From Candidatus Iainarchaeum sp. (lineage in GTDB: Archaea; B1Sed10-29; WALL01): a DNA stretch of 64,000 bases. The stretch is taken from positions 20,667 to 84,666 of the forward strand of contig JAGMCR010000012.1 in assembly GCA_023129115.1 (NCBI GenBank). The letters run 5' to 3'. Made by a program: the position numbers and the translations under genes. This document shows, piece after piece, positions 1 through 64,000 of this stretch (position 1 is its first letter; each line of letters starts with the position of its first letter). A model generated the notes under the pieces. The model was given only the letters and a program-made list of their open reading frames with translations. It was not told where the DNA came from and ran no database searches.

Positions 1-19
1 GTGCCTGCGTTTGCAGGGT

Positions 20-652
20 TTATTCAGAAGCAGCCCTGAGCTCCGCGATTGCCGCGGCGCGGTCTTGTTTTCCAAAGATTGCAGTGCCAGCGACGGCAAC
101 GTCGACGCCTGCGCCGACGACTCTTTTGATGTTGCCGGCGGTGATGCCGCCGTCGACCTCGATAGTCCCGGAAAAGTTTTTCTTGAGCCACTCGATTTTC
201 TGGATTGACGACTCCATGAATTCCTGGCCGCCCCACCCCGGGTTGACGCTCATCACGAGCACGACATCTGCCTCGGAAAGCACCGGCTCAATGGTTTCCA
301 CGGGGGTCGGCGGGTTGATTGACACTCCGGACTTGATGCCGTGGCCGCGGATTTGCCTCAGGTGCGCGGCGAGGTCGGTGCTCGCCTCTGCGTGGATGGT
401 TATCAAGTCGCTCCCCGCGTCGGCGAATGCTTTGATTTGCTTTTCCGGTGACTCAATCATTAGGTGTGAGTCGAAAAATAGCTTGCTTTTTTCGCGTAGT
501 GACTCCACTACTTCAACGCCGAAGGTCGTGGGCGGGACGAATTTGCCGTCCATCACGTCGAAGTGCAGCCAGTCCGCTGACTCCACTGACTTGACTTCTT
601 CCGCGAGCCGGGAAAAGTCGGCGGCCAGCACGGAAGGCGCTATCAACACCAT
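20..652 (-). CDS. rpe: Ribulose-phosphate 3-epimerase
   Basis: IAPSVLAADF, LHFDVMDGKFVP, MSVNPGWGGQ and EVDGGI motifs. Confidence 0.95.
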   Translation of the reverse strand: MVLIAPSVLAADFSRLAEEVKSVESADWLHFDVMDGKFVPPTTFGVEVVESLREKSKLFFDSHLMIESPEKQIKAFADAGSDLITIHAEASTDLAAHLRQIRGHGIKSGVSINPPTPVETIEPVLSEADVVLVMSVNPGWGGQEFMESSIQKIEWLKKNFSGTIEVDGGITAGNIKRVVGAGVDVAVAGTAIFGKQDRAAAIAELRAASE

Positions 653-691
653 ACGCGTTTTTAATGAAATCGGGGTATAAAAGCTTGCACC

Positions 692-764
692 GCCTCGGTA
701 GCTCAGCTGGTAGAGCGCTGGTCTTGTAAACCAGAGGTCGGGGGTTCAACTCCCTCCCGGGGCT
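692..764 (+). tRNA. tRNA-Thr(TGT)
   Basis: Cloverleaf: acceptor GCCTCGG/CCGGGGC, anticodon arm CTGGT-CTTGTAA-ACCAG, T-loop TTCAACT; no encoded CCA. Confidence 0.95.
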
Positions 765-767
765 TTG

Positions 768-1373
768 ATGAATAGCACGATTGAGGAAGCTGTTTCCGCC
801 ATCAGGGAAGGCGGGATGGCCGTTGTGGTTGACCGCGAGGACCGCGAGAACGAGGGAGACCTCGTCATGGCTGCTGAATATGTTACTCCTGAAAAAATCA
901 ACTTCATGCTCAAGAACGCGCGCGGGATAATCTGCGTGCCCATGACGCGGGAAAGGCTTGGGGAACTCAAGATTCCGCCCATGGTCGAGGACAACACCGA
1001 CCGCATGGGCACAGGGTTTACTGTGACCGTCGACTACCGCGCGGGCACGACGACCGGGGTTTCTGCTTCTGACAGAGCCGCAACAATCAAGGCGCTCGCC
1101 GACCCTTCCTCAAAGCCAGAAGACTTCAGCCGCCCCGGGCACGTTTTTCCTCTGATGGCGAGCCCTGGCGGATTCTCTGAGCGGCAGGGCCACACCGAGG
1201 CCGCGCTGGAGCTCGTGAAGATGGTGGGGGTTGCGCCAGTGGCAGTGATTTGCGAGATAATGGCGGATGACGGGAGCATGGCCAAGGGAAAAGAGCTCGA
1301 GGAATTCGCGGAAGCGCACGGCCTGCCGCTGGTGAGCGTGCCCCAGCTCGCCGGGTACAGGGGTTTGGAATGA
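768..1373 (+). CDS. ribB: 3,4-dihydroxy-2-butanone-4-phosphate synthase
   Basis: DREDRENEGDL, TTTGVSASDRA, RPGHVFPL and GHTEAA motifs. Confidence 0.95.
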   Translation: MNSTIEEAVSAIREGGMAVVVDREDRENEGDLVMAAEYVTPEKINFMLKNARGIICVPMTRERLGELKIPPMVEDNTDRMGTGFTVTVDYRAGTTTGVSASDRAATIKALADPSSKPEDFSRPGHVFPLMASPGGFSERQGHTEAALELVKMVGVAPVAVICEIMADDGSMAKGKELEEFAEAHGLPLVSVPQLAGYRGLE

Positions 1374-1810
1374 CTGACGAGGGCTTCATGCGGCTTGCAA
1401 TTGAAGAGTCTGGGAAGAGCAGCATAGACCTGGAAGATGGTTCTGACAACAAGTTCACTGTCGGGTGCGTGATAGTCAAGGGCGGGGAAGTCGTGGGCAC
1501 TGGCTACACTGGCGAAGAGCCGTTCAGGACGCACGCCGAGGAAACCGCAATCCGGAAGGCGGGCGATGTGGCGGGCGCAGTGCTTTACTCGACCATGGAG
1601 CCGTGCAGCATCCGCCTGTTCACCGGCGAAAAGCCGTGCGTTGAATGGATTATCGGGGCGGGGATTACGCGCGTGGTGTACGGCGCGAAGGAGCCGGGCA
1701 CTTACGTGAACTGCCGCGGGCATGAACTGCTCGAGAAAGCGGGGGTCGAGGTTGTGCAGCTGAAGGGCATGGAAGAGGAATGCCTTGAGGCGTGTGGGGC
1801 GGGCGAATGA
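1370..1810 (+). CDS. Zn-dependent cytidine/pyrimidine deaminase (RibD N-terminal domain-like)
   Basis: HAEE and EPC..PC zinc motifs, VGCVIV; overlaps ribB stop. Confidence 0.8.
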   Translation: MTDEGFMRLAIEESGKSSIDLEDGSDNKFTVGCVIVKGGEVVGTGYTGEEPFRTHAEETAIRKAGDVAGAVLYSTMEPCSIRLFTGEKPCVEWIIGAGITRVVYGAKEPGTYVNCRGHELLEKAGVEVVQLKGMEEECLEACGAGE

Positions 1811-2658
1811 GCTGGCTCGTGCTCGTGCTGTTGAGCGTGCTTCTTTCGGGTATCGGCGCGGCCATAAACCGGTACGTGCTCCGCGACGAGCATGTTTATA
1901 GCTATAGTTTTCTCTTCACTTTTTTGTCGAGCCTGTTTTTTGTGCCGCTCATGCTGACAGAAGAAATCATTCTGCCGCAGACGACCGGGGGGTGGCTCAT
2001 CGTCCTGGCCGCGGGAGTCCTTTGGTGGACCATCAACATAATCGGGTTCATGGGCATCAGCAAGACGGATGTCACGCTCAGCAAGCCGCTCGCCTCCTCG
2101 AAAGTTGTGATTGTTTTCCTGCTGTCCGTGCTCGTGCTCGGCGAGGCGGTGACGGCGGGGAAGATAATCGGCACGATTCTGGTCATGGCCGGGATGCTCG
2201 TGCTGACGTGGAAAAAGGGGTGGTTCACGCACCTCCGCAGCGAGGGGGTGCAGCTCTTGCTCGCGGCGGCAGTGATTATGTCGGTCGTACACGTGCTCGA
2301 CAAGTACAACATGGGCGTGGTGTCGCCGAACTTTTATGGGTTCTTGATGTACTTCATTCCCGCGATTCCCTTGGGCGTGATGGCTGCGTTCCGCCTGCCG
2401 AAACTGAAGCAGACCATCCAAAACAAGTGGAAGGCGGCCGTGCTCGTGGCGGTTTGTTACGGCGCGATGTATTACTTCATTCTCCAGGCGTACAGGCTCG
2501 CCGACCTCAACGCCATTTATCCCATACTCCAGCTCGCGACTTTGGTGACCATGGGCATGGCGTACTTCTGGCTCAAGGAAAAGGCGGAGTTCAGGCAGCG
2601 CGTGGCCGGGGCGGCGCTTATGATTCTCGGGGCCGTGCTAGTGACGCTGGGTGCATGA
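1807..2658 (+). CDS. EamA/DMT-family transporter
   Basis: About 10 hydrophobic segments in two repeats, LGE..T..KIIG and LKEK motifs. Confidence 0.85.
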   Translation: MSWLVLVLLSVLLSGIGAAINRYVLRDEHVYSYSFLFTFLSSLFFVPLMLTEEIILPQTTGGWLIVLAAGVLWWTINIIGFMGISKTDVTLSKPLASSKVVIVFLLSVLVLGEAVTAGKIIGTILVMAGMLVLTWKKGWFTHLRSEGVQLLLAAAVIMSVVHVLDKYNMGVVSPNFYGFLMYFIPAIPLGVMAAFRLPKLKQTIQNKWKAAVLVAVCYGAMYYFILQAYRLADLNAIYPILQLATLVTMGMAYFWLKEKAEFRQRVAGAALMILGAVLVTLGA

Positions 2659-2752
2659 CGACCTGCAGACAGGTCAATTATCTGTCCGTGCCGGTTCGCC
2701 GCCAGCGGACTAATAGTTTTTATATACAATCAGATAGAATAGTCGCGCAAGC

Positions 2753-2827
2753 GGGTCCGTAGGGTAGTTTGGTTAATCCTACCAGCTTCGGGGGTTGGTG
2801 ACGGGAGTTCGAATCTCCCCGGACCCA
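2753..2827 (+). tRNA. tRNA-Pro(CGG)
   Basis: Acceptor GGGTCCG/CGGACCC, anticodon arm CCAGC-TTCGGGG-GTTGG, TTCGAAT T-loop; TTTATATA box upstream at about 2718. Confidence 0.93.
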
Positions 2828-2940
2828 TTTCACAATTAGGGTTGCCTCTGGGCACCCTTGCGGTGCCCAAGCCTACCGCGCCACCTGGCGAATCCCCAAG
2901 GATTGTCGGGGCAGCCCAGGTTTGGGCTGCTTTGGACCCA
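2828..2940 (+). repeat. Modular hairpin element E1 (after tRNA-Pro)
   Basis: 43 nt (2873-2915) identical to the reverse complement of 11619-11661; ends with a copy of the tRNA 3' end GGACCCA (2934-2940). Confidence 0.85.
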
Positions 2941-3014
2941 CTTATTTTTCTCGGCAAGGCGTATACTCGCGCGTATATTAAGGCCTATTCCGTTTTCTGT
3001 TTGTGAGAAAAAAT

Positions 3015-3650
3015 ATGATAAAACAGCAAAAAGCCTGGGTGGGCCCCACCAAAGCCAGGCTAATAGCAAGGCTTATGGCGGACGGAGCCGTCTACAAAGT
3101 TAAGTCTAATTATACCATGAAGTATGAGTGCCAGGACATGAAATTGTTAGAGTCGTTCGCAAATGACTTCAAAGAAGTCTATGGCCTCAAGCCAAAGAAG
3201 GAGTGGAACAAATCCGGAAAGACGGGTAGACTGTTACCAGGTTACCGGGTTAGGAGCATAGATGCCTACAAAGACCTCGTGTCTTACAGCAGTTACTACT
3301 CAAGAAAATGGAGGGTGCCACTAGAAATAATTGGCGCTTCAAAGGATGTGCAGAAGTGCTTCGTCCAAGCATTCTTTGACGATGAAGGCACGGTTCTGAG
3401 AAAAGTCAACCTGCTTCGGATGTATTCTATAAACAAACGTGGGCTGGAAGATGTGGGGCTTCTTCTCAGGAGCTTTGGCATACCCCACAAAATCCGGCCG
3501 GGCTTTGGTCTAAAGCGGAATGTCTACGCCATCGAAGTTGTTGGTAGAGAAAAAGTGAGGAAATTCTACTTGACTTTTGGCTCGATGTGCCACAAAAAGA
3601 AGGCTGCCATGGAAAGCATTGTAACAAAAACTAATAAGCAAGCTTTTTAA
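3015..3650 (+). CDS. Free-standing two-motif LAGLIDADG homing endonuclease (intein/DOD type)
   Basis: ARLIARLMADGAV and FVQAFFDDEGTV motifs, LLRSFGI; visibly more AT-rich than flanks; no intein splicing blocks. Confidence 0.85.
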   Translation: MIKQQKAWVGPTKARLIARLMADGAVYKVKSNYTMKYECQDMKLLESFANDFKEVYGLKPKKEWNKSGKTGRLLPGYRVRSIDAYKDLVSYSSYYSRKWRVPLEIIGASKDVQKCFVQAFFDDEGTVLRKVNLLRMYSINKRGLEDVGLLLRSFGIPHKIRPGFGLKRNVYAIEVVGREKVRKFYLTFGSMCHKKKAAMESIVTKTNKQAF

Positions 3651-3678
3651 ACTATCAAACCTAAAAAACAGCTAGAAC

Positions 3679-3839
3679 CCCCGCTTAGCATAGCCCGGTA
3701 ATGCGGCCGGCTGTTTCTGAGAGAGACTCCGGTTTCCTCAGAGGTCATAGGAGGATTGATGCGTTCAACGCAACGCGTCGTTCGAGTCCGCATTGCAGAC
3801 ACCGGCAGATCCCCCGTTCAAATCGGGGAGCGGGGACCA
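3679..3839 (+). tRNA. tRNA-Tyr(GTA) with two introns (3715-3748 at 35/36; 3751-3800 at 37/38)
   Basis: C1-G72 acceptor CCCCGCT/AGCGGGG plus A73-CCA; anticodon arm GCCGG-CTGT|AG|A-CCGGC is restored after removing two BHB-bounded segments. Confidence 0.85.
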
Positions 3840-3857
3840 CATTCTTTTGGTGGAGCC

Positions 3858-4568
3858 ATGAGGCCATACACAAAAAAAGCCGCGAAGTACTATGATTTGC
3901 TTCATCACCGCGATGTCAAAGACGCGACGCGGCAGGTTAAATTGATGGCTAGCTTGTGGCGGAAGAAAACCAAACGGGTGCTCGACGCCGCGTGCGGGAC
4001 CGGGCGGCTGTCGATTCCGCTAGTGAAAATGGGCTACGAAGTGACTGGGTTGGACATCACTCCTGCAATGATGGAAGTCGCGAAGCAAAAAAAGGGCAGC
4101 GACAAGGTAAGGTTTGTTGTTGGGGATATGTGCACCTACAAAGGAAAGAAAAAGTTTGACGCGATTGTGTGCGGAAGCAACACCCTGTGCCATTTGATGA
4201 CGGACAAGAAGGCGGTCGCGTGCCTCAAGAACTTCCGGAAAAATCTTGTCAGGGGCGGGACCGTTGTTTTTGACTTGTGGAACTGTGAGAAATGGGGGTA
4301 CAGCCTGGACGGCAGGAAAACGGTCAGGGAAAAAGGCGTTACAGTGCACTACACCGCAAAGGACAGGATAGACAAGAAGGCAAACATCCACCAGTGGGAA
4401 GACCGCGCGAAAATCGATGACCACGGTGAAAAGCTTGAGCTGGTTTTCGCGGGAAGATTGAGGTGGAGGCCGGCGGACAAGTGGATTAAGATGCTGGAAA
4501 AAGCCGGGTTCAAACACCCTGGCGTGAGGTACGTGAAGGACAAGATTTACGTCTTCGCAAAGGCGTGA
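3858..4568 (+). CDS. Class I SAM-dependent methyltransferase
   Basis: VLDAACGTGRL motif I, GLDITPAM, GDM, LVRGG; ATG chosen downstream of the tRNA. Confidence 0.9.
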   Translation: MRPYTKKAAKYYDLLHHRDVKDATRQVKLMASLWRKKTKRVLDAACGTGRLSIPLVKMGYEVTGLDITPAMMEVAKQKKGSDKVRFVVGDMCTYKGKKKFDAIVCGSNTLCHLMTDKKAVACLKNFRKNLVRGGTVVFDLWNCEKWGYSLDGRKTVREKGVTVHYTAKDRIDKKANIHQWEDRAKIDDHGEKLELVFAGRLRWRPADKWIKMLEKAGFKHPGVRYVKDKIYVFAKA

Positions 4569-4616
4569 ACGCACTTATTTAAAAAGGGATTGCTCCATAA
4601 CTATGCCCATACCCAC

Positions 4617-4690
4617 GCCCCTGTAGTGTAGTTGGTTTATCATCTGGGATTGTCGATCCCAGGACTCGGGTTCGAATCCCGGCGGGGGCG
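4617..4690 (+). tRNA. tRNA-Asp(GTC)
   Basis: Acceptor GCCCCTG/CGGGGGC, anticodon arm TGGGA-TTGTCGA-TCCCA. Confidence 0.95.
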
Positions 4691-4920
4691 CTGTCTCTGG
4701 GGGCTTTATGCCCCCAAGCCTAACGTGCCACCTGGCACCTGGCGAATTGCGCTAGGCAATTGCCGGGGCAAATCCCAAAGGATTGTCGGGGCATAACGTG
4801 AATCCCGCAGGACCTGGCGAATCCCACAGGATTGCCGGGGCACCTGGCGAATTTCCCAAAGGAAAACGCCGGGGCATTCTCGTTTGAGCTGAGTTTCAGC
4901 TGAAACCCGGCCCGGGCGCT
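4691..4920 (+). repeat. Modular hairpin element E2 with four nested/tandem CCTGGCGAAT...GCCGGGGCA units
   Basis: Units at 4731-4793 (interrupted by 4738-4770), 4813-4842 and 4843-4876; ends with a 13/15 copy of the tRNA-Asp 3' end (4906-4920). Confidence 0.85.
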
Positions 4921-4960
4921 CGGGGAGCCGTGTGCTCCCCTCCCCTCGTGGGTTCTAGTC

Positions 4961-5013
4961 TTCCATCGACGCTTTTCCACCGAGCGGCGGCCTTGTGCCG
5001 CCGTAGCAGAAAA
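4961..5013 (-). repeat. Second dispersed module (TTTTCTGYTAC-hairpin-CGCTCGGTGGAAAAGCGTYGATGGAA)
   Basis: Reverse complement matches 43343-43389 (25/26 in the core) with a different internal hairpin. Confidence 0.75.
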
Positions 5014-5051
5014 GAGGGAGATTTTTATACTCTTTTCTCTTTTCCTAACCC

Positions 5052-5303
5052 GTGGACATTGACTACGACATAATCAAGACCGTGCGGGAGCTCGAGAAGG
5101 CGGGGCACTCAGAGCCCATTATCGAGAAAAAGCTCGGCGAAATGGGCTTCTCTGACTCAGACGTCCTGGAAATAATGCGCCTGGCCCAAAGCGTGGACTC
5201 TGTAGAGGGCCAGGGCAAGGCAAAAACCGCCTTGCTGGCCTTGGGGGGCGGATTCGTGGTTCTCGTGGTCGTGATGGCGGTATACGCCCTGTTATTCACC
5301 TGA
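5052..5303 (+). CDS. Small hypothetical protein with C-terminal membrane anchor
   Basis: Helical N-terminal domain (..ELEKAGHSEPIIEKKLGEMGFSDSDV..) plus a hydrophobic C-terminus; TATA upstream. Confidence 0.7.
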   Translation: MDIDYDIIKTVRELEKAGHSEPIIEKKLGEMGFSDSDVLEIMRLAQSVDSVEGQGKAKTALLALGGGFVVLVVVMAVYALLFT

Positions 5304-5393
5304 AAAAACCGAAACGTTTATAAAGGGAGATTTTTACAACTCATGCACGCTCCGCTTACTGCTTTCTATGCAAGTTCTTAGGGGGAAATATGC

Positions 5394-5630
5394 GTGCTAG
5401 AAGCTGACTTTATCCTCAAGCATTCGCTTGTGCCCAAGCACGAGGTAATGTCCGACACTTCTGTTGAGAGGCTGTTCAAGAAGTACAAGCTCAGCAAAGA
5501 CCAGCTCCCGCGCATAAAGAACACTGACCCGGTAGTCGACGCCATAGGCGCCAAGAAGGGCCAGGTCCTCAAGATTTCCCGCGACTCAATCACTGCAGGG
5601 AAAGCAGTTACTTACCGCATTGTAGTCTAA
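5394..5630 (+). CDS. rpoH: RNA polymerase subunit H (Rpo5)
   Basis: HSLVPKHEVM, QLPRIKNTDP, YRIVV. Confidence 0.95.
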   Translation: MLEADFILKHSLVPKHEVMSDTSVERLFKKYKLSKDQLPRIKNTDPVVDAIGAKKGQVLKISRDSITAGKAVTYRIVV

Positions 5631-5653
5631 GTGCGGCTGGGGCTGCCGAGTAG

Positions 5654-7132
5654 GTGAGAAAAATGACCTGGGAAGCAGCTGAAGCCTTTCTAAAGGAAAA
5701 CACGCTAGTCAAGCAGCACCTTGACTCGTACAACCACTTCGCCGACAGGAAGATACAAAAAATCATTGACGAAGTCGGCGAAATCGAGTCGCACCAAGAG
5801 GGCATAAAGATAAAGCTTGGCAAAGTGCGGGTCGAAAAGCCGAGGATACTCGAGGCAGACGGCTCCAAAAGGAAGATACTTCCGATGGAGGCCCGGCTGC
5901 GCAACAGGTCCTACGTCGCGCAGGTGTTCCTCGAGATGGGGCTCGTCCAGGACGGCATCGAAAAGCAGACCGAAGAAGTATTCATCGGCGAGTTGCCGGT
6001 AATGCTCAAGTCCACGCTCTGCTACCTCGGGGAAGTTACTGGCGACGAGCTCATCGAGGCCGGCGAAGACATCCAGGACCCCGGCGGCTACTTCATAATC
6101 AATGGTAGCGAGCGGGTGCTCGTCTCAATCGAGGACCTCGCGCCGAACAGGGTTATCCTCTCCAAGGAAAAGAGGAGCGGCAAGGACGTCGTGATGGTCC
6201 GCATTTTCTCGGTAAAGGACTCGTTCCGCGCCAAGATTGGCCTCGAGAGGAAGCCCGAGGGCCTGTTCTACGTCTCGTTCCCCGCCTCGCCAAAGAACCT
6301 GAACATGGTGCCCGTGCTCAAGGCGCTTGGCCTGAGCTCGGACAACGACGTGTTCAAGGCATTCCACGACCAGCCAGAGATTATTAACGATTTGCTGCTG
6401 AACATGGAGGCGGTCAGCGTCAAGAACACCGACGAGGCCATCGACTACATCGGCAAGCGTGTTGCCGCGGGACAGCCCGAGGAGTACCGGAAGACCAGGG
6501 CGCTGCAAATCCTGGACAATTACCTATTGCCCCACATCGGGATTAACGAAGAAAGCCGCATCAAAAAGGCGTATTTCCTCTGCCGCATGGTCGAGAAGGC
6601 GACCGCCGTCGCGAGCGGCAAGCGCGACGAGGACGACAAGGACCACTACGCCAACAAGCGCGTCAAGCTGTCGGGCATGCTCATGGACGAATTGTTCAGG
6701 TACGGGCTCTCGTATTTCGTGAAGGACGTCAACTACCAGATTGACCGCGTGTTCGCAAGGGGCAAGAAGCTCCAGATAAAGACCTTGGTCCGGCCGGACG
6801 CGATGACGGACAGGATTCGCTACGCAATGGCCACGGGCAACTGGGTCGGCGGGCGCACAGGCGTTTCACAATTACTGGACAGGACGACGTACTTGTCGGC
6901 GCTGTCGCACCTGCGGAGGGTTATCTCGCCGCTCTCGAAAGTGCACCCCCACTTCGAGGCAAGGGACTTGCACCCGACGCACTGGGGCAAGATCGACCCC
7001 AACGAGACGCCGGAGGGGCAGAGCTGTGGGCTCGTCAAGAACTTCGCCCTCGGCACGATTGTCACGTCGGACTATCCCGAGGAAAAGGTCGAGGAAGCGC
7101 TCGAAAAGCTCGGGGTGAGCTTCAAGAGGTGA
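5654..7132 (+). CDS. rpoB2: RNA polymerase subunit B'' (Rpo2N)
   Basis: GGYFIINGSERV, DDKDHYANKR, ETPEGQSCGLVKN. Confidence 0.95.
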   Translation: MRKMTWEAAEAFLKENTLVKQHLDSYNHFADRKIQKIIDEVGEIESHQEGIKIKLGKVRVEKPRILEADGSKRKILPMEARLRNRSYVAQVFLEMGLVQDGIEKQTEEVFIGELPVMLKSTLCYLGEVTGDELIEAGEDIQDPGGYFIINGSERVLVSIEDLAPNRVILSKEKRSGKDVVMVRIFSVKDSFRAKIGLERKPEGLFYVSFPASPKNLNMVPVLKALGLSSDNDVFKAFHDQPEIINDLLLNMEAVSVKNTDEAIDYIGKRVAAGQPEEYRKTRALQILDNYLLPHIGINEESRIKKAYFLCRMVEKATAVASGKRDEDDKDHYANKRVKLSGMLMDELFRYGLSYFVKDVNYQIDRVFARGKKLQIKTLVRPDAMTDRIRYAMATGNWVGGRTGVSQLLDRTTYLSALSHLRRVISPLSKVHPHFEARDLHPTHWGKIDPNETPEGQSCGLVKNFALGTIVTSDYPEEKVEEALEKLGVSFKR

Positions 7133-7136
7133 GTGG

Positions 7137-8948
7137 ATGGAGGAAAGCAGCGTTTACATCAACGGCAAGCTCGTGGGGTTCCACGAGAACGGCAAGGAGC
7201 TCGTGGACAATATCCGCAAGAAGCGCCGCGCCAGTGAGCTCCCCATCGAGCTCAACGTCGCGTACTACCCAGACGTCGACGAGGTCTACATCAACGTGGA
7301 CGGTGGAAGGGCGAGGCGGCCATTGATTGTGGTCCAGGACGGTAAGTCCTTGCTCACCGAAAAGCACTGCGAGGCCCTCCAGAAGGGCAAGATTGCGTGG
7401 GACGACCTCCTCAAGGAAGGCGTCGCCGAATACCTCGACGCAGAAGAAGAAGAGAACGCGTACATCGCCACCACCAACGAAGCGGTGAACGACGAGCACA
7501 CCCACGTCGAAGTGCACCCGTCCCTGATTCTCGGCGTCATAACTTCCGCCGCGCCGTTCCCGGAGCACAATTCTGCCCCCAGGGTAACGATGGCGTCGGC
7601 GATGCTCAAGCAGGCCCTCGGCCTGTACCAGAGCAACTTCAACGTGCGCATGGACACGCAGGCGCACGTCATGCACTACCCCCAGGTTCCACTCGCACTC
7701 ACGAAGCAGAGCAGGATAATTGGTGCGCACAGGCGGCCGGCCGGCCAGAACCTGGTCGTCGCCATCATGCCGTTCTACGGCTACAACATGGAGGACGCGA
7801 TTATCCTGAACAAGGCGTCGGTCGAGAGGGGAATCGGCCGCACGATGTTCTACAGGACGTACACTGCGGAGGAGCGGAGGTACCCGGGCGGCCAGAAGGA
7901 CCGGTTCGAGCTGCCCAACCCCGAAATCCAGGGCTTCCGCGGCGAGGAGGCGTACAGGTTCCTCGGCGAGGACGGCATAATCAACCCCGAGGCGGAAATC
8001 GTGGGGGGCGACGTATTGATTGGGAAGACTTCGCCGCCAAGGTTTTTGGAAGAGGTTGGAGAACTCTCGATGATTGAGGAAAAGCGCAGGGAGAACTCAG
8101 TCATATTGAGGCACGGCGAATCGGGGACAGTCGACGCCGTAATGATTACCGAGGCGCCGACCGGGAACAAATTGGTCAAGGCGCGCGTGCGCACGCAGAA
8201 GATACCCGAAATCGGGGACAAGTTCGCGTCGCGGCACGGGCAGAAGGGCGTCGTGGGATTGATTGTGCCGCAGTACGACATGCCGTTCAACGAGCAGGGC
8301 ATAAGCCCGGACATAATCATGAACCCGCACGCTGTGCCGTCGAGGATGACGGTTGGCCACGTGCTCGAGATTATTGGGGGGAAGGCAAAGTCGCTTTCCG
8401 GCAAGGACTTCGACCCGACTGCGTTCGAGCCCACGGACTACGAGGGCATGAAGCGGGTGCTGCTCGAGAACGGGTTCCGGCCCAACGGCAAGGAAGTCAT
8501 GTACGACGGCAAGACCGGCCAGAAGATAACGGCCGAGATATTCGTTGGGGTAACTTACTACCAGAGGCTCAAGCACCTCGTGAGCAACAAGATGCACGCG
8601 AGGAGCCGCGGGCCGGTGCAGATACTGACCAGGCAGCCGACCGAGGGAAGGGCACGCGATGGTGGACTGCGGTTTGGTGAAATGGAAAGGGATACGCTGA
8701 TTGGCCACGGCGCGTCTATGCTTCTGCTCGAGCGCTTGCTCAAGGAGTCGGACCTGGTCGTGGAATTGGTGTGCGAGAAGTGCGGCTCGATTGCCGTCGA
8801 GGACCAGATACGCAAGAAGAAGTACTGCCCCGTGTGCGACTCGACCGACGTACAGCCCGTGGAGATGAGCTACGCGTTCAAGCTCTTGCTGAACGAGCTC
8901 AGGGCGCTGGACATTAGCCCCAAGCTAAAGCTGGAGGACAGGGCGTGA
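7137..8948 (+). CDS. rpoB1: RNA polymerase subunit B' (Rpo2C)
   Basis: GDKFASRHGQKG, RQPTEGRARDGGLRFGEMERD, C-terminal Zn ribbon. Confidence 0.96.
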   Translation: MEESSVYINGKLVGFHENGKELVDNIRKKRRASELPIELNVAYYPDVDEVYINVDGGRARRPLIVVQDGKSLLTEKHCEALQKGKIAWDDLLKEGVAEYLDAEEEENAYIATTNEAVNDEHTHVEVHPSLILGVITSAAPFPEHNSAPRVTMASAMLKQALGLYQSNFNVRMDTQAHVMHYPQVPLALTKQSRIIGAHRRPAGQNLVVAIMPFYGYNMEDAIILNKASVERGIGRTMFYRTYTAEERRYPGGQKDRFELPNPEIQGFRGEEAYRFLGEDGIINPEAEIVGGDVLIGKTSPPRFLEEVGELSMIEEKRRENSVILRHGESGTVDAVMITEAPTGNKLVKARVRTQKIPEIGDKFASRHGQKGVVGLIVPQYDMPFNEQGISPDIIMNPHAVPSRMTVGHVLEIIGGKAKSLSGKDFDPTAFEPTDYEGMKRVLLENGFRPNGKEVMYDGKTGQKITAEIFVGVTYYQRLKHLVSNKMHARSRGPVQILTRQPTEGRARDGGLRFGEMERDTLIGHGASMLLLERLLKESDLVVELVCEKCGSIAVEDQIRKKKYCPVCDSTDVQPVEMSYAFKLLLNELRALDISPKLKLEDRA

Positions 8949-11602
8949 TTGGCATGAGGATTGTACAGAAAAAAATCGGGAGCGTTGAGTTCGGGATTAT
9001 GACGCCCGAGGTAACGCGCAAGATGAGCCAAATCAGGGTCGTGACGCCAGACACTTATGACGAGGACGGCTACCCGATTGAGGGCGGCCTGATGGACCTG
9101 CACCTCGGGGTGATTGACCCCGGGCTGCGGTGCAAGGCGTGCGGCGCCAGGATGGTGAGCTGTCCAGGCCACTTCGGGCACATTGAATTGGTCAGGCCAG
9201 TGGTGCACGTGGGCTACGTCAAAATGGTCTACACGCTGCTCAAGGCGACGTGCAAGAGCTGCGGCAGGCTCCTGCTGGACAAGAAGGAGCTCGGCCAGTA
9301 CAAGGAGTTCATCACCGAAGAAGAGCGCGAGATGGACGAGGACGCGGCGCTCGACATTATCCAGCGGACCAAGAAGAGCAACAAGTGCCCGCACTGCGAG
9401 GCGAAGCAGCCCAGCATCAAGCTCATCAAGCCCACCACTTTCTTTGAGGAGGACCAACGGCTGTTGCCGAGCGACATCCGCAGGAGGATGGAGCTCATCC
9501 CGGACAACGACCTGAAGCTCCTGGGCATCAACTACAAGGTCGCGAGGCCCGAGTGGGGCATATTGACTGTGCTGCCCGTGCCCCCAGTCACGACCAGGCC
9601 GTCGATTACGCTGGAGACCGGCGAGAGGAGCGAGGACGACCTCACGCACAAGCTCGTGGACATACTGAGGATTAACCAGAGGCTCAGGGACAACATTGCA
9701 GCCGGCGCCCCGCAACTGATTATTGAAGACCTTTGGGATTTGCTGCAGTACCACGTCACCACGTACTTCAATAATGAAGTTTCTGGAATTCCGCCTGCGC
9801 GGCACAGGAGCGGGCGGCCGCTCAAGACGCTGGCGCAGAGGCTGAAGGGCAAGGAAGGAAGGTTCAGGTACAACCTGTCAGGGAAGCGCGTCAACTTCTC
9901 GGCAAGGACCGTGATTTCCCCGGACCCGAACCTGTCGATTAACCAGGTCGGCGTGCCGCTGCCGGTCGCGGAGGAGCTGACGGTCCCCGAGCACGTGACC
10001 GAGTGGAACATGGCCAATATTAAGGAATATATAACAAGCGAGAATTACCCCAAGGCCAATTACGTAATCAGGCCGGACGGCAGGAGGAAGAAGGTCACTG
10101 AAGTCAACCGGCCCGACATCCTCGAGGAGCTCGAGCCGGGATACATCATCGAGAGGCAGCTCAAGGAGGGCGACATTGTCCTGTTCAACAGGCAGCCCTC
10201 GCTCCACAGGATTTCGATGATGGCGCACATCGTGAAAGTGCTGCCCGGCAAGACCTTCAGGCTCCACCCCGCCGTGTGCAAGCCGTACAACGCAGACTTT
10301 GACGGCGACGAAATGAACCTCCACGTGCCCCAAACCGAAGAGGCGCGGGCAGAGGCGTGGAAGCTCATGCTGGTCCAGAACCAGATTATCTCGCCGAGGT
10401 ACGGCGCGCCCATCATCGTTGGCGACCAGGACTTCGTGAGCGGCGGCTACCTGATGACGCACCGCGACATGAGCTTTTCGAGGAGGCTCGCGGAGCGCGT
10501 CCTCGTGGCAGCGGGGATAGTGAGGCCCCCGAGCCCTGACCTGCCCAACGACAGGTTCTCTGGAAAGCTTTTGTTCTCGCAGTGCCTGCCCAAAGGCCTC
10601 AACATCAGCTACGAGAACAAGATGCTCCGCAGGGGCTGCAAGAAGTGCGAGAAGCACAAGTGCGACGAGCACGACTCGTTCGTGGTCATCAGGAACGGCA
10701 AGCTCCTCAGGGGCGTAATCGACAAGGTGAGCTATCAGGGCATCCTGCTCGACACGATTTTCAGGGAGTTCGGCGCAGAGGCGGCGAGGGAGTTCATCGA
10801 CAAGAGCACCAAGATGGTCATCGTGGCGATGATGGACCACGGCCTCACGATTTCGGTGTCGGACTACGAAATCGACGAAGAGACCAGCAAAAAAATTGAC
10901 GCAGTGGTCGCCAAGTCCGAGGAAGAGGTCAACGACTTCATCGACAGGTACCGCAACGGCCAGCTCAAGCACATCCCCGGCAAGACGCTGCAGGAAACGC
11001 TCGAGGACAACATCATGGCAATCCTCGGCAGGGCGAGGATGGACAGCGGCGAGGCCGCTGGCGACTACCTCGGCGACAAGTCGTCTCCAATGATTATCAG
11101 CCGCGTCGGCGCAAGGGGCTCGATACTGAACGTGACACAGATGAGCGCCCTCGTGGGCCAGCAGGCGGTGCGTGGCGGCAGGGTTCTGCGTGGCTACCGC
11201 AACAAGTCATTGCCCCACTTCAAGGATGGGGACATCGGCATGCGGGCGCGCGGCTTTGTCGAGCACAGCTTCTACGATGGCCTGCTGCCGGTCGAGTACT
11301 TCTTCCACGCAATGGGTGGCCGTGAGGGTTTGGTCGACAAGGGCATCCGTACCGCCAAAAGCGGGTACATGCAGCGCAGGCTGATTAACGCGCTGCAGGA
11401 CCTGGTGCTCCGGGAGGACGGGACCGTGCGGGACGCGACGGACACAGTGGTGCAGTTCGTGTACGGCGAGGACGGCGTGGACCCGATGAAGTGCTACGGC
11501 AACAACGCCATCAAGGTGCGGGACGAGGTCATCTATTACGACGAGGTGGACAGGGGAGAAAGCACCGAGTTCGAGGAGACGGGCGGTGATGAGTATGACT
11601 AA
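8945..11602 (+). CDS. rpoA1: RNA polymerase subunit A' (Rpo1N)
   Basis: Catalytic YNADFDGDEMN, CPGHFGH; start may be ATG 8954. Confidence 0.97.
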   Translation: MIGMRIVQKKIGSVEFGIMTPEVTRKMSQIRVVTPDTYDEDGYPIEGGLMDLHLGVIDPGLRCKACGARMVSCPGHFGHIELVRPVVHVGYVKMVYTLLKATCKSCGRLLLDKKELGQYKEFITEEEREMDEDAALDIIQRTKKSNKCPHCEAKQPSIKLIKPTTFFEEDQRLLPSDIRRRMELIPDNDLKLLGINYKVARPEWGILTVLPVPPVTTRPSITLETGERSEDDLTHKLVDILRINQRLRDNIAAGAPQLIIEDLWDLLQYHVTTYFNNEVSGIPPARHRSGRPLKTLAQRLKGKEGRFRYNLSGKRVNFSARTVISPDPNLSINQVGVPLPVAEELTVPEHVTEWNMANIKEYITSENYPKANYVIRPDGRRKKVTEVNRPDILEELEPGYIIERQLKEGDIVLFNRQPSLHRISMMAHIVKVLPGKTFRLHPAVCKPYNADFDGDEMNLHVPQTEEARAEAWKLMLVQNQIISPRYGAPIIVGDQDFVSGGYLMTHRDMSFSRRLAERVLVAAGIVRPPSPDLPNDRFSGKLLFSQCLPKGLNISYENKMLRRGCKKCEKHKCDEHDSFVVIRNGKLLRGVIDKVSYQGILLDTIFREFGAEAAREFIDKSTKMVIVAMMDHGLTISVSDYEIDEETSKKIDAVVAKSEEEVNDFIDRYRNGQLKHIPGKTLQETLEDNIMAILGRARMDSGEAAGDYLGDKSSPMIISRVGARGSILNVTQMSALVGQQAVRGGRVLRGYRNKSLPHFKDGDIGMRARGFVEHSFYDGLLPVEYFFHAMGGREGLVDKGIRTAKSGYMQRRLINALQDLVLREDGTVRDATDTVVQFVYGEDGVDPMKCYGNNAIKVRDEVIYYDEVDRGESTEFEETGGDEYD

Positions 11603-12823
<1,221 letters not shown>

Positions 12824-12827
12824 ACAG

Positions 12828-13145
12828 GTGGTCGAAGTGGAAGACACCGAAATCATCAAGAGGGTCGTCGAGAACGGCGAGGTGAAGATAGGCTCCCGCA
12901 GCGTCAGCAAAGAGCTGAACAAGGGAAAGCCCAAGCTCGTGGTCGTGAGCTCCAATTGCCCGCGCTCGATCAAGGAAGAGATTGAGGGCAAGGCCAAGGC
13001 GGCGAAGACCCCGGTCTACGGCTACACGGGCACGAGCCTGGAGCTCGGGGAAGTGTGCAGGAAGCCGTTCCCGATTTCCGCGATGGCCGTGGTCAGCCCG
13101 GGAGACGCCAACATCGCCCAGCTCGTCAAGGGGGGCAAAGCGTGA
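12828..13145 (+). CDS. rpl30e: 50S ribosomal protein L30e
   Basis: SSNCP, GTSLELGEVCRKPF; operon position. Confidence 0.92.
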   Translation: MVEVEDTEIIKRVVENGEVKIGSRSVSKELNKGKPKLVVVSSNCPRSIKEEIEGKAKAAKTPVYGYTGTSLELGEVCRKPFPISAMAVVSPGDANIAQLVKGGKA

Positions 13146-13540
13146 AGCTTGGCATGGACGAGCTGCAGTACATAAGCGTTATCGAGAAGATAACCAAGGC
13201 GCGCGTCAAGGACTGCGTCTTGATTGAGGGGGAGCTCGTGGTTGTCGTGGGCGAGGGCGAGATGGGCCTTGCCATAGGGCGGAACGGCGAGAACGCGGAA
13301 AAGGTCCGCGAGACCATCGGGAAAAAGGTATCGTTCATAGAGTTCTCCGAGGACACGGAGAAGTTCATCAGGAAGCTGTTCGCCCCCGCCGTGCTTGAGT
13401 CGGTGGAAGTGGACGGCGAGACCGTGAGGCTGAAGGCCAGAGAGACCCAGCGGGTCATCGGGAAGGGCGGCAAGCGCAGGAAGCGCGCCGAGACCCTGCT
13501 CGACCGGCACTTCGGCATAAAAAACGTGGTAATAAACTAA
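13142..13540 (+). CDS. nusA: Archaeal NusA (KH domains)
   Basis: GLAIGRNG and VIGKGG KH motifs; GTG start overlapping L30e stop. Confidence 0.9.
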   Translation: MKLGMDELQYISVIEKITKARVKDCVLIEGELVVVVGEGEMGLAIGRNGENAEKVRETIGKKVSFIEFSEDTEKFIRKLFAPAVLESVEVDGETVRLKARETQRVIGKGGKRRKRAETLLDRHFGIKNVVIN

Positions 13541-13553
13541 AGGGTGATAAAAA

Positions 13554-13979
13554 ATGCCAGGGAAGTTTGCTGCACGAAAGCTCAAGGCCAAGAGGCAGGC
13601 GACGAAGTGGAAGTCGCCGGAGTACAAGAAGAAAGTGCTTAAGCTCAAGAAGAAGCATGACCCCATGGGCGGCTCGCCGCAGGCCAAGGGCATAGTGCTG
13701 CAAAAGGTCGCGCTGGAGGCCAAGCAGCCGAACTCCGGGCTGCGGAAGTGCGTCAGGGTGCAGCTCATCAAGAACGGCAAGCAGGTCACTGCCTTTGCCC
13801 CTGGCGACAAGGCAATCACGTTCATCGAGGAGCACGACGAGGTAATGGTCGAGAAGCTCCGCGCGTCGAAGCGCGGGACGCTGGGCGACCTGCCGGGCGT
13901 GCGGTGGAAGGTCATCAAGGTAAACGGAATCCCACTCGAGGAAATGAGGCGTGGCAGGAAGGAGAAGCCGGTCAGGTGA
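13554..13979 (+). CDS. rps12: 30S ribosomal protein S12
   Basis: [21 protein letters not shown]. Confidence 0.96.
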
Positions 13980-13984
13980 TTTTA

Positions 13985-14572
13985 ATGTTTGAGGAATGGG
14001 ACACTAAGGACGTCGTCGTGAGCGACCCTGGGCTGATTAGCTACATCAACCTCAAGAGCGCCGGGATGCACAGCCACGGCAGGCACACCGCGAAGCAGTT
14101 CGGCAAGAGCGAAATCAGCATTGTCGAGAGGCTCGTGAACTCAATCATGAGGTCTTGCTCCGGCAAGAAAATCGGCGGCAAGATGGTGCACCACCGCTTC
14201 GGCTGCGGCAAGAAGACCGCGGCAATCAAGGCCGTGCGCGGGGCCTTCGGGGCAATCGAGAAGAAGAGCAAGAAGAACCCTATTCAAGTGCTTGTGGCCG
14301 CAATCGAGAACTCGGCGCCCCGGGAAGAGACCACGCGCGTCAAGTTCGGCGGAATCACGCGGCACATCGCCGTGGACATCTCTCCGCAGCGCCGGGTGGA
14401 CTTCGCGCTCAGGAACATTTCCGTTGCGGCCCTGGGCAAGGCGTACAAGAGCAAGAAGAGCCGGGCAGAGGCGCTTGCCGAAGAAATACTCGCGGCCTCA
14501 GAAAACGACAACAACTGCATGGCCATCCAGAAGAAGAACGAAATGGAGCGCGTCGCTAAGGGAGCGAGATGA
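13985..14572 (+). CDS. rps7: 30S ribosomal protein S7
   Basis: [28 protein letters not shown]. Confidence 0.95.
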
Positions 14573-14573
14573 G

Positions 14574-16766
14574 ATGGGACGGCGTGAAGAGATGGTTGAG
14601 CGCGTCAGCGCCCTGATGGACAACAAGAAGCAGATCAGGAATCTGGGAGTGGTGGCGCACATTGACCACGGCAAGACAACCATGACCGACAATTTGATAG
14701 CCGGCGCAGGCATGATGAGCGAAGAGCTCGCCGGAAAGCAGCTTGTGATGGACTTCCACGAGGACGAGCAGCAGCGCGGGATTACCATCAACGCCGCGAA
14801 CATCTCGATTGTCCAGACCTACAAGGACAATGACTACTTAATCAACATCATCGACACGCCGGGGCACGTGGACTTCTCGGGCGACGTGACGCGCGCGATG
14901 CGCGCGGTGGACGGCGCGATTGTGGTCGTGTGCGCTGTGGAGGGGTCGATGCCGCAGACAGAGACCGTTTTGAGGCAAGCGCTGAAGGAGAAGGTGCGGC
15001 CGGTGCTGTTCATCAACAAGGTGGACCGGCTCATTAACGAGCTGCAGGTGACCCCCGAGGAGATGCAGAAGCGGTTCGTCAAGATAATCGCGAAGTTCAA
15101 CGACTCGGTGCGCAAGATGGCGCCGAAGGAGTTCAGGAGTGAGTGGCAGGTCAAGCCGGAAGATGGCACGGTCACGTTCGGGAGCGCGTACAACAACTGG
15201 GCAATCAGCGTGCCGTACATGCAGAAGGCGGGGATAACGTTCAAGGACATTTACGACAGCTGCAAGCAGGAAACGCAGAAGGAGCTCGCCAAGCAGATTC
15301 CGCTGCACAGCGTCATGCTCGAGATGGTGTTCAACCACCTGCCGAACCCAGAGGACGCGCAGAAGTACCGGATTCCCACGATTTGGAGGGGCGACGCCGA
15401 AAGCGAGGTCGGGAAGGCAATGGCGGAGTGCGACGAGAACGGGCCACTCGCCATGATGGTGACGAACGTTTCGATTGACCCGCACGCGGGCGACGTCGCG
15501 ACTTGCAGGCTGTTCTCCGGGAAAATCATGAAGGGCATGAAGCTCCAGCTCGTGAACGCGGTGAAGGAGAACACCGTGCAGCAGGTCGGCCTTTACATGG
15601 GGGCGGAGAGGATTAATGTCCCCAACGTGACTGCGGGCAACATCGTCGCGGTTACCGGGCTTCGGGACGCCTACGCGGGCGAGACCGTGGCGAGCGAGCG
15701 CATCGAGTCGTTCGAGGCCATGAAGCACTTCAGCGAGCCAGTGATTACGAAGAGCATTGAGGCCAAGAACACTTCGGACCTGCCGAAGCTGGTCGAGGTA
15801 TTGAGGCAGGTGGGGAAAGAGGACCCGATGATTAGGATTGAAATCAACGAGGAGACGGGCGAGCACTTGATTTCGGGCATGGGCGAGCTGCACCTCGAGG
15901 TTATCGAGGACAGGATTCGCAAGGAGAGGAAGCTCGAGGTCGAGACCTCCCCCCCGATTATTGTTTACAGGGAAACGGTTTCGAAGGAGTCGCCCGTGGT
16001 CGAGGGCAAGTCGCCGAACCGCCACAACCGGTTTTATATTATCGCGGAGCCGCTGGAGGATGAGGTCTACCAGGCCATGGTCGACGGCGAAATCACTGAG
16101 CGGGACGCGAAGCAGTCCAAGGAACTGGCCAAGAAATTGGTGGAGCTTGGGATGGCCAAGGACGAGTGCAAGAAGCCGTGGGCCGTGTACAACAAGAACC
16201 TGTTCCTGGATCGCTCGAAGGGCGTGCAGAACCTGAACGAGACCAAGGACCTGCTCGTGCAGGGGTTCAGGGAGGCCATGACCAAGGGCCCAATTGCCCA
16301 GGAAAAAGTGACCAAGGTCAAGATTATACTGATGGACGCGAAGCTGCACGAGGACGCGGTGCACCGCGGGCCGTCGCAGACGCTGCCCGCAATCAAGCGG
16401 CCGATTTACGCGGCCATGCTTTTGGGGGGGGCGATGCTGCTGGAGCCAATCCAGAAGGTGTTCATCACTGTCCCGGCGGAGCAGATGGGCTCTGTGACCA
16501 AAGATTTGCAGTCCAGGCGGGGGCAAATCCTGTCGATGGACCAGGAAGAGGAGCAGATAGTGATTGGCGGGAAGGCGCCGATTGCCGAGATGTTCGGGTT
16601 TGCGGGCGATATCCGGAGCGCGACGCAGGGCAAGGCCTTGTGGAGCACGGAGTACTCCGGGTACGAGAAGCTGCCGCATGACCTGCAGCCAAAGCTAACG
16701 CGGCAGATACGGGAGAGGAAGGGGTTGAAGCCCGAGCCACCTGTTGCGAAGGATTTTATGGAGTAA
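14574..16766 (+). CDS. fusA: Elongation factor EF-2
   Basis: [21 protein letters not shown], diphthamide loop HEDAVHRG. Confidence 0.97.
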
Positions 16767-16827
16767 CGTTAATAAACCACTAAATTAAAAACAAAGGAGT
16801 TTTCTTTCGTTTAAAGGAGGGAAGAAT

Positions 16828-18093
16828 ATGGCAGAGAAACCACACCTGAACCTCGTTTTCATTGGCCACGTGGACCACGGGAAATCCACCCTAGTGGGCA
16901 GGATCCTGTACAACACCGGCGCGGTCGACGAGAACACTATGAGGAAGCTAAAAGAGGAGGCTGAAAAGCTCGGAAAGGCGACTTTTGAGTTCGCTTTCGT
17001 GATGGACAGGCTCAAAGAAGAGCGTGAACGTGGAGTCACCATCGACCTTGCGCACAAGGAGTTTAAGACTGACAAGTATTACTTCACGATTATTGACGCG
17101 CCGGGCCACAGGGACTTCGTCAAGAACATGATTACTGGCGCCTCGCAGGCAGACGCTGCGGTGCTGGTTGTTGACGTCAAGGACGGCGTCCAGCCCCAGA
17201 CCAAGGAACACGCGTTCCTTTCCAGGACTCTGGGCATCAAGCAGCTGATTGTCGCAATCAATAAGATGGACGCGGTCGACTTCGCTGAAGACAAGTACAA
17301 CGATGCCAAGTCGGCGGTCGCGACGCTGCTGAAGACCATCGGGTACAACACGGACCAGATTCCGTTCATCCCGACTTCGGCTTATGCGGACGCGAACGTG
17401 ACCGCCAAAAGCGACAAGATGGGTTGGTACAAGGGGGTCATACTGCTGGACGCGCTTAACACGCTGACAGTGCCCGACAAGCCCACTGGAAAGCCGCTCA
17501 GGCTGCCTGTGCAGGACGTCTACACCATTACCGGGATTGGCACAGTGCCGGTTGGCCGTGTCGAGACCGGTGTGCTGAAGGTCGGGCAGGCCATCGTTGT
17601 TTCGCCTTCGGGCGCAAAGGGCGAGGTCAAGACCATCGAGATGCACCACCAGCAGATGCAGGAGGCCGGCCCCGGCGACAACGTCGGGTTCAACGTGCGT
17701 GGCCTCGGCAAGAATGACGTCAAGCGCGGTGACGTAATTGGCTCGGCAGACAGCCCGCCGACCGTCGCCAAGGAGTTTATTGCACAGATTGTGGTGCTAC
17801 AGCACCCGAGCGCGGTTACGGCTGGGTACACTCCGGTGTTCCACTGCCACACTGCGCAGGTCGCGTGCACTTTGGTTGAGCTCCAGAAGAAGCTTGACCC
17901 CAAGACGGGTGGCGTGCTCGAGGAGAACCCCAAGTTCTTGAAGACGGGCGACGTCGCAATCGTCAAGATTGTGCCGACCAAGCCGCTTTGCATCGAGAGC
18001 GCGAAGGACTTCCCAGAGCTCGGACGGTTCGCCGTTCGTGACATGGGGCAGACCGTCGCCGCCGGAATGGTGCAGAGCGTGACTCCGAAGTGA
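16828..18093 (+). CDS. tuf: Elongation factor EF-1 alpha
   Basis: [30 protein letters not shown]. Confidence 0.97.
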
Positions 18094-18142
18094 AACCGGA
18101 GGGATTTCTTCCCTCCCCCCTTTTAATTTTCAGGAATGATAG

Positions 18143-18463
18143 ATGATGACGCAGGTCGCGACCGTGAAGCTGACTGGGCCGGACTTCAAGAGACTGGACA
18201 GTGTATGCAACCAAATCAAGGACATTTGCCAGAAGACTGGTGCCAAGGTCAGCGGGCCGGTCCCCCTGCCCACGAAGAAGCTTAAGCTGCCCGTCAGGAA
18301 AAGCCCTTGCGGCGACGGGTCTGAGACGTTCGAGCACTGGCAAATGAGGATTCACAAGCGCTTGCTCAACATCGAGACCGACGAACGCACGCTCAGGCAG
18401 GTCATGAGGGTGCAAGTGCCTGACCAGGTGCACATCGAAATCGAGCTCAAGGAAAGCTCTTGA
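18143..18463 (+). CDS. rps10: 30S ribosomal protein S10
   Basis: GPVPLPTK, RKSPCGDG, MRIHKRL. Confidence 0.95.
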   Translation: MMTQVATVKLTGPDFKRLDSVCNQIKDICQKTGAKVSGPVPLPTKKLKLPVRKSPCGDGSETFEHWQMRIHKRLLNIETDERTLRQVMRVQVPDQVHIEIELKESS

Positions 18464-18520
18464 GCCCCTTTTTCTGCAAGGTTTTTTTATAGGGTAGTGC
18501 GAAGAATAAACCCACTCAAA

Positions 18521-18637
18521 GCTGAGGTGGCGGAATCCAGCTGAAATGTCAGCTGGCACCGTGTGCCTTCGGCTACTATCCACTAGCCTGGGGGGGTGCT
18601 TCCCAGGGTAGCGGGGGGCTGTGCCCCCCAAGACGCT
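18521..18637 (-). repeat. Degenerate copy of the tRNA-Ser 5' end plus reverse-oriented hairpin element E0
   Basis: GCTGAGGTGGCGGAATCC (18521-18538) vs GCTAGGGTGGCGGAATCC (18638-18655); CCAGCTGAAATGTCAGCTGGCAC is the family terminal hairpin in reverse. Confidence 0.8.
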
Positions 18638-18722
18638 GCTAGGGTGGCGGAATCCGGTTAACGCGCGCGCCTCGAGAGCGTGTGGGGGCAACCCCATGCA
18701 GGTTCAAATCCTGCCCCTAGCG
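18638..18722 (+). tRNA. tRNA-Ser(CGA)
   Basis: Acceptor GCTAGGG/CCCTAGC, anticodon arm CGCGC-CTCGAGA-GCGTG, long variable arm, G73. Confidence 0.93.
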
Positions 18723-18728
18723 CTCAAT

Positions 18729-18814
18729 GCGCATTAGGGCACTCGTCCGGCCTTGTGCCGGACAACGTGCCAGCTGAGTTTTCAGCTGGTTTGAACCTGC
18801 CCCTAGCGCTCAAT
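18729..18814 (+). repeat. Modular hairpin element E4 (after tRNA-Ser CGA)
   Basis: AACGTGCCAGCTGAGTTTTCAGCTGG followed by an exact 19-nt copy CCTGCCCCTAGCGCTCAAT (18710-18728 and 18796-18814). Confidence 0.85.
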
Positions 18815-18828
18815 CCCTGGTGAGACTT

Positions 18829-19518
18829 ATGAAGCTGGCTTTTACTGACATCGACGGGACGCTGCTGGAGGGGTTCATCAGCGTCGGGTTTGTGGACTAC
18901 CTGGTGCAAAAGGGAGTGGTCAAGCCTGAATACGGCGAGGCACAGGACAATCTCATGCAGAGGTTTTACTGTGGGGGGGTTGAGTACCTCCCGTGGCTCG
19001 CGGAGTGGTGCGGCATTTGGGCAAAGGCATTAACGGGCCTCCGCCAGGACGACATAATCAGCGAGTCAAAAGCGTTTTTCGAGCTGTTCAAGCAAAACAT
19101 TTTCCCGAACTCCAAAGCGCTCGTGGGGCTCCTGCACGAGAACGGCTTCAAGGCCGTGGGAATCAGCGTTGGGGCGCTTGAGGCCCAGGAGCGCGTGGCA
19201 GAAGAGCTTGGGCTCGACCAGGTCTTTGCCACTACTGTTGGCGTCGAGGGCGGGGCCTACACCGGCAGCATCACGTCCGACCTCCATAGCGCGGACGGCA
19301 AGGAGCGGCTAATCAAGAGGCTGCTGGAAGAGAACAACGTGGGGAAGAGCGTCTGCCTCGGCTTCGGGGACACGCTCCACGACAGCCAGATTTTCCTGAA
19401 CGTGGGAAAACCAATGCCCCTGAACCCCAACCCTGCGCTGGAGGAGCTGGCGAACCAAAACGGCTGGACAGTGGCGCGGGACAGCGACGTCCTCGAGAAG
19501 GTAAGGCCCCTGCTTTGA
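18829..19518 (+). CDS. HAD-IB family phosphatase (SerB-like)
   Basis: DIDGTL motif I, GK motif III, GDTLHD motif IV. Confidence 0.85.
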   Translation: MKLAFTDIDGTLLEGFISVGFVDYLVQKGVVKPEYGEAQDNLMQRFYCGGVEYLPWLAEWCGIWAKALTGLRQDDIISESKAFFELFKQNIFPNSKALVGLLHENGFKAVGISVGALEAQERVAEELGLDQVFATTVGVEGGAYTGSITSDLHSADGKERLIKRLLEENNVGKSVCLGFGDTLHDSQIFLNVGKPMPLNPNPALEELANQNGWTVARDSDVLEKVRPLL

Positions 19519-19560
19519 CAGCCATACAATTTTATACATCAGGCGATTCAATACCCCTTG

Positions 19561-20337
19561 ATGCGATTCACGGGGCTAGTCGCATTGTTGCTGTTGCTAG
19601 CCGCTGCAGTAGCGTGTGATGCCTCCGTAGGGAACATTGTGGTGGGAACAGCCCCAAATTGCCCGAACGGCGTCGCTCCGGGCGACGTGGAGCTTTACGT
19701 TGGCGAGGAGTTCCAGCTCTGCGGCGACGTATACCTCAAGGGCGAGCTGCTCATGGCGGGCACGGTGAACGGCAGCGCGGAGGGCGTGATGGACGCGAGG
19801 GAGCCAATCGTGAACGGGCGGTTCTCGCTGCGCGGGATGGCCAGAGAAAAAGAGCACAAGTACCACTACATTTCCATTGCCCTCGAGCAGCCGTGCGGGA
19901 AAGTGTTCGAGCCCGTGCCGCTCGAGATTAGGGACAGCTGCATCATGATGCCGCCGAGCACGATTGAGGCTGTGCCGGACGTGGTGGTGCCGGGCCAGGA
20001 CTTCACGCTCCAGGTCAAGAACGCGCCGAGGGATCTGCGGATGGAATTGTCCGGGCTTTCTACTCCGGTAACGGCGCTCATTAGCGGGGGGGGCAAGTGG
20101 TCCCAGTCGTTCGCGTCCGAGCAGTGCAGTGCTATGGGGTCGTGCATAATCCACTTCGACTTCACGAGCACAGAGCACGCGCTCTGCACGGCGAGCGCGG
20201 ACGTGGTGGTGACCGTGAAGGCGCCTGCCGCGACCCCACCGGCTGGGGACGATGACGACCAAACGCTTTTGTTCGTGACACTGGCGCTCTTGATTGTTGG
20301 GACTGGCGGCGCGGTAATATTCAACAGGTATTTGTGA
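19561..20337 (+). CDS. Hypothetical secreted, C-terminally membrane-anchored Cys-containing protein
   Basis: N-terminal signal-like segment, beta-rich body, C-terminal TM helix. Confidence 0.65.
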   Translation: MRFTGLVALLLLLAAAVACDASVGNIVVGTAPNCPNGVAPGDVELYVGEEFQLCGDVYLKGELLMAGTVNGSAEGVMDAREPIVNGRFSLRGMAREKEHKYHYISIALEQPCGKVFEPVPLEIRDSCIMMPPSTIEAVPDVVVPGQDFTLQVKNAPRDLRMELSGLSTPVTALISGGGKWSQSFASEQCSAMGSCIIHFDFTSTEHALCTASADVVVTVKAPAATPPAGDDDDQTLLFVTLALLIVGTGGAVIFNRYL

Positions 20338-20744
20338 TGCACAAGACGATTGAGCACGAGGCCGACATTGGAATTCTTGGTTCTGGTGAGACGTGGGAAA
20401 AGGCCTTTGCCGAGGGCGCTTTGGCGATGCTTGGCATCATGGCAGACATTGAGAAGGTCGAGCCGGCACAGGAAGTCGGGATACAGGCCCAGGCCAACGA
20501 CCGGGACGCCTTGTTCGTCGAGTTCCTGAACGAGCTTTTGTTTTTGAGGGACGCCGAGGACTTGTTTTTGAGCAAGTTCGAGCTGCGGATTGAGGGGAAC
20601 TCACTGGCTGGAAAGGCGTGGGGAGAAAAAATCGACCAGAAAAAGCACGGCGTCAAAATCGAGGTCAAGGCCGCGACTTATTCCGGGCTGAAGACGTGGG
20701 AAGAAAAAGGCAAGAAGTTCGTGCAGTGCGTGGTGGACGTGTGA
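20337..20744 (+). CDS. Archease
   Basis: HEADIG, EVKAATY, C-terminal VDV; directly upstream of rtcB. Confidence 0.92.
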   Translation: MHKTIEHEADIGILGSGETWEKAFAEGALAMLGIMADIEKVEPAQEVGIQAQANDRDALFVEFLNELLFLRDAEDLFLSKFELRIEGNSLAGKAWGEKIDQKKHGVKIEVKAATYSGLKTWEEKGKKFVQCVVDV

Positions 20745-20748
20745 AGAG

Positions 20749-23676
20749 ATGAAAATCGAGGAGACCGAGAAATTCGTGTGGGAAATCGAGCCCTTCGGCG
20801 ACATGCGGGTGCCCGGCAGGATTTACGCGGACGACGAAATCATGGAGCACTTGAAAGAGGACTTGGTCAAGGAATGGAACGCGCTCCAGCAAGTGATTAA
20901 CGTTGCCTCGCTGCCGGGGATACAGAAGTATTCACTCGCGATGAGTGACGTGCACCCGGGCTACGGCTTCCCGATTGGGGGCGTCGGCGCTTTTGACACA
21001 AAAGAGGGCATGATAATGGTCGGGGGCGTCGGGTTTGATGTTAACTGCCTCTCTGGGGACACGAAAGTGCTCCACGAGCACGGCTACACGCGCCCAATCA
21101 AGAGCTTCAAGAAAGACTTCAACAAGCAAAGAATCAAGTGCGTCAACCCCCACACAGCAGTCAAGAACACCGGCATTGGCGCGTTCATGGAGTTCAAGCC
21201 ACGGGCGAGAGTGCTGAAGGTGGTGACAGAAAGCGGGCGCGAAATAATCGCTACTGAAGACCACCCGTTTCTAACTCCCGGCGGGATGAAGGAACTGAAA
21301 GAAATAACAAGCGGCGAAATCTCAGTTTACCCTTTTGAAGGCGTGAAATACGGAGAGCCGCCCGAATTTAGCGTAGTGACGGAAAAGGATGTTAAACGGC
21401 TGCCTCTCGAAAAAGACATGAAACCAACCATTCAAGAGCTAGAAAAAAGGGGTTTGCTGCCCTTGAAGCCGACTAGTGAAAAGTTTCCATATCTTTTGAA
21501 GGTGATGGGGTTTGTGCTGGGTGATGGGGGCATTTACTTCATAAAAAACAAAGGCACTGTCTGGTTCTACGGCGAGAAGGAAGACCTAGAAAAAATACGG
21601 GAAGACGTAAAGAAAATTGGCTTCACTCCCTCACGGGTTTATTCACGGGAAAGAAGCCACGAAATAAACACGAATTACGGCAAAGTAAAGTTCTCGCACA
21701 ACGAAAAGTCGTTCAAGACGACTTCCAGCGCGTTCGCAGCCCTTTTGTGGGCAATGGGAGTGCCCACTGGCAACAAAGCGCGCCAGGACTGGGGGGTCCC
21801 AAAATGGCTTTTCAAGTGCCCAAAATGGCAAAAAAGGCTTTTCTTGGCTGCCTTCTTTGGCGCTGAACTGACTACTCCCTCCGCCGTCAGCGGCCACGGG
21901 TTCAACATCGCGTCTCCCATACTCTCCGTCAACAAAAAAGATGGGTTCGCCAAAAGCGGCAGGAAATTCCTAGAGTCCATCGCCATGCTCCTTAAAGAGT
22001 TTGGAGTGGAAAGCAGCATAATAGCAGAAGAAAAAAAGAGCTACACCAACAAAGAGGGAGAGGCTTCAACAAGGCTTAGGCTGCAAGTGTCGTCAAAGCC
22101 GAAAAACCTTATTCGCTTTTGGAGCCGTGTGGGATACGAGTACAACCAAAAGAAAGCATTCCTCGCGAACGCCGCGGTACAGTACTTAATGCTGAAGCAG
22201 AGAGTAATCAGGGAAAGAGAGGCCGCAATAAAAAAAGCCCGGAAGATGAAAACAAGAAACACCCCCACCCAGATATACAACGCCCTGGTTTCGAAGCATG
22301 TCAACAAAAGGTTCCTAGAGCGCAGCCTTTACGAAGAAAGAAAAACGCCGCCAAGGACGCCCAACGCCTTTCCCATTTTCAATGACTTCGTCAAAGAAAA
22401 AACGCGGGGACTTGGAAACACTGGCCAGGTCTGGGACAGGATAGAAAAGAAAGAAGCGGTGGACTATATAGGGCGGGTGTACGACTTCACGGTTTCCGAC
22501 GAAAACCACAATTTCATCGCAAACAGCTTTGTTGTCTCCAACTGCGGCGTCAGGGTGATGAAGGCGCCGCTCACGAAAAAGGACATCGAGGGCAAGAAAA
22601 AAGAGCTTGCCCAGGCATTGTTCGACAGGGTTCCGGCGGGGCTCGGGAGCACGGGCGACTTGCGGCTCACCGAAGCGCAGATAGACGAGGTATTGGTCGA
22701 GGGCGCGAAATACGCTGTCGAGAATGGGTACGGAATCGAGAGCGACCTGGAGTACACAGAGGAAGAGGGGAGAATTGCGGGGGCGCTGCCGGAGGCAGTG
22801 TCGCACAAGGCCAAGCAAAGGCAGTTCAAGCAGGTGGGGACTCTTGGCTCGGGAAACCATTACTTGGAAGTGCAGTACGTGGACGAAGTGTTTGACGAGA
22901 AGGCCGCGAAGGCTTTTGGATTGGAGAAGGGCCAGGTCATGGTCGCGATTCACTGCGGGTCGAGGGCGCTGGGGCACCAGGTCGGGACTGATTACCTCCA
23001 GACGCTGGACAATGCCATGAAAAAGTACGGGATTAAAATCAGGGAGAGGGAACTGGTCGGCGCGCCGTTCGAGAGCGAGGAGGGCCAGCAGTACTTCGGG
23101 GCCGTGAACGGGGCGAGTAATGTCGCGTTTGCCAACAGGCAGGTGATTGCGCACCTGGCGCGGCAGGTCTTCGTGAAGGTGTTTGGGATTGGCGAGGAAG
23201 AGTTCACGCAGCTTTATGATATCGGGCACAATACCGCCAAACTGGAGGAGCACGGCGGGAAGAAGCTGATTGTGCACCGCAAGGGCGCGACTCGGGCGTT
23301 CGGGCCCGGGCACAAGGAAGTGCCGAAGGCGTATCGCTCCGTGGGGCAGCCCGTCTTGATTGGGGGCACGATGGGGACTTGTAGCTATATACTGCACGGC
23401 ACAGAGACCGGGATGAAAGAGACTTTCGGCAGCAGCTGCCACGGCGCCGGGAGGCGGATGAGCCGCGCCCAGGCCAAGAAAAAGTGGTGGGGGGAGACTG
23501 TGCAGCAGGAACTGGCGACCAAGGGGATTATTGTGCTGGGCCACTCCAAATCAGGCTTGGCCGAGGAGGCGCCCGGGGCGTACAAGGACGTCAACGAGGT
23601 CGTGGGCGTGATGCACGAGACAGACATCGCAAGAAAGGTCGTCAAGGCGCTTCCAATGGTGAATGTGAAGGGCTAA
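20749..23676 (+). CDS. rtcB: tRNA-splicing ligase RtcB containing an intein
   Basis: DVHPGYGFPIG, GFDVN/CGVR split by an insertion, GTLGSGNHYLE, SSCHGAGR, EEAPGAYK. Confidence 0.95.
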   Translation: MKIEETEKFVWEIEPFGDMRVPGRIYADDEIMEHLKEDLVKEWNALQQVINVASLPGIQKYSLAMSDVHPGYGFPIGGVGAFDTKEGMIMVGGVGFDVNCLSGDTKVLHEHGYTRPIKSFKKDFNKQRIKCVNPHTAVKNTGIGAFMEFKPRARVLKVVTESGREIIATEDHPFLTPGGMKELKEITSGEISVYPFEGVKYGEPPEFSVVTEKDVKRLPLEKDMKPTIQELEKRGLLPLKPTSEKFPYLLKVMGFVLGDGGIYFIKNKGTVWFYGEKEDLEKIREDVKKIGFTPSRVYSRERSHEINTNYGKVKFSHNEKSFKTTSSAFAALLWAMGVPTGNKARQDWGVPKWLFKCPKWQKRLFLAAFFGAELTTPSAVSGHGFNIASPILSVNKKDGFAKSGRKFLESIAMLLKEFGVESSIIAEEKKSYTNKEGEASTRLRLQVSSKPKNLIRFWSRVGYEYNQKKAFLANAAVQYLMLKQRVIREREAAIKKARKMKTRNTPTQIYNALVSKHVNKRFLERSLYEERKTPPRTPNAFPIFNDFVKEKTRGLGNTGQVWDRIEKKEAVDYIGRVYDFTVSDENHNFIANSFVVSNCGVRVMKAPLTKKDIEGKKKELAQALFDRVPAGLGSTGDLRLTEAQIDEVLVEGAKYAVENGYGIESDLEYTEEEGRIAGALPEAVSHKAKQRQFKQVGTLGSGNHYLEVQYVDEVFDEKAAKAFGLEKGQVMVAIHCGSRALGHQVGTDYLQTLDNAMKKYGIKIRERELVGAPFESEEGQQYFGAVNGASNVAFANRQVIAHLARQVFVKVFGIGEEEFTQLYDIGHNTAKLEEHGGKKLIVHRKGATRAFGPGHKEVPKAYRSVGQPVLIGGTMGTCSYILHGTETGMKETFGSSCHGAGRRMSRAQAKKKWWGETVQQELATKGIIVLGHSKSGLAEEAPGAYKDVNEVVGVMHETDIARKVVKALPMVNVKG
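21046..22542 (+). mobile_element. Intein (about 499 aa) with LAGLIDADG endonuclease in RtcB
   Basis: Starts CLSGD, block B ATEDHPF, GFVLGDG and FLAAFFGAE motifs, ends VYDFTV..HNFIANSFVVSN followed by C; more AT-rich codons. Confidence 0.93.
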
Positions 23677-23709
23677 CGTTTTTATAGGCTGGATTGGTTG
23701 TTGATATTA

Positions 23710-24411
23710 ATGGTTGACGCCGCAATGGTCAAGGAAGTCAAGGACCTGCTCGCAGAAGGCTATACCCCCGACAAAGTCAAGGCTAATTTGGTAAAAATAG
23801 GGTTCAGCGAAGCAGAGGCAGAAGAAGTGATTGTCGAGGCAGGGAAAGGCGTGGCTGCTCCAGAGCCAGGCGCTCCCACCCCAACTGGGGGGGCGCCAAT
23901 GGGCGCCCCCCCAAAAGCGCCCGAGCCAGCGGCGCCGAAGCCGGAAGAAGCCCCTACGGCGCCAGCTGAACCACTTGAACCAGAGGCCCCAAAGCCGCCT
24001 GAGCCAGTGGCTATGCCAGAGCTGCCGGAAATGAGCCTGGAGCCGGAGAGCGATGAAGAGCTGCTGCTGGCGGCTGGTGGGGAAGAACCTGGGCCCGCGG
24101 AATTGCCGCCCCTTGGGGCGCCTGCGGAATTGCCGCCTGTTGGGGCTGCCGCCCCTGCACCCGCGGAATTGCCTGTGGGAGAAGCGCCCGCTGCAGAGCC
24201 AGAGCATCCAAGGCATCACCGCCGCCACAAGGCAGTGGCACCAGCGGCTGCCCCGGCAGCGGATGAGGGGACTGCACCCGCCACAGAGGAAGGCGAGAAG
24301 ACAAAGGCCGGCGGCAAGAAGGCCCTGCTGATTTTCTTCATCGCATTCGTCATAATACTGGCCATGGCGTACTTCATTGCCTTCCCAAAGCTCGGGATTG
24401 AGCTGTTTTAA
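23710..24411 (+). CDS. Pro/Ala/Glu-rich protein with N-terminal helical domain and C-terminal TM anchor
   Basis: Low-complexity linker with PAELPP repeats, hydrophobic C-terminus. Confidence 0.7.
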   Translation: MVDAAMVKEVKDLLAEGYTPDKVKANLVKIGFSEAEAEEVIVEAGKGVAAPEPGAPTPTGGAPMGAPPKAPEPAAPKPEEAPTAPAEPLEPEAPKPPEPVAMPELPEMSLEPESDEELLLAAGGEEPGPAELPPLGAPAELPPVGAAAPAPAELPVGEAPAAEPEHPRHHRRHKAVAPAAAPAADEGTAPATEEGEKTKAGGKKALLIFFIAFVIILAMAYFIAFPKLGIELF

Positions 24412-24540
24412 AGGGGAAACGCGAGGCTAATATTTTGTTAGAATCCCAAAATCCATAAGCGACCGATTTGATATCAAAGACGATAATGAGATTTTGTTCA
24501 GAGTAACCCCAAATAACAAAATAGAATTGGAGGTTGTGCG

Positions 24541-24765
24541 ATGAAACTGAAACTAGCAAAGAGGCGGCCCCCCCTCGATGTTTTTGATAAAGCCATCCTT
24601 CACTATCTTTTACACATACCTGGTTGGGCAACAACCAATAACATAGCAAATAGGCTAGAAGTAAGTTGGAATACAGCAGATGCTCATCTGAAAAGGTTAG
24701 TGGGATATGGTTTTGTAATAAAAAAAGCCACTGGAAATAAAGTGTTGTGGAGAGTAAACATCTAA
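24541..24765 (+). CDS. Winged helix-turn-helix protein
   Basis: TTNNIANRLEVSWNTADAHLKRL..G pattern; GGAGG RBS upstream. Confidence 0.75.
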   Translation: MKLKLAKRRPPLDVFDKAILHYLLHIPGWATTNNIANRLEVSWNTADAHLKRLVGYGFVIKKATGNKVLWRVNI

Positions 24766-24770
24766 TTTAC

Positions 24771-26261
24771 TTATACTAACATTAGATATAGGGGTATTGG
24801 CACCATCATGATACTTAGCTTATTAGAGAACATCCCAAAATCTTGTTTTGTAAGCATTATTTTTGGATGTGAATTAAATGACAGCAAGCCTTTGAAATCT
24901 CCTTTTTCTATTTTGTTTTGATATTTGACTTCAAAACCCATCAATTGGTCTCCTGTATTTAATACATAATCTACTTCAGTATCTTTTTCAGAGAAAAATA
25001 GTAGATGGTTCCATGGTTCAAATACATCTCTTGGATTATGTGCAAAAGCCACTCGAACTAGATGATCCCCAACAACCGCTTCTACTAAATTAGATTTCAA
25101 TTGAGTATCCAACAAGAAATTAATTGAATGAGAAAAAGGGTCTGAAACACCATCGAGATGACCGCGAATACAATGGAAGAAAAAGGGATTGCATACAAAA
25201 ACCTTCTTTTCATGGGCACGCGTGTCAGGCACCCTACTCTCAGTTATTCTAAATACTACATGGAGAAAGAACATATCCCGCAGTAAATAACAGTAACTAC
25301 GAACCGTTTTTAGGCTGCGTCTGATATTTTTTGCCATTGCACCCCAATTTGTGTCCGAGCCCATGACACTAATAACTTCCCGAAGCACTTCTTCTGTAAT
25401 AACTATATCCCGTTTAAGAGTTTTCGTGTCTTCATTGAGGTATTTCCAATACACATCATAAACAGAAGGAGGGATGGAACGATTGCTGAAAAAATGGTTG
25501 ACTGCGGGCATAACCCCTCCATTGATTAGATATTCATCAAAAAGAGTATTCAGCTCAGAAGAAAATGGCCTTAGGGCTTGTAATCCTTTTGGGACCTCCC
25601 CCTCAAATAATGCTGCTCTAGCAGCAATTCTTGCTTCGTTACCGAGAAGGTTATATTCCTCAAGCACGCGTTGTATTTCTGGATTTCGTAAGCCAACGTA
25701 CTCTGCAAACTTCATGGGTGCTAAGATTTTATGGGTGGTTAGCCCCTGATATTCACCAGAACGCCCAGTGAAATAATTTAAGGCTTTACCTATCTCAACG
25801 GAATGAGAGCCACTAACTAAAATAGAGAGATTTTTCCTGTGGGTCTCTTTAAATGGTTTAATTGCCTCCCACCAGTTTTCGACGCGGGAAATCTCATCTA
25901 AAAAAATGAATTTCCTTCCAGAACTTAGAGTGTTACTCCAATCAAAGTAAGTGTTCAGTAAACTGAGTAATTTACCGGGTTTGAGTATTGTATCACAGGA
26001 AATATAGCATATATCATAGGGATTAATCCCTGCCTCAAGTTTCTCACGTATTAGTAATTTCATTAGGGTGGTTTTACCTACTTGTCGTGGTCCTCTAATA
26101 GAACCAATAGTGTCCATCTCAAGATTGGCCGCAATATACTGCTTTATCCTAGGCTTCCATTTTAGCGGGGCTTCCTCAAATTTTTCAATCTCATAGTCTT
26201 GACTAATAGTAGATTTGTCCGCCCACCAGGGGTTTTGTTTTGAAATATCATTCCAATTCAT
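24771..26261 (-). CDS. AAA+ ATPase (AAA_14/DUF4143-like) with C-terminal PD-(D/E)XK-like domain
   Basis: QNPWW, GPRQVGKTT Walker A, FLDEI Walker B, SGS, EVDY..GFEVKY. Confidence 0.88.
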   Translation of the reverse strand: MNWNDISKQNPWWADKSTISQDYEIEKFEEAPLKWKPRIKQYIAANLEMDTIGSIRGPRQVGKTTLMKLLIREKLEAGINPYDICYISCDTILKPGKLLSLLNTYFDWSNTLSSGRKFIFLDEISRVENWWEAIKPFKETHRKNLSILVSGSHSVEIGKALNYFTGRSGEYQGLTTHKILAPMKFAEYVGLRNPEIQRVLEEYNLLGNEARIAARAALFEGEVPKGLQALRPFSSELNTLFDEYLINGGVMPAVNHFFSNRSIPPSVYDVYWKYLNEDTKTLKRDIVITEEVLREVISVMGSDTNWGAMAKNIRRSLKTVRSYCYLLRDMFFLHVVFRITESRVPDTRAHEKKVFVCNPFFFHCIRGHLDGVSDPFSHSINFLLDTQLKSNLVEAVVGDHLVRVAFAHNPRDVFEPWNHLLFFSEKDTEVDYVLNTGDQLMGFEVKYQNKIEKGDFKGLLSFNSHPKIMLTKQDFGMFSNKLSIMMVPIPLYLMLV

Positions 26262-26397
26262 ATAAACCAAACAGGACCGATATATGAGTTTGTTTATATA
26301 TAAAACTGTATCCATCTATGAGTTTGTTTATAAATGGAAATGGAATGTTCTGGTATGACCTATATTGAGTATACCCCATATAGCATATATCTACAAG

Positions 26398-26545
26398 AGC
26401 GTGTATTGGCGTATCCAGGGCGTGTGTGTGCGTGTTGGGGGGTTATTGGGGGGTAGCTGGGGGGTAGCTGGGGGTTGTATATGGGTGACACACAGGTGGT
26501 TACCGGGTTGTTACCTGGTTGTCACCGGGTTAACCCTGGTTGGAT
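26398..26545. repeat. Drifting tandem array with a period of about 11 nt, including four G5-G6 tracts
   Basis: TGGGGGGTTAT/TGGGGGGTAGC/TGGGGGGTAGC/TGGGGGTTGTA then ACCGGGTTGTT/ACCTGGTTGTC/ACCGGGTTAAC. Confidence 0.65.
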
Positions 26546-26686
26546 AGTGCTTGTTGGCCGCTTAATTCTGCTTAGATTTTGGTTATTCACCAGTGCCATC
26601 CTGTAAACCCCATATCCATCAAAAGGGAACGCATAAGAATGAGGTACGCACAGAATGAAAATGAAAACTGAAAAGGGGGTGAAAAA

Positions 26687-26821
26687 ATGAAATTGAAAGG
26701 ACAGATTAACACGAAAGAAGGAGTTAGAGAGTTCGAGTTTGAAGGAAACGCTGGAGAGGTAGGACGGCTTCCAGAACATGCAGAGAAAATAAAGAAAGCA
26801 TTCGAGAAATTGCTGGAATAG
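26687..26821 (+). CDS. Small hypothetical protein (44 aa, MKLKGQINTKEGVREFEFEG...)
   Basis: ATG preceded by GGGGTGA RBS; below the ORF-track size cutoff. Confidence 0.5.
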   Translation: MKLKGQINTKEGVREFEFEGNAGEVGRLPEHAEKIKKAFEKLLE

Positions 26822-26840
26822 CTCAGAGAGGGTAGAGGGG

Positions 26841-27035
26841 TTAACCACCCCTCTTAAAGAGCCTATCAATAAACCATAAAAGAAACATGAGGGATACAAG
26901 CCACCAACGAGCAGTAGACTCAATTAGCGCAAAAAAAACAAGAATAATCAAAAGGGCTGAAGTGAGCTTATCTTCAAAATTCTCTGCCGAGGCAAACAGA
27001 ACGAATAGAACATCCTCAAATATCTTTTTTATCAA
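26841..27035 (-). CDS. Small hydrophobic membrane protein (start uncertain)
   Basis: Two to three hydrophobic segments; open frame extends up to the stop of the upstream ORF. Confidence 0.45.
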   Translation of the reverse strand: MIKKIFEDVLFVLFASAENFEDKLTSALLIILVFFALIESTARWWLVSLMFLLWFIDRLFKRGG

Positions 27036-27089
27036 ATCAACTATCCAACTGGGAGCACTTTTGAGCCATTCTACAATAGATATAACTAA

Positions 27090-27314
27090 TCACCCATTGA
27101 GATACTTCAATGAAACATAAACCAGACCCAATCCAGCAAGTATGAACACCCCTGGAAGCCACCAAATTTCTAGTGATTCTAAGCTTAGGGGGGACAATTT
27201 ATGAAGCTCCAAAAGCCATTTAGCACCGTAACCAATTGCAGAGGCACCAATCAAAGCCTTGATATACGCAGCATCTTTTTTGTTTAGTGGCATTTTCTCA
27301 CCTTCTTCTACCAA
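27090..27314 (-). CDS. Small two-TM membrane protein
   Basis: Hydrophobic segments, GGTGA RBS-like motifs. Confidence 0.5.
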   Translation of the reverse strand: MVEEGEKMPLNKKDAAYIKALIGASAIGYGAKWLLELHKLSPLSLESLEIWWLPGVFILAGLGLVYVSLKYLNG

Positions 27315-27441
27315 TTACCTTCACCCCCCTTATAACTATTTAGGAGTTTATGTGCAGAATCTGGGACTTTGTGTGCAGGCCCTAGTTTATGTGCAAAGCC
27401 CCCTTTATGGAAACCTTTATAAACAAAACTATTTACAAATG

Positions 27442-27494
27442 TGCCGACTCCCCTGGACCAGGGTGGTCTGCCAATTTCTTGGCATAGTCCGGCA
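27442..27494 (+). promoter_or_regulatory. Structured 5' leader of the rpl3 operon
   Basis: TTTATAAA box at about 27415; TGCCGACT/AGTCCGGCA stem enclosing two hairpins. Confidence 0.45.
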
Positions 27495-27521
27495 TTCATT
27501 AGCTATGGGTATCGATGCGCT

Positions 27522-28493
27522 ATGGCAAAAGTAACCGCCCCCCGCCGGGGAAGCCTGGCCTTCTCCCCCAGGAAGAAGGCAAAGAAGCAATATTTTAGCG
27601 CCAGGTCTTGGCAGGCCCACGAAGGCAAAATGCTCATGGGCTTCGCTGGCTACAAGGCCGGCATGACCCACATCCACGCCATAGACAAGCAAAAAAACAG
27701 CCCATCCTTCGAACAGAAAGTCATTCTCCCCGCAACCATCATTGAGTGCCCGCCGCTCATGGTGTTTGGCGTGAGGGCATACAAGAAAACCACTGCGGGG
27801 CTGAGGTGCATCGGCCAGGAAACCGCTGCAAAGCCCGCCAAAAACCTCTCACGCAAGATAACAGCGCCCAAGAAACCCAGCGAAAAAACCATTGACGCCT
27901 CAACTGCTTCTCAAATCCGGCTGCTCGTCCACACGCAGCCAACCTTCAAAAAAACCCCCGAAATCTTTGAAATACCAGTCAGCGGCACCTCTGACGAGGC
28001 CTACAAGTACGCCAAAGAAATGCTCGGGAAAGAAATAGCTGTCGCAGACGTGTTCGAGGCGGGAATGCTCGTCGACGTAATCGGCGTCACCAAAGGCAAG
28101 GGCATGCAAGGCCCAGTCAAGCGGTGGGGCACTAGGATACAATACAGGAAGGCGCACGGCAAAAGAAGGCACGTCGGCTCAATCAACCCATGGACCCCGA
28201 CCAGAATCATGTGGACCTCGCTCATGGCAGGCCAGAAGGGCTACCAGCGCAGGACAGAGTCCAACAAAATGGTGCTCGTCGTCGGGAGCGACGGCAAAGA
28301 AGTCACGCCGAAGGGCGGGATACCGCACTACGGCAACATGAAGTCCAATTACATCATAATCAAGGGCTCGGTGCCCGGGCCCAAGAAGAGGGCGCTCATG
28401 ATACGCTTCGGCGTGAGGACGCCCACAAAGGAAAGGGCAATGCCAGAGGTACAGAGCGTGTCAACACTCTCGCAGCAGGGGAGGGCTAGGTAA
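27522..28493 (+). CDS. rpl3: 50S ribosomal protein L3
   Basis: PRRGSLAFSPRK, GYKAGMTH, TKGKGMQGPVKRWG. Confidence 0.96.
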   Translation: MAKVTAPRRGSLAFSPRKKAKKQYFSARSWQAHEGKMLMGFAGYKAGMTHIHAIDKQKNSPSFEQKVILPATIIECPPLMVFGVRAYKKTTAGLRCIGQETAAKPAKNLSRKITAPKKPSEKTIDASTASQIRLLVHTQPTFKKTPEIFEIPVSGTSDEAYKYAKEMLGKEIAVADVFEAGMLVDVIGVTKGKGMQGPVKRWGTRIQYRKAHGKRRHVGSINPWTPTRIMWTSLMAGQKGYQRRTESNKMVLVVGSDGKEVTPKGGIPHYGNMKSNYIIIKGSVPGPKKRALMIRFGVRTPTKERAMPEVQSVSTLSQQGRAR

Positions 28494-29284
28494 TGAAGGC
28501 ACACATTTACTCTGTGGACGGCAAGAAAGGCAGGGAAATCGAGCTGCCCGCAGTATTTGGCGAAGAGTACAGGCCCGAAGTAATCAAGCGCGCGGTCCTG
28601 TCCAGGCAGAGCAGGGCGCTCCAGAAAAAAGGCTCCGACGTGCTCGCCGGGTTTAGGACGACCGCGGAATACATCGGGAGGCGCTCTGCGTTCAGGAGCG
28701 GCATAAACGTCGCGAGGGCAAGGCTGCCGCGCACAAAGCCAGGCGGCGGGGGGCTTGGGAGAGTGGCACGCGTGCCGCACGCCGTGGGAGGCCGCAGGGC
28801 ACATCCCCCAAAAGTGGAAAAAGTCATAGTCAAGCGCGTCAACAAGAAGGAGATGGCGCTCGCCATCAGGTCCGCGATTGCCGCGACGGCAAGCAAAGGG
28901 CTCATCGAGGCGCACGGGCACGCGACAGACGGCGTTGCCGAGCTGCCCCTAGTGCTCGGCGACGCGCTCGAGGGCCTCGGCAAGACCAAGGACGCGATAA
29001 GCGCCCTGGAAAAAGTCGGGCTCGGCAAGGACCTGGCTAGGGGAAAGAAAAAAAAGGTGCGCTCCGGCAAGGGCACGCGCCGCGGCAAGAAGTACAAGAC
29101 CAGGAAGTCCGTGCTCGTCGTTGTCGCCAAGGGCGGAAGGGCATTGAAGAACGTGCCCGGCGTCGACGTGATGACCGTCAAGGCGATTAATGTCGAGCTG
29201 CTTGCGCCCGGGGCGCAGGCCGGCCGGCTCACCGTCTACACAGAGTCCGCAATAAAAGAGCTGGGGGAGAAGTATGGCAATTAA
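28493..29284 (+). CDS. rpl4: 50S ribosomal protein L4
   Basis: GGRRAHPPK, LAPGAQAGRLT. Confidence 0.95.
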   Translation: MKAHIYSVDGKKGREIELPAVFGEEYRPEVIKRAVLSRQSRALQKKGSDVLAGFRTTAEYIGRRSAFRSGINVARARLPRTKPGGGGLGRVARVPHAVGGRRAHPPKVEKVIVKRVNKKEMALAIRSAIAATASKGLIEAHGHATDGVAELPLVLGDALEGLGKTKDAISALEKVGLGKDLARGKKKKVRSGKGTRRGKKYKTRKSVLVVVAKGGRALKNVPGVDVMTVKAINVELLAPGAQAGRLTVYTESAIKELGEKYGN

Positions 29285-29540
29285 GCGGGGTACGGCAGTC
29301 AAGCACGCATTGCTCACTGAAAAAGCTGTCGACTTGATTGAAAAGGAGAACAAGCTAGTGTTCAGGGTCGAGAACAGGGCGACCAAGGCAGAGATTAAAA
29401 AAGATGTTGAGAAGCTGTACAAGGTCAAGGTAGTCAAGGTCAACACGTCCATCGACATGAGGGGCAACAAGAAGGCGTTCGTCAAGCTCGGCAAGGAAAG
29501 CAGCGCGTCAGACATCGCCACAAAGCTCAACATACTGTGA
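29274..29540 (+). CDS. rpl23: 50S ribosomal protein L23
   Basis: TEKA, NKLVFRV, KKAFVKL. Confidence 0.94.
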   Translation: MAIKRGTAVKHALLTEKAVDLIEKENKLVFRVENRATKAEIKKDVEKLYKVKVVKVNTSIDMRGNKKAFVKLGKESSASDIATKLNIL

Positions 29541-29547
29541 TGCCGTT

Positions 29548-30249
29548 ATGGGAAAGCCAATAACACCACAGAAGAGGGGCAAGGGAAGCCCGCGCTACAC
29601 AGCGCCAAGCCACCGCTACAAGACCGAGGCCCACTACAGCCAGGGGGAGAAGACGGGCAAGGTCATCGGGTTCGAGGACGACCCGTCCAAGACTGGCATA
29701 GTGATGAAAGTCCAGTGGGAGGACGGCAGGAAAGAAATGTACCTCGCGCCAGAGGGCATTCGCGTGAATGACGAGATTGCGCAGGGCGGGGGCGAGCTCA
29801 CGCTCGGCAGCGTGCTGTCGCTCGCGGACATCCCGGAGGGAGTCCCAATATTCAACATCGAGAACAAGCCCGGGGACGGCGGCAAGGCCGCGCGGGCGAG
29901 CGGCTCGAGCGCATACATAGTCGCGAAGCAGGGCGTCAAGGCAAGGGTGCGCATGCCAAGCAAGCACATCAAGACGTTCAACGTCAACTGCCGCGCCACG
30001 GTTGGGGTTTCGGCCGGCGGGGGCCGGACGGAGAAGCCCATTGTCAAGGCGGGGACGCAGTTCCACAAGCGGAGGGCGAGGGGGCAGCTGTTCCCCGTGG
30101 TCCGCGGCGTGGCAATGAACCCAATTGAGCACCCCCATGGAGGGTCACAGCACCACTCCGGCAAGGCCACGACTGTCAAGAGGAGCACGCCGCCCGGGAG
30201 GAAGGTCGGGCACATCGCGGCCCGCAGGACTGGGAGAAGGAAGAGGTGA
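29548..30249 (+). CDS. rpl2: 50S ribosomal protein L2
   Basis: RGVAMNPIEHPHGG, PPGRKVGHIAARRTG. Confidence 0.96.
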   Translation: MGKPITPQKRGKGSPRYTAPSHRYKTEAHYSQGEKTGKVIGFEDDPSKTGIVMKVQWEDGRKEMYLAPEGIRVNDEIAQGGGELTLGSVLSLADIPEGVPIFNIENKPGDGGKAARASGSSAYIVAKQGVKARVRMPSKHIKTFNVNCRATVGVSAGGGRTEKPIVKAGTQFHKRRARGQLFPVVRGVAMNPIEHPHGGSQHHSGKATTVKRSTPPGRKVGHIAARRTGRRKR

Positions 30250-30253
30250 ATGG

Positions 30254-30637
30254 ATGGCCAAGCAGTTCATGTTCAAGGGAAAGACCATTGAAGAGCTCAA
30301 GGAAATGAAGCTCGACGACTTTTTCCAGCTCCTGCCCACGAGGATGAAGAGGAGCTACAAGCGCGGGTGGAGCAAGGACCAGGAAACGTTCCTCAAGCAG
30401 GTCCGCCGCGAGGGCAAGGATGTGGTCCGCACCCACTGCAGGGACATGATAATCATTCCGGAAATGGTCGGGCGGAAGATTGCCGTCTACAACGGCAAGG
30501 AGTTCAACTACCTCGACATCCAGCCCGAGATGCTGGGGCACTACCTGGGCGAGTACGCGCTCACCCGGAAGGTAGTGAAGCACTCCGCCGCAGGAATCGG
30601 CGCCACGAGGTCGACCAAGTTCATATCGGTGAAGTGA
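30254..30637 (+). CDS. rps19: 30S ribosomal protein S19
   Basis: RTHCRDMIIIPEMVG, GHYLGEY. Confidence 0.95.
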   Translation: MAKQFMFKGKTIEELKEMKLDDFFQLLPTRMKRSYKRGWSKDQETFLKQVRREGKDVVRTHCRDMIIIPEMVGRKIAVYNGKEFNYLDIQPEMLGHYLGEYALTRKVVKHSAAGIGATRSTKFISVK

Positions 30638-30638
30638 G

Positions 30639-31061
30639 ATGGCATACTCTTCAAAGGTTGCAGGGGCTAAGGCGTACGGGCGCAGGATAGACATGTCGCC
30701 GAAGCACGCCATGGAAATATGCAGCTACATCCGGGGCATGAACGCCGAAAAGGCGGACAAGTTCCTCAGCAATGTACAGGCCAAGGAAGAGTACGTTCCG
30801 CTCAAGAGGTTCAACCGCAAGGTCCCGCACCGCACCGGCGGCCAGCCGGGGAGGTACCCCGTGAAGGCGGCGAAGATAATCCAGAAGCTGCTCCGCAACG
30901 CCATGAGCAACGCCGAGCAGAAGGGCATGGACCGCGAGAAGCTCAAGATTGTGCACGCGGCGTCGCACCGCGGGCCAAGCTACGGCCGCAGGAAGCCCAA
31001 GGGGCGGTGGAAGCACCACAGCATCGACACCACGCACGTCGAAATCATAGTCAACGCATGA
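30639..31061 (+). CDS. rpl22: 50S ribosomal protein L22
   Basis: SPKHAMEIC, GRYPVKAA, NAEQKG. Confidence 0.94.
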   Translation: MAYSSKVAGAKAYGRRIDMSPKHAMEICSYIRGMNAEKADKFLSNVQAKEEYVPLKRFNRKVPHRTGGQPGRYPVKAAKIIQKLLRNAMSNAEQKGMDREKLKIVHAASHRGPSYGRRKPKGRWKHHSIDTTHVEIIVNA

Positions 31062-31071
31062 GAGTGATTCA

Positions 31072-31764
31072 GTGATAGAGAGGAAGTTCGTCAAGGAAGG
31101 CCTGAACAGGAGCAAGCTCAACGCGTACCTCAGGCAGCGCCTCAAGCGTGCGGGGTACGTCGGCGTCCAGATACAGAAGACGCCGCTGATGACGCGGCTT
31201 GCCATCAGGGTCGAGAGGCCCGGGCTTGTGATTGGCAGGAAGGGAGCCACGATTAAGGAGCTCACCGAGACCATCCAGGCAAAGTTCAGGATAGACAACG
31301 TCCAAATCAAGGTGGACGAGATTCCTGTCCCCGAGCTGGACTCGGCGATTATGGCGAGGAGGATTGCGTCCTCGCTCGAGAAGGGCATGAACTTCCGCAG
31401 GATACTCCACTGGACGCTCGAGAAAATCATGAAGTCCGGCGCCATCGGTGCCGAGATAGTCGTGTCCGGAAAGCTCATCGGAAAGGGCGGGAAGGCAAGG
31501 ACAGAGCGCGTGAGCGCCGGCTACCTCAAGAAGGCGGGCGACCCGGCCAAGATGGTGAACGTGGCGCAGACGCAGGCAATCAAGAAGGCGGGGATTATTG
31601 GCGTGACCGTCAGCATAGTCCCGCCGAGCGTGCAGTTCGCCGACAAGGTGGACGTCAGTACAGCAGTGATAGGAGGAGAAAAGGGTGGCAATACTGAAGC
31701 CGAAGGAAGCCAGGAACCTGAGCAAGGACGACCGGCAGAGCAAGCTCCAGCAGCTGCGGACTGA
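31072..31764 (+). CDS. rps3: 30S ribosomal protein S3
   Basis: RPGLVIGRKG KH motif, GAEIVVSGKL. Confidence 0.95.
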   Translation: MIERKFVKEGLNRSKLNAYLRQRLKRAGYVGVQIQKTPLMTRLAIRVERPGLVIGRKGATIKELTETIQAKFRIDNVQIKVDEIPVPELDSAIMARRIASSLEKGMNFRRILHWTLEKIMKSGAIGAEIVVSGKLIGKGGKARTERVSAGYLKKAGDPAKMVNVAQTQAIKKAGIIGVTVSIVPPSVQFADKVDVSTAVIGGEKGGNTEAEGSQEPEQGRPAEQAPAAAD

Positions 31765-32212
31765 GCTCTCCAAGGAGCAGGCCGCCGTGGCGAGCGGGAC
31801 GCGCCCGGAGAACCCGGGGCGAATCCGCGAAGTGCGCAGGACTATCGCTAGGATACTCACAATAGAGAGGGAGCTGGAGACAGCGCCCAAGGAAAAGGCA
31901 AAAGCGGAAAAGCCGAAGGAAGAGAAGAAAGAAAAGCCGGCGCCCAAGAAGAAAAAGAAAGCCGTTAAGGCCAAGAGGAAGGAAAAGGCCTCGGCGAAGA
32001 AGACCAGGGTGAAGGCGAAGAAGAAGGCCAAGGCAGAGAAGAAAATGAAGAAAAAGACAATCAAGCCCGCCAAGAAAAAGAAGGCTGCCAAGCGGGTGAA
32101 GAAGGCGAAGAAATCCGCGAAGCCAAAGAAAAAATCTGCGGTGAAGGCCCGGAAACGGCCTTCGACAAAGTCGAAGGCAAAAGCCAAGGCATCACCGAAG
32201 AGAGGAGGCTGA
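31685..32212 (+). CDS. rpl29: 50S ribosomal protein L29 with a Lys/Ala-rich C-terminal tail of about 110 aa
   Basis: MAILK.., ENPGRIREVRRTIARILT, then KKKAKA-type repeats. Confidence 0.9.
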   Translation: MAILKPKEARNLSKDDRQSKLQQLRTELSKEQAAVASGTRPENPGRIREVRRTIARILTIERELETAPKEKAKAEKPKEEKKEKPAPKKKKKAVKAKRKEKASAKKTRVKAKKKAKAEKKMKKKTIKPAKKKKAAKRVKKAKKSAKPKKKSAVKARKRPSTKSKAKAKASPKRGG

Positions 32213-32221
32213 TGGGCACAA

Positions 32222-32527
32222 ATGACTGAAATCTGCTCTGTGTGCGGCCTCCCGGAGGACCTCTGCGTTTGCGAAGAGATTGCCAAGGAGTCCCAAAAAA
32301 TCCGCATCAAGACCGAGATAAAGAAGTACCGCAAGAAGATGACGGTCATCGAGGGCCTGGACCCAGGCATTGACCTCGACGACCTGTGCAAGAAGCTCAA
32401 GCGGCAACTGGCGTGCGGCGGGACGGCGAAGGGCAAACGGATTGAGCTCCAGGGAGACCACTCGGAGAAGGTAAAGAAACTGCTCGTCTCACTCAACTAT
32501 CCAGAGGACCAGATTGAAATTGTCTAA
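32222..32527 (+). CDS. Translation initiation factor SUI1/aIF1
   Basis: CSVCGLPEDLCVC, LACGGT, IELQGDH. Confidence 0.93.
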   Translation: MTEICSVCGLPEDLCVCEEIAKESQKIRIKTEIKKYRKKMTVIEGLDPGIDLDDLCKKLKRQLACGGTAKGKRIELQGDHSEKVKKLLVSLNYPEDQIEIV

Positions 32528-32804
32528 GGCAGTGCTTCGTGCGCTCGCCAGCAATGAATTGATTGGCCTGGATGCGAGGGTGGTGAAGAGCTCAGACCCC
32601 TCTCTTGAGGGGCTGAGCGGAAAACTTGTCGACGAGACGATGAACACGCTCGAGCTGGAGACAGAGGGGCGCGTCCGGAAGCTCGACAAGAAGTCGGTCA
32701 CCCTCATAATCCGGTTCCCGGACGGGGAATACGAAGTCCCCGGCAGGGAAATCCTGCAGCGGCCCGAAGAGCGGCTGAAAAAGCTGTGGACAAAGGTGAA
32801 GTAG
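32514..32804 (+). CDS. rnp1: Ribonuclease P protein component 1 (Rpp29)
   Basis: ELIGL, GKLVDETMNTL, RPEERLKK; start uncertain. Confidence 0.88.
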   Translation: MKLSKAVLRALASNELIGLDARVVKSSDPSLEGLSGKLVDETMNTLELETEGRVRKLDKKSVTLIIRFPDGEYEVPGREILQRPEERLKKLWTKVK

Positions 32805-32806
32805 GC

Positions 32807-33100
32807 ATGGAATGCAATGACAAGAACTGCCCCATCCACGCGGGGCTCAAGGTGAGGGGGAACCTCTTCGAGGCCACGGTAGTCTCTGACAAGATGACGA
32901 ACTCCGTCGTCGTCGAGAGGCACTACCTCAGGAAAGTGCCGAAGTACGAGAGGCTCGAGCGGAGCCGCTCGCGCCTGACCGTCCACAAGCCCGCGTGCAT
33001 GGAAGTAAAGGTCGGCGACCGGGTGTTGGTCGGCGAGACGCGGAAGCTCAGCAAGAGCAAGAGCTTCGTGGTGACCAAAGTGTTGGGGGGAGAGAAGTGA
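32807..33100 (+). CDS. rps17: 30S ribosomal protein S17
   Basis: CNDKNCPIH, KYER, ETRKLSKSKSF. Confidence 0.94.
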   Translation: MECNDKNCPIHAGLKVRGNLFEATVVSDKMTNSVVVERHYLRKVPKYERLERSRSRLTVHKPACMEVKVGDRVLVGETRKLSKSKSFVVTKVLGGEK

Positions 33101-33495
33101 AGGGGATTGCCGCCAAGATAACGAAGGGCCTCCAGATTGGCTCGCAGCTCAGGTGCGACGACAACACCGGCGCCAAGGAGCTCGAGATAATCGGGGTCAA
33201 GAAGTATCACGGCAGGCGCAGGAAGCTCCCCAAGGCGGGGGTTGGAGACATAATCGTTTGCTCGGTCAAGAAAGGCAAGCCCGAAATCAGGAAGAAAATC
33301 GTCAAGGCAGTGATTGTGCGGCAGAAGCAGCCGTTCAGGCGCAGGAACGGGACTTGGATAAAGTTCGACGACAATGCAGCCGTGCTGATTGACGACACCG
33401 GATTGCCGAAGGGCAGTGAAATCAAGGGCGTTGTTGCCAAGGAAGTTGCGGAAAGGTTCGCGAAAATCGCTACAATCGCCAAGAACGTGGTGTAA
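33097..33495 (+). CDS. rpl14: 50S ribosomal protein L14
   Basis: DNTGAK, FDDNAAV, PKGSEIKG. Confidence 0.95.
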   Translation: MKGIAAKITKGLQIGSQLRCDDNTGAKELEIIGVKKYHGRRRKLPKAGVGDIIVCSVKKGKPEIRKKIVKAVIVRQKQPFRRRNGTWIKFDDNAAVLIDDTGLPKGSEIKGVVAKEVAERFAKIATIAKNVV

Positions 33496-33852
33496 ATGAG
33501 GAAGACTGTACAGCCAAGGAAGCAGAGGATTCGCATGTACAACGCGCCCCTCCACACGAGGGGGAAGAGGATAGCGTCGCCGCTGAGCAATGAGCTCAGG
33601 GAGAAGTACGGCAAGAGGAGTGTCCCGCTTAGGGTTGGGGACACTGTGGTCGTGCTGCGGGGCAACTTCAAGGGCCACAAGGACAAGGTCACTGCAATTG
33701 ACAGGAAGGCGTACCGGGTGTACGTCAAGGGCGTCGTCAACAAGAAGGCCAATGGCGAGGACGCTCCGAGGCCGGTCAATGCCTCAAACCTGCGGGTTGT
33801 CGAGCTGGTGCTTGACGACAAGCGCAGGGAGAAAATGATTGCGAGGAAGTAA
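33496..33852 (+). CDS. rpl24: 50S ribosomal protein L24
   Basis: QPRKQR..YNAPLH, GDTVVVLRG KOW motif. Confidence 0.95.
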   Translation: MRKTVQPRKQRIRMYNAPLHTRGKRIASPLSNELREKYGKRSVPLRVGDTVVVLRGNFKGHKDKVTAIDRKAYRVYVKGVVNKKANGEDAPRPVNASNLRVVELVLDDKRREKMIARK

Positions 33853-33854
33853 CC

Positions 33855-34571
33855 ATGGCACGCAAAGGAGAAAGCAAAATCACGAAGCGGCTGGCTGCGC
33901 CGAAGGTCGCGAAAATCAAGAGGAAGGGCCAGAGGTTCGTGGTCCGGCCCTCGCGCGGGCCGCATTCGGTCAAGTCCTCGATTCCGCTCACAGTCGCGGC
34001 AAGGGAATTGCTCGGCATTGTGGACAATGTCCGCGAGATGAAGGCAGTGCTCAACGAGGGCAAGGTCATGGTCGACGGCAAAGTGGTGAGGGACCACCGC
34101 CTGCCGGTTGGGTTCATGGACGTGATTTCGTTCCCGACGGTGAACAAGTACTACCGCGTGCTTTACGACGCGCACGGGAGGCTAGAGCCGAGGGAGATTG
34201 ACGCGAAGCAGTCAGTGTTCAAGCTGTGCCGCATCCGGGACAAGACCGTGGTGAAGGGCGGGAAGACGCAGCTGAACCTCCACGACGGCAAGAACATTCT
34301 TTACGAGAAGAAGTGCGCGGCCGGCGACGTCGTCAAGGTAGAGCTGCCGACGCTGCGCGTAATGGACTACTACCCCCTCACCGAGGGCAGCGTCGCGTAC
34401 GTCACTGGCGGCAAGCACGCCGGCGATGTCGCGACCATCAAGAGCATTGCTGCGGGGACGCAGACGAGGAAGCCACTGGCGGTGCTCGAGAAGGGCGAGA
34501 AGACGTTCGAGACGAGGAAGGACTACGTGTTCGTCCTCGGCGTCAAGGAGCCCGCAATCAAAATTGACTAG
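33855..34571 (+). CDS. rps4e: 30S ribosomal protein S4e
   Basis: KRLAAP, PVGFMDVI, QLNLHDG. Confidence 0.95.
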   Translation: MARKGESKITKRLAAPKVAKIKRKGQRFVVRPSRGPHSVKSSIPLTVAARELLGIVDNVREMKAVLNEGKVMVDGKVVRDHRLPVGFMDVISFPTVNKYYRVLYDAHGRLEPREIDAKQSVFKLCRIRDKTVVKGGKTQLNLHDGKNILYEKKCAAGDVVKVELPTLRVMDYYPLTEGSVAYVTGGKHAGDVATIKSIAAGTQTRKPLAVLEKGEKTFETRKDYVFVLGVKEPAIKID

Positions 34572-34579
34572 GGATTCGC

Positions 34580-35083
34580 ATGATAAAGCTTGGGAAAGTT
34601 ACTGTCAACATCGGCGTCGGCACGGCCGGCGAGCCGCTCGAGAAGGCGGAAAAGCTTCTCGAAAAGCTTAGCGGCCAGAAGCCGGTGCGCACGACGTCCA
34701 GGAAGAGGATTCCGACGTGGGGCATCAGGAAGAAGCAGGCCATCGGCGTGAAGGTAACGCTCCGCGGGAAGAAGGCGCTGGACTTCGTGAACCAGGCGAT
34801 TGAGGCCAAGGAGAGGACGCTCAGGCCCAAGCAGTTCGACGAGAACGGGAACTTCGCGTTCGGCGTGTCGGAGTACATCGACATCCCTGGCGTAAAGTAC
34901 GACCCCGAGATAGGGATTTACGGGTTCGACGTGTGCGTCACCCTGGAGAAGTCCGGCTACAGGATAAGCCGGAGGAAGCGCCAGAAGACGAGGGTGGCCC
35001 GCTCGCACAAGCTGACCAAGGAAGAGGCGATTGGGTGGGTGCAGAAGAACCTGGACATAAAGGTGACTGAGAATGCCGAGTAA
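34580..35083 (+). CDS. rpl5: 50S ribosomal protein L5
   Basis: [24 protein letters not shown]. Confidence 0.95.
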
Positions 35084-35258
35084 GAAGCAGAAGCAGGTGG
35101 CCAGGGGCTCCACTGGCAAGAAGAAGCCGAAGAAGAAGGGCGACAGGAAGTGCCGGATGTGCGGGACAGCCCGCGGGCTTATCCGCAAGTACGACCTGTA
35201 CATCTGCAGGCGCTGCTTCAGGGAATGCGCGAAGGAGATGGGGTTCTCGAAGTACTAA
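35073..35258 (+). CDS. rps14: 30S ribosomal protein S14
   Basis: [22 protein letters not shown]. Confidence 0.94.
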
Positions 35259-35259
35259 G

Positions 35260-35661
35260 GTGATGTTTATGGTTATGAACGACCCGCTTGCAAACGCCAT
35301 GTCCGTCGTGAGGAACGCGTCGAACGTGGGCAAGGACGCGTGCGTGCTCAAGCCAGCGTCCAAGCTGCTGGGCAGCGTGCTCAAGGCCCTGCAGAAGGAC
35401 GGCTACATCGGCGAGTTCGAGTTCGTCGACGATGGCAAGGCAGGCTATTACAACGTAACGCTCAACCGCAACATCAACAAGTGCGGCGTAATCACGCCGC
35501 GGCACGCGGTCAAGAAGGACGAGTACACCAAGTTCGAGAAGAGGTTTTTGCCGGGGCAGAACATTGGCATGCTCATAGTGTCGACCCCTTACGGTGTGAT
35601 GAGCCAGAAGGAGGCCATCAAGCGCAACACCGGTGGGCAGTTGATAGCGTACGTCTATTGA
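35260..35661 (+). CDS. rps8: 30S ribosomal protein S8
   Basis: DPLANA, INKCGVITPR, GGQLIAYVY. Confidence 0.95.
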   Translation: MMFMVMNDPLANAMSVVRNASNVGKDACVLKPASKLLGSVLKALQKDGYIGEFEFVDDGKAGYYNVTLNRNINKCGVITPRHAVKKDEYTKFEKRFLPGQNIGMLIVSTPYGVMSQKEAIKRNTGGQLIAYVY

Positions 35662-35665
35662 GGGA

Positions 35666-36223
35666 ATGGAAATGGTGCTGGCAGCTGAAATCAATGAAGA
35701 AGTCGCCGTGCCCGAGGGGGTAACGGTCACGGTCAGCGGGAGCAGCGTGGCCGTGAAGGGCCCGAGGGGCGAGCTGTCCAGGGACTTCGGCGAGAACAAC
35801 ATAGTGATTTCGCGGGAGGACAGCAATGTCGTGCTGTCGTGCAAGTTCCCCAAGAGGGGCGACAAGGCGCTCATGGGAAGCCTCACGGCGCACATCAGGA
35901 ACATGGTCACTGGCGTCACGGCCGGGTTCAAGTACGCGCTGAGGGTGTACTACTCGCACTTCCCCATGAACGTCGAGGTCCAGGGCGACAAAGTCCTAAT
36001 CAAGAACTTCCTTGGCGAGAAGCACCCCCGCGAGTCCAGGATAGTGGGCCAGTCGAAGGTGACCGCCAAGGGGCAGGACGTAACCGTTGAAGGAACAGAC
36101 AAGGAAGACGTGGGCCAGACCGCGGCGAACCTCGTGCTCGCGACCAAGATCAAGAAGCGCGACCCGAGGGTGTTCCGGGACGGCATATTCATAGTCGAAA
36201 AGGGGTGTATGGCCAGTGAATAA
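35666..36223 (+). CDS. rpl6: 50S ribosomal protein L6
   Basis: YSHFPM, NFLGEK, DPRVFRDGI. Confidence 0.95.
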   Translation: MEMVLAAEINEEVAVPEGVTVTVSGSSVAVKGPRGELSRDFGENNIVISREDSNVVLSCKFPKRGDKALMGSLTAHIRNMVTGVTAGFKYALRVYYSHFPMNVEVQGDKVLIKNFLGEKHPRESRIVGQSKVTAKGQDVTVEGTDKEDVGQTAANLVLATKIKKRDPRVFRDGIFIVEKGCMASE

Positions 36224-36548
36224 GAAGAAGCCGAAGTTCAAGAGGCAGCACTCCGACGCAAAGAAGCGCGTCCAGGGGAAGGGCTGGAGGCACCCGCGCG
36301 GGATTGACAGCGAGCAGAGGGAGCACCTCAAGAGCCGCGGGAAGCACCCGCGCATCGGGTACGGCTCCCCAAAGAGCTCAAGGGGCCTGCACCCAACCGG
36401 CGTGAAGGAAGTCATGGTCAAGACGCTCGGCGACCTCGCGAAGGTCGGCGAGGGAATGGCCGCGCGGCTTTATTCGAAGCTCGGGAAGAGGAAGCGGGCA
36501 GAGATAGTTGCGAAGGCCAAGGAAAAAAAGGTTAGGGTGTTGAACTGA
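36216..36548 (+). CDS. rpl32e: 50S ribosomal protein L32e
   Basis: WRHPRGIDS, GYGSP, GLHPTG. Confidence 0.93.
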   Translation: MNKKKPKFKRQHSDAKKRVQGKGWRHPRGIDSEQREHLKSRGKHPRIGYGSPKSSRGLHPTGVKEVMVKTLGDLAKVGEGMAARLYSKLGKRKRAEIVAKAKEKKVRVLN

Positions 36549-36958
36549 TGGAGCTCAACAAGCTGCGTGCACTCGCCGCAAAGACCCTGAAGGTCGGGCA
36601 GTCAAGGATAAGGATAGCCAACGCAGAGAAGGCATCCGAGGCCATTACGCGCGACGACGTCAGGACGCTGCACAAGGAGGGCGCCATCAAGGTATTGCCC
36701 CCAAAGGGCACAAGCCGCGGAAGGGCCCGGGTGCTTGCCGCCAAGAAGAAGGCGGGCAGGAAGACCGGGGCGGGCAAGCGCAAGGGCACGAAGAAGACGC
36801 GCGAGAAAAAGAAGGCTAAGTGGATGACGCAGGTCCGCGCGCAGCGCAGGGCGCTGAGGAAAAAGAAGCCGCTGAACTACCGCACCATTTACAAGATGAT
36901 TAAGGGTGGATACTTCAAGAGCGTGAAGCACTTGGAGTCGTTCATCGCGAAGGAGTGA
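36548..36958 (+). CDS. rpl19e: 50S ribosomal protein L19e
   Basis: AITRDDVR, GTSRGRAR, KGGYFK. Confidence 0.93.
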   Translation: MELNKLRALAAKTLKVGQSRIRIANAEKASEAITRDDVRTLHKEGAIKVLPPKGTSRGRARVLAAKKKAGRKTGAGKRKGTKKTREKKKAKWMTQVRAQRRALRKKKPLNYRTIYKMIKGGYFKSVKHLESFIAKE

Positions 36959-36963
36959 GCTAG

Positions 36964-37440
36964 ATGGTCCAGAAGACGACTTACTCGATGAAATTCCGCC
37001 GGAGGCGGGAGGGAAAGACCGACTACCGCAAGCGGCTCGGGCTCCTCAAGTCGAGGAAGCCGAGGCTCGTGGTCAGGATTACTGCCAGGAATGTGCTCGC
37101 GCAGGTCGTAAAGTACAACGCCAAGGGCGACGAGGTGCTGGCCACGGCGAGCTCTGCCGAGGTCAGGGGCCTGGGTTTCAAGGGCCACGCCGGCAATGCC
37201 GAGGCGGCGTACCTCACGGGCATGCTCTGCGCAAAGAAGGCAATCAAGGCAGGGGTGAAGGAGGCCATGCTGGACATTGGCCTGCACACGCCGGTCAACG
37301 GCTCCAACGTGTTCGCGGCGCTGAGGGGCGCGCTCGACGGGGGAATGGATATTCCGCACGACGGGAAGTGCTTCCCGGCCGAGGAGCGCATCAAGACCGG
37401 GAAGGGCGAGGCGGCCCGGGAAAAGATATTGAAGGGGTAA
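36964..37440 (+). CDS. rpl18: 50S ribosomal protein L18
   Basis: RRRREGKTDYRKR, AAYLTG, LDIGL. Confidence 0.95.
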   Translation: MVQKTTYSMKFRRRREGKTDYRKRLGLLKSRKPRLVVRITARNVLAQVVKYNAKGDEVLATASSAEVRGLGFKGHAGNAEAAYLTGMLCAKKAIKAGVKEAMLDIGLHTPVNGSNVFAALRGALDGGMDIPHDGKCFPAEERIKTGKGEAAREKILKG

Positions 37441-37446
37441 TGTTTC

Positions 37447-38127
37447 ATGCAGGCAAAGAACAAGAGAGTGCAACGCAAGCCGAGGAAGACGCGGGAGGAG
37501 CAGCGGCAGGAAATGCTCGTCGAGTGGGTCCCCAAGACCAGGACCGGCAAGCTTGTGCTCGCCGGCGACGTCACTTCGATTGAGCAGCTTTACGACAAGA
37601 ACCTGCCCATACTCGAGTCCGAGATAGTGGACATGCTCGTCCCCGACCTGCAGGAAGAGGTCCTGAACGTCAAGGCCGTGCAGAGGACCACTGACTCCGG
37701 CAGGAAGAGGAGCTTTTTGGTGACTGCGGCCGTCGGGAACAAGGCAGGCTATGTCGGCGTTGGCACCGGCAGGGGCTTGAACGTGCGGCCCGCGATACAG
37801 AAGGCGGTCGAGAACGCGAAGCTCAACATCATAGCAATCCGCCAGGGCTGCGGCTCCTGGGAGTGCGGGTGCGGCCTGGGCCACAGCGTGCCTTACAAGA
37901 GCAAGGGCAAGTGCGGCTCGGTAAGGATGACGCTCATCCCCGCGCCGAAGGGCACGGGCATCGTCGCCGGGAGAACGGCAAGGAAAGTGCTCGAGCTGGC
38001 GGGAATCAAGGACGTGTGGACCAAGACCAAGGGCGACACGCGCACGGTGTTCAACTTCGCGGTCGCGACGCTTGACGCGCTGAAGAACATCAGGCGGAAA
38101 AAGTTCCCAGTGGGTGAGGCGTCTTGA
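37447..38127 (+). CDS. rps5: 30S ribosomal protein S5
   Basis: [24 protein letters not shown]. Confidence 0.95.
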
Positions 38128-38555
38128 AGCGCATTGCAGTAGTCAAGGTGAGGGGAAGCATCCGCGTGCCCCAGACGGTTAAGGACACCATGGCAATGAT
38201 TAACCTCACGAGGGTGAACCACTGCGTGCTCATCGACGACCGGGACACTTACAAGGGAATGCTCCAGAAGGCAAAGGACTACATCACGTGGGGCGAGGTA
38301 TCGCCCAAGAGCATGGAGAGAATGCTCACAAAGAGGGGCAATGTCACGGACTTTGGCAAGTACAAGACCGTGGAGGCGTTTGTCGAGGCATTCATGAAGT
38401 TCGAGGGCGAGCTGGACGAAATACACGCTGGGCCGGTGTTCAGGCTTTCCCCCCCGAAGAAGGGGTACGAGAGCACCAAGAAGCCGTTCGCGAAGAAGGG
38501 CTCGCTCGGCAACCGGGGCGAGGCGATTAACCAGCTGCTCGCGAGGATGATATAA
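38124..38555 (+). CDS. rpl30: 50S ribosomal protein L30
   Basis: [14 protein letters not shown]. Confidence 0.93.
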
Positions 38556-38947
38556 TGCCGCAGAAGAAGAGGAAGATACGTGTCGGAAAGCAGCTCGGGA
38601 CGAGGACTGTTGGCAGGGGCAGGAAGGGCAGCCGCAAGAAGGGCGGCGGCCGCGGCCTCGCTGGGTCGTCCAAGCACAAGTTCTCGTGGATACTCAAGAA
38701 CAAGCCCGACCACTTCGGCGCAGAGTCCATGACCGGCGCGAAGAAGCCGAAAGCCGTCAACGTAGGATATTTAAATGAGTTAGCAGTAACTAAAGGCAAA
38801 GACGAGCTAAATGCTGCCAGTCTCGGGTTCGGAAAAGTCCTTGGGAGCGGCGAGGTGACAAGGGCTATTACAGTCAAGGCCAAGCTGTTCACTGCCAAGG
38901 CCAAGGAAAAGATTGAAGCCGCTGGCGGCCAAGCTGTTACGGTGTAA
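38555..38947 (+). CDS. rpl15: 50S ribosomal protein L15
   Basis: GGRGLAG, KVLGSG, AKEKIEAAGG. Confidence 0.92.
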   Translation: MPQKKRKIRVGKQLGTRTVGRGRKGSRKKGGGRGLAGSSKHKFSWILKNKPDHFGAESMTGAKKPKAVNVGYLNELAVTKGKDELNAASLGFGKVLGSGEVTRAITVKAKLFTAKAKEKIEAAGGQAVTV

Positions 38948-38949
38948 AA

Positions 38950-40473
38950 ATGGCCCTAGAGTTCCTTGACCCGGTTATCCAGCTGCTTCCTGAAGTGAAG
39001 AAGCCAGCCCAAAAGCCGGAGTTCAAGAAGCGGATTATGTGGGTCGTGGCCGGGATAATGGTCTTCTTCATTCTTGGGCAAATCAGCCCGTTCGGGCTCT
39101 TGACGCCCGCAAAGCTTGAGGAAATACGCACCGAGAACCCCGGGATGTACGCAGAACTCGCCCAGCAGTACGAAGACGTGCTTGGCAGAGTAGGGTTTTT
39201 GGAACGTGTGCACACGATTCTGGCGTCGAAGATAGGCTCGCTGGCAACACTGGGAATCGGCCCGATTGTGATGTCCTCGATTATACTGCAATTGTTATCG
39301 GGAGCCGAATTGATACATATAGACAAGGAGAAGTACCAGGGAGTGCAAAAGCTGTTCGCGATACTGTTCTGCTTCTTTGAGGCAGGGATATACGTGTTCA
39401 GTGGCTTCCTGCCGATTATGCCGAGCGGCGTCTCGCTGCTGCCGCTGCCAATAATTGGGGAATTGTTTAAACTGAACCATATCCTCGTGCTGACGCAGAT
39501 ATCCATTGGGTCAATCATACTGCTGTATTTAGACGAGGTGATATCCAAATACGGATTTGGGTCGGGGATTGGGCTGTTCATTGTGGCAGGCGTGTCGCAG
39601 TCCATCATTTTCAGGGCGTTCGACCCAGTGGCGGGGCTGGTGCCGACGTTCATCACCCAGACAATAAACGCGGGCATCATGGACTTTGACCTGATAGCGC
39701 CATTGCTGTTCACCATCCTTGTGTTCCTGGTCGTTGTGTATGCAGAGGCGATGCGGATAGAGATACCGCTGACCCTTGGGAGGATACGTGGAGTTGGCGG
39801 GCGGTACCCGCTGAAGTTCTTCTACGTGTCGAACCTGCCGGTGATTCTGGCGGCCGCTTTGTTCGCGAACGTGCAATTGTTCTCGAGCGTGCTGAACGGG
39901 CTGGGGTTCCCGCTGCTTGGGACGTTCGGGCCTGGCGGCAACCCCCTGCCAGAGCTGGTCTTGAGCCTGAACCCGGCCGAGCTGAGCTTCCCCATTGCCT
40001 ACCTCGTGCAGGCGCCGTACGGGATAATCGGGACGTCGTCTGCGATTAACCAGTACATACTCAACCCGACGTACACGCTCCTCGGGATAATCCCGCTGGA
40101 GCTGGTGCACCTCCTGCTTTACTCGATAATCCTTGTCATGGTCTGTGTCGTGTTCGGGATGTTCTGGGTCGAGACCACGGGCATGGGCCCGTCACAGGTG
40201 GCGGAGCAGCTGCAGAACGTTGGCTTCTCGGTGCCCGGCTTCCGGAGGGACAAGCGAGTCATCGAGCGGGTGCTGGAGAGATATATACCAATAATTACTA
40301 TTGTCGGCTCAGGGGCAGTGGGACTCCTCGCTGCATTCGCCGACATCACGGGCGCGCTGGGGACAGGGACGGGCATCCTGCTCAGCGTCGGCATACTGTA
40401 CCGGCTGTACGAAGAGCTCGCGCAGAGCCAGCTCATGGAAATGCATCCTGCACTGAAGCAATTCTTCGGGTGA
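38950..40473 (+). CDS. secY: Preprotein translocase SecY
   Basis: LGIGPIV, GSGIGLFI, YPLKFFYVSNLP, PGFRRD, GTGILL. Confidence 0.96.
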   Translation: MALEFLDPVIQLLPEVKKPAQKPEFKKRIMWVVAGIMVFFILGQISPFGLLTPAKLEEIRTENPGMYAELAQQYEDVLGRVGFLERVHTILASKIGSLATLGIGPIVMSSIILQLLSGAELIHIDKEKYQGVQKLFAILFCFFEAGIYVFSGFLPIMPSGVSLLPLPIIGELFKLNHILVLTQISIGSIILLYLDEVISKYGFGSGIGLFIVAGVSQSIIFRAFDPVAGLVPTFITQTINAGIMDFDLIAPLLFTILVFLVVVYAEAMRIEIPLTLGRIRGVGGRYPLKFFYVSNLPVILAAALFANVQLFSSVLNGLGFPLLGTFGPGGNPLPELVLSLNPAELSFPIAYLVQAPYGIIGTSSAINQYILNPTYTLLGIIPLELVHLLLYSIILVMVCVVFGMFWVETTGMGPSQVAEQLQNVGFSVPGFRRDKRVIERVLERYIPIITIVGSGAVGLLAAFADITGALGTGTGILLSVGILYRLYEELAQSQLMEMHPALKQFFG

Positions 40474-40474
40474 T

Positions 40475-40987
40475 ATGAAAATGATTAGTGAACTTTTGGG
40501 AGCCAAGCTGCTCTACCCCACTGTGGTGCTGACGGTCGCGGGAATAGCAATATGCATTACGCTGTTCTCGTCGCTCGTGCACAGGAAGGCCGTGGACCGC
40601 AAGCACATGGACGCGGTGCGCGAGCGCATGGAAAAGCACCAGAAAGAGTATCTGAAAGCGAACGAAGCCGGCGACAAGAAACGGCTCGCCCAGCTCGAGA
40701 GGGAGCAGGCCGAGATAATGGGCGCTGTCAAGGACAACATGATGGCGTCGCTCAAGCCCACGCTGATGACGATGCCGGTCGTGCTCATCCTGATTTGGCT
40801 CATGGGCTCGTGGTACGGCGGGCTTGGGCCGGTGCTTGACCTGCCGTTCGGGCTGCCGTTCCTCACGCACGCCGTGGAAGAGGCAGGAATAGTGAACGGC
40901 GTCGACTGGTTCGGGCTCTACATTGCAAGTGCGATTTCGACTGCATTGTTCCTCGAGCTGGTCCTGAGGAAAATCTTCAAGATGTGA
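40475..40987 (+). CDS. EMC3/TMCO1-like (DUF106) membrane insertase
   Basis: TM, coiled coil, TM layout; KP motif and WFGLYI; conserved position after secY. Confidence 0.85.
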   Translation: MKMISELLGAKLLYPTVVLTVAGIAICITLFSSLVHRKAVDRKHMDAVRERMEKHQKEYLKANEAGDKKRLAQLEREQAEIMGAVKDNMMASLKPTLMTMPVVLILIWLMGSWYGGLGPVLDLPFGLPFLTHAVEEAGIVNGVDWFGLYIASAISTALFLELVLRKIFKM

Positions 40988-40994
40988 TGCGCGA

Positions 40995-41564
40995 ATGATT
41001 ATAGTCGTTGCAAGCCAGCACGGGGCCGGCAAGTCAACTGCTGTAAACGGGCTTCTGGAAGCATTCTCCGGCATGCGCAAGCTTGAGATGGGGAAAAAGT
41101 TCCGCGAGCTCGCCGAGGAAAAGGGAATGACTATCGACGAGTTCAGCAAATTCCTCGCGAGCAACCCCGCGGAGTCGGACAGGATTGACCGCGAGATGGA
41201 CGACTACCAAAAGCGGGAGATAGCAAAGGGCAACATAATCGTGGACAGCAGCCTGGGCGCGATGGCGGCCGAAGGCGCCGACATAAAAGTGCTCCTGACG
41301 TGCAATGCAGAGACGCGGGCGCAGCGGGTGCTCGGGGGCGGGAAGCGCTACGGCGACGAGGGGGCTGGAACCGTTGGCGAAATGGCGCGGCAGCTCATTG
41401 AGCGCGACAAGAACGACCAGGAAAGGTACAAGCGGCTGTACGGCTTCGACATGTTCGACACGGGGAACTATGACCTGGTGGTTGACACCGGCGAAACCAC
41501 TAAAAACGAGGTCGTCCAAAAGATAGTGGACGAGCTCAAGAGGAGGAATCCAAATGCTTTTTGA
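40995..41564 (+). CDS. cmk: Cytidylate kinase
   Basis: GAGKST P-loop, FRELAEEKGM, RYKRLYG, YDLVVDT. Confidence 0.85.
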   Translation: MIIVVASQHGAGKSTAVNGLLEAFSGMRKLEMGKKFRELAEEKGMTIDEFSKFLASNPAESDRIDREMDDYQKREIAKGNIIVDSSLGAMAAEGADIKVLLTCNAETRAQRVLGGGKRYGDEGAGTVGEMARQLIERDKNDQERYKRLYGFDMFDTGNYDLVVDTGETTKNEVVQKIVDELKRRNPNAF

Positions 41565-41769
41565 CGTTGGAAGGGTCTGCGAAAAGACCACTGGAAGGGA
41601 AAAGGGAAAGAAGTGCGTAATCGTCAACGTGATTGACCAGAACTTTGTGCTGGTCGACGGGGAGACCAAGAGAAAGCGCGTCAACGTAAGCCACTTGAAG
41701 CCACTGGACCAAGTAGTCAAGATAAAGAAAGGCGCCAAGACCGAAGAGGTCAAAGCGGCGTTGAAATGA
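41554..41769 (+). CDS. rpl14e: 50S ribosomal protein L14e
   Basis: GRVCEKTTGREKGKKCVIV, NVSHL. Confidence 0.92.
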   Translation: MLFDVGRVCEKTTGREKGKKCVIVNVIDQNFVLVDGETKRKRVNVSHLKPLDQVVKIKKGAKTEEVKAALK

Positions 41770-42641
41770 TTGTCCTTAGGAAAGAAAAAGCCGTCAAGGT
41801 AGCGGGGGAAAACGGCGGCTTCCTGATTCTCGACAAGCCGAGTGGCCCATCATCGCACGAGGTGACTGCATGGGTAAAGAAGCTCTACGGCGAGAAATGC
41901 GGCCATAGCGGGACGCTGGACCCGTTCGCCACCGGCGTGCTCGTCGTTGCCGTCGGCAAGGCCGTGAAATTACTCCAGGCGCTGGCCAAAAGCGACAAGG
42001 AGTACGTGGGCGTCGCGGAATTCTCTGAAAAACCTGATGAGAAGCGGATTTCCTGGGCGTTTGCCGAGTTTACGGGAGAGATTTACCAGACCCCGCCCAA
42101 GGAGAGCGCTGTGAAGAAAGTGCTGCGGAAGCGGGTGATTCACTCGCTGGAGCTGCTGGAGGTGCAGGGGAGATACGCTTTGTTCCGCGTCGCGTGCCAG
42201 CACGGGACATACGTGCGGACGCTGGTGAAGGACATTGGGGAAGTGATTGGGGACAAGGCGCGGCTGGTCGAGCTGCGGAGGACCCGCGCGGGGAGCTTCA
42301 TCGAAGAAAACGCGCTGTTTTTGCAGGACGTTGCAGACGCGAGCAACCGGCTCGGGGTGCTGCAGCCCATGGAGGCGCTGCCGCTCAAGAAAATCGTTGT
42401 TGGGAACAAAGCGGTGAACGCGGTCTGCTACGGCGCGCGGCTCGCGAGGGCCGGGCTTGCTGCGCTGGACGAGGGCGTTGAGGAGGGAGAGGCTGTGATG
42501 CTGCTGACTTCCGGCGGGCAGATTATCGGGCTCGCAGAGGCATTGATGCCGACGGGCGAGGCCGTTGCCGCGAAGAAGGGCTTTGTCGCGAAGCCGGTGC
42601 GTATTGTGATGGGGCGGGACTTGTTCCCGAAGTGGAAATGA
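41766..42641 (+). CDS. truB: Cbf5/TruB pseudouridine synthase with PUA domain
   Basis: DKPSGPSSHEV, GHSGTLDP, GTYVRTL, ELRRTR. Confidence 0.93.
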   Translation: MIVLRKEKAVKVAGENGGFLILDKPSGPSSHEVTAWVKKLYGEKCGHSGTLDPFATGVLVVAVGKAVKLLQALAKSDKEYVGVAEFSEKPDEKRISWAFAEFTGEIYQTPPKESAVKKVLRKRVIHSLELLEVQGRYALFRVACQHGTYVRTLVKDIGEVIGDKARLVELRRTRAGSFIEENALFLQDVADASNRLGVLQPMEALPLKKIVVGNKAVNAVCYGARLARAGLAALDEGVEEGEAVMLLTSGGQIIGLAEALMPTGEAVAAKKGFVAKPVRIVMGRDLFPKWK

Positions 42642-43234
42642 CCGAGCATTATTACTCAAAGAAGCAGACCAGCAAGCTGATTCGCCGGGAGTGGGCAGTT
42701 GAAGTAGGCGGGAAAAAGCTCTTTTTCGAGACCGCGAGCGGCACGTTTTCGCCGCGGAAGCTGGACATCGGGACACGCGCGCTGCTGAAGTACATGGCTT
42801 TGCCTGAAAAAGGCAGGGTGCTCGACCTGGGCTGCGGGAACGGCGTGATTGGGATAGTGGCGGCGGCTGAAAACCCGCGGCTGGAGCTGGTCTTGAGCGA
42901 TGTCAATTCGCGTGCGGTGATGGAGTCGAGGAAGAACATCAAGCGCAACAAGCTCAAGAACGCGAAGGCGATTCAAAGCGATCTCTTTCAGAAAATCACG
43001 GGGGGGTTTGACTGTATACTGTCGAACCCCCCCATTTCTGCCGGGCGGAAGACCGTGTTCGCGATGGTTGAAGAGAGCTTCGGGCACTTGAATCCCGGCG
43101 GGAGCCTGCAAATGGTGGCGCGGAAGACGAAGGGCGGCGAGATGCTGTCAAAGGAAATGGAGCGCGTCTTCGGGAACGTGGAGGACATTGGCAGGCAATC
43201 CGGGTTTCATGTTTATAAATCGGTTAAACAATAA
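42638..43234 (+). CDS. RsmC-like SAM methyltransferase
   Basis: EHYYS, DIGT, LDLGCGNG, SNPP. Confidence 0.88.
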   Translation: MTEHYYSKKQTSKLIRREWAVEVGGKKLFFETASGTFSPRKLDIGTRALLKYMALPEKGRVLDLGCGNGVIGIVAAAENPRLELVLSDVNSRAVMESRKNIKRNKLKNAKAIQSDLFQKITGGFDCILSNPPISAGRKTVFAMVEESFGHLNPGGSLQMVARKTKGGEMLSKEMERVFGNVEDIGRQSGFHVYKSVKQ

Positions 43235-43248
43235 CGTACCGCTTTCAT

Positions 43249-43332
43249 GCTGGGGTGGCGCAATCCGGTACCGCGCAAGCCCGGAAAGCTTGTTTCCTTC
43301 GGGATATGTGAGTTCAAATCTCACCCCCAGCG
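43249..43332 (+). tRNA. tRNA-Ser(GGA)
   Basis: Acceptor GCTGGGG/CCCCAGC, anticodon arm CAAGC-CCGGAAA-GCTTG (C33), long variable arm. Confidence 0.9.
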
Positions 43333-43334
43333 CT

Positions 43335-43466
43335 CCAAGCCTTTTTCTGTTACTCGCTTCGCTCGCTCGGTGGAAAAGCGTTGATGGAAAACGCCGCCGG
43401 GCGGCCTTGCGCCGCCCTCGTCTAACGTGCCGCCTGAGTTTCAGGCGAAACTCACCACCCAGCGCT
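43335..43466 (+). repeat. Modular hairpin element E5 (after tRNA-Ser GGA)
   Basis: Contains the GGTGGAAAAGCG module, the GGCGGC-CTTGC-GCCGCC hairpin and CTAACGTGCCGCCTGAGTTTCAGGCG, then a copy of the tRNA 3' end CTCACCACCCAGCGCT. Confidence 0.8.
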
Positions 43467-43556
43467 TATCTATTTCTTGTTCCATCTTGTTCATGCGTGT
43501 ACTATGCGTCCTTTATATACCGTTCATGGGGCAGGTAATGTAGAGGTGATGCGCCC

Positions 43557-44531
43557 ATGAATAAAATGTTGTTCACGCTCGTGCTGGGGATGCTTGTTGT
43601 CTCCCTCGCGGGCACAGGAATGGCTGCGAAGCCAGAAAACCTAGGAAGCGATGCCGACGCCGTTGACGCGGCAGACGCAATTGACGACCTCAACGAAGTG
43701 TTGAGGGGAAAGCCCGAAAAAGCAGACAAGGGCAAGCCAGAGACCAATGACACAAAGGCCACGGGAAAGCCAGAGACCACGGGAAAGCCAGAGACCAATG
43801 ACACGAAAGGAAAGCCTGAGACCAATAAGACCATTAAGCTCAACCAAGGCAAGCTTATTTCTACGGTCACCAAGGTCAGGCAGGAGCAGTTCAAGCTGAC
43901 CCATACCACTCTCAAGGAGATGGGCTACAAGGGGAGCATGTCAGACTTTGCTACCTCATATAACGTTGCGATGAACCAGCTCAAGACCCACATCCGTGCC
44001 AGGATGCAGGAAGAGTCAAACTTCACCACGACCGTCGTGAGGAACCTCATGGAGAGGGAGCTCGCGCAAATCCGTGAGAGGCTCATGGTGAACATGACCG
44101 TGACCGACGAGGAAGTCGTCGACGAAATCGGTGAGCTGGTCTCGAACACGACCATAAACCCCGAGGAAGAAGCGGCACCGACCCCCGAGGAAATCCAGGA
44201 AGCTGTCGAGGAAGAGCTTGAGTACATGGACGAGGACTTCAAGGAAAAGCTCGTGCTCGTGGCAGAAGTCGGGACGCCGGAAGAGCAGGAAGAGCTCGCC
44301 GAGCAGCTCGAGGACTTCACAGAAGCCCAGGACGAAGAGATAGAGCCAATCGAGTTTGACGCCGAAGAAGTGCGGGAAGACCTTGAGGAAACGGAAGGCC
44401 CGTACGAGGGCATTGAGGAAGAAGAAGTCCCCGAAGAGCCTGAAGCCGCTCCAGTCGAAGAAGAGGAAGAGCCGGCTGAAGAGGAAGAAGAGCCTGCAGA
44501 AGACGAGGCAAGCGCAGAAGAACAGGAATAA
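43557..44531 (+). CDS. Secreted acidic protein with GKPET(NDTK) repeats
   Basis: Signal peptide, five GKPE repeats, very Glu-rich C-terminus; GAGGTGA RBS. Confidence 0.75.
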   Translation: MNKMLFTLVLGMLVVSLAGTGMAAKPENLGSDADAVDAADAIDDLNEVLRGKPEKADKGKPETNDTKATGKPETTGKPETNDTKGKPETNKTIKLNQGKLISTVTKVRQEQFKLTHTTLKEMGYKGSMSDFATSYNVAMNQLKTHIRARMQEESNFTTTVVRNLMERELAQIRERLMVNMTVTDEEVVDEIGELVSNTTINPEEEAAPTPEEIQEAVEEELEYMDEDFKEKLVLVAEVGTPEEQEELAEQLEDFTEAQDEEIEPIEFDAEEVREDLEETEGPYEGIEEEEVPEEPEAAPVEEEEEPAEEEEEPAEDEASAEEQE

Positions 44532-44565
44532 ATAGTAGCTTATTCCAAAAGGAGATACGATTAGC

Positions 44566-45147
44566 ATGAAAAAAGTGCTTGCTTTACTCTTGATGCTGGC
44601 GACTGCCCTGGCCGTGTCGTCTAGCTACAACGTTGTCGTTGCGGAGAACGGCAACGCATGGGCGGCCATCACCTTGACCGGCCAGGGAACCGTCAACGTC
44701 CCCCTCCCGATTGACGCCGAGCCACAAATCACTGGCGCGCTGTACGTCAACACCGTCAACGGCATTGACATCACTGTCGGCTCGAGCGGGGCGGCCAACA
44801 TAGTGTTCCAGTCATCCACAATGACAGAGAAGGACGGGGGCAACTGGGGGATTGTGTTGAGTCTTCCAAGCGCGGAATCCAATTCCGTGACTGTTTCCCT
44901 CCCAAGCAACGCGGCAGTCAGCGGGACCACCCCCTCTGCCGAAATTGCCCCCGTCAGCGGCTCCAAGAACGTGGTGTGGAACAGCGCGGCGGGAAGCGTG
45001 AGCGTCGATTACTCGTTCACGCCGAGCAATGGGGCAGCCGCCAACGGCGCGCCTGTGCCACAGGCGGACTACACCCTTGTGATTGTGGTGGTTGTCATTG
45101 TTGCGGCAGCTGCAGGGTTTTTCTACCTAAAAAAAAAGGCGGTCTGA
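44566..45147 (+). CDS. Secreted/membrane-anchored domain; N-terminal part of a frameshifted membrane-tethered HTH protein
   Basis: Signal peptide, beta-rich domain, TM helix ending at an A9 run. Confidence 0.7.
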   Translation: MKKVLALLLMLATALAVSSSYNVVVAENGNAWAAITLTGQGTVNVPLPIDAEPQITGALYVNTVNGIDITVGSSGAANIVFQSSTMTEKDGGNWGIVLSLPSAESNSVTVSLPSNAAVSGTTPSAEIAPVSGSKNVVWNSAAGSVSVDYSFTPSNGAAANGAPVPQADYTLVIVVVVIVAAAAGFFYLKKKAV

Positions 45148-45380
45148 CTGAGGGCCAGAAAAACGTGCTCAAGACACTTAGTGACAACGAGAAAAAAGTC
45201 ATGGACCTCGTGGTGGGGAACGGCGGGATGAAGAGGAACGTGCTCGAGAGGGAGAGCGGGCTCGCCAAGTCCAGCCTCGCGACGACGCTCTCCCAGCTCG
45301 AGAAGAAAAAGCTCGTTGCAGTGAAGAGAACGGCTACTGTGCACTACGTGGACGTGACGGGCTGGTTCAAAGGCCTTTAA
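45129..45380 (+). CDS. Winged-HTH domain in the -1 frame (C-terminal part of the preceding gene)
   Basis: LSDNEKKVMDLV..GG..RNVLERESGLAKSSLATTLSQLEKKKLV; no convincing own start or RBS. Confidence 0.65.
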   Translation, partial: KKKGGLTEGQKNVLKTLSDNEKKVMDLVVGNGGMKRNVLERESGLAKSSLATTLSQLEKKKLVAVKRTATVHYVDVTGWFKGL

Positions 45381-45510
45381 AACCGCAGAAACGTTTATAA
45401 ACAGACCCATTCAGAATAATGGCACCAAGGGCGAGCCGCGAGGTATTGACCCCGGAAGCAGACTACTTCTGGAGTTTATGGCCCTTATTGTCAATAATCG
45501 GTGAATCCAC

Positions 45511-45993
45511 ATGGCAGAAGAAGAGCTTAGGCATATTGTCCGCATTGCTGGAAAAGACATAAAGGGAGGCCTGCCGCTGGCCATGGCGCTCACGCACGTC
45601 AAGGGCGTGAACATGGCATTGGCCAACGCGATAGCCAAGCAAGCGTCGGAAGAGCTTGGGGTCGACGAAAAAATCCATCTGGGAATGCTCGACGAAAAGC
45701 AGATCGAAGTAATCGAAAAAATCGTGCTCGAGCCATCAAAGCATGGCATACCGCAGTGGATGCTCAACAGGAGGAAGGAGCCCATAAAAGGCGAAGACAC
45801 TCACCTGACGGGCCACGACCTCGACTTCGCGGTCAAGGGGGACATCGACAAGGAAAAGAAGCTCAGGAGCTACCGCGGCGTCAGGCACTCCGCAGGCCTC
45901 ACAGTGCGCGGCCAGCGCACCCGCACAAGCGGCCGCAAGGGCCAGACCGTTGGAGTCAGGAGAAGGAAGGGCACCAAGGGGTCAGGGAAGTGA
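45511..45993 (+). CDS. rps13: 30S ribosomal protein S13
   Basis: IPQWMLNRRK, YRGVRH, VRGQRTRT. Confidence 0.96.
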   Translation: MAEEELRHIVRIAGKDIKGGLPLAMALTHVKGVNMALANAIAKQASEELGVDEKIHLGMLDEKQIEVIEKIVLEPSKHGIPQWMLNRRKEPIKGEDTHLTGHDLDFAVKGDIDKEKKLRSYRGVRHSAGLTVRGQRTRTSGRKGQTVGVRRRKGTKGSGK

Positions 45994-45998
45994 TTTGA

Positions 45999-46622
45999 AT
46001 GGGAGACCCAAGGAAGCCAAGGAAAAAGTACTCAACCCCCAGCCACCCCTATGAAAAGGACCGGATTGAGGAAGAAAACACGCTAATCAAGGGCTATGGC
46101 CTGAAGAACAAGCGCGAAATCTGGAAGGCAGAGTCCCAAATCAGGAAGTACCGGACCCTGGCGCGCCAGCTCCAGGCAGACCGCGGCCCGACGGCAGACA
46201 GCAAGAAGACGGAGCTCGTGGCCAAGCTCATGTCCATCAAGCTCGTTGGGGGCGGCGCGACGCTCGACGACGTGCTGGGCCTCACGGTCACCAACTTCCT
46301 GGACAGGCGGCTCCAGACAATTGTGTTCAAGAAAGGGCTTGCAACCACGCCCAAGCAGGCGAGGCAGTTCATTGTCCACGGCATAATCTCTGTCAGTGGA
46401 AGGAAAGTGACTGTCCCCGGCTACGTCGTCACGGCAGGCGAAGAAGAAAAAATTGGGTACTACGGCAAGGCGCCGCAGCTGAAGCCGCCCGAGGCCGCAG
46501 TGGCCGAGGCCCCAGTGGAAAAGGCACCAGAGACCAAGCCAAGCGTGCCAGTGCCCGAGACCAAGCCAAGCGTGCCAGTGCCGGAAAGCAAGCCATCCAC
46601 TCCCAAGGAGGGGAGCAAATGA
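45999..46622 (+). CDS. rps4: 30S ribosomal protein S4 with repeat tail
   Basis: [27 protein letters not shown]. Confidence 0.95.
46527..46595 (+). repeat. 27-bp coding tandem repeat (PETKPSVPV x2.5) in rps4
   Basis: CC(A/C)GAGACCAAGCCAAGCGTGCCAGTG twice plus a partial third copy. Confidence 0.85.
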
Positions 46623-47005
46623 GTGACAAATGGGGAATAGCGCACATCTACGCGTCAATGAACAACACAATCATCACGATTACGGACATGACCGGCGCAG
46701 AAACAATCGCCAAGTGCAGCGGCGGCATGGTCGTTGACTCCGGCTCCAAGCAGTCCTCGCCGTACGCCGCAATGGCGGCCGCGCAGAAGGCCGCCGAGGC
46801 AGCCATCGGCAGGGGGTTCACCGGCGTGCACGTCAGGATACGCGCGCCCGGCGGAAACAGGTCAAAGCACCCGGGCCCGGGGGCGCAGGCAGTCGTGCGT
46901 GCGCTCACGCGTGCCGGATTGCGCATTGGCAGGATTGAGGACGTCACTCCAATACCGCACGACGGCACCAAGTCCAAGGGCGGAAAGCGTGGGAGGAGGG
47001 TCTGA
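46619..47005 (+). CDS. rps11: 30S ribosomal protein S11
   Basis: [26 protein letters not shown]. Confidence 0.96.
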
Positions 47006-47006
47006 G

Positions 47007-47774
47007 ATGAACGTCAAAGTGCTCTCCAGCGGCGAGAACTCGGCAGTGCTGCTGCTCGAGAAGACAGAGCCGTCAATCGCGAACGCCCTGAGGCGGACGC
47101 TGCTCGGTGAAATCCCGGTGATAGCGGTGAGGGACGTCACGTTCTACGAGAACACGAGCGCCATGCCAGACGAGTACATCGCGCACCGGCTCGCCATGGT
47201 CCCGCTCAAGACAGACCTGAAGGCGTACAAGGCCCCGGACGCGTGCTGCGGCGGCAACTGCGCGTCGTGCAGCGTGGACCTGACGATTGACGAGGCAGGG
47301 CCCAAGACCGTGACCTCAGCCAGCATAAAGACAAGCGACACCAAGATAAAGCCCGTCAGTGGCAAAATCCCAATCATCGAGCTGATGCCCGGCCAGAGGC
47401 TGCGGCTTGAGGCCAAGGGAGTGCTTGGCCGGGGCGAGGAGCACGTGAAGTGGCAGGTCGGAGTCGCGGGCTACAAGTACCTGCCGGTGCTGAAGGCCGA
47501 CTACCGCAAGATCAATGACGCCAAGGCAGTGGCGGCCGCGTGCCCCACCGGGGCACTCAAGCCCAAGAGCGGGAAGCTCGAGCTCGACCCCGTCAAGTGC
47601 ACGCACTGCGAAGAGTGCGTGAAGGCGGCCGGCGAAGGCCTGGAGATTGGCTTCGACAGAACCAGCTTCATATTCCGTATAGAAACGAACGGGCAGATGA
47701 CTGCGAAGGAGGCACTCCTCCAGGCAATAAAAAGTTTGGGGGAAAGGATAACAAACATGCAGTCACAGCTCTGA
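47007..47774 (+). CDS. rpoD: RNA polymerase subunit D (Rpo3) with ferredoxin-like domain
   Basis: ANALRR, DEYIAHRL, EHVKWQ, CPTGAL and CTHCEEC. Confidence 0.94.
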   Translation: MNVKVLSSGENSAVLLLEKTEPSIANALRRTLLGEIPVIAVRDVTFYENTSAMPDEYIAHRLAMVPLKTDLKAYKAPDACCGGNCASCSVDLTIDEAGPKTVTSASIKTSDTKIKPVSGKIPIIELMPGQRLRLEAKGVLGRGEEHVKWQVGVAGYKYLPVLKADYRKINDAKAVAAACPTGALKPKSGKLELDPVKCTHCEECVKAAGEGLEIGFDRTSFIFRIETNGQMTAKEALLQAIKSLGERITNMQSQL

Positions 47775-47780
47775 AACGGT

Positions 47781-47864
47781 GCGGGGGTGCCGGAGTGGAC
47801 AAACGGGCTAGGTTGAGGGCCTAGTGGCTTAGTGCCTACGCGTGTTCGAATCACGTCCCCCGCA
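47781..47864 (+). tRNA. tRNA-Leu(GAG)
   Basis: Acceptor GCGGGGG/CCCCCGC, anticodon arm CTAGG-TTGAGGG-CCTAG, variable arm. Confidence 0.93.
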
Positions 47865-47887
47865 TGCCCCTGTGGGACCCACGCAGA

Positions 47888-47935
47888 CTTGGGGGGGTGC
47901 CGCCAACTTGGCGGCACCCCCCAAAAAGCCTACGA
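47888..47935 (+). repeat. GC hairpin module after tRNA-Leu
   Basis: GGGGGGTGCCGCCAACTTGGCGGCACCCCCC followed by AAAAAGCCTACG; same core as 49322-49352. Confidence 0.65.
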
Positions 47936-47972
47936 GTGGCGGCATATGCCGTTGCGCAAGGAGGGAAGGAAA

Positions 47973-48263
47973 ATGGTTTCCGAAAAAGTCAGGAAAACTC
48001 GGTTCGGGAAGAACCTTGGCAAGAGGATTGGGAAGAGCAGGAGCCACCGCGCCGAAGTCAACGTCGGCAAAATCAGCAAGCTCACCAAGAAAGGCGACAG
48101 CATTGTGGTGCCCGGGAAGGTATTGGGCACGGGGTCAATCGACCACGCCGTGACTGTTGCGGCGATGAGGTTCTCCGAAAGCGCCCGCAGGAAGATAGAG
48201 GCGGCGGGCGGAAAGGCCATGGCGATTGAAAAGCTTGAGGCGAAAGCGAGGGTGATAACATGA
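47973..48263 (+). CDS. rpl18e: 50S ribosomal protein L18e (short N-terminus)
   Basis: EVNVGKI, VVPGKVLGTG, FSESARRKIEAAGG. Confidence 0.9.
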   Translation: MVSEKVRKTRFGKNLGKRIGKSRSHRAEVNVGKISKLTKKGDSIVVPGKVLGTGSIDHAVTVAAMRFSESARRKIEAAGGKAMAIEKLEAKARVIT

Positions 48264-48676
48264 TTGTCATAGACGCTGACGGCGCCGTGCTTGGCAGGAT
48301 GGCGACCCGCGTGGCGAAGAGCCTGCTCAACGGCGAGAAAGTCGTTATAGTCAACGCCGAGAAGGCGGTCATAAGCGGCAGCAAGAAGGACATTTACGCC
48401 AGGTACAAGCAGCGCAGGGACAGGGCTGACCGCGCCAACCCGCGCATGGGCCCCAAGTTCCCACGCACCCCCGATAGGATTGTCCGCAGGACCGTTAGGG
48501 GGATGGTGAACTACAAGACACAGCGCGGGGCACGTGCCTACAAGAACCTCAGGACGTTCCTTGGGGTGCCCGAGGAATACGCCGAGAAGGCAGTGAAGAG
48601 CGAGGCAGCGGCCCCGAGGAAGAGGATGACCGTGCTCGAGCTCTCGAGGATGCTCGGCTGGAAGGGAGGCGAGTGA
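48260..48676 (+). CDS. rpl13: 50S ribosomal protein L13
   Basis: GRMATRVAK, VNAEKAVISG, RRTVRGM. Confidence 0.95.
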   Translation: MIVIDADGAVLGRMATRVAKSLLNGEKVVIVNAEKAVISGSKKDIYARYKQRRDRADRANPRMGPKFPRTPDRIVRRTVRGMVNYKTQRGARAYKNLRTFLGVPEEYAEKAVKSEAAAPRKRMTVLELSRMLGWKGGE

Positions 48677-49113
48677 AGATGGCAGCCAGGAAGTCAAAAG
48701 CCAAAATAATCCAAAGCAAGGCAAAGCGCAAGACCGCGGTGGCGCGCGCCAGAATAAAGAAGGGCTCCGGCTCGATAAAGGTGAACGCCAAGCCGCTCGA
48801 GGCATACGGCAACGAGTTCTCGAGGAACGAAATCGGGGTTGCGCTCTCTGTCGGCGAGAATGTCCTCGGGAAGAACTTTGCCGACACGCTCGACATTGAC
48901 GTCAACGTGCGCGGCGGCGGGTTCATGGGGCAGGCAGAGGCCACCAAGACCGCAATCGCGAAGGCGCTCGTGGCGTGGACAGAAAGCGAGGACCTTAAGT
49001 CCGCGTACCTCGAGCTGGACAGGCACCTCCTCGTCGACGACGTGCGGAGGAAAGAGTCCAAGAAGCCGCTCGGAAGGGGCGCGCGCAAGAAGAGGCAAAA
49101 GAGCTACAGGTGA
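48673..49113 (+). CDS. rps9: 30S ribosomal protein S9
   Basis: [24 protein letters not shown]. Confidence 0.95.
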
Positions 49114-49118
49114 GAATA

Positions 49119-49313
49119 ATGCACATACCCGTAAGATGCTTTACGTGCGGAAAAGTAATCGGCCAGTACTGGGAAGAATTTGACAAGCGGGTCAAAAAAG
49201 GCGAGGACGCCAGCAAAGTGCTGGACGACCTCGGCCTGGAGCGGTTTTGCTGCAGGCGCATGATCCTGAGCCACGAGGAAGTCGCGGACGACGTGAAGAA
49301 GTACCCTAGGTAG
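49119..49313 (+). CDS. rpoN: RNA polymerase subunit N (Rpo10)
   Basis: [19 protein letters not shown]. Confidence 0.95.
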
Positions 49314-49321
49314 GGACAATT

Positions 49322-49352
49322 GGGGAGTGCCGCCAAATCGGCGGCACTCCCC
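49322..49352 (+). repeat. GC hairpin module before tRNA-Pro(GGG)
   Basis: GGGGAGTGCCGCC-AAATC-GGCGGCACTCCCC; compensatory variant of the 47891 hairpin. Confidence 0.65.
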
Positions 49353-49381
49353 GAGAATCCCGAATTCAACAAGACACTGTT

Positions 49382-49457
49382 GGGGCCGTAGGGTAGTTTG
49401 GCATCCTCCCAGCTCGGGGAGCTGGTGACCCGAGTTCAAATCTCGGCGGCCCCACCA
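49382..49457 (+). tRNA. tRNA-Pro(GGG)
   Basis: Acceptor GGGGCCG/CGGCCCC plus ACCA, anticodon arm CCAGC-TCGGGGA-GCTGG (C33). Confidence 0.92.
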
Positions 49458-49518
49458 CTCTCACTCCCCCCTGAACCAAGACAACAACGGGGGGTTAAAA
49501 GACCTTAAAGGTGAAAAA

Positions 49519-50325
49519 ATGGCAGAAAAAGAAGAAAAGGAAGCGGCTCCGGCCGCAAAGGAAGAAAAGGCGCCCGAGCCGAAGCCGGTGGAAGTCAAGG
49601 AAGAAAAGAAGGCACCGGCGGCCAAGGAAGAAGAGCCCGTGGCTCAGCCCGTGAAAGAAGAGAAGCCGGTGAAGGAAAAAGAAGAGAAACCGAAGCCGGC
49701 CAGGAAGAAGGTTGTCAAGAAGGACGATGACGAGCTCCTCATCGCGCTCGAGGACTACCTGAAGGCGGGAATCCACATCGGCTCACAGTACAAGACGGGC
49801 GACATGAAGCCGTACATCTACAAGACGCGGAGCGACGGCCTGCATATCCTTGACGTGAACACAATCGACAGGCGGCTCAAGCTCGCCTCTGAATTCCTGT
49901 CTGGCTACGAGCCGGCAAAAGTGCTCGTCGTCGCGGGAAGGGTGTACGCCCGCAAGCCCGCGCGCAAGTTCGCGGAAAACATTGGGTGCATGCTCAGCGT
50001 GAAGAGGTTCGTGCCGGGCACGCTGACAAACCCATTGAACCCCAACTTCGTCGAGCCGGACGTCATCCTTGTGAGCGACCCCGGGGTCGACAAGCAGGTA
50101 ATCAAGGAAGCGACCAAAATCCGCATCCCCGTGATTGCGCTGTGCGACACCAACAACGTCCTCAAGAACGTCGACGTCTGCGTGCCACTGAACAACAAGG
50201 GCAAGAAGAGCCTGGCCCTCGCGTACTGGGTGCTCACCCGCGAGCTGCTGATGAAGCGCGGCACCATCAAGGGCCCCACTGACTTCAAGACCACGGTTGA
50301 GGACTACGAGTCCACGGGGAAGTGA
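49519..50325 (+). CDS. rps2: 30S ribosomal protein S2 with Glu/Lys/Pro-rich N-terminal extension
   Basis: YLKAGIHIG, RFVPGTLTNP, NNKGKKSLA. Confidence 0.94.
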   Translation: MAEKEEKEAAPAAKEEKAPEPKPVEVKEEKKAPAAKEEEPVAQPVKEEKPVKEKEEKPKPARKKVVKKDDDELLIALEDYLKAGIHIGSQYKTGDMKPYIYKTRSDGLHILDVNTIDRRLKLASEFLSGYEPAKVLVVAGRVYARKPARKFAENIGCMLSVKRFVPGTLTNPLNPNFVEPDVILVSDPGVDKQVIKEATKIRIPVIALCDTNNVLKNVDVCVPLNNKGKKSLALAYWVLTRELLMKRGTIKGPTDFKTTVEDYESTGK

Positions 50326-50329
50326 TTGA

Positions 50330-51103
50330 GTGAGGGAGCCAGCTGTTGCCGGGATGTTTTACCCGGGAGACGGCGCGGAGCTCGATTCCCAGCTCAAGCA
50401 GTTCTTTTCGAAGGCCGAGCAGCGGCACAAGGCCATTGCAGGGGTCGCGCCGCACGCCGGCTACCAGTACTCGGGACAGACCGCGGCATGGACCTATGCC
50501 AACCTCGCCGAAAAGGGGACAGTGGTGATAATCGGGCCGGACCACACCGGCGCGTCACTCGGCGAGACGTGCATCTATTTCGACGGCAACTGGATGACGC
50601 CGCTCGGAGAAGCAGAGGTCGACCACGCCACGGCCGAAATGCTGCGGGAAGTCGGGCAGCTCAACAACTCGGCGCACACCGGCGAGCACTCGGTCGAGGT
50701 GCAGGTGCCGTTCGTCCAGAAAAAGTTCCCGAAGGCAAAAGTCCTGCCCATAATGATGGGCGACCAGAACAAGGACGTGGCAATCGCGCTCGGGAAAAAG
50801 CTGGCGGAGTTCGATGTTGTGGTAGTGGCGTCAAGCGACTTCTCGCACTACGTGCCCGTGGAAAAGGCCGAGGAAGACGACTTATACGCGGTCGGCGCAC
50901 TGAAGCGGCTGGACGTGGAGGAGTTCTACGAGCGCGCGATTGAGAGGCAGCTGTCGGCATGCGGCATCGGGCCGATTGCGACGGCGGCTGCGTTCGCGAA
51001 GGAAAAGGGCGCGAAGAAAGGCGTGCTCCTGGACTACTCGACCAGTGCGGACGCCACCGGGCAGGAAGAGTGCGTTGGATACGTGTCAATGGTGTTCGTC
51101 TAA
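50330..51103 (+). CDS. MEMO1-family (AmmeMemoRadiSam B) protein
   Basis: REPAVAGMFYP, PHAGY, EHSVEVQ, SSDFSHY, CG.GP. Confidence 0.92.
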   Translation: MREPAVAGMFYPGDGAELDSQLKQFFSKAEQRHKAIAGVAPHAGYQYSGQTAAWTYANLAEKGTVVIIGPDHTGASLGETCIYFDGNWMTPLGEAEVDHATAEMLREVGQLNNSAHTGEHSVEVQVPFVQKKFPKAKVLPIMMGDQNKDVAIALGKKLAEFDVVVVASSDFSHYVPVEKAEEDDLYAVGALKRLDVEEFYERAIERQLSACGIGPIATAAAFAKEKGAKKGVLLDYSTSADATGQEECVGYVSMVFV

Positions 51104-51142
51104 TGCCGAAAGGCGCCAGTGGTGTTCGTCTAATGCCGAAAG
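51087..51142 (+). repeat. Direct duplication (30-nt period) spanning the MEMO1 stop
   Basis: TGGTGTTCGTCTAATGCCGAAAG at 51090-51112 and 51120-51142. Confidence 0.85.
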
Positions 51143-51187
51143 AACCCTTTTATATTGGCGAACTGAAAGATTACCTGAGGTGTTAAC

Positions 51188-52120
51188 GTGAGTGAGGCAT
51201 ACGGATACGGAAAAGTCATCCTGTTCGGCGAGCACTTCGTGGTCTACGGCATCCCTGCGATAGCCGCGGGGATATCGAAAAAGACCGTGGCCACCATCGG
51301 GGCAGGGGACAAACCGGGCATTGAGATAGTGGACAACCGGCCGGCAGTCGAGGGGTACAAGGAGAAGTATGCCGAGCAGCAGGAAGAGTCTGTTGGGCTG
51401 ATGGGGCCGGCCTTCGGCGTGGACTTTGGCGAAAAGCCGGTGAAAATAACGCTTGGCGGGGAGCTGTTTTGCGCCTCTGGCGTCGGCGCTTCTGCCGCGA
51501 GCTGTGTCGCGATTGCGAGGGCCATATCCGGCTATTTCAGGTTGGGGCTGAGCGACGAAAAGATAAACGCGATTGCGTACGAGGGCGAGAAGGCGTACGC
51601 CGGAAACCCGAGCGGGATAGACAATACTGCTTCCACGTACGGCGGGCTGGTCTACTTCGTGAAGAACTTTGACAGGCCAAACACAATGGAGAGGCCGGTG
51701 CTCAAGGCGCCACTCTACGTCATCATGGCCAGCACGGGCATAACCACGAAGACCAAGGTCGCTGTCGAGGGCGTGAGGCAGAGGAAGGAGCAGGAGCCCG
51801 AGAAGTATGCCGGGCTGTTCAAGGAAGCAGAGGCGCTTGTCGCAGAGGCGAGGAAAGCGCTTGAGGAAGGCAATGCTGGCGAGGTCGGTGCACTGATGGC
51901 GAAAAACCACGGCCTCCTGCAGCAGATTGGCGTGAGCTGCGAAGAGCTTGATGGGCTCGTTGATGCGGCAAACAGCGCCGGGGCCGTCGGGGCAAAGATG
52001 ACCGGCGGCGGCATGGGCGGCTACATGGTCGCATTGGTGAGGCAGGAGGACCAGGACAGAATTTCCGACGAGCTCACCCGGGCAGGTGCAACCCACACGA
52101 TTAAAGCGGAGATAAGATGA
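51188..52120 (+). CDS. mvk: Mevalonate kinase
   Basis: GKVILFGEHFVVYG, GVGASAA, PSGID, KMTGGGMGG. Confidence 0.93.
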   Translation: MSEAYGYGKVILFGEHFVVYGIPAIAAGISKKTVATIGAGDKPGIEIVDNRPAVEGYKEKYAEQQEESVGLMGPAFGVDFGEKPVKITLGGELFCASGVGASAASCVAIARAISGYFRLGLSDEKINAIAYEGEKAYAGNPSGIDNTASTYGGLVYFVKNFDRPNTMERPVLKAPLYVIMASTGITTKTKVAVEGVRQRKEQEPEKYAGLFKEAEALVAEARKALEEGNAGEVGALMAKNHGLLQQIGVSCEELDGLVDAANSAGAVGAKMTGGGMGGYMVALVRQEDQDRISDELTRAGATHTIKAEIR

Positions 52121-52665
52121 AAATTGTCGTTGCAGTGACAGGCGCGAGCGGTTTCCCGATAGCGGTGAGGCTGCTCAAGGAGCTGAAGGGCAACGAAATC
52201 CACCTCGTGGTGAGCGACCACGCGTGGGACGTGCTGAAGTACGAGGAGTGCGGGAGCAGGGAAGACGTAACCGCGCTTGCCACGCGGGTTTACGACCCAA
52301 ACGAAATACACACGTCGATTTGCTCTGGGAGCTTTCCTGTTGACGCGATGGTTGTCGTTCCGTGCTCGATGAACACGCTCGGGCACATCGCGAACGGGAT
52401 AGAGCACAACGCGATTACGCGGGCTGTGGGAGTTAATCTGAAGCAGGAGAGGAAAGTGATTTTGGTCCCGAGGGACACCCCGCTTTCGCTGCCCGCGCTG
52501 CGCAACATGGTGAAGGCAAAAGAGGCGGGGTGTTCAATCGTGCCGCCAATGCTTTGTTATTATACTAAGCCAAAAACTATTGATGACTTGACCGGCTACA
52601 CCGTCGGCAAGATACTTGAGATGCTCGGAATCGGGCACGAACTGTACGAGAGGTGGGACAAATGA
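52117..52665 (+). CDS. ubiX: UbiX flavin prenyltransferase
   Basis: VTGASG, PCSMNTL, PRDTP. Confidence 0.92.
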   Translation: MKIVVAVTGASGFPIAVRLLKELKGNEIHLVVSDHAWDVLKYEECGSREDVTALATRVYDPNEIHTSICSGSFPVDAMVVVPCSMNTLGHIANGIEHNAITRAVGVNLKQERKVILVPRDTPLSLPALRNMVKAKEAGCSIVPPMLCYYTKPKTIDDLTGYTVGKILEMLGIGHELYERWDK

Positions 52666-53972
52666 ATCTAAGGCCATTCCTGCAAAAGCTTGAGGAGGAC
52701 GGGGACCTCGTGCGCATCAAGAAAGAAGTGTCGCACGAGTACGAAATCGCGAGCATCTTGAACTCGCTGGGCGAGAGGCCCACGATTTTCGAGAACGTCA
52801 AGGGGTTTGACATGCCAATGTTCGGTGGCGTGTGCGCGCATCGCGAGACCATTGCGAAGGGGCTCGGGACCACGAAGGAAGGGATACTCAAAACGCTTGT
52901 TGATGCATTGCGGAACCCAAAAGAACCCGGAATGGTTGACAAGGCACCGTGCCAGGAAGTTGTGATTAAAGATGTTGATTTGGACAAGCTGCCGCTGCTG
53001 ATGCACCTGCCCGGGGACGGCGGCAGGTACATGAGCGCGAGCGTTGTCGTGCTCAAGGACCCGGAGACCGGGAGGAATGTCAGCTACCACCGCATGATGC
53101 AAAGGGGCAAGGACAGGCTGACCGCTCGGCTGATTCCGAAGAGGCAGACCAGGACCACTTACGACAAGACCGAAGGCGATTTGGAGATTGCTGTGTGCAT
53201 CGGGAGCTCGATTCCTGTGCTGTTGGCCGCTTCGCTGGGGCCACCGAGCGGGGTCGACGAATTAAGTATCGCGAACGCGATGGGCGAGACGCCGCTTGTG
53301 AAGTGCGTTACAAAAGACCTGGAGGTGCCCGCGGAGACAGAGATTGTCCTCGAGGGGAGGCTGACAAAGGACCTCGACGCCGAGGGCCCGTTCGTGGACC
53401 TGACAGAAACGCGGGACTATGAGCGCCAGGAGCCGGTTGTGGTCATTGACGCCATCACGATGCGAAAGGATGCCATGTACCAGGCGATTTTGCCGGGGCG
53501 GCTCGAGCACAAGACGCTCATGGGCATGCCCAAGGAGCCAACGATTTACGACGAGGTCAGCAAGGTATGCGACTGCAGGAACGTGTACATGACCATGGGA
53601 GGGGGCTCGTGGCTGCACGGGATAGTCCAGATTGCCAAGAAAAATGACGACGAGCCGAAGGCCGCGATTGACGCGGCAATCCAGGGCCACAAGTCCATCA
53701 AGCACGTGGTGATAGTGGACGACGAGGTTGACTTGTTCGACCCCATGGCGGTCGAGTGGGCGATTGCCACTCGGTTCCGCGCGGACCGCGACCTGGTGGT
53801 GAAGGAGAACACGCCGAGCAGCTCGCTGGACCCTGTTGCGACGCAGGAGCCGGGGAAGAAAGCAGTGTGCGCCAAGATGGGGCTCGACGCAACGAGGCCG
53901 ATGGCAACCGACAAGAAAAAGTTCGAGAAAGTCGAGTACGGAAAGGTGGATGTTGATGAATACCTGGGGTAG
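52662..53972 (+). CDS. UbiD-family decarboxylase (likely anhydromevalonate phosphate decarboxylase)
   Basis: NVSYHR, EGPFVD, VEWAIATR, SSLDP; mevalonate cluster context. Confidence 0.88.
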   Translation: MNLRPFLQKLEEDGDLVRIKKEVSHEYEIASILNSLGERPTIFENVKGFDMPMFGGVCAHRETIAKGLGTTKEGILKTLVDALRNPKEPGMVDKAPCQEVVIKDVDLDKLPLLMHLPGDGGRYMSASVVVLKDPETGRNVSYHRMMQRGKDRLTARLIPKRQTRTTYDKTEGDLEIAVCIGSSIPVLLAASLGPPSGVDELSIANAMGETPLVKCVTKDLEVPAETEIVLEGRLTKDLDAEGPFVDLTETRDYERQEPVVVIDAITMRKDAMYQAILPGRLEHKTLMGMPKEPTIYDEVSKVCDCRNVYMTMGGGSWLHGIVQIAKKNDDEPKAAIDAAIQGHKSIKHVVIVDDEVDLFDPMAVEWAIATRFRADRDLVVKENTPSSSLDPVATQEPGKKAVCAKMGLDATRPMATDKKKFEKVEYGKVDVDEYLG

Positions 53973-54273
53973 GGGCAGGTTCAAGGTCTGGCTCAAGAAG
54001 CAAAAGATTGGGGAGGAATTGGTCTACACCCTGGGCGGCGGCGAGACGCCGCACATCGGCGCGGTGAGCGTGTGCGAGCCCGGGAAGAAGCCGAGGAGCG
54101 TGAGGCTGCCCCACCACCTCGACTACTTGATTACTGAGCCGATTGCGAAGGCGGCGGCGAAGAAGTATGGCGTGAAGGCGGTCTGCGTTGGAGGGGTTCA
54201 TGTTGACGACGCGTCGAGGGAAGAGATAAAAAAGCTTGTGAAGAACTGCAGGGAACTGAAGAGGTTTGTGTGA
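53956..54273 (+). CDS. LpdD-like putative prenylated-flavin chaperone
   Basis: GG..PHIGAV, H.D, GVHVDDASREEI pattern; immediately after ubiD. Confidence 0.6.
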   Translation: MNTWGRGRFKVWLKKQKIGEELVYTLGGGETPHIGAVSVCEPGKKPRSVRLPHHLDYLITEPIAKAAAKKYGVKAVCVGGVHVDDASREEIKKLVKNCRELKRFV

Positions 54274-55481
54274 TTCGAATGCTGGAGTTGACTCCGGAAG
54301 AGCAGGAAATGCTTGACGGCAAAAAAAGCGAGGCTGTGCAGAAGGCCATGGAGATAGTCGTGGCGCTCGCCAATATTTACGGGGCGAAGAACCTTGTGCC
54401 CGTGAAGTCTGTCAATGTCTCCGGGGTGTCGTACAAAAACCTCGGCGACGCGGGAATCGATTTCCTGAACGAGTGGGCAGAAATGGGCGCCAAGGTCACT
54501 GTGCCCACCACGCTGAACCCGGCCGGGATGGACTTGCTGGACTGGAGGGAGCAGGGGATTCCAGAGGAATTCGCGGAAAAGCAGGGGGAAGTCATCGAGG
54601 CGTTCGCGCGCATGGGCATTCCCAAGACGTGCACCTGCACGCCTTACCTGATTGGCAACCTGCCGGGTTTTGGGGAGCACATCGCGTGGGGGGAGAGCAG
54701 TGCCGTCTGCTTTGCTAATTCAGTGCTCGGCGCGAGGACGAACCGCGAGGGCGGGCCGAGCGCGCTGGCTGCCGCGGTATGCGGCCGCACGGGAAACTTC
54801 GGCTACCACTTGGACGAGAAGCGCAAGGCGAATGTTTTGGTTAATGTCAATTGCCCGGTCGAGAAGGGCTCGGACTTCGGTGCGCTGGGGCACATAATCG
54901 GGAAGCAGCTCAAGAACGACGTGCCGCTCTTCCACGGGATAAAAGAGGCCTCGCAGGTGCAGCTGAAGGCACTGGGCGCGTCGCTCGCGGCGTGGGGCGG
55001 GGTTGCGCTGTACCACGTCGAAGGCATTACGCCAGAGGCCAGAGAAAAGGGCATGCTTGCAGAAGGCGCGAAAGTGATTAGTGTTGACTCGCTCGAGGAG
55101 GGGTACAAGGCGATGAACGCAGACACTGACGAGGTTGACTTCGTGGGCATCGGGTGCCCGCACGCGTCCGTGGGCGAAATAGAAAAGGTCGCGGGGCTTG
55201 TCAAGGGCAAGAAGCTGAAGGCGGTTTTGTGGGTGACCACTGCCCGTGCCACGAAGGAAAAAGTCCCGGCGGCGGTCAAGACTATTAAGGAGGCGGGTGG
55301 ACTGGTGCTCGCGGACAGCTGCGTGGTCGTGTCGCCGGTGAAGTCCATTGGCTACAAGCACTTGGCGACGAACTCGGGAAAGATGGCCTATTATTCTCCC
55401 AATTACTGTGGGGTGACGGTGCGGTACGGCACAATGGAAGAGTGCATTCAGGCCGCAATCGACGGGAGGTGGCCAAAGTGA
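54270..55481 (+). CDS. Aconitase X large subunit (phosphomevalonate dehydratase)
   Basis: TCTCTPY, AWGESSAVCFANSVLGARTNRE, GCPHAS. Confidence 0.9.
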   Translation: MIRMLELTPEEQEMLDGKKSEAVQKAMEIVVALANIYGAKNLVPVKSVNVSGVSYKNLGDAGIDFLNEWAEMGAKVTVPTTLNPAGMDLLDWREQGIPEEFAEKQGEVIEAFARMGIPKTCTCTPYLIGNLPGFGEHIAWGESSAVCFANSVLGARTNREGGPSALAAAVCGRTGNFGYHLDEKRKANVLVNVNCPVEKGSDFGALGHIIGKQLKNDVPLFHGIKEASQVQLKALGASLAAWGGVALYHVEGITPEAREKGMLAEGAKVISVDSLEEGYKAMNADTDEVDFVGIGCPHASVGEIEKVAGLVKGKKLKAVLWVTTARATKEKVPAAVKTIKEAGGLVLADSCVVVSPVKSIGYKHLATNSGKMAYYSPNYCGVTVRYGTMEECIQAAIDGRWPK

Positions 55482-55855
55482 AGGGCAGGATAGTCAAGGC
55501 CGGGACTGCGAAGGGCGAGGCACTCGTGGCGAACGAGGCCATGGGCTGGCTCGGCTGCGTGGACCCCGAGACGGGCGAAGTCATCGAGAAGGGGCACTCG
55601 CTCGAGGGCCAGAACATTGCGGGGAAGATAGTCGTGTTCACCACTGGGAAGGGCAGCACAGTGGGGTCGTACACGCTCTATGCCCTCAAAAAGAGCGGGA
55701 AGGCGCCTGCCGCGCTGGTCTGTGAGGAGAGCGAGCCGATTGTGGCAGTGGGCGCGATTATATCTGATATCCCGATGGTCGACAAAATAGACATAAGCCA
55801 AATAAAGACCGGCGACGTAGTTGAGGTCAACGGGGACGAGGTCACAGTAGAATGA
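55478..55855 (+). CDS. Aconitase X small (swivel, DUF126) subunit
   Basis: DPETG, KGSTVGSY, GAIISDIP. Confidence 0.9.
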   Translation: MKGRIVKAGTAKGEALVANEAMGWLGCVDPETGEVIEKGHSLEGQNIAGKIVVFTTGKGSTVGSYTLYALKKSGKAPAALVCEESEPIVAVGAIISDIPMVDKIDISQIKTGDVVEVNGDEVTVE

Positions 55856-56670
55856 AGGACCTGTACATAATCAAGCTTGGCGGGAGCGTCATCACCGAGA
55901 AGGAGACGGCATCCAGCGAGAGGCTTGACGTGATACAGCGCCTGGCGAAAGAAATCCACGAGGCGAGGCAGGAGAAGGGCTTCGCCCTGATAGTCGGCCA
56001 CGGCGGCGGGTCGTACCCGCACAGGCCGGCGGCCGAGTTCAGGACGGGCGAGGGCGTCATCGACGAAAAGAGCTACGAGGGCATCGCGCGGGTGCAGGAC
56101 GCGGCTGCTCGGCTCAACAGGATAATCGTGCGCGAGCTGATTGAGGCCGGCGAGAACGCCGTCAGCATACACCTGTCCAGCACTTCGGTGTCCGAAAACG
56201 GGAAGATAAGGGAGATGTATACCACGCCGATGAAAATGATGCTGGACTACGGCATGCTGCCCGTGCCGTACGGCGACGTGGGCATGGACACTAAAAAGGG
56301 CTGCTGCATAATCTCGACAGAAGACATAATCAATTACCTGGCGAAGCACACCAAGGAGATTTTCCCGGACTACAGCCTGGGCCGCATAATCATCTGCGGG
56401 AGGGTTGACGGCGTGTTCACGGGCAACCCGGACGAGGACAGCAATGCCGAGCTGATTCCACTGATTACGCCGGGGAACATCAAGGAAGTCGAGCAGTACC
56501 TGGGCGGGTCGTCCGGGACCGACGTCACTGGCGGGATGAAGCACAAGGTGGAGAGCATGCTAGAGCTCGGCGTCGAGTCAGAGATAATTAACGTGCTGAG
56601 GCCGGGCTATCTGAAGAGGGCACTGCTGGGCGAGGAAGGGATAGGGACAATAGTGAGGGGAAGTGAATGA
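55852..56670 (+). CDS. Isopentenyl phosphate kinase
   Basis: KLGGSVIT, HGGGSYPH, DVTGGMKHK. Confidence 0.92.
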   Translation: MKDLYIIKLGGSVITEKETASSERLDVIQRLAKEIHEARQEKGFALIVGHGGGSYPHRPAAEFRTGEGVIDEKSYEGIARVQDAAARLNRIIVRELIEAGENAVSIHLSSTSVSENGKIREMYTTPMKMMLDYGMLPVPYGDVGMDTKKGCCIISTEDIINYLAKHTKEIFPDYSLGRIIICGRVDGVFTGNPDEDSNAELIPLITPGNIKEVEQYLGGSSGTDVTGGMKHKVESMLELGVESEIINVLRPGYLKRALLGEEGIGTIVRGSE

Positions 56671-57734
56671 CAAAGACAAAAAGCCGCAAGCTGGAGCACC
56701 TGGACGTGTGCATCAAGAAAAGCGTTGAAGTGGGGGACCCGCTGTTCGATGACGTGCGGCTAATCCACGACTGCGTCCCGGAAATGGCAATCAACGACGT
56801 CAATACTGGGACCAAGTTCCTGGGCAAGAAGTTTGAGGCCCCATTCATGATATCAGCCATAACCGGGGGCGTCGCCAAGGCCAAGAAAATCAACCGCGAC
56901 ATGGCAAGCGTCGCCGAAAAGCTCGGCATCGGCTTCGGCGTCGGCTCGCAGAGGGCGATGCTCGAGGACGAAAAAGTCACGGACACTTATATGGTCAGGG
57001 ATGTTGCGCCGAAGGCACTGGTGCTCGGGAATATCGGCGCCGCGCAGCTCAAGAACTACAACTCCCTCGAGATAAAGAGGGCCATAAAGGCCATCGGCGC
57101 AGACGCCGTGTGCGTGCACTTCAACGCCGCGCAGGAGGCCGCGCAGGCAGAGGGGGACCTGGACTTCAATAACGTGCTCAAGAACATAAGCACCCTCAGC
57201 AGGGTCGTGCCCGTGGTGGCCAAAGAGGTGGGCAACGGCATCAGCCGCGAGGCCGCCATCGAGCTCAAGGATGCCGGCGCCAGCGCGCTGGACACCGGCG
57301 GGCTCGGGGGCACGAGCTGGGTGCGCGTGGACTCGCTCCGCGCGAAGCAGGGCAGCGTGTTCGAGGACTGGGGCATTCCAACCACTGCAAGCATCATGGA
57401 ATGCGCGCCGGTTCTGCCGGTCATAGGGACGGGCGGTATTCGCAACGGCCTCGACGCCGCGAAGGCAATCGCACTCGGCGCCGGGATTGTTGGCGTGGCA
57501 TTGCCCGCGCTCAAGTGGTACTCCAAAGGCGGGACAAAAGAGCTGGAAAAAGGCTTCACGAAGATGATTGGCGAGCTGAGGACCGCCATGTTCCTCACGG
57601 GCTCGCGGGGGGTTGGGCAGCTCCAGAGCACCAACCTCATAGTCAGCGGTGGGCTAAGGAACTGGGCCGACGCGCGGGACATCAGCATCGTGCACTACGG
57701 GTGCAGGTCTTTGCCCCAAACGGTGATTGGATGA
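56667..57734 (+). CDS. fni: Type 2 isopentenyl-diphosphate isomerase
   Basis: RKLEHL, VGSQR, KEVGNG, GGTSW, WGIPT. Confidence 0.93.
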   Translation: MTKTKSRKLEHLDVCIKKSVEVGDPLFDDVRLIHDCVPEMAINDVNTGTKFLGKKFEAPFMISAITGGVAKAKKINRDMASVAEKLGIGFGVGSQRAMLEDEKVTDTYMVRDVAPKALVLGNIGAAQLKNYNSLEIKRAIKAIGADAVCVHFNAAQEAAQAEGDLDFNNVLKNISTLSRVVPVVAKEVGNGISREAAIELKDAGASALDTGGLGGTSWVRVDSLRAKQGSVFEDWGIPTTASIMECAPVLPVIGTGGIRNGLDAAKAIALGAGIVGVALPALKWYSKGGTKELEKGFTKMIGELRTAMFLTGSRGVGQLQSTNLIVSGGLRNWADARDISIVHYGCRSLPQTVIG

Positions 57735-59368
57735 GGGAAGACGTGCTCAAGCACGTTTTGAAGAACGAGATAGAGCACGGCAAGGCAGACCCCCAAGTCG
57801 TTGTTGGGAAGATACTCGCAAGCGAGCCGCAGCTGCGCCAGCAGGCAAAGGAAGTCGCCGAAGAAGTCGGGAGAGTTGTCCGGGAGATTTCTTCGTGGAG
57901 CGACGAAAAGAAGACGGAAGAGCTGTTGCGGCTTTGGCCGGGGGCGCTGGAAAAGAAAATAGTCGAGGAGAAGAAGGGCCTGAAGGACTTGCCGAACGTC
58001 GGCGGGAATGTTGTGATGCGCTTCGCGCCGAACCCGAACGGCCCAGCGACGCTGGGGAGCTCGCGCGGGATTGTGATTAACGCTGAGTACTGCAAGAAGT
58101 ACAACGGGCGGTTCACCTGTCGCTTTGATGATACGGACCCGAGTTTGAAGAAGCCACTCGTAGAGGCGTATGACTGGTACCTCGAGGACATGGAGTGGCT
58201 CGGCTGCCCGCCCGACAAAATAGTTTATGCGAGCGACCATGTCGAGGAGTATTACCGTGTGGCCGAAGAATTAATCATGAAGAGGAAGGCGTACGTCTGC
58301 ACATGCCCTGCGGAGAAGTTCAGGAAGCTCAAGTCGTCGGGCAAGGCGTGCCCGTGCCGCGAGCAGGGCCAGCGCGAGACCAAGCAGATGTGGGAGAAGA
58401 TGCTTGCGGGCGGGTTCGCCGAGGGGCAAGCGGTGCTGAGGATTAAGACGGACATGCAGCACAAGGACCCGGCCATCCGGGACTGGGTCGCGTTCAGGGT
58501 AAGGTTCGGCGAGCACCCGCGCGTGGGGAAGAAGTACAGCGTGTGGCCAATGCTTGACTTCGAGAGCGCGGTCGAGGACAAGCTGCAGGGGACGACGCAC
58601 ATTGTGCGTGGCAAGGATTTGCGGGACAGCACGACGCGGCAGAAGTTCTTGTACGATTACATGGGGTGGGCTTACCCGGAGACGCTGTACTGGGGGAGGG
58701 TTGCAGTGCACGAGTTCGGGAAGCTGAGCACGTCCGGCATCGCCGAGGGGATTGCGAAGGGGAAGTACAGCGGGTGGGACGACCGGCGGCTGCCGACGCT
58801 TCGTGCGCTGCGGAGGAGGGGCTTTGACCCGCAGTCGGTCGTGCAGTTTTGGATTGGGCTGGGGCTAACCGAGAAGGACGTTAGTGCGTCGATGGAGACC
58901 ATTGAGGCGTTCAACAAAAAGATTATTGACCAACGGGCGAAGCGGTATTTCTTTGTGCCGAAGCCCAAGAAAATTAAGGTGACGGGGATTCCGGAGACGC
59001 AAGTTAGCCTGAAGTCTTACCCGACTGACGAGAAGGGGAAGCGGGGCTATTTCTTCAGGGGGGACTACGAGTTTTTCGTGCCCGAGGCGCCGGAGCTTTT
59101 CCGTTTGAAGGACGCGTTCAACGTGAAGAAAGAGGGGACGGGGTATGTTTATGCTGGGAAGGAATTGCTGGACTGCCCGAAGCTGCAGTGGGTGACCGAG
59201 GCGATTGACGCCGAACTGGTGACGCCGGAGGGGGTGCAGAAGGGCGTTGTGGAGAGGTATATCCTCGACGCCAAGAAGGGGAATTTGGTGCAGCTCGAGA
59301 GGGTTGGCTACGCGCGGATTGACGAGATTAGTGACGAGAAAGTGGTTTTCTGGCTTACCCATAAATAG
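57731..59368 (+). CDS. gltX: Glutamate--tRNA ligase
   Basis: RFAPNPNG, RFDDTDP, THIVRGKD, LSTS, QLERVGY. Confidence 0.94.
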   Translation: MREDVLKHVLKNEIEHGKADPQVVVGKILASEPQLRQQAKEVAEEVGRVVREISSWSDEKKTEELLRLWPGALEKKIVEEKKGLKDLPNVGGNVVMRFAPNPNGPATLGSSRGIVINAEYCKKYNGRFTCRFDDTDPSLKKPLVEAYDWYLEDMEWLGCPPDKIVYASDHVEEYYRVAEELIMKRKAYVCTCPAEKFRKLKSSGKACPCREQGQRETKQMWEKMLAGGFAEGQAVLRIKTDMQHKDPAIRDWVAFRVRFGEHPRVGKKYSVWPMLDFESAVEDKLQGTTHIVRGKDLRDSTTRQKFLYDYMGWAYPETLYWGRVAVHEFGKLSTSGIAEGIAKGKYSGWDDRRLPTLRALRRRGFDPQSVVQFWIGLGLTEKDVSASMETIEAFNKKIIDQRAKRYFFVPKPKKIKVTGIPETQVSLKSYPTDEKGKRGYFFRGDYEFFVPEAPELFRLKDAFNVKKEGTGYVYAGKELLDCPKLQWVTEAIDAELVTPEGVQKGVVERYILDAKKGNLVQLERVGYARIDEISDEKVVFWLTHK

Positions 59369-59445
59369 CGTTTGGAGCCAAAATAGCCTATAAAAACCTT
59401 TATAAACCGGCCTATTTACAATAGCACTCGCTAATTTTTAGTTAG

Positions 59446-59491
59446 CGCCAATGAGTTGTGAGGCCCCATTTGGCCTATGAATAATGAGGTG
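59446..59491 (+). promoter_or_regulatory. Double kink-turn in the rpl7ae 5' UTR covering the SD sequence
   Basis: CGCC-AAT-GA-GTTGT-GA-GGCC pairs with GGCC-TAT-GA-ATAAT-GA-GGTG; TATA at about 59398. Confidence 0.8.
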
Positions 59492-59493
59492 AA

Positions 59494-59856
59494 ATGAAAA
59501 TGCCAAAGTTCGAGGTTCCGAAAGAAGTGGCGGACCAAACGTTTGAAGCAGTAGAGATATCCACGAACACGGGGAAGATTAGGCGTGGCGTGAACGAGGT
59601 CACGAAGGCAGTCGAGCGCGAGAAAGCGCTGCTTGTTGTGATTGCCGGAGACGTCGCCCCCGAAGAAATCGTGATGCACCTGCCAATCCTGTGCGACGAA
59701 AAAAGCATTGCTTATACCTACGTCCCCACCAAAAAGGAATTGGGTGCCGCGAGCGGGATTCCGGTCGGGACGAGCGCGATAGCTATTGTCGAGCCCGGCG
59801 ACGCCAAAGACCTTGTCGACGGCCTAAAGAAGAAAGTCGCAGAGTTCAAGAAGTGA
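59494..59856 (+). CDS. rpl7ae: 50S ribosomal protein L7Ae
   Basis: [30 protein letters not shown]. Confidence 0.95.
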
Positions 59857-59867
59857 GGTGGCCCTGA

Positions 59868-60083
59868 ATGGCAGAAGAATACGGGGGCGTCCCCGCAGAG
59901 GTCAAGGAAGTCATTGGCCGGACTGGAGTCTATGGCGAAATCCACCAGGTCATGGCCAAGGTACTCGACGGGCGCGACAAAGGCAGGGTCATGAGGCGGA
60001 ACGTCAAGGGCCCGATTAAGGCCGGCGACATACTCATACTCATGGACACCAAGACAGAGGCAAAGCCAATCCGCGCGAGGTGA
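59868..60083 (+). CDS. rps28e: 30S ribosomal protein S28e
   Basis: GRTG, RNVKGP. Confidence 0.93.
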
Positions 60084-60493
60084 TTAGAGTGAAGTGCAAC
60101 TTTTGCGGGACCGACATGGCAAAGGGCATAGGAATACTCCACGCCTACAGGGACGGGACAGTCTACTCCTTCTGCTCTCGCAAGTGCGAGACCAACATGC
60201 TGAAGCTCAAGCGCAAGCCCCAGAAAGTCAAGTGGACCGCGAGGTACCACGAGGAAAAGGCCATCCGCATGCACGGCAAGGAAAAGAAGGAAAAGGCCGT
60301 GAAGAAGGAACAGGTGAAGGCCAAGACCACAAGGGCGGAGCGCAAGGCCAAGCGCGAGGAAAAGAAAAAGGCAATCAAGGCCAAGAAGAAAGCCATGAGG
60401 AAGGGCGCGAAGCCCAAGAAGGCCGAGAAAAAAGCCGGGGTGTCCGCGCCGAAGGCGGCGACACCCCAAAAGGCAAAGAAGGGGGCGGAATAA
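60080..60493 (+). CDS. rpl24e: 50S ribosomal protein L24e with Lys-rich tail
   Basis: CNFCG, FCSRKC, KWT. Confidence 0.92.
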
Positions 60494-60958
60494 GTGCAGC
60501 GCACCTTCGTCATGCTGAAGCCCGACGTAATGAACCGCGGGCTCATTGGGAAAGTGGTCGCTCGGTTCGAGGACAAAGGCCTCAAGCCCGTTGGCATGAA
60601 GATGCTGCGGCTCGACGACGAGACGCTCAAGGTGCATTACGCGCACCTCGCGGACAAGCCGTTTTTCCCGGGGATTGTTGAGTTCATGAAGCGCTCGCCC
60701 GTGGTTGCAACGGTGTGGGAGGGCAAGGAAGCAATTGAGGTCGGGAGGAAGCTCTGCGGCGTGACCAACGCCCGCGAGGCGGCACCCGGGACAATCCGCG
60801 GGGACTACTCGATGAGCATCCAGGCGAATCTTGTCCATGCCAGTGACTCGGAAGAGATGGCGAGGCAAGAAATAGCCAGGTTTTTCACGGACAGCGAGCT
60901 CTTCGGGTGGGAAAGCGCGCTGGTGGCCTACCAGTACTCAAAGGACGAGGTGGAGTAA
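60494..60958 (+). CDS. ndk: Nucleoside diphosphate kinase
   Basis: MLKPD, PGTIRGDY, NLVHASDS. Confidence 0.95.
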   Translation: MQRTFVMLKPDVMNRGLIGKVVARFEDKGLKPVGMKMLRLDDETLKVHYAHLADKPFFPGIVEFMKRSPVVATVWEGKEAIEVGRKLCGVTNAREAAPGTIRGDYSMSIQANLVHASDSEEMARQEIARFFTDSELFGWESALVAYQYSKDEVE

Positions 60959-61205
60959 CCTCTTCCCACGGCTAAAGTCGTGGGCTTTCAGGTGGTTGAA
61001 ATTCGTTATCTAACGTTCCCTCGCGGGAAGCGTCCACAAGAAAGCCTTGCGGAAGGCTCATACTCAGCCAAGGGCATTGGCACGCAGTGCCTCTTGAGCC
61101 CGTTGGCGTCATTGTTAAGCGCAAAGGTCGGGTTACCCTTGCTCTGGGAAACTCCAGAGACGACCTGCCCACGGGAAAACTGGGCTAAGCCCGCTCCCAT
61201 GGCAA
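60955..61205 (-). ncRNA. Putative omega/reRNA-like structured RNA
   Basis: Minus-strand TTTTTAAG box at 61229-61236, multiple stems, internal GTAACC complementary to terminal GGTTAC. Confidence 0.45.
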
Positions 61206-61318
61206 CAAAACATTTACGCCACCCCGGGCTTAAAAACCATTCGGCTACAGGTTGCCGAGAGAACAGGAGGGAGGCTCAATCCCCCCCACGGCCAAAACCG
61301 TGGGTCTCCTTGAGCCAG
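60955..61318 (-). mobile_element. Non-autonomous IS200/IS605-family element (no transposase or TnpB ORF)
   Basis: Subterminal hairpins CCCACGG-CTAAA-GTCGTGGG and CCCACGG-CCAAAA-CCGTGGG at both ends; no TSD; removal restores the ndk/adk ATGA overlap. Confidence 0.8.
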
Positions 61319-61323
61319 ATTAA

Positions 61324-61968
61324 ATGAAGACGCGCCTCGTTTTCCTGGGCCCGCCCGGGGCAGGGAAAGGGACTTACGCGTCCAGGGTCAGCATCAAGCT
61401 GGGAATCACCCACATATCCGCCGGCCAACTCTTGCGCAACGCAGTAAAGCATGGCACAGCCCTTGGGCTGAAGGCAAAGGCATACATGGACGAGGGAGAG
61501 CTTGTGCCCAACGAAATTGTTGTCAGCCTAATGAAGGAAAGGCTGGCGCAGCCCGACGCAGCCAAAGGGTTTATTCTGGACGGTTTCCCAAGAACCCTCG
61601 GCCAGGCAGAAGCGCTTGGGGGGATTGTGGGGATTGAGCTCGTGATAAACTTTACTGCTCCTGAAGACATCATCGTGAAGAGGCTTGGCACGCGGGAGAC
61701 ATGCAGGAAGTGCGGATGGATCTACAACACGATTACCTTGAAGCCGAAGGTTCCTGGCGTGTGCGACAAGTGTGGTGGAGAATTGTACCAGCGCGAGGAC
61801 GAGAAGCCTGAAGTCGTCCGGGAAAGGTTCCGCGTCTACAACGAAAAGAGCAAGCCATTGATTGACTACTACCGGGACAAGGGGCTGCTCATCGAGCTGG
61901 CGAGCGAGAAAGGCGACGAGCCGCCAGAAGCAATGGTCGAAAAAGTGCTTCAGGCGCTGAAAGCTTAG
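61324..61968 (+). CDS. adk: Adenylate kinase (bacterial-type with Zn LID)
   Basis: GPPGAGKGT, LDGFPRT, CRKC..CDKC. Confidence 0.93.
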   Translation: MKTRLVFLGPPGAGKGTYASRVSIKLGITHISAGQLLRNAVKHGTALGLKAKAYMDEGELVPNEIVVSLMKERLAQPDAAKGFILDGFPRTLGQAEALGGIVGIELVINFTAPEDIIVKRLGTRETCRKCGWIYNTITLKPKVPGVCDKCGGELYQREDEKPEVVRERFRVYNEKSKPLIDYYRDKGLLIELASEKGDEPPEAMVEKVLQALKA

Positions 61969-62075
61969 GAAAACCCTGGGGGCCCTCCCCTGTTCTTTGC
62001 GTGACCGCATCATTTATAAACGTGTGATGGCTTTTACGTGCCAACAAAAGTATTGTCGCGTGGAGGCTACGGTTT

Positions 62076-63065
62076 ATGACGAACAGCTCGCTAAATTATT
62101 CTGCTTCAAATGTTAAAGTGCCAACAGGCATTCCGGGGCTGGACGAAATGTGCGGGGGCGGCGTGTTCGAGTCCAGCACCACGCTCATCACCGGCCCGAG
62201 CGGCACGGGCAAGACAACATTTTGCATGCACTTCGTGAAAGAGGGTCTCAAGAACGGTGAGAGAGCGCTCTTCATCAGCTTCGAGGAAAGCCGCGCCCAG
62301 TTGCTGAGGGACGCGATGGTGTTCTCGTGGGGCCTTGAAGAGTACGAGCAAAAGGGCCTGCTCACATTCGTCTGCAAGTACCCTGAGGGCGCGTTCCTTG
62401 ACGAGCACTTGAGCGAGTTCAAGAAGATACTGAAGACGTTCAAGCCCAAGAGACTCGTGATTGACTCCATCTCAAGCCTGCAGTCATCTTTCACGGAAAA
62501 GGAGCTGGGCAAGTTCTCCAAGAAAATACTCTCGCTGCTCAAGGAAGAGGGGATTACCTCATTCCTGACCACAGCGACTGTTGGCCTCATGTCGACTGAG
62601 ATGCTGTCAGAATCCCACCTCTCGATTTTCACTGATAACATCCTCCTTTTGAAGTACGTCGAAACAGGGGGGGCGCTGAGCACAGTTGTCTCCGTGATAA
62701 AGACGCGTGGGAGCCACCACGACAACAAGCTCCGCACGTACGAGATAACTCCTGACGGCGTCGTGCTGGGCGGGGCGCTCTCCGCTTACGAGGGCATCAT
62801 GGCGGGCGCCACTAGAAAGGTGGGGCCCACAACACAGGAGACGCTCAAGGAAGAGTTCGTGCGCACGCTTGGACCCATGGGGGAGATAGAGTTCTATAAG
62901 CTCGCGCGGAAAACCCTCTCGCGCAAGGGGATAACTAAATACATCGATTCCCTGCTATCCGATGGAATACTCAAGAAAGCAAAGGCAAAGAAGTTCAAGG
63001 AAAACTGTGTTTCAATCCTTATGGAGGACCACGCGGAGCCCTTCATCGCCACCGGCGGAGAGTGA
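62076..63065 (+). CDS. KaiC/RAD55-like ATPase with helical C-terminal extension
   Basis: PTGIPGLD, GPSGTGKT, SFEES, IDSIS, KTRGS.H. Confidence 0.88.
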   Translation: MTNSSLNYSASNVKVPTGIPGLDEMCGGGVFESSTTLITGPSGTGKTTFCMHFVKEGLKNGERALFISFEESRAQLLRDAMVFSWGLEEYEQKGLLTFVCKYPEGAFLDEHLSEFKKILKTFKPKRLVIDSISSLQSSFTEKELGKFSKKILSLLKEEGITSFLTTATVGLMSTEMLSESHLSIFTDNILLLKYVETGGALSTVVSVIKTRGSHHDNKLRTYEITPDGVVLGGALSAYEGIMAGATRKVGPTTQETLKEEFVRTLGPMGEIEFYKLARKTLSRKGITKYIDSLLSDGILKKAKAKKFKENCVSILMEDHAEPFIATGGE

Positions 63066-63169
63066 CGCTGCTCCCATGGGCGGATGGTCCAGAAAGTGCT
63101 CCAGGCCATTGGATTCGAGTGAGTCTTTTTCTAAAGGGATTTAAAGCAGCTAATCCCTAGTATTAGCAG

Positions 63170-63829
63170 ATGAGTCCCACGTCAAAGAAAAAAGGCCTGG
63201 CCAAGCACCAGCTGAAGAAATTTGCTAAACTCTTTCCTGAAAAAGTAGAGACTGTTAAGGGAGAATTTGGGATAGGGGGGCAAACTAGGAGTGTCAAGTT
63301 TAAGAAATATGCTATTACTGGCAAAACTCTTGGGGAAGGCGTCGTGATAAAAGAATACCTCCCAAAAAAAATGGATTTTGAAACCTTCTTCAAAGCATTA
63401 AACAGCACATACCAGCTAACTAAAGAAGTTCACTCTGCTGGTTTGCCTGTGGCAAAACCAATCAGCCTCAAAATTGAGAAAAGAACGGATGAAGAAGGCA
63501 GACCAATAAAAGTAGTAGTCCTGAAAGAAGAGCTCATTGAGGGCAAAACCCGCGGTCAATTGTTCAACGAGTACTTGGATAAGAAGAGAAAAGGGGAGCT
63601 CACAGAAAAAGCGGAAGAGGAAGATAAGAAATTGTGGGACGCTTATGGTGTTGCTGTGAAAAAAATACATAAGTACATTAACGAACGACAAGAGACAAAA
63701 GCGGGCATCATTGAGCCAGTATACGGCAACCTCCAGTTGGATACCCATATAGAAAACGCCATCTGGAATGGCGAGGAATTCATTTTTATGGATATTGGGC
63801 ATGGCCGAGTAAAAAAGAAAGAAAAATGA
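63170..63829 (+). CDS. Protein-kinase-like fold protein
   Basis: VVIKE (VAIK-like), EELIEG, LDTHIEN catalytic loop, MDIG (DFG-like); AT-rich. Confidence 0.5.
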   Translation: MSPTSKKKGLAKHQLKKFAKLFPEKVETVKGEFGIGGQTRSVKFKKYAITGKTLGEGVVIKEYLPKKMDFETFFKALNSTYQLTKEVHSAGLPVAKPISLKIEKRTDEEGRPIKVVVLKEELIEGKTRGQLFNEYLDKKRKGELTEKAEEEDKKLWDAYGVAVKKIHKYINERQETKAGIIEPVYGNLQLDTHIENAIWNGEEFIFMDIGHGRVKKKEK

Positions 63830-63840
63830 CCTTTCGGCAT

Positions 63841-64000
63841 GTGAACTACCCGGCCCTGAAGGGCCGGGCGTCATGAACTAAGATGCAAACTCTATCAGTT
63901 TTCGCTGTGCCCCGTTTTTCTTTGAGGTGGTCCAGTGCTTGTCTTGTGACTGCGCCACGTAGTGGCGCACTGTCTCCGAGTTCACTGCCCCCACGCTGCG
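63841..64000 (-). mobile_element. End of a second IS200/IS605-family element (continues beyond the window)
   Basis: GTGAACTACCCGGCCCTGAAGGGCCGGG terminal motif (minus strand ...GGGTAGTTCAC). Confidence 0.65.

What the first reader, a model, noticed from the sequence alone, without database searches (positions are those of the whole stretch)
4731..4885. Nested insertion of a 30-nt hairpin unit into itself and into other hairpins
Seen: unit U (CCTGGCGAATCC-N4-GGATTG(T/C)CGGGGCA) occurs once in E1 (2884-2913), identically in E3 (11621-11650, minus) and four times after tRNA-Asp. Removing 4738-4770 restores an intact U (4731-4737 joined to 4771-4793). Removing the tandem pair 4813-4842 and 4843-4876 restores the hairpin AACGTGAATCC-CGCA-GGATTCTCGTT. 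E4 shows the empty site AACGTGCCA|GCTGAG exactly where E1, E2 and E3 carry U. Every insertion follows CA or GA and the unit ends in GCA. The inner stem-loop varies while the flanks are conserved. Inference: U is an independently mobile REP-like unit, reminiscent of bacterial TnpA(REP)/RAYT substrates, accumulating at a tRNA-linked hotspot in an archaeon.
Basis: partly seen in the sequence, partly recalled or inferred. Interest (0 to 1): 0.72.

Follow-up and report, generated by a model that had tools for sequence, protein, structure and literature searches.

The report
Nested 30-base mobile hairpins, DPANN archaeon
A 30-base hairpin-forming DNA unit in a tiny uncultured archaeon has been copied precisely into other hairpin repeats, into itself and once, in frame, into a helicase gene, so it behaves as one of the smallest mobile DNA elements known, although no enzyme that could move it was found.

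Summary
After tRNA-Asp, a 211-nt composite (4692-4902) is a two-hairpin repeat ("E") carrying four U-family hairpins. One sits inside another, and two lie in tandem inside a third hairpin (H2).

U is not merely part of E. It also lies in two other repeat families and in frame in a Hef helicase gene. There, 10 of 10 orthologues lack exactly these 30 nt. Removing exactly one unit restores the consensus of each host family.

The family has conserved ends (CCTGGC...GCCGGG + G-N-A tail). The inner stem varies with compensating changes. It occurs in 4 of 6 genomes of one DPANN family: 25 units in this genome, none found in its closest relative.

The RAYT idea is not supported. No Y1 transposase was found in 6 of 6 family genomes, there is no GTAG tag, and there are no inverted doublets. 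The tRNA linkage belongs to host element E.

My best reading is a strand-specific, single-hairpin mini-element moved in trans by an unknown enzyme. It enters next to a short motif resembling its own 3' tail. The main rival is template switching.

This scan noted similar nested hairpins in other DPANN genomes (e.g. e1-2869609). I class it as a new variant of a known kind.

The parts
4617..4691 (+). tRNA-Asp(GTC); host element E2 begins one base after it
   Evidence: ARAGORN; Rfam tRNA 56.2 bits
4692..4730 (+). E2 left part: hairpin 1 (CTGGGGGC..GCCCCCAAG) plus linker CCTAACGTGCCA
   Evidence: aligned with 20 empty E copies
4731..4737 (+). 5' piece (CCTGGCA) of a 30-nt host U unit split by a nested unit
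   Evidence: rejoined with 4771-4793 it is identical to the intact copy at C16:49258-49287
4738..4770 (+). 33-nt U-family unit (inner stem AATTGC/GCAATT) nested in the host U
   Evidence: DNA hairpin -9.6 kcal/mol, z -2.39
4771..4793 (+). 3' piece of the split host U
4794..4812 (+). 5' piece of hairpin H2 (TAACGTGAATCCCGCAGGA)
   Evidence: intact H2 copies at C1:65807 and C7 near 33450
4813..4842 (+). 30-nt canonical U unit inside H2
   Evidence: exact pattern match; DNA hairpin -8.0 kcal/mol, z -2.47
4843..4876 (+). 34-nt U-family unit (inner stem TTTCC/GGAAA), in tandem with the previous unit inside H2
   Evidence: DNA hairpin -10.4 kcal/mol, z -3.22
4877..4887 (+). 3' piece of H2 (TTCTCGTTTGA)
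   Evidence: in the fold of the composite the H2 arms pair across both inserted hairpins
4888..4902 (+). E2 hairpin 2 (GCTGAGTTTCAGCTG)
2843..2929 (+). E1 downstream of tRNA-Pro, with U at 2884-2913 at the base of hairpin 2
   Evidence: an E with U at the same site lies downstream of tRNA-Pro in G001
11604..11688 (-). E3 with U (11621-11650) between rpoA1 and rpoA2. It is flanked by an imperfect ~19-21-nt target duplication (11582-11602 / 11689-11707) and is absent from G002 and G001
18730..18788 (+). E4, an E-like copy with the empty site AACGTGCCA|GCTGAG. It is flanked by a 19-nt duplication of the tRNA-Ser 3' end (18710-18728 / 18796-18814)
43391..43447 (+). E5, an empty E copy behind an F-family repeat downstream of tRNA-Ser(GGA)

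Best explanation
**Shown**
- U is a family of 27-35-nt non-coding hairpin units.
- Its parts are an invariant 6-bp outer stem (CCTGGC pairing with GCCGGG, including a fixed T.G wobble), a variable inner stem-loop kept by compensating changes, and an unpaired 3' tail G-N-A.
- Whole units, always in the same phase, have been added precisely to at least six kinds of site: the base of hairpin 2 of element E, the arm of hairpin H2, the bulge of another U, loops of repeat families F and R2, and codons of a Hef gene.
- There is no target duplication of fixed length.
- Composites then spread further as passengers of their hosts. E and R2 themselves insert with long target duplications.

**Inferred**
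- The unit is mobilised in trans as a folded single strand (the top strand) by a structure-specific cutting and joining enzyme that is not yet identified.
- The enzyme cuts after the ...NA tail and joins the unit after a target motif that resembles that tail (...G/C-A). Preferred targets are single-stranded loops or stem junctions of other hairpin repeats.
- This is the logic of IS200/IS605 and REP elements, but with one hairpin and without a recognisable Y1 transposase.
For: **Insertion events**
- Hef: 1 of 11 aligned orthologues (G000 only) has the 10 extra residues. The DNA shows exactly 30 extra nt against G002 and G001.
- Paralogous uninterrupted sites exist for E, F and R2, where removal of exactly 30 nt restores the family sequence.
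- Nests: U in U, present in two copies, and an H4-like hairpin in U at C1:64637.

**Independence from E**
- G002 has 23 empty E junctions and 0 U. G000 has 24 empty junctions and 25 U.

**Fixed ends**
- No permuted or orphan pieces were found in G000, apart from the split hosts and one slippage pair.

**Selected structure**
- 17 distinct variants from 4 genomes all fold as one hairpin.
- 95.7% of cells are paired against 88.6% in shuffles (0 of 500 shuffles reach this).
- Two pairs show compensatory types: UA 10 / CG 7, and CG 7 / GC 6 / UA 4.
- T3.G30 is a wobble pair in 17 of 17 variants.

**Strand asymmetry**
- The top strand folds better than the bottom strand as DNA: -4.5 against -3.3 kcal/mol, and -8.0 against -6.7.

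**Target resembles the tail**
- In 25 non-tandem contexts, the left flank shares 3 or more terminal nt with the unit's 3' end in 8 contexts, and 1 or more in 21.
- At random genome positions these frequencies are 1.7% and 22%. Related contexts are not independent.

**Where insertions land**
- Insertion points fall in or next to loops and stem bases of the natural empty sites.
Against: **No enzyme found**
- Y1_Tnp: 0 of 6 family genomes.
- Serine resolvase: 0 of 5. IS110: 0 of 5. DDE_3: 0 of 5.
- No reverse transcriptase and no Cas1 in G000.
- Only a sub-threshold DDE fragment in G000.
- TnpB genes (4 in G000) do not track U across genomes, and their ends share nothing with U by blastn.
- A tyrosine recombinase occurs in G000 and G001 only, not near any U, and G003 and G004 have U without it.

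**Other weaknesses**
- All genomes are incomplete MAGs (84-98%).
- The flank-tail identity varies in length (0-7 nt), which also fits microhomology-driven copying.
- Many copies are not independent events, because composites travel with E and R2.
- No intermediate and no presence/absence polymorphism has been observed.
Confidence: 0.5

Rival explanations
1. Enzyme-free copying by template switching. A nascent strand stalls in a hairpin-rich repeat and ends in ...GCA or ...GGGGA. It mispairs with the 3' tail of a U in a tandem array elsewhere, copies the next unit, and returns by the same microhomology. The result is one added unit flanked by a short direct repeat of variable length.
For: - The identity between the left flank and the U tail is variable in length (0, 1, 2, 3, 4, 5, 7 nt) and far above random expectation.
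- Tandem donor arrays exist.
- One clear slippage duplication in a different phase lies at C7:33476-33535.
- Most targets are hairpin repeats.
- No transposase was found.
Against: - Apart from that one pair, all units are in the same phase with the same ends. Pure template switching does not predict this.
- 4 of 25 non-tandem contexts have no flank identity and 10 have only 1 nt.
- The invariant outer stem, the fixed T.G wobble and the compensated inner stems across three genera point to selection on a recognised structure.
- The 28-nt core is identical in G000 and G001, although their Hef proteins are only 77% identical.
Confidence: 0.25
2. U is not mobile by itself. It is an optional middle hairpin of E-type elements and of F and R2. 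It spreads only when those hosts transpose (with long target duplications) or recombine. 'Empty' hosts are deletion derivatives, and the Hef copy is a one-off repair accident.
For: - E1 and E3 carry the identical U, and E3 is a whole-element insertion.
- R2+U is inserted as one piece at C15 with a ~47-nt duplication.
- The H2[U,U'] block recurs in at least 5 E copies with different hairpin 1.
- U, H2 and H3 share the inner GAATCC..GGATT core and occupy the same slot of E.
Against: - The Hef insertion is exactly one unit in a unique gene.
- The same unit type sits in at least six unrelated sequence contexts, including inside itself.
- G002 has 23 empty E and no U.
- 30 of 45 parsed E copies are empty with a seamless consensus junction.
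Confidence: 0.1
3. U is kept mainly because it works as a strand-specific RNA or DNA signal. It could be a protein-binding hairpin, a 3'-end or stability element in tRNA trailers and operon spacers. Its copy number would then reflect function and not selfish spread.
For: - Compensated stems and the fixed wobble on one strand.
- U has the same orientation as host E. E is co-oriented with the upstream feature in 33 of 49 cases by crude gene calling.
- Many E copies lie directly behind tRNA genes.
Against: - No Rfam family matches.
- E3 with its U is antisense to the rpo operon.
- A functional signal does not explain insertion into a coding sequence or into other copies of itself.
- The closest relative has none.
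- This reading does not exclude mobility.
Confidence: 0.1
4. The nested region is an assembly artefact of short repeats.
For: - Repeats break the run contigs between 4715 and 4905, and no single contig spans the region.
- Several U loci sit at contig ends.
Against: - A second copy of the same nest with base differences lies at C2:19729-19900.
- Contigs from three runs cover the U-in-U nest with 0-1 differences.
- The same architecture rules recur in G001, G003 and G004.
Confidence: 0.02

Closest known systems
Bacterial REP / REPIN elements mobilised by RAYT (Y1 HUH) transposases (PMC2817692 and PMC3116915, passages read; preprint 10.1101/2021.07.10.451892, passage read)
   Same: - 20-40-nt imperfect palindromes.
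- Stems conserved by complementary changes.
- Clustered into mosaics.
- Non-autonomous, with no target duplication.
- Strand-specific hairpin logic.
   Different: - No GT(A/G)G or CGTC head.
- No RAYT or any Y1 gene in 6 of 6 family genomes.
- Units are co-oriented tandems and nests, not inverted doublets.
[quoted passage not shown]
- One copy lies inside a gene.
Small dispersed repeats (SDR, 21-27 nt) of heterocyst-forming cyanobacteria (Elhai et al. 2008, Genome Res 18:1484). The paper is not held; it was seen only in reference lists, and its content here is recalled
   Same: As recalled: very small mobile repeats, nested in one another and in larger repeats, placed so that hairpins are preserved, with no known transposase.
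   Different: - Different domain of life and unrelated sequence.
- Whether target rules match could not be checked, because the paper could not be read.
Small mobile repeats SMR-A/SMR-B of Haloquadratum walsbyi (PMC3119063, passages read)
   Same: - Archaeal and transposase-free.
- No target duplication.
- Strong preference for inserting into palindromes of other mobile elements.
- Mode of mobilisation called enigmatic.
   Different: - SMRs are 80-110 bp with prominent terminal inverted repeats.
- Their targets are PATEs and IS605-type elements.
- U is about 30 nt and a single hairpin, and its hosts are E, F and R2 repeats.
Mobile GC clusters of yeast mitochondrial DNA, e.g. GC42 (PMC4478555, passages read)
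   Same: - 30-50-nt palindromic units whose hairpin is under constraint.
- A putative 2-nt flanking repeat.
- Merging and shuffling of units into composites.
- Unknown mechanism.
   Different: - Organelle genome.
- AG flanks.
- Reverse transcriptase and intron endonucleases are available there; none was found here.
Rickettsia palindromic elements (RPE), selfish DNA inside protein-coding genes
   Same: In-frame insertion of a palindromic repeat into an intact, conserved gene. Here it is 10 residues in a linker of Hef.
   Different: - RPEs are about 100-150 bp.
- Only one gene insertion was found here.
IS200/IS605-derived PATEs
   Same: - No terminal inverted repeats are needed.
- No target duplication.
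- Hairpin-dependent and single-strand-specific.
- The target motif lies 5' of the element.
   Different: - PATEs have two subterminal hairpins and depend on TnpA.
- U has one hairpin.
- TnpA was not found.
- The ends of the four TnpB elements in G000 are unrelated to U.

Membership tests
REP/REPIN-RAYT | Short (20-40 nt) imperfect palindrome repeated many times, mostly extragenic | tested here: met
   25 pattern matches in G000, all hairpins. One copy is intragenic.
REP/REPIN-RAYT | Conserved GT(A/G)G or CGTC tetranucleotide head next to the palindrome (PMC2817692, PMC3733652) | tested here: not met
   All units start with CCTGGC and end with GGGG-N-A. No GTAG or CGTC head is present.
REP/REPIN-RAYT | A cognate RAYT (Y1 HUH, Pfam PF01797) gene in the genome, flanked by two inverted REPs | tested here: not met
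   PF01797 in 0 of 6 family genomes (completeness 84-98%). It is present in 2 of 41 relatives, both without U. The MAGs are incomplete, so absence is not proven.
REP/REPIN-RAYT | Units organised as inverted doublets (REPIN) or alternating BIMEs | tested here: not met
   Adjacent units are direct tandems or nests in one orientation.
IS200/IS605-type PATE | Two subterminal hairpins (left and right end), a fixed 5' target tetranucleotide, no target duplication, and TnpA in trans | tested here: not met
   U is a single hairpin. The left flank ends mostly in A (21 of 25 contexts share at least 1 nt with the tail) but has no fixed tetranucleotide. No fixed duplication. No TnpA.
MITE (DDE transposon derivative) | Terminal inverted repeats matching a transposon, a fixed-length target duplication, and a size of usually 50 nt or more | tested here: not met
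   The 6-nt ends are inverted-repeat-like, but flank identity ranges from 0 to 7 nt. The size is 27-35 nt. DDE_3 was found in 0 of 5 genomes, and DDE_Tnp_1 only as a sub-threshold fragment.
Haloquadratum SMR | Transposase-free, no target duplication, inserted into palindromes of other mobile elements | tested here: met
   This is functional resemblance only. Size (80-110 bp against 30 nt) and sequence differ, so U is not a member by descent.
Archaeal bulge-helix-bulge mini-intron | Two 3-nt bulges on opposite strands separated by a 4-bp helix at the ends of the inserted piece | tested here: not met
   Predicted folds show one continuous helix with a single 1-nt bulge on the 5' arm. Judged by eye against the recalled definition.
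Cyanobacterial SDR | 21-27-nt repeats nested in each other and in hairpins (recalled) | not testable with these tools
   The paper is not held, and no SDR sequences were available for comparison.

The most novel reading that the evidence does not exclude
U, with its relatives H2, H3 and H4, would be a minimal class of archaeal mobile DNA: a single strand-specific hairpin of about 27 nt plus a 3-nt tail. It is moved either by an enzyme family not yet linked to transposition or by no dedicated enzyme at all. The element's own tail defines where it lands. Such elements would build the intergenic 'mosaics' of DPANN genomes and occasionally lengthen proteins in frame.
Probability: 0.3. Interest if true: 0.8.

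Novelty: new variant of a known kind. Interest (0 to 1): 0.6.

Why it matters
**Size limit.** At about 30 nt, U is below the size that repeat and MITE finders report, and is among the smallest units for which insertion can be shown directly. The proof is a unique gene with 10 empty orthologues.

**A missing enzyme.** The hairpin, strand and target rules of REP and IS200/IS605 elements can exist in archaea, and in genomes where no Y1 transposase is detectable. Either a new enzyme awaits discovery, or hairpin repeats can spread by replication errors alone.

**Genome and annotation consequences.**
- It helps explain how very compact DPANN genomes acquire their mosaic spacers.
- Composite hairpin arrays behind tRNA genes and inside operons should not be read as single RNA genes.
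- Proteins can gain loops from such elements.

Tried and rejected
**RNA family and structure tools**
- Rfam gave no family on E, U or the C1 nest.
- RNAalifold on the MAFFT alignment of E found only 4 pairs, because loops of different length were misaligned. I therefore did not build a covariance model.

**Wider sequence searches**
- Canonical U gave 0 hits in viral contigs and 0 in JGI metagenome contigs.
- E gave 0 hits in viral contigs. It gave 5 metagenome loci from a related organism, with no U in the stretches held.

**Run contigs**
- No contig spans 4715-4905.
- No joint skips a U unit. Contigs cannot show the absence of rare variants, so nothing follows about polymorphism.
- One joint, 4905>4961 (skips 55 nt, shorter side 22 nt), may come from a paralogous locus.

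**Candidate enzymes**
- TnpB: the ends of the four elements share nothing with U or E. TnpB above cut-off occurs only in G000.
- Tyrosine recombinase in a low-GC island on C12: no U nearby, and it is absent from G003 and G004, which have U. I kept it only as a weak lead.

**Motifs judged by eye**
- Bulge-helix-bulge intron and kink-turn readings of U were judged against recalled definitions and dropped.

**Orthologous and orientation checks**
- The orthologous site of the C13 R2+U copy is not comparable, because the intervening DNA differs in G001 and G002.
- The E orientation test used crude gene calling and gave only a moderate bias, 33 of 49.

**C1 nest**
- The overlapping 193-aa ORF has no Pfam family. 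The neighbouring ORF has a TBP domain that ends 21 nt before the nest.

**Literature**
- Elhai et al. 2008 could not be read.
- One search was rejected for a term that was too long.
- A first search for SDR papers returned only irrelevant hits.
- Searches for DPANN + MITE + palindromic and RAYT + archaea + REP found no description of such units in DPANN. Supplements were not consulted.

Full report
**Setting**

The window is C4:20667-84666 of a 1.25-Mb, 19-contig assembly with 56% G+C, estimated 88.6% complete. Its relatives have 0.3-1.3-Mb genomes. A record of the same genus is titled 'Nanobdellati archaeon', so this is a DPANN-type archaeon.

**Observation**

tRNA-Asp (4617-4691) is followed at 4692 by a copy of a two-hairpin repeat that I call E. 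An E copy consists of:
- hairpin 1;
- the linker CCTAACGTGCCA;
- hairpin 2, GCTGAGTTTCAGCTG.

Between linker and hairpin 2, this copy holds 157 nt, in this order:
- CCTGGCA (4731-4737);
- a 33-nt unit (4738-4770);
- the rest of a 30-nt unit (4771-4793);
- the 5' piece of hairpin H2 (4794-4812);
- a 30-nt unit (4813-4842);
- a 34-nt unit (4843-4876);
- the 3' piece of H2 (4877-4887).

Points that support the reading of these as nested insertions:
- The rejoined split unit is identical to an intact copy at C16:49258-49287.
- The rejoined H2 is one base pair shorter than the two intact H2 copies.
- U also lies in E1 (2884-2913) and E3 (11621-11650, minus strand).
- The pattern is far above chance: 3 exact matches against 0.07 expected in the window. 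There are 25 matches genome-wide, with 0 for the reversed control.
- A second copy of the whole nest, with base differences, lies at C2:19729-19900.
- Contigs from three runs of one study cover the U-in-U part with 0-1 differences. No contig spans the whole composite, and one run may be the source of the assembly.

**What U is**

The general pattern (CCTGGC-R-A, 10-20 nt, G-Y-CGGGG) finds the following among the 31 genomes held for the class:

| Genome | Units found |
|---|---|
| G000 | 25 |
| G001 (same genus) | 9 |
| G004 (another genus) | 3 |
| G003 (another genus) | 2 hairpin units, plus 2 coding-like chance hits |
| G002, G005 | 0 |
| G023, G026 | one non-hairpin hit each |

- The canonical form occurs in only one other species genome out of 185,579, a MAG of the same genus.
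- Seventeen distinct variants all fold as one hairpin.
- The six outer pairs never vary and include a T.G wobble in 17 of 17 variants.
- Two inner pairs switch between Watson-Crick types: UA 10 / CG 7, and CG 7 / GC 6 / UA 4.
- 95.7% of cells pair, against 88.6% in shuffles, and 0 of 500 shuffles reach the observed value.
- As single-stranded DNA, three of four window units fold better than shuffles (z -2.4 to -3.2). The fourth, the GTC variant, does not (z -0.57).
- The top strand folds better than the bottom strand.
- The whole composite folds at -56.5 kcal/mol (z -5.7), with the H2 arms pairing across both inserted hairpins.
- H2 and H3 share the inner GAATCC..GGATT core with U and occupy the same slot in E. 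H4 occupies that slot too, with a different inner stem (ACATCC..GGATG). I treat them as one superfamily of hairpins with different outer stems.

**Evidence that U moves on its own**

(i) *Hef gene.* At C18:50591-50620 a unit lies in frame, in sense orientation, in a 737-residue Hef helicase-nuclease gene.
- Of 11 aligned orthologues, only G000 has the 10 extra residues. This includes the same-genus genomes G002 (91% identity) and G001 (77%).
- The DNA differs by exactly 30 nt.
- The site aligns with a naturally longer linker just before the IVFTNYR strand of the solved P. furiosus Hef helicase, 1WP9. The insert is therefore probably tolerated.

(ii) *Other repeat families.* U lies in family F (C2:6130) and family R2 (C13:43048, C15:53986). 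Paralogous copies of F (C12:40080, C15:23101, C2:19360) and R2 (C9:70697) are uninterrupted exactly at the insertion point. Many E copies are too.

(iii) *Nests.* A third nest exists at C1:64637-64696. It is a U split after its eighth base by a 30-nt H4-like hairpin.

(iv) *Independence from E.* G002 has 23 empty E junctions and no U. G000 has 24 empty junctions.

(v) *Other genomes.* In G001, G003 and G004, U variants sit at two recurrent positions of F-like repeats and in E-like repeats.

*Caveats.*
- Many copies are passengers. E3 is a whole-element insertion absent from G002 and G001, with a 19-21-nt target duplication.
- R2+U at C15 is absent from the G002 site and has a ~47-nt duplication.
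- The H2[U,U'] block recurs in several E copies.
- Of 45 E copies parsed, 30 are empty, 3 have a short odd spacer, and 8 carry U-family units. The remaining four have a middle hairpin without U: one intact H2, two H3 and one H4.

**Insertion rules**

- Removing exactly one unit restores every host, so there is no target duplication of fixed length.
- All units are in one phase. The only exception is a 30-nt slippage pair at C7:33476-33535.
- The last bases of the left flank tend to repeat the unit's own 3' end. This was measured over 30 distinct contexts, 25 of them not tandem.
  - 8 of the 25 share 3 or more nt: lengths 7, 5, 5, 5, 4, 3, 3, 3.
  - 21 of the 25 share 1 or more nt.
  - At 200,000 random genome positions the frequencies are 1.7% and 22%.
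  - Some contexts are related, so these are not independent trials.
- Folding natural empty sites places the insertion points in or next to loops or stem bases. These are the E hairpin 2 arm, the H2 arm just after its loop, the U bulge, the F loop and the R2 loop. The Hef site is unstructured.

**Search for a mobilising enzyme**

| Family | Result |
|---|---|
| Y1_Tnp (PF01797) | 0 of 6 family genomes; present in 2 of 41 relatives (G025, G031), which lack U |
| Serine resolvase | 0 of 5 |
| IS110 | 0 of 5 |
| DDE_3 | 0 of 5 |
| Reverse transcriptase, Cas1 | 0 in G000 |
| DDE_Tnp_1 | one sub-threshold fragment |
| TnpB | four genes in G000 only; ends unrelated to U |
| Tyrosine recombinase | a 389-residue ORF in a low-GC island of G000, and a partial one in G001; not near U; not found in G003 or G004 |

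All of these are incomplete MAGs, so absence is not proven.

**Mechanism**

The following features are those of single-strand, hairpin-guided elements such as IS200/IS605 and REP:
- fixed ends;
- one conserved strand-specific hairpin;
- no fixed duplication;
- entry into loop-like sites;
- a target that resembles the element's own tail.

With a single hairpin, one recognition surface would have to read both the left (target) and right (tail) cut sites. That would explain why the two look alike. I therefore favour trans-mobilisation of the folded top strand by an unidentified enzyme (0.5).

The main rival is copying by template switching from tandem arrays (0.25). It explains the variable-length flank identity and the lack of an enzyme. 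It does not explain the constant phase or the conserved, compensated structure.

Lower-ranked rivals are pure hitch-hiking with host elements (0.1) and a mainly functional RNA or DNA signal (0.1). Assembly artefact is unlikely (0.02).

**Comparison with what is known**

- *REP/REPIN-RAYT.* U works like these elements but fails three defining features: the head motif, the RAYT gene and the doublet organisation. [quoted passage not shown]
- *Haloquadratum SMRs.* These are the closest archaeal analogue. They are transposase-free, cause no duplication, target palindromes of other elements, and their mechanism is called 'enigmatic'. They are 80-110 bp (PMC3119063, passages read).
- *Yeast mitochondrial GC clusters.* They share the size range, hairpin constraint, merging of units and unknown mechanism (PMC4478555, passages read).
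- *Cyanobacterial SDRs* (Elhai 2008) are recalled as the nearest in size and nesting, but the paper could not be read.
- *Rickettsia RPEs* (recalled) parallel the in-frame gene copy.
- A MITE census notes that DPANN genomes have among the highest MITE densities in archaea (PMC11602168, passage read).
- My two literature searches found no description of such 30-nt units in DPANN. Supplements were not consulted.

**Earlier notes of this scan**

- Notes on another piece of this genome describe E and its long target duplications (e1-5002131, -133, -148, -149). I confirmed that behaviour at E3, E4, R2 and in G002.
- Notes on other DPANN genomes describe similar nested hairpin modules and an in-frame gene insertion (e1-2869609, e1-2844601, e1-1066091, e1-1067006, e1-2773824). 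The phenomenon therefore recurs across DPANN in this scan.

**Verdict**

- It is unsupported on RAYT and misattributed on the tRNA hotspot.
- I class U as a new variant of a known kind. Interest is 0.6.

Noticed in passing
window 11582-11707: E3 sits exactly where rpoA1 and rpoA2 overlap (ATGAATAA) in G002 and G001. An imperfect 19-21-nt duplication keeps both the rpoA1 stop and the rpoA2 start. The element is antisense to the operon.
   Followed up: partly
window 18710-18814: E4 is flanked by a 19-nt duplication of the 3' end of tRNA-Ser (CCTGCCCCTAGCGCTCAAT). E5 at 43391-43447 follows an F-family repeat behind tRNA-Ser(GGA), with a similar duplicated tRNA end. In all, 4 of the 7 tRNA genes in the window are followed by an E copy.
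   Followed up: partly
L031 1580-1900 (G002:C8): In the closest relative, tRNA-Asp is followed by a small 66-residue, hydrophobic-looking ORF, then by an empty E flanked by a ~38-nt direct repeat of the ORF's end. The two genes between tRNA-Pro and tRNA-Asp in the window (3003-4568) are missing there.
   Followed up: no
L091 640-745 (G000:C15:53940-54045) and L090 (C13): Repeat family R2 (about 105 nt including its U) is inserted with a ~47-nt duplication of a gene start. The G002 orthologous site is empty. So at least two small element families besides U insert with long target duplications.
   Followed up: partly
G000 C13:134192, C3:79611, C3:10561, C3:102282: Four TnpB-like (Cas12f1-like_TNB) ORFs form two diverged pairs (79% and 84% DNA identity). 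No TnpA was found. No TnpB above cut-off occurs in the five other family genomes.
   Followed up: partly
L102 5000-18000 (G000:C12:75000-88000): A low-GC (0.40-0.52) island holds a 389-residue tyrosine recombinase, a 982-residue subtilase, a TFIIB-repeat ORF and a PadR regulator. It is probably an integrated element.
   Followed up: partly
L099 74-716 (G000:C1:63973-64615): A TBP-domain ORF of 123 residues shows only one TBP repeat by Pfam, and an overlapping 96-residue ORF lies upstream in another frame. This may be a frameshifted or split TBP gene. The nested U composite lies 21 nt after its stop.
   Followed up: no
window 4905-4961: One run contig joins 4905 to 4961, skipping 55 nt between E2 and the F-family repeat (about 4948-5012). 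This is either a population variant lacking another small module or a paralogous locus. The shorter side of the joint is only 22 nt.
   Followed up: no
G000 C1:62089-62123 and C5:68737-68767: Two E copies have two hairpin-2 variants in direct succession (GCTCAGGTCTGGGCTGAGTTTCAG..), as if hairpin 2 were itself duplicated or nested.
   Followed up: no
C18:50591-50620 and rows: The 28-nt core CCTGGCAAATCCCAAAGGATTGCCGGGG is identical in the Hef and R2 copies of G000 and in three G001 copies. It contains no stop trinucleotide on either strand. With a length of 30 nt, it is therefore readable in all six frames.
   Followed up: partly

Follow-up and report, generated by a model that had tools for sequence, protein, structure and literature searches.

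A gene-less IS200/IS605-type element between ndk and adk in a small-genome archaeon: an apparent tnpB derivative that may encode a guide RNA for use in trans

What is the hairpin-ended, non-coding DNA that separates ndk (60494-60958, plus strand) from adk (61324-61968, plus strand) in this Candidatus Iainarchaeum genome, and does it still make a guide RNA, or is it the inert remnant of an insertion sequence? The window, by which we mean the whole stretch of 64,000 nucleotides that was analysed, comes from an assembly of 1.25 Mb in 19 contigs (G000, 88.6% complete), and this assembly holds a second copy of the element, at G000:C13:157900-158273, in the opposite orientation, with the same ends and 95% identity (349 of 369 positions). 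When the two copies are aligned together with their flanks, similarity begins at the same base on one side (plus-strand GTAACC, 60955) and on the other side reaches a shared ATGAA, and the flanks are unrelated apart from TTCAT. Both copies are 369 bp long, with exactly the same span and 20 differing positions, and given this second copy with the same ends, the element is more than a chance arrangement of motifs. The whole element, a non-autonomous, palindrome-ended element (PATE) in our reading, occupies 60955..61323 and is read on the minus strand, with its left end at 61323 and its right end at 60955.

The ends carry the marks of the IS200/IS605 group. The preliminary description had reported two subterminal hairpins, and both are there: CCCACGG/CCGTGGG at 61285..61304 (minus), 19 nt inside the left boundary, and CCCACG/CGTGGG at 60965..60984 (minus), with GAAAGC just before it. 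The two hairpins share one stem sequence, read on the same strand. The element has palindromes near both ends without terminal inverted repeats, and the left-end stem is kept in both copies, with differences in its loop and flanks. The element also fits the geometry of the family, as in IS608, with its left hairpin 19-20 nt inside the left cleavage site and with cleavage on the right 10 nt past the right hairpin. The minus-strand right end reads ...CCGTGGGAAGAGGTTAC and stops at 60955, as had been proposed, its last six bases being the terminal GGTTAC (60955..60960, minus), the right-end tip. The proposed minus-strand orientation was likewise upheld, by homologous blocks that put tnpB on the minus strand of the element. 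On these sequence features we classify it as an IS200/IS605-type PATE devoid of open reading frames of recognizable function.

As to its distribution, DNA relatives of the whole element were found neither in 60 relatives nor in the 31-genome phylum set, leaving only the two copies in this genome, and one scan of metagenome data, in which the right-end tip served as an exact pattern, gave 0 matches. The specific hairpin is absent from the rest of the genome as well, as 23 loose matches reduced to 4 real ones, all within the two copies. The core of the right-end hairpin is present in at least 120 metagenome contigs. A scan of genome contigs from other organisms as well, for the left-end/promoter repeat, returned 4 bacterial matches, which we judged to be due to chance.

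The left boundary had to be redrawn. It had been placed at a TTTAAT motif, considered to be the target, and the proposed removal of 363 bp gave an empty site reading GAGGTGGAGATTAAATGA. We compared 13 left ends, those of the two gene-less copies, of the four tnpB elements of this genome (T1-T4, described below), of four elements from genome G077 and of one each from G140, G095 and G026. All 13 are preceded by T[T/A/G]CAT (TTCAT in 10, ATCAT in 2 and TGCAT in 1), and the first bases of the G140 left end (CTTAATTGGGCAAGGAG) match those of the window copy (TTAATCTGGCTCAAGGAG), so TTAAT belongs to the element and not to the target. With the sequence of the two copies shared up to TTCAT, and with T[T/A/G]CAT at the homologous left ends, the element is thus delimited as 60955-61323 and its target, or transposon-adjacent motif, as TTCAT (61324..61328, minus), which is flanking DNA outside the element and on the plus strand is the ATGAA of the adk start. 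The boundary at 61323 is 5 bp further than first drawn, and the earlier empty site is replaced by ...GAGGTGGA joined to ATGAAGACG (369 bp removed, 5 bp off the former version).

The corrected reconstruction reads ...GAC GAG GTG GA joined to A TGA AGA CG, that is, GTGGA joined to ATGAAG, and in it ndk ends in DEVE followed by TGA, with an ATGA overlap with the adk start codon. The overlap suggested previously therefore survives the change of boundary, and so does the suggestion that the present ndk stop codon is supplied by the end of the element, namely by the plus-strand GTAA of its right-end tip. The Ndk protein is unchanged by the insertion (GAG TAA instead of GAA TGA). In the genome G001, of the same genus, ndk and adk lie next to each other, 5 nt apart, and the element is missing, and in 3 genomes of the same family the TGA of the gene upstream of adk overlaps the adk ATG as ATGA (GGAATGAAG, CAATGAAG). 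This gene order in G001 and in the family fits the reconstruction, being that of relatives rather than an allelic empty site. The sequencing runs listed as containing this region are three DNA runs of one cold-seep study, with no RNA run among them, and the contigs of these three runs, which break at the repeat boundaries, contain neither a joint across the element nor an empty-site allele.

Does the interior encode a protein? The lack of a transposon gene, as described at the outset, is corroborated by the three longest internal ORFs, none of which matches a Pfam family at E<=1, and by phmmer, which, queried with the minus-strand ORF of 64 aa, returned from 1.84 billion representative sequences no TnpB and only 4 long repeat proteins, of which 3 contain Flg_new repeats and the fourth has weak, sub-threshold matches only. 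A by-eye match of FALNNDANG to the RuvC-III motif (FVANADRVG in T3) was considered as a possible remnant of tnpB and set aside as having no statistical support. It could be supposed that the element encodes a small protein of its own, either a minus-strand product of 64 or 66 aa or a plus-strand one of 115 aa, considering that these frames are open in both copies; however, the Pfam result and the restriction of the phmmer matches to repeat proteins speak against this, as do the changes in the plus-strand frame, which are mostly non-synonymous, and we regard such a protein as very improbable.

A relationship to tnpB elements is instead apparent at the left end. Short-word blastn of the element against the 1.25-Mb genome pointed to the DNA upstream of tnpB at three loci (T2, T3 and T1, with E=0.002, 0.03 and 0.11, respectively). 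The blocks involved follow a shared order: an inverted repeat, a few bases, a TATA-like box and then the tnpB ATG. In the gene-less element, the inverted repeat TCGGC-N8-GCCGA (61241..61258, minus) lies just upstream of the TATA-like box TTTTTAAG (61229..61236, minus), which aligns with the TTTAAATA boxes found 23-32 nt before the tnpB ATG in T1-T3. T2, T3 and T4 have this inverted repeat upstream of tnpB as well, T1 has variants of it, and the two gene-less copies do not differ in it. These matches identify TTTTTAAG as a homologue of the tnpB promoter, and the adk-side end as the left end; the box reported in the preliminary description as an archaeal promoter thus gains three resident homologues. 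T3-like TnpB elements were also gathered from nine other archaeal genomes, and within a set of 18 loci totalling 58 kb the matches of the left end and promoter to T2, T3 and T1 had E=1.3e-4, 0.002 and 0.005. In the same set, the tnpB element of G026 comes closest at the left end (80% over 41 nt, E=3.6e-5) and one of the G077 tnpB elements at the right end (86% over 28 nt, E=0.002), where the G026 element shows resemblance too. Judging by these matches, the ends of the element are related to those of full-length tnpB elements, both resident and in other archaea.

The resident elements are four. The TnpB zinc-ribbon domain (PF07282) was detected at T1 (C13:134132-135208, minus, 359 aa, intact), T2 (C3, from 78806, with one frameshift), T3 (C3:9682-10878, 399 aa, intact, left end of the element truncated) and T4 (C3:101403-102599, 399 aa, intact). 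The three intact genes carry both PF07282 and PF01385, and in their translations, read by eye, the D/E/D motifs of the RuvC domain are in place. These elements have the T[T/A]CAT target in common with the gene-less element, and they lack its hairpins and scaffold. Of the tnpA and tnpB genes for which the preliminary description suggested a search, tnpB was present at these four loci, three of them intact, and a Y1 TnpA (PF01797) was not found in the 88.6%-complete assembly. As the assembly is incomplete, a cognate nuclease or transposase could be missing from view. The window itself ends, at 64000, together with its contig, and this end cuts the 3' end of a fifth tnpB-type element, whose gene lies outside the assembly.

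The sequence downstream of the promoter was compared with the omega-RNA, the guide RNA of tnpB elements. The predicted transcribed and structured region, or scaffold, spans 60955..61210 (minus), its start at about 61210 being estimated from the spacing to the TATA box. Its minimum-free-energy fold has z = -3.45 relative to shuffled sequences on the minus strand, versus -2.56 on the plus strand. All the stems named earlier (AGGTCG/CGACCT, CTCTGG/CCAGAG, AGCCTT/AAGGCT and TTCCC/GGGAA) were recovered, the last three of them in the minimum-free-energy fold. The first, stem 1, is formed by AGGTCG (61166-61161) and CGACCT (61130-61125), thus covering 61125..61166 (minus), and encloses the CTCTGG/CCAGAG hairpin and, as the last six bases of its loop, the hexamer GTAACC (61131..61136, minus), the putative 5' strand of a pseudoknot. 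This hexamer is complementary to the terminal GGTTAC, which would serve as the 3' strand, as had been noticed from the sequence of the window, and the arrangement turns out to be common to related tnpB elements.

An exact complement of the terminal hexamer lies upstream in all six sequences of this genome, which represent four sequence types: GTAACC..GGTTAC in both gene-less copies, GTAAAC..GTTTAC in T3, ATAAAC..GTTTAT in T4 (a compensatory double change) and GTCAAC..GTTGAC in T1 and T2. In four of the six (the gene-less copies, T3 and T4) the hexamer ends the loop of a 6-bp stem, with the 3' strand of the stem directly after it, the enclosing stems being AGGTCG/CGACCT in the gene-less copies, AGGTGC/GCACCT in T3 and GGGTGT/GCACTC in T4; T1 and T2 have, by eye, a 5-bp stem, GGCTG/CAGCC. 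The probability of the hexamer alone arising by chance is about 5-7%, and that of the hexamer together with an enclosing 6-bp stem is about 1% per element (5000 shuffles). The stem-1 arrangement is found, with compensatory changes, in T3, T4, G095 and G026. An alignment of eight tnpB-linked 3' regions (T3, T4, three from G077 and one each from G140, G095 and G026) supports a structure consisting of stem 1, the pseudoknot, a middle hairpin and the right-end hairpin, which pairs 91.9% of the cells, versus 35-51% with the partners slid. In the same alignment, 12 of the 25 pairs are changed on both sides, 0 of 500 shuffles reached the observed value, and the pseudoknot helix itself varies only in T4. 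Judged from sequence, the pseudoknot arrangement covaries in T1-T4 together with 6 elements of other genomes. Two short sequence motifs can be added: TTGCG right after stem 1, common to the gene-less element, T3 and T4 (CTGCG in G095 and G026), and GAAAGCC before the right-end hairpin, also common to the gene-less element and related tnpB elements.

Smith-Waterman comparison of the last 250 nt of the element with the 3'-terminal 350 nt of T1-T4 gave no significant similarity (z <= 1.5, as compared to z = 5 for the 3' regions of T1 and T3). The predicted scaffold exceeds those of its relatives by about 100 nt, owing to an extra hairpin in the stem-1 loop and to larger middle hairpins. In the comparison with omega-RNA models suggested in the preliminary description, a covariance model (R1), built from the eight tnpB-linked RNAs with the pseudoknot left out, scored the window copy at 9.4 bits (E=4.8), placing it correctly at the right end and using the wrong stem 1, and the C13 copy at 8.4 bits over a fragment only, neither of which is significant, and Rfam searched over 60000-62500 at E<=10 gave nothing relevant, only chance-level matches. 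A pseudoknot scan of 103 distinct metagenome loci with the hairpin core did not discriminate either (11 of 103, versus 16 of 100 in the control), and most of its matches look like left-end contexts behind TTAC; among these loci, L078, L083, L099 and L132, picked by hand and not counted as a test, are the ones that show the stem plus the hexamer. We nevertheless conclude that the interior probably derives from the omega-RNA of a T3/T4-like clade, with the core kept but divergent. None of T1-T4 is established as the cognate TnpB of the predicted RNA, given its longer scaffold and differing hairpins.

The structured region extends as far as 60955, the right end, beyond which the flank is ndk. Since the omega-RNAs of TnpB take their guide from the flank at the right end, the would-be guide (TCCACCTCGTCC...) is assigned, by position only, to 60935..60954 (minus), where it would be antisense to the last codons of ndk. 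This agrees with the placement given in the preliminary description, in the right-end flank and antisense to the 3' end of ndk.

The differences between the two copies are distributed unevenly, 18 of the 20 falling within the first 125 nt and 2 within the remaining 244 (Fisher's test, about 1e-7, for a cut chosen after looking at the data). Those in the first 125 nt sit in the left-end tip, in the loop of the hairpin and on either side of its stem, and in the spacer that separates the TATA box from the predicted start, and element positions 45-96, comprising the inverted repeat and the TATA box, are 100% identical. Such a pattern is as would be expected of a promoter-driven RNA gene under selection. 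However, the near-identity extends to unpaired positions and so exceeds what selection alone could explain, for which reason patchy recombination, in the form of gene conversion or a mosaic origin, is an equal candidate.

How does this element compare to the systems already described? The name PATE (palindrome-associated transposable element) was given, in Haloquadratum walsbyi, to relatives of IS605-type elements that lack genes and have palindromes near their ends, and of which some keep a non-coding remnant of the tnpB C-terminal/3' region (Dyall-Smith et al., 2011; PMC3119063). The element described here is like these PATEs, as portrayed in that paper, in lacking terminal inverted repeats and target duplication, in having palindromes near both ends and in being too short for a transposase, as well as in having ends related to IS605-type (tnpB) elements, an apparent origin by loss of the core and an archaeal host; it differs in host lineage and in being present in two copies versus hundreds (PMC3119063). 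That paper predates the recognition of the guide-RNA function (PMC3119063). A more recent preprint states that PATEs often encode omega-RNAs that need the TnpB of other elements in trans (Meers et al., 2023; 10.1101/2023.03.14.532601), and the same source gives TTCAT as the TAM of the IscB of ISGst5 from Geobacillus stearothermophilus. The PATE-like elements of that bacterium are, like ours, gene-less members of IS200/IS605 whose omega-RNA would need a TnpB in trans; unlike them, our element has an archaeal host and a TATA-box promoter, belongs to a tnpB-only clade and is known from its sequence (10.1101/2023.03.14.532601). The concept of a gene-less omega-RNA cassette used in trans is thus already published (Meers et al., 2023), and we add an example to it and correct the anatomy of this example.

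For the terminal pairing, the closest parallel is the omega-RNA of ISDra2, in whose solved complex a pseudoknot arises from the pairing of nucleotides -5 to -3, before the guide, with nucleotides -103 to -105, next to stem 1 (Nakagawa et al., 2023; PMC10097598). By analogy, the pairing proposed here appears to be the same in kind: the scaffold stops at the right end, the guide would be the flank, and the bases 5' of the guide would pair with a segment by stem 1. The two differ in that they have no sequence similarity, in that the predicted scaffold is about 215-255 nt long, versus 116 nt, and in that no protein partner is encoded in cis (PMC10097598). Among Archaea, the sotRNAs of IS1341-type tnpB genes (Gomes-Filho et al., 2015; PMC4615843) are likewise non-coding RNAs at the 3' end of tnpB elements, as predicted here; unlike the sotRNAs, which overlap an intact tnpB, the RNA of our element would be left behind after the loss of the gene (PMC4615843). 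In our case the gene-less IS200/IS605 derivative is clean and well delimited, belongs to an archaeon with a small genome and appears to keep the pseudoknot core of the guide RNA along with the tnpB promoter. Provided that this RNA is produced and put to use, guide and nuclease can live apart in Archaea as they do in Bacteria. The element also provides the TnpB clade found here with a natural, compact variant of the scaffold and with a target of the TTCAT type.

The reading that we favor, at a probability of about 0.45, is that of a tnpB-derived PATE that keeps its promoter and the core of its omega-RNA, is probably still transcribed and gives rise to a guide RNA usable in trans. Its ancestor would be a tnpB-only (IS1341-type) insertion sequence, from the clade to which T3, T4 and elements in other archaea belong. 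Its insertion immediately 3' of TTCAT, the reverse complement of the adk ATGAA, would have split the overlapping ndk stop and adk start, the end of the element itself restoring a stop codon to ndk. The tnpB reading frame would have been lost, with the left end and its hairpin, the tnpB promoter, stem 1, the pseudoknot, the right-end hairpin and the right end retained. Most likely, minus-strand transcription from the tnpB promoter would then produce an RNA of about 255 nt, its 3' end reading into the ndk flank. We infer further that a TnpB from another locus of the genome could take up this RNA and, after excision, cut the vacated site composed of TTCAT and the flank, and such cleavage would favor retention of the element.

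The serious competitor, which we hold to be a substantial possibility if somewhat short of an even chance, is that of an inert relic, a tnpB deletion derivative whose promoter and RNA fold are merely inherited, unused by any protein and immobile in a harmless place. The absence of TnpA from the 88.6%-complete assembly is consistent with this, as are the presence of only two copies, the lack of significant similarity of the scaffold to the 3' ends of the resident tnpB elements and the insignificant scores of the covariance model. Decay of such elements is under way in this genome, as exemplified by the frameshift in T2 and the truncated left end of T3, and in Haloquadratum it is common for PATEs to arise by deletion of the core, according to the account of these elements (PMC3119063). 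However, the differences between the copies avoid the promoter core and the RNA region, with 18 of 20 in the first 125 nt, and stem 1, the pseudoknot and both terminal hairpin stems are intact, all of which speaks against a relic.

A further alternative is that the insert has been co-opted for regulation, either as an antisense promoter directed into the 3' end of ndk or, for the gene at its left end (adk), as the source of an outward promoter or of a translational bridge. In 12 of the 13 elements of the clade, a host ORF of at least 102 codons has its ATG directly at the left end, and in about 5 of 12 elements, as judged by eye, the loop of the left hairpin is A/T-rich (TTTAAAAA, ATTAAAA, TATAAG) and lies at about -26 to -35 from the ATG. 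In addition, both copies possess an open plus-strand frame of 115 codons that terminates at the ATGA overlap. However, the loop of the window copy, CCAAAAC, makes a poor TATA box, the 115-codon frame has 9 amino-acid changes from 18 base changes, so that its protein is not conserved, and the abutment of start codons has a simple explanation in a gene-dense genome, in which few TTCAT sites tolerate an insertion. We view co-option as improbable, and retain the putative guide-RNA cassette as the preferred reading.

The position of these elements deserves a remark of its own. In literal searches of the literature we found no statement on start-codon abutment for elements of this type, although one may exist. 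A speculative scheme, to which we attach a rather low likelihood, would have a clade of archaeal tnpB elements specialized for the gene junctions of genomes nearly free of spacers: the T[T/A]CAT target would lead it to start codons, the left end, with its often TATA-like loop, would become the new upstream region of the gene, the GTAA of the tip could restore a stop codon, and the gene-less copies would live as promoter-driven guide cassettes served in trans by TnpB. Abutment of start codons may, in this respect, bear on the survival of transposons in genomes that are almost entirely coding. As observed, 12 of the 13 elements of the clade sit exactly on a host start codon, with the left end abutting the ATG.

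The left ends of these IS200/IS605-type elements nearly always adjoin the start codons of host genes. In 12 of the 13 elements of the tnpB clade compared (the gene-less element between ndk and adk, its second copy, the four resident tnpB elements of the same assembly, four from the genome G077 and one each from G140, G095 and G026), the CAT in the target motif T[T/A/G]CAT reads, on the other strand, as the ATG that begins a host ORF, each such ORF being open for at least 102 codons. The left end thus lies directly beside the first codon of a host gene, and the element and that gene stand head to head. This arrangement is found in the window at 61324-61328, on contigs C3 and C13 of the resident genome, and at the collected loci L021, L022, L024, L026, L031, L034 and L035; the sole exception is T3, a resident tnpB element whose left end is truncated. 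Literal literature searches found no published statement of start-codon abutment for such elements.

At the other boundary, the right-end tip of the clade reads GTAA on the opposite strand (within GTAACC or GTAAAC; window 60955-60958), and so can provide the stop codon TAA for a gene whose reading frame enters the element from that side. One example is ndk in the window, whose lost TGA is replaced by the tip of the element, with the protein unchanged. Between the two boundaries, a frame of 115 codons is open in both gene-less copies (window 60980-61327, plus strand; positions 1502-1849, minus strand, of L002, the locus with the C13 copy), spanning nearly the whole element on the strand of the host genes and stopping, in each case, at a TGA that overlaps the ATG of the downstream gene. 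The copies differ in this frame by 18 base changes, which result in nine amino acid differences, indicating a lack of conservation at the protein level; the frame may nonetheless hand ribosomes on to adk.

Another shared feature is the inverted repeat TCGGC-N8-GCCGA (window 61241-61258), positioned a few bases 5' of the TATA box in all tnpB left ends. Degenerate versions also precede TATA-like boxes at three ordinary loci of the genome (C18:51745, C14:54925 and C5:35366): one at a helicase-like gene, one in the region ahead of a tRNA-like sequence and one at a small ORF. The repeat may be the binding site of a regulator, or the copies at ordinary loci may have been left over from element left ends and taken into use as promoters.

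The state of the resident elements points to decay of the tnpB family in this genome, as T2 (C3:78806-79907) carries a frameshift about 85 codons into tnpB, and the left end of T3 (C3:9600-9700) is missing the 5' half of its hairpin. A fifth tnpB-type element, whose tnpB gene is absent from the assembly, is represented by its right end (window 63841-64000, minus strand), broken off by the contig end. There the hairpin CCCGGCCC..GGGCCGGG leads into TAGTTCAC, and the terminal GTTCAC has its complement in an internal GTGAAC (63985-63980).

The hairpin core GAAAGCC-NACGNCTTTAGNCGTGGG was found in at least 120 metagenome contigs (L036-L155), which makes the hairpin recognized by the transposase much more widespread than the gene-less element. 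Among the matches listed, the habitats include brines, sediments, digesters and others, and the core mostly lies 12-17 nt behind TTAC, which looks like the left-end context of other IS200/IS605 elements. In one cold-seep run, a contig of 268 nt that belongs to another organism carries a sequence resembling the left-end hairpin (compare window 61275-61314), with six differences in 40 nt and again followed by ATGAA.
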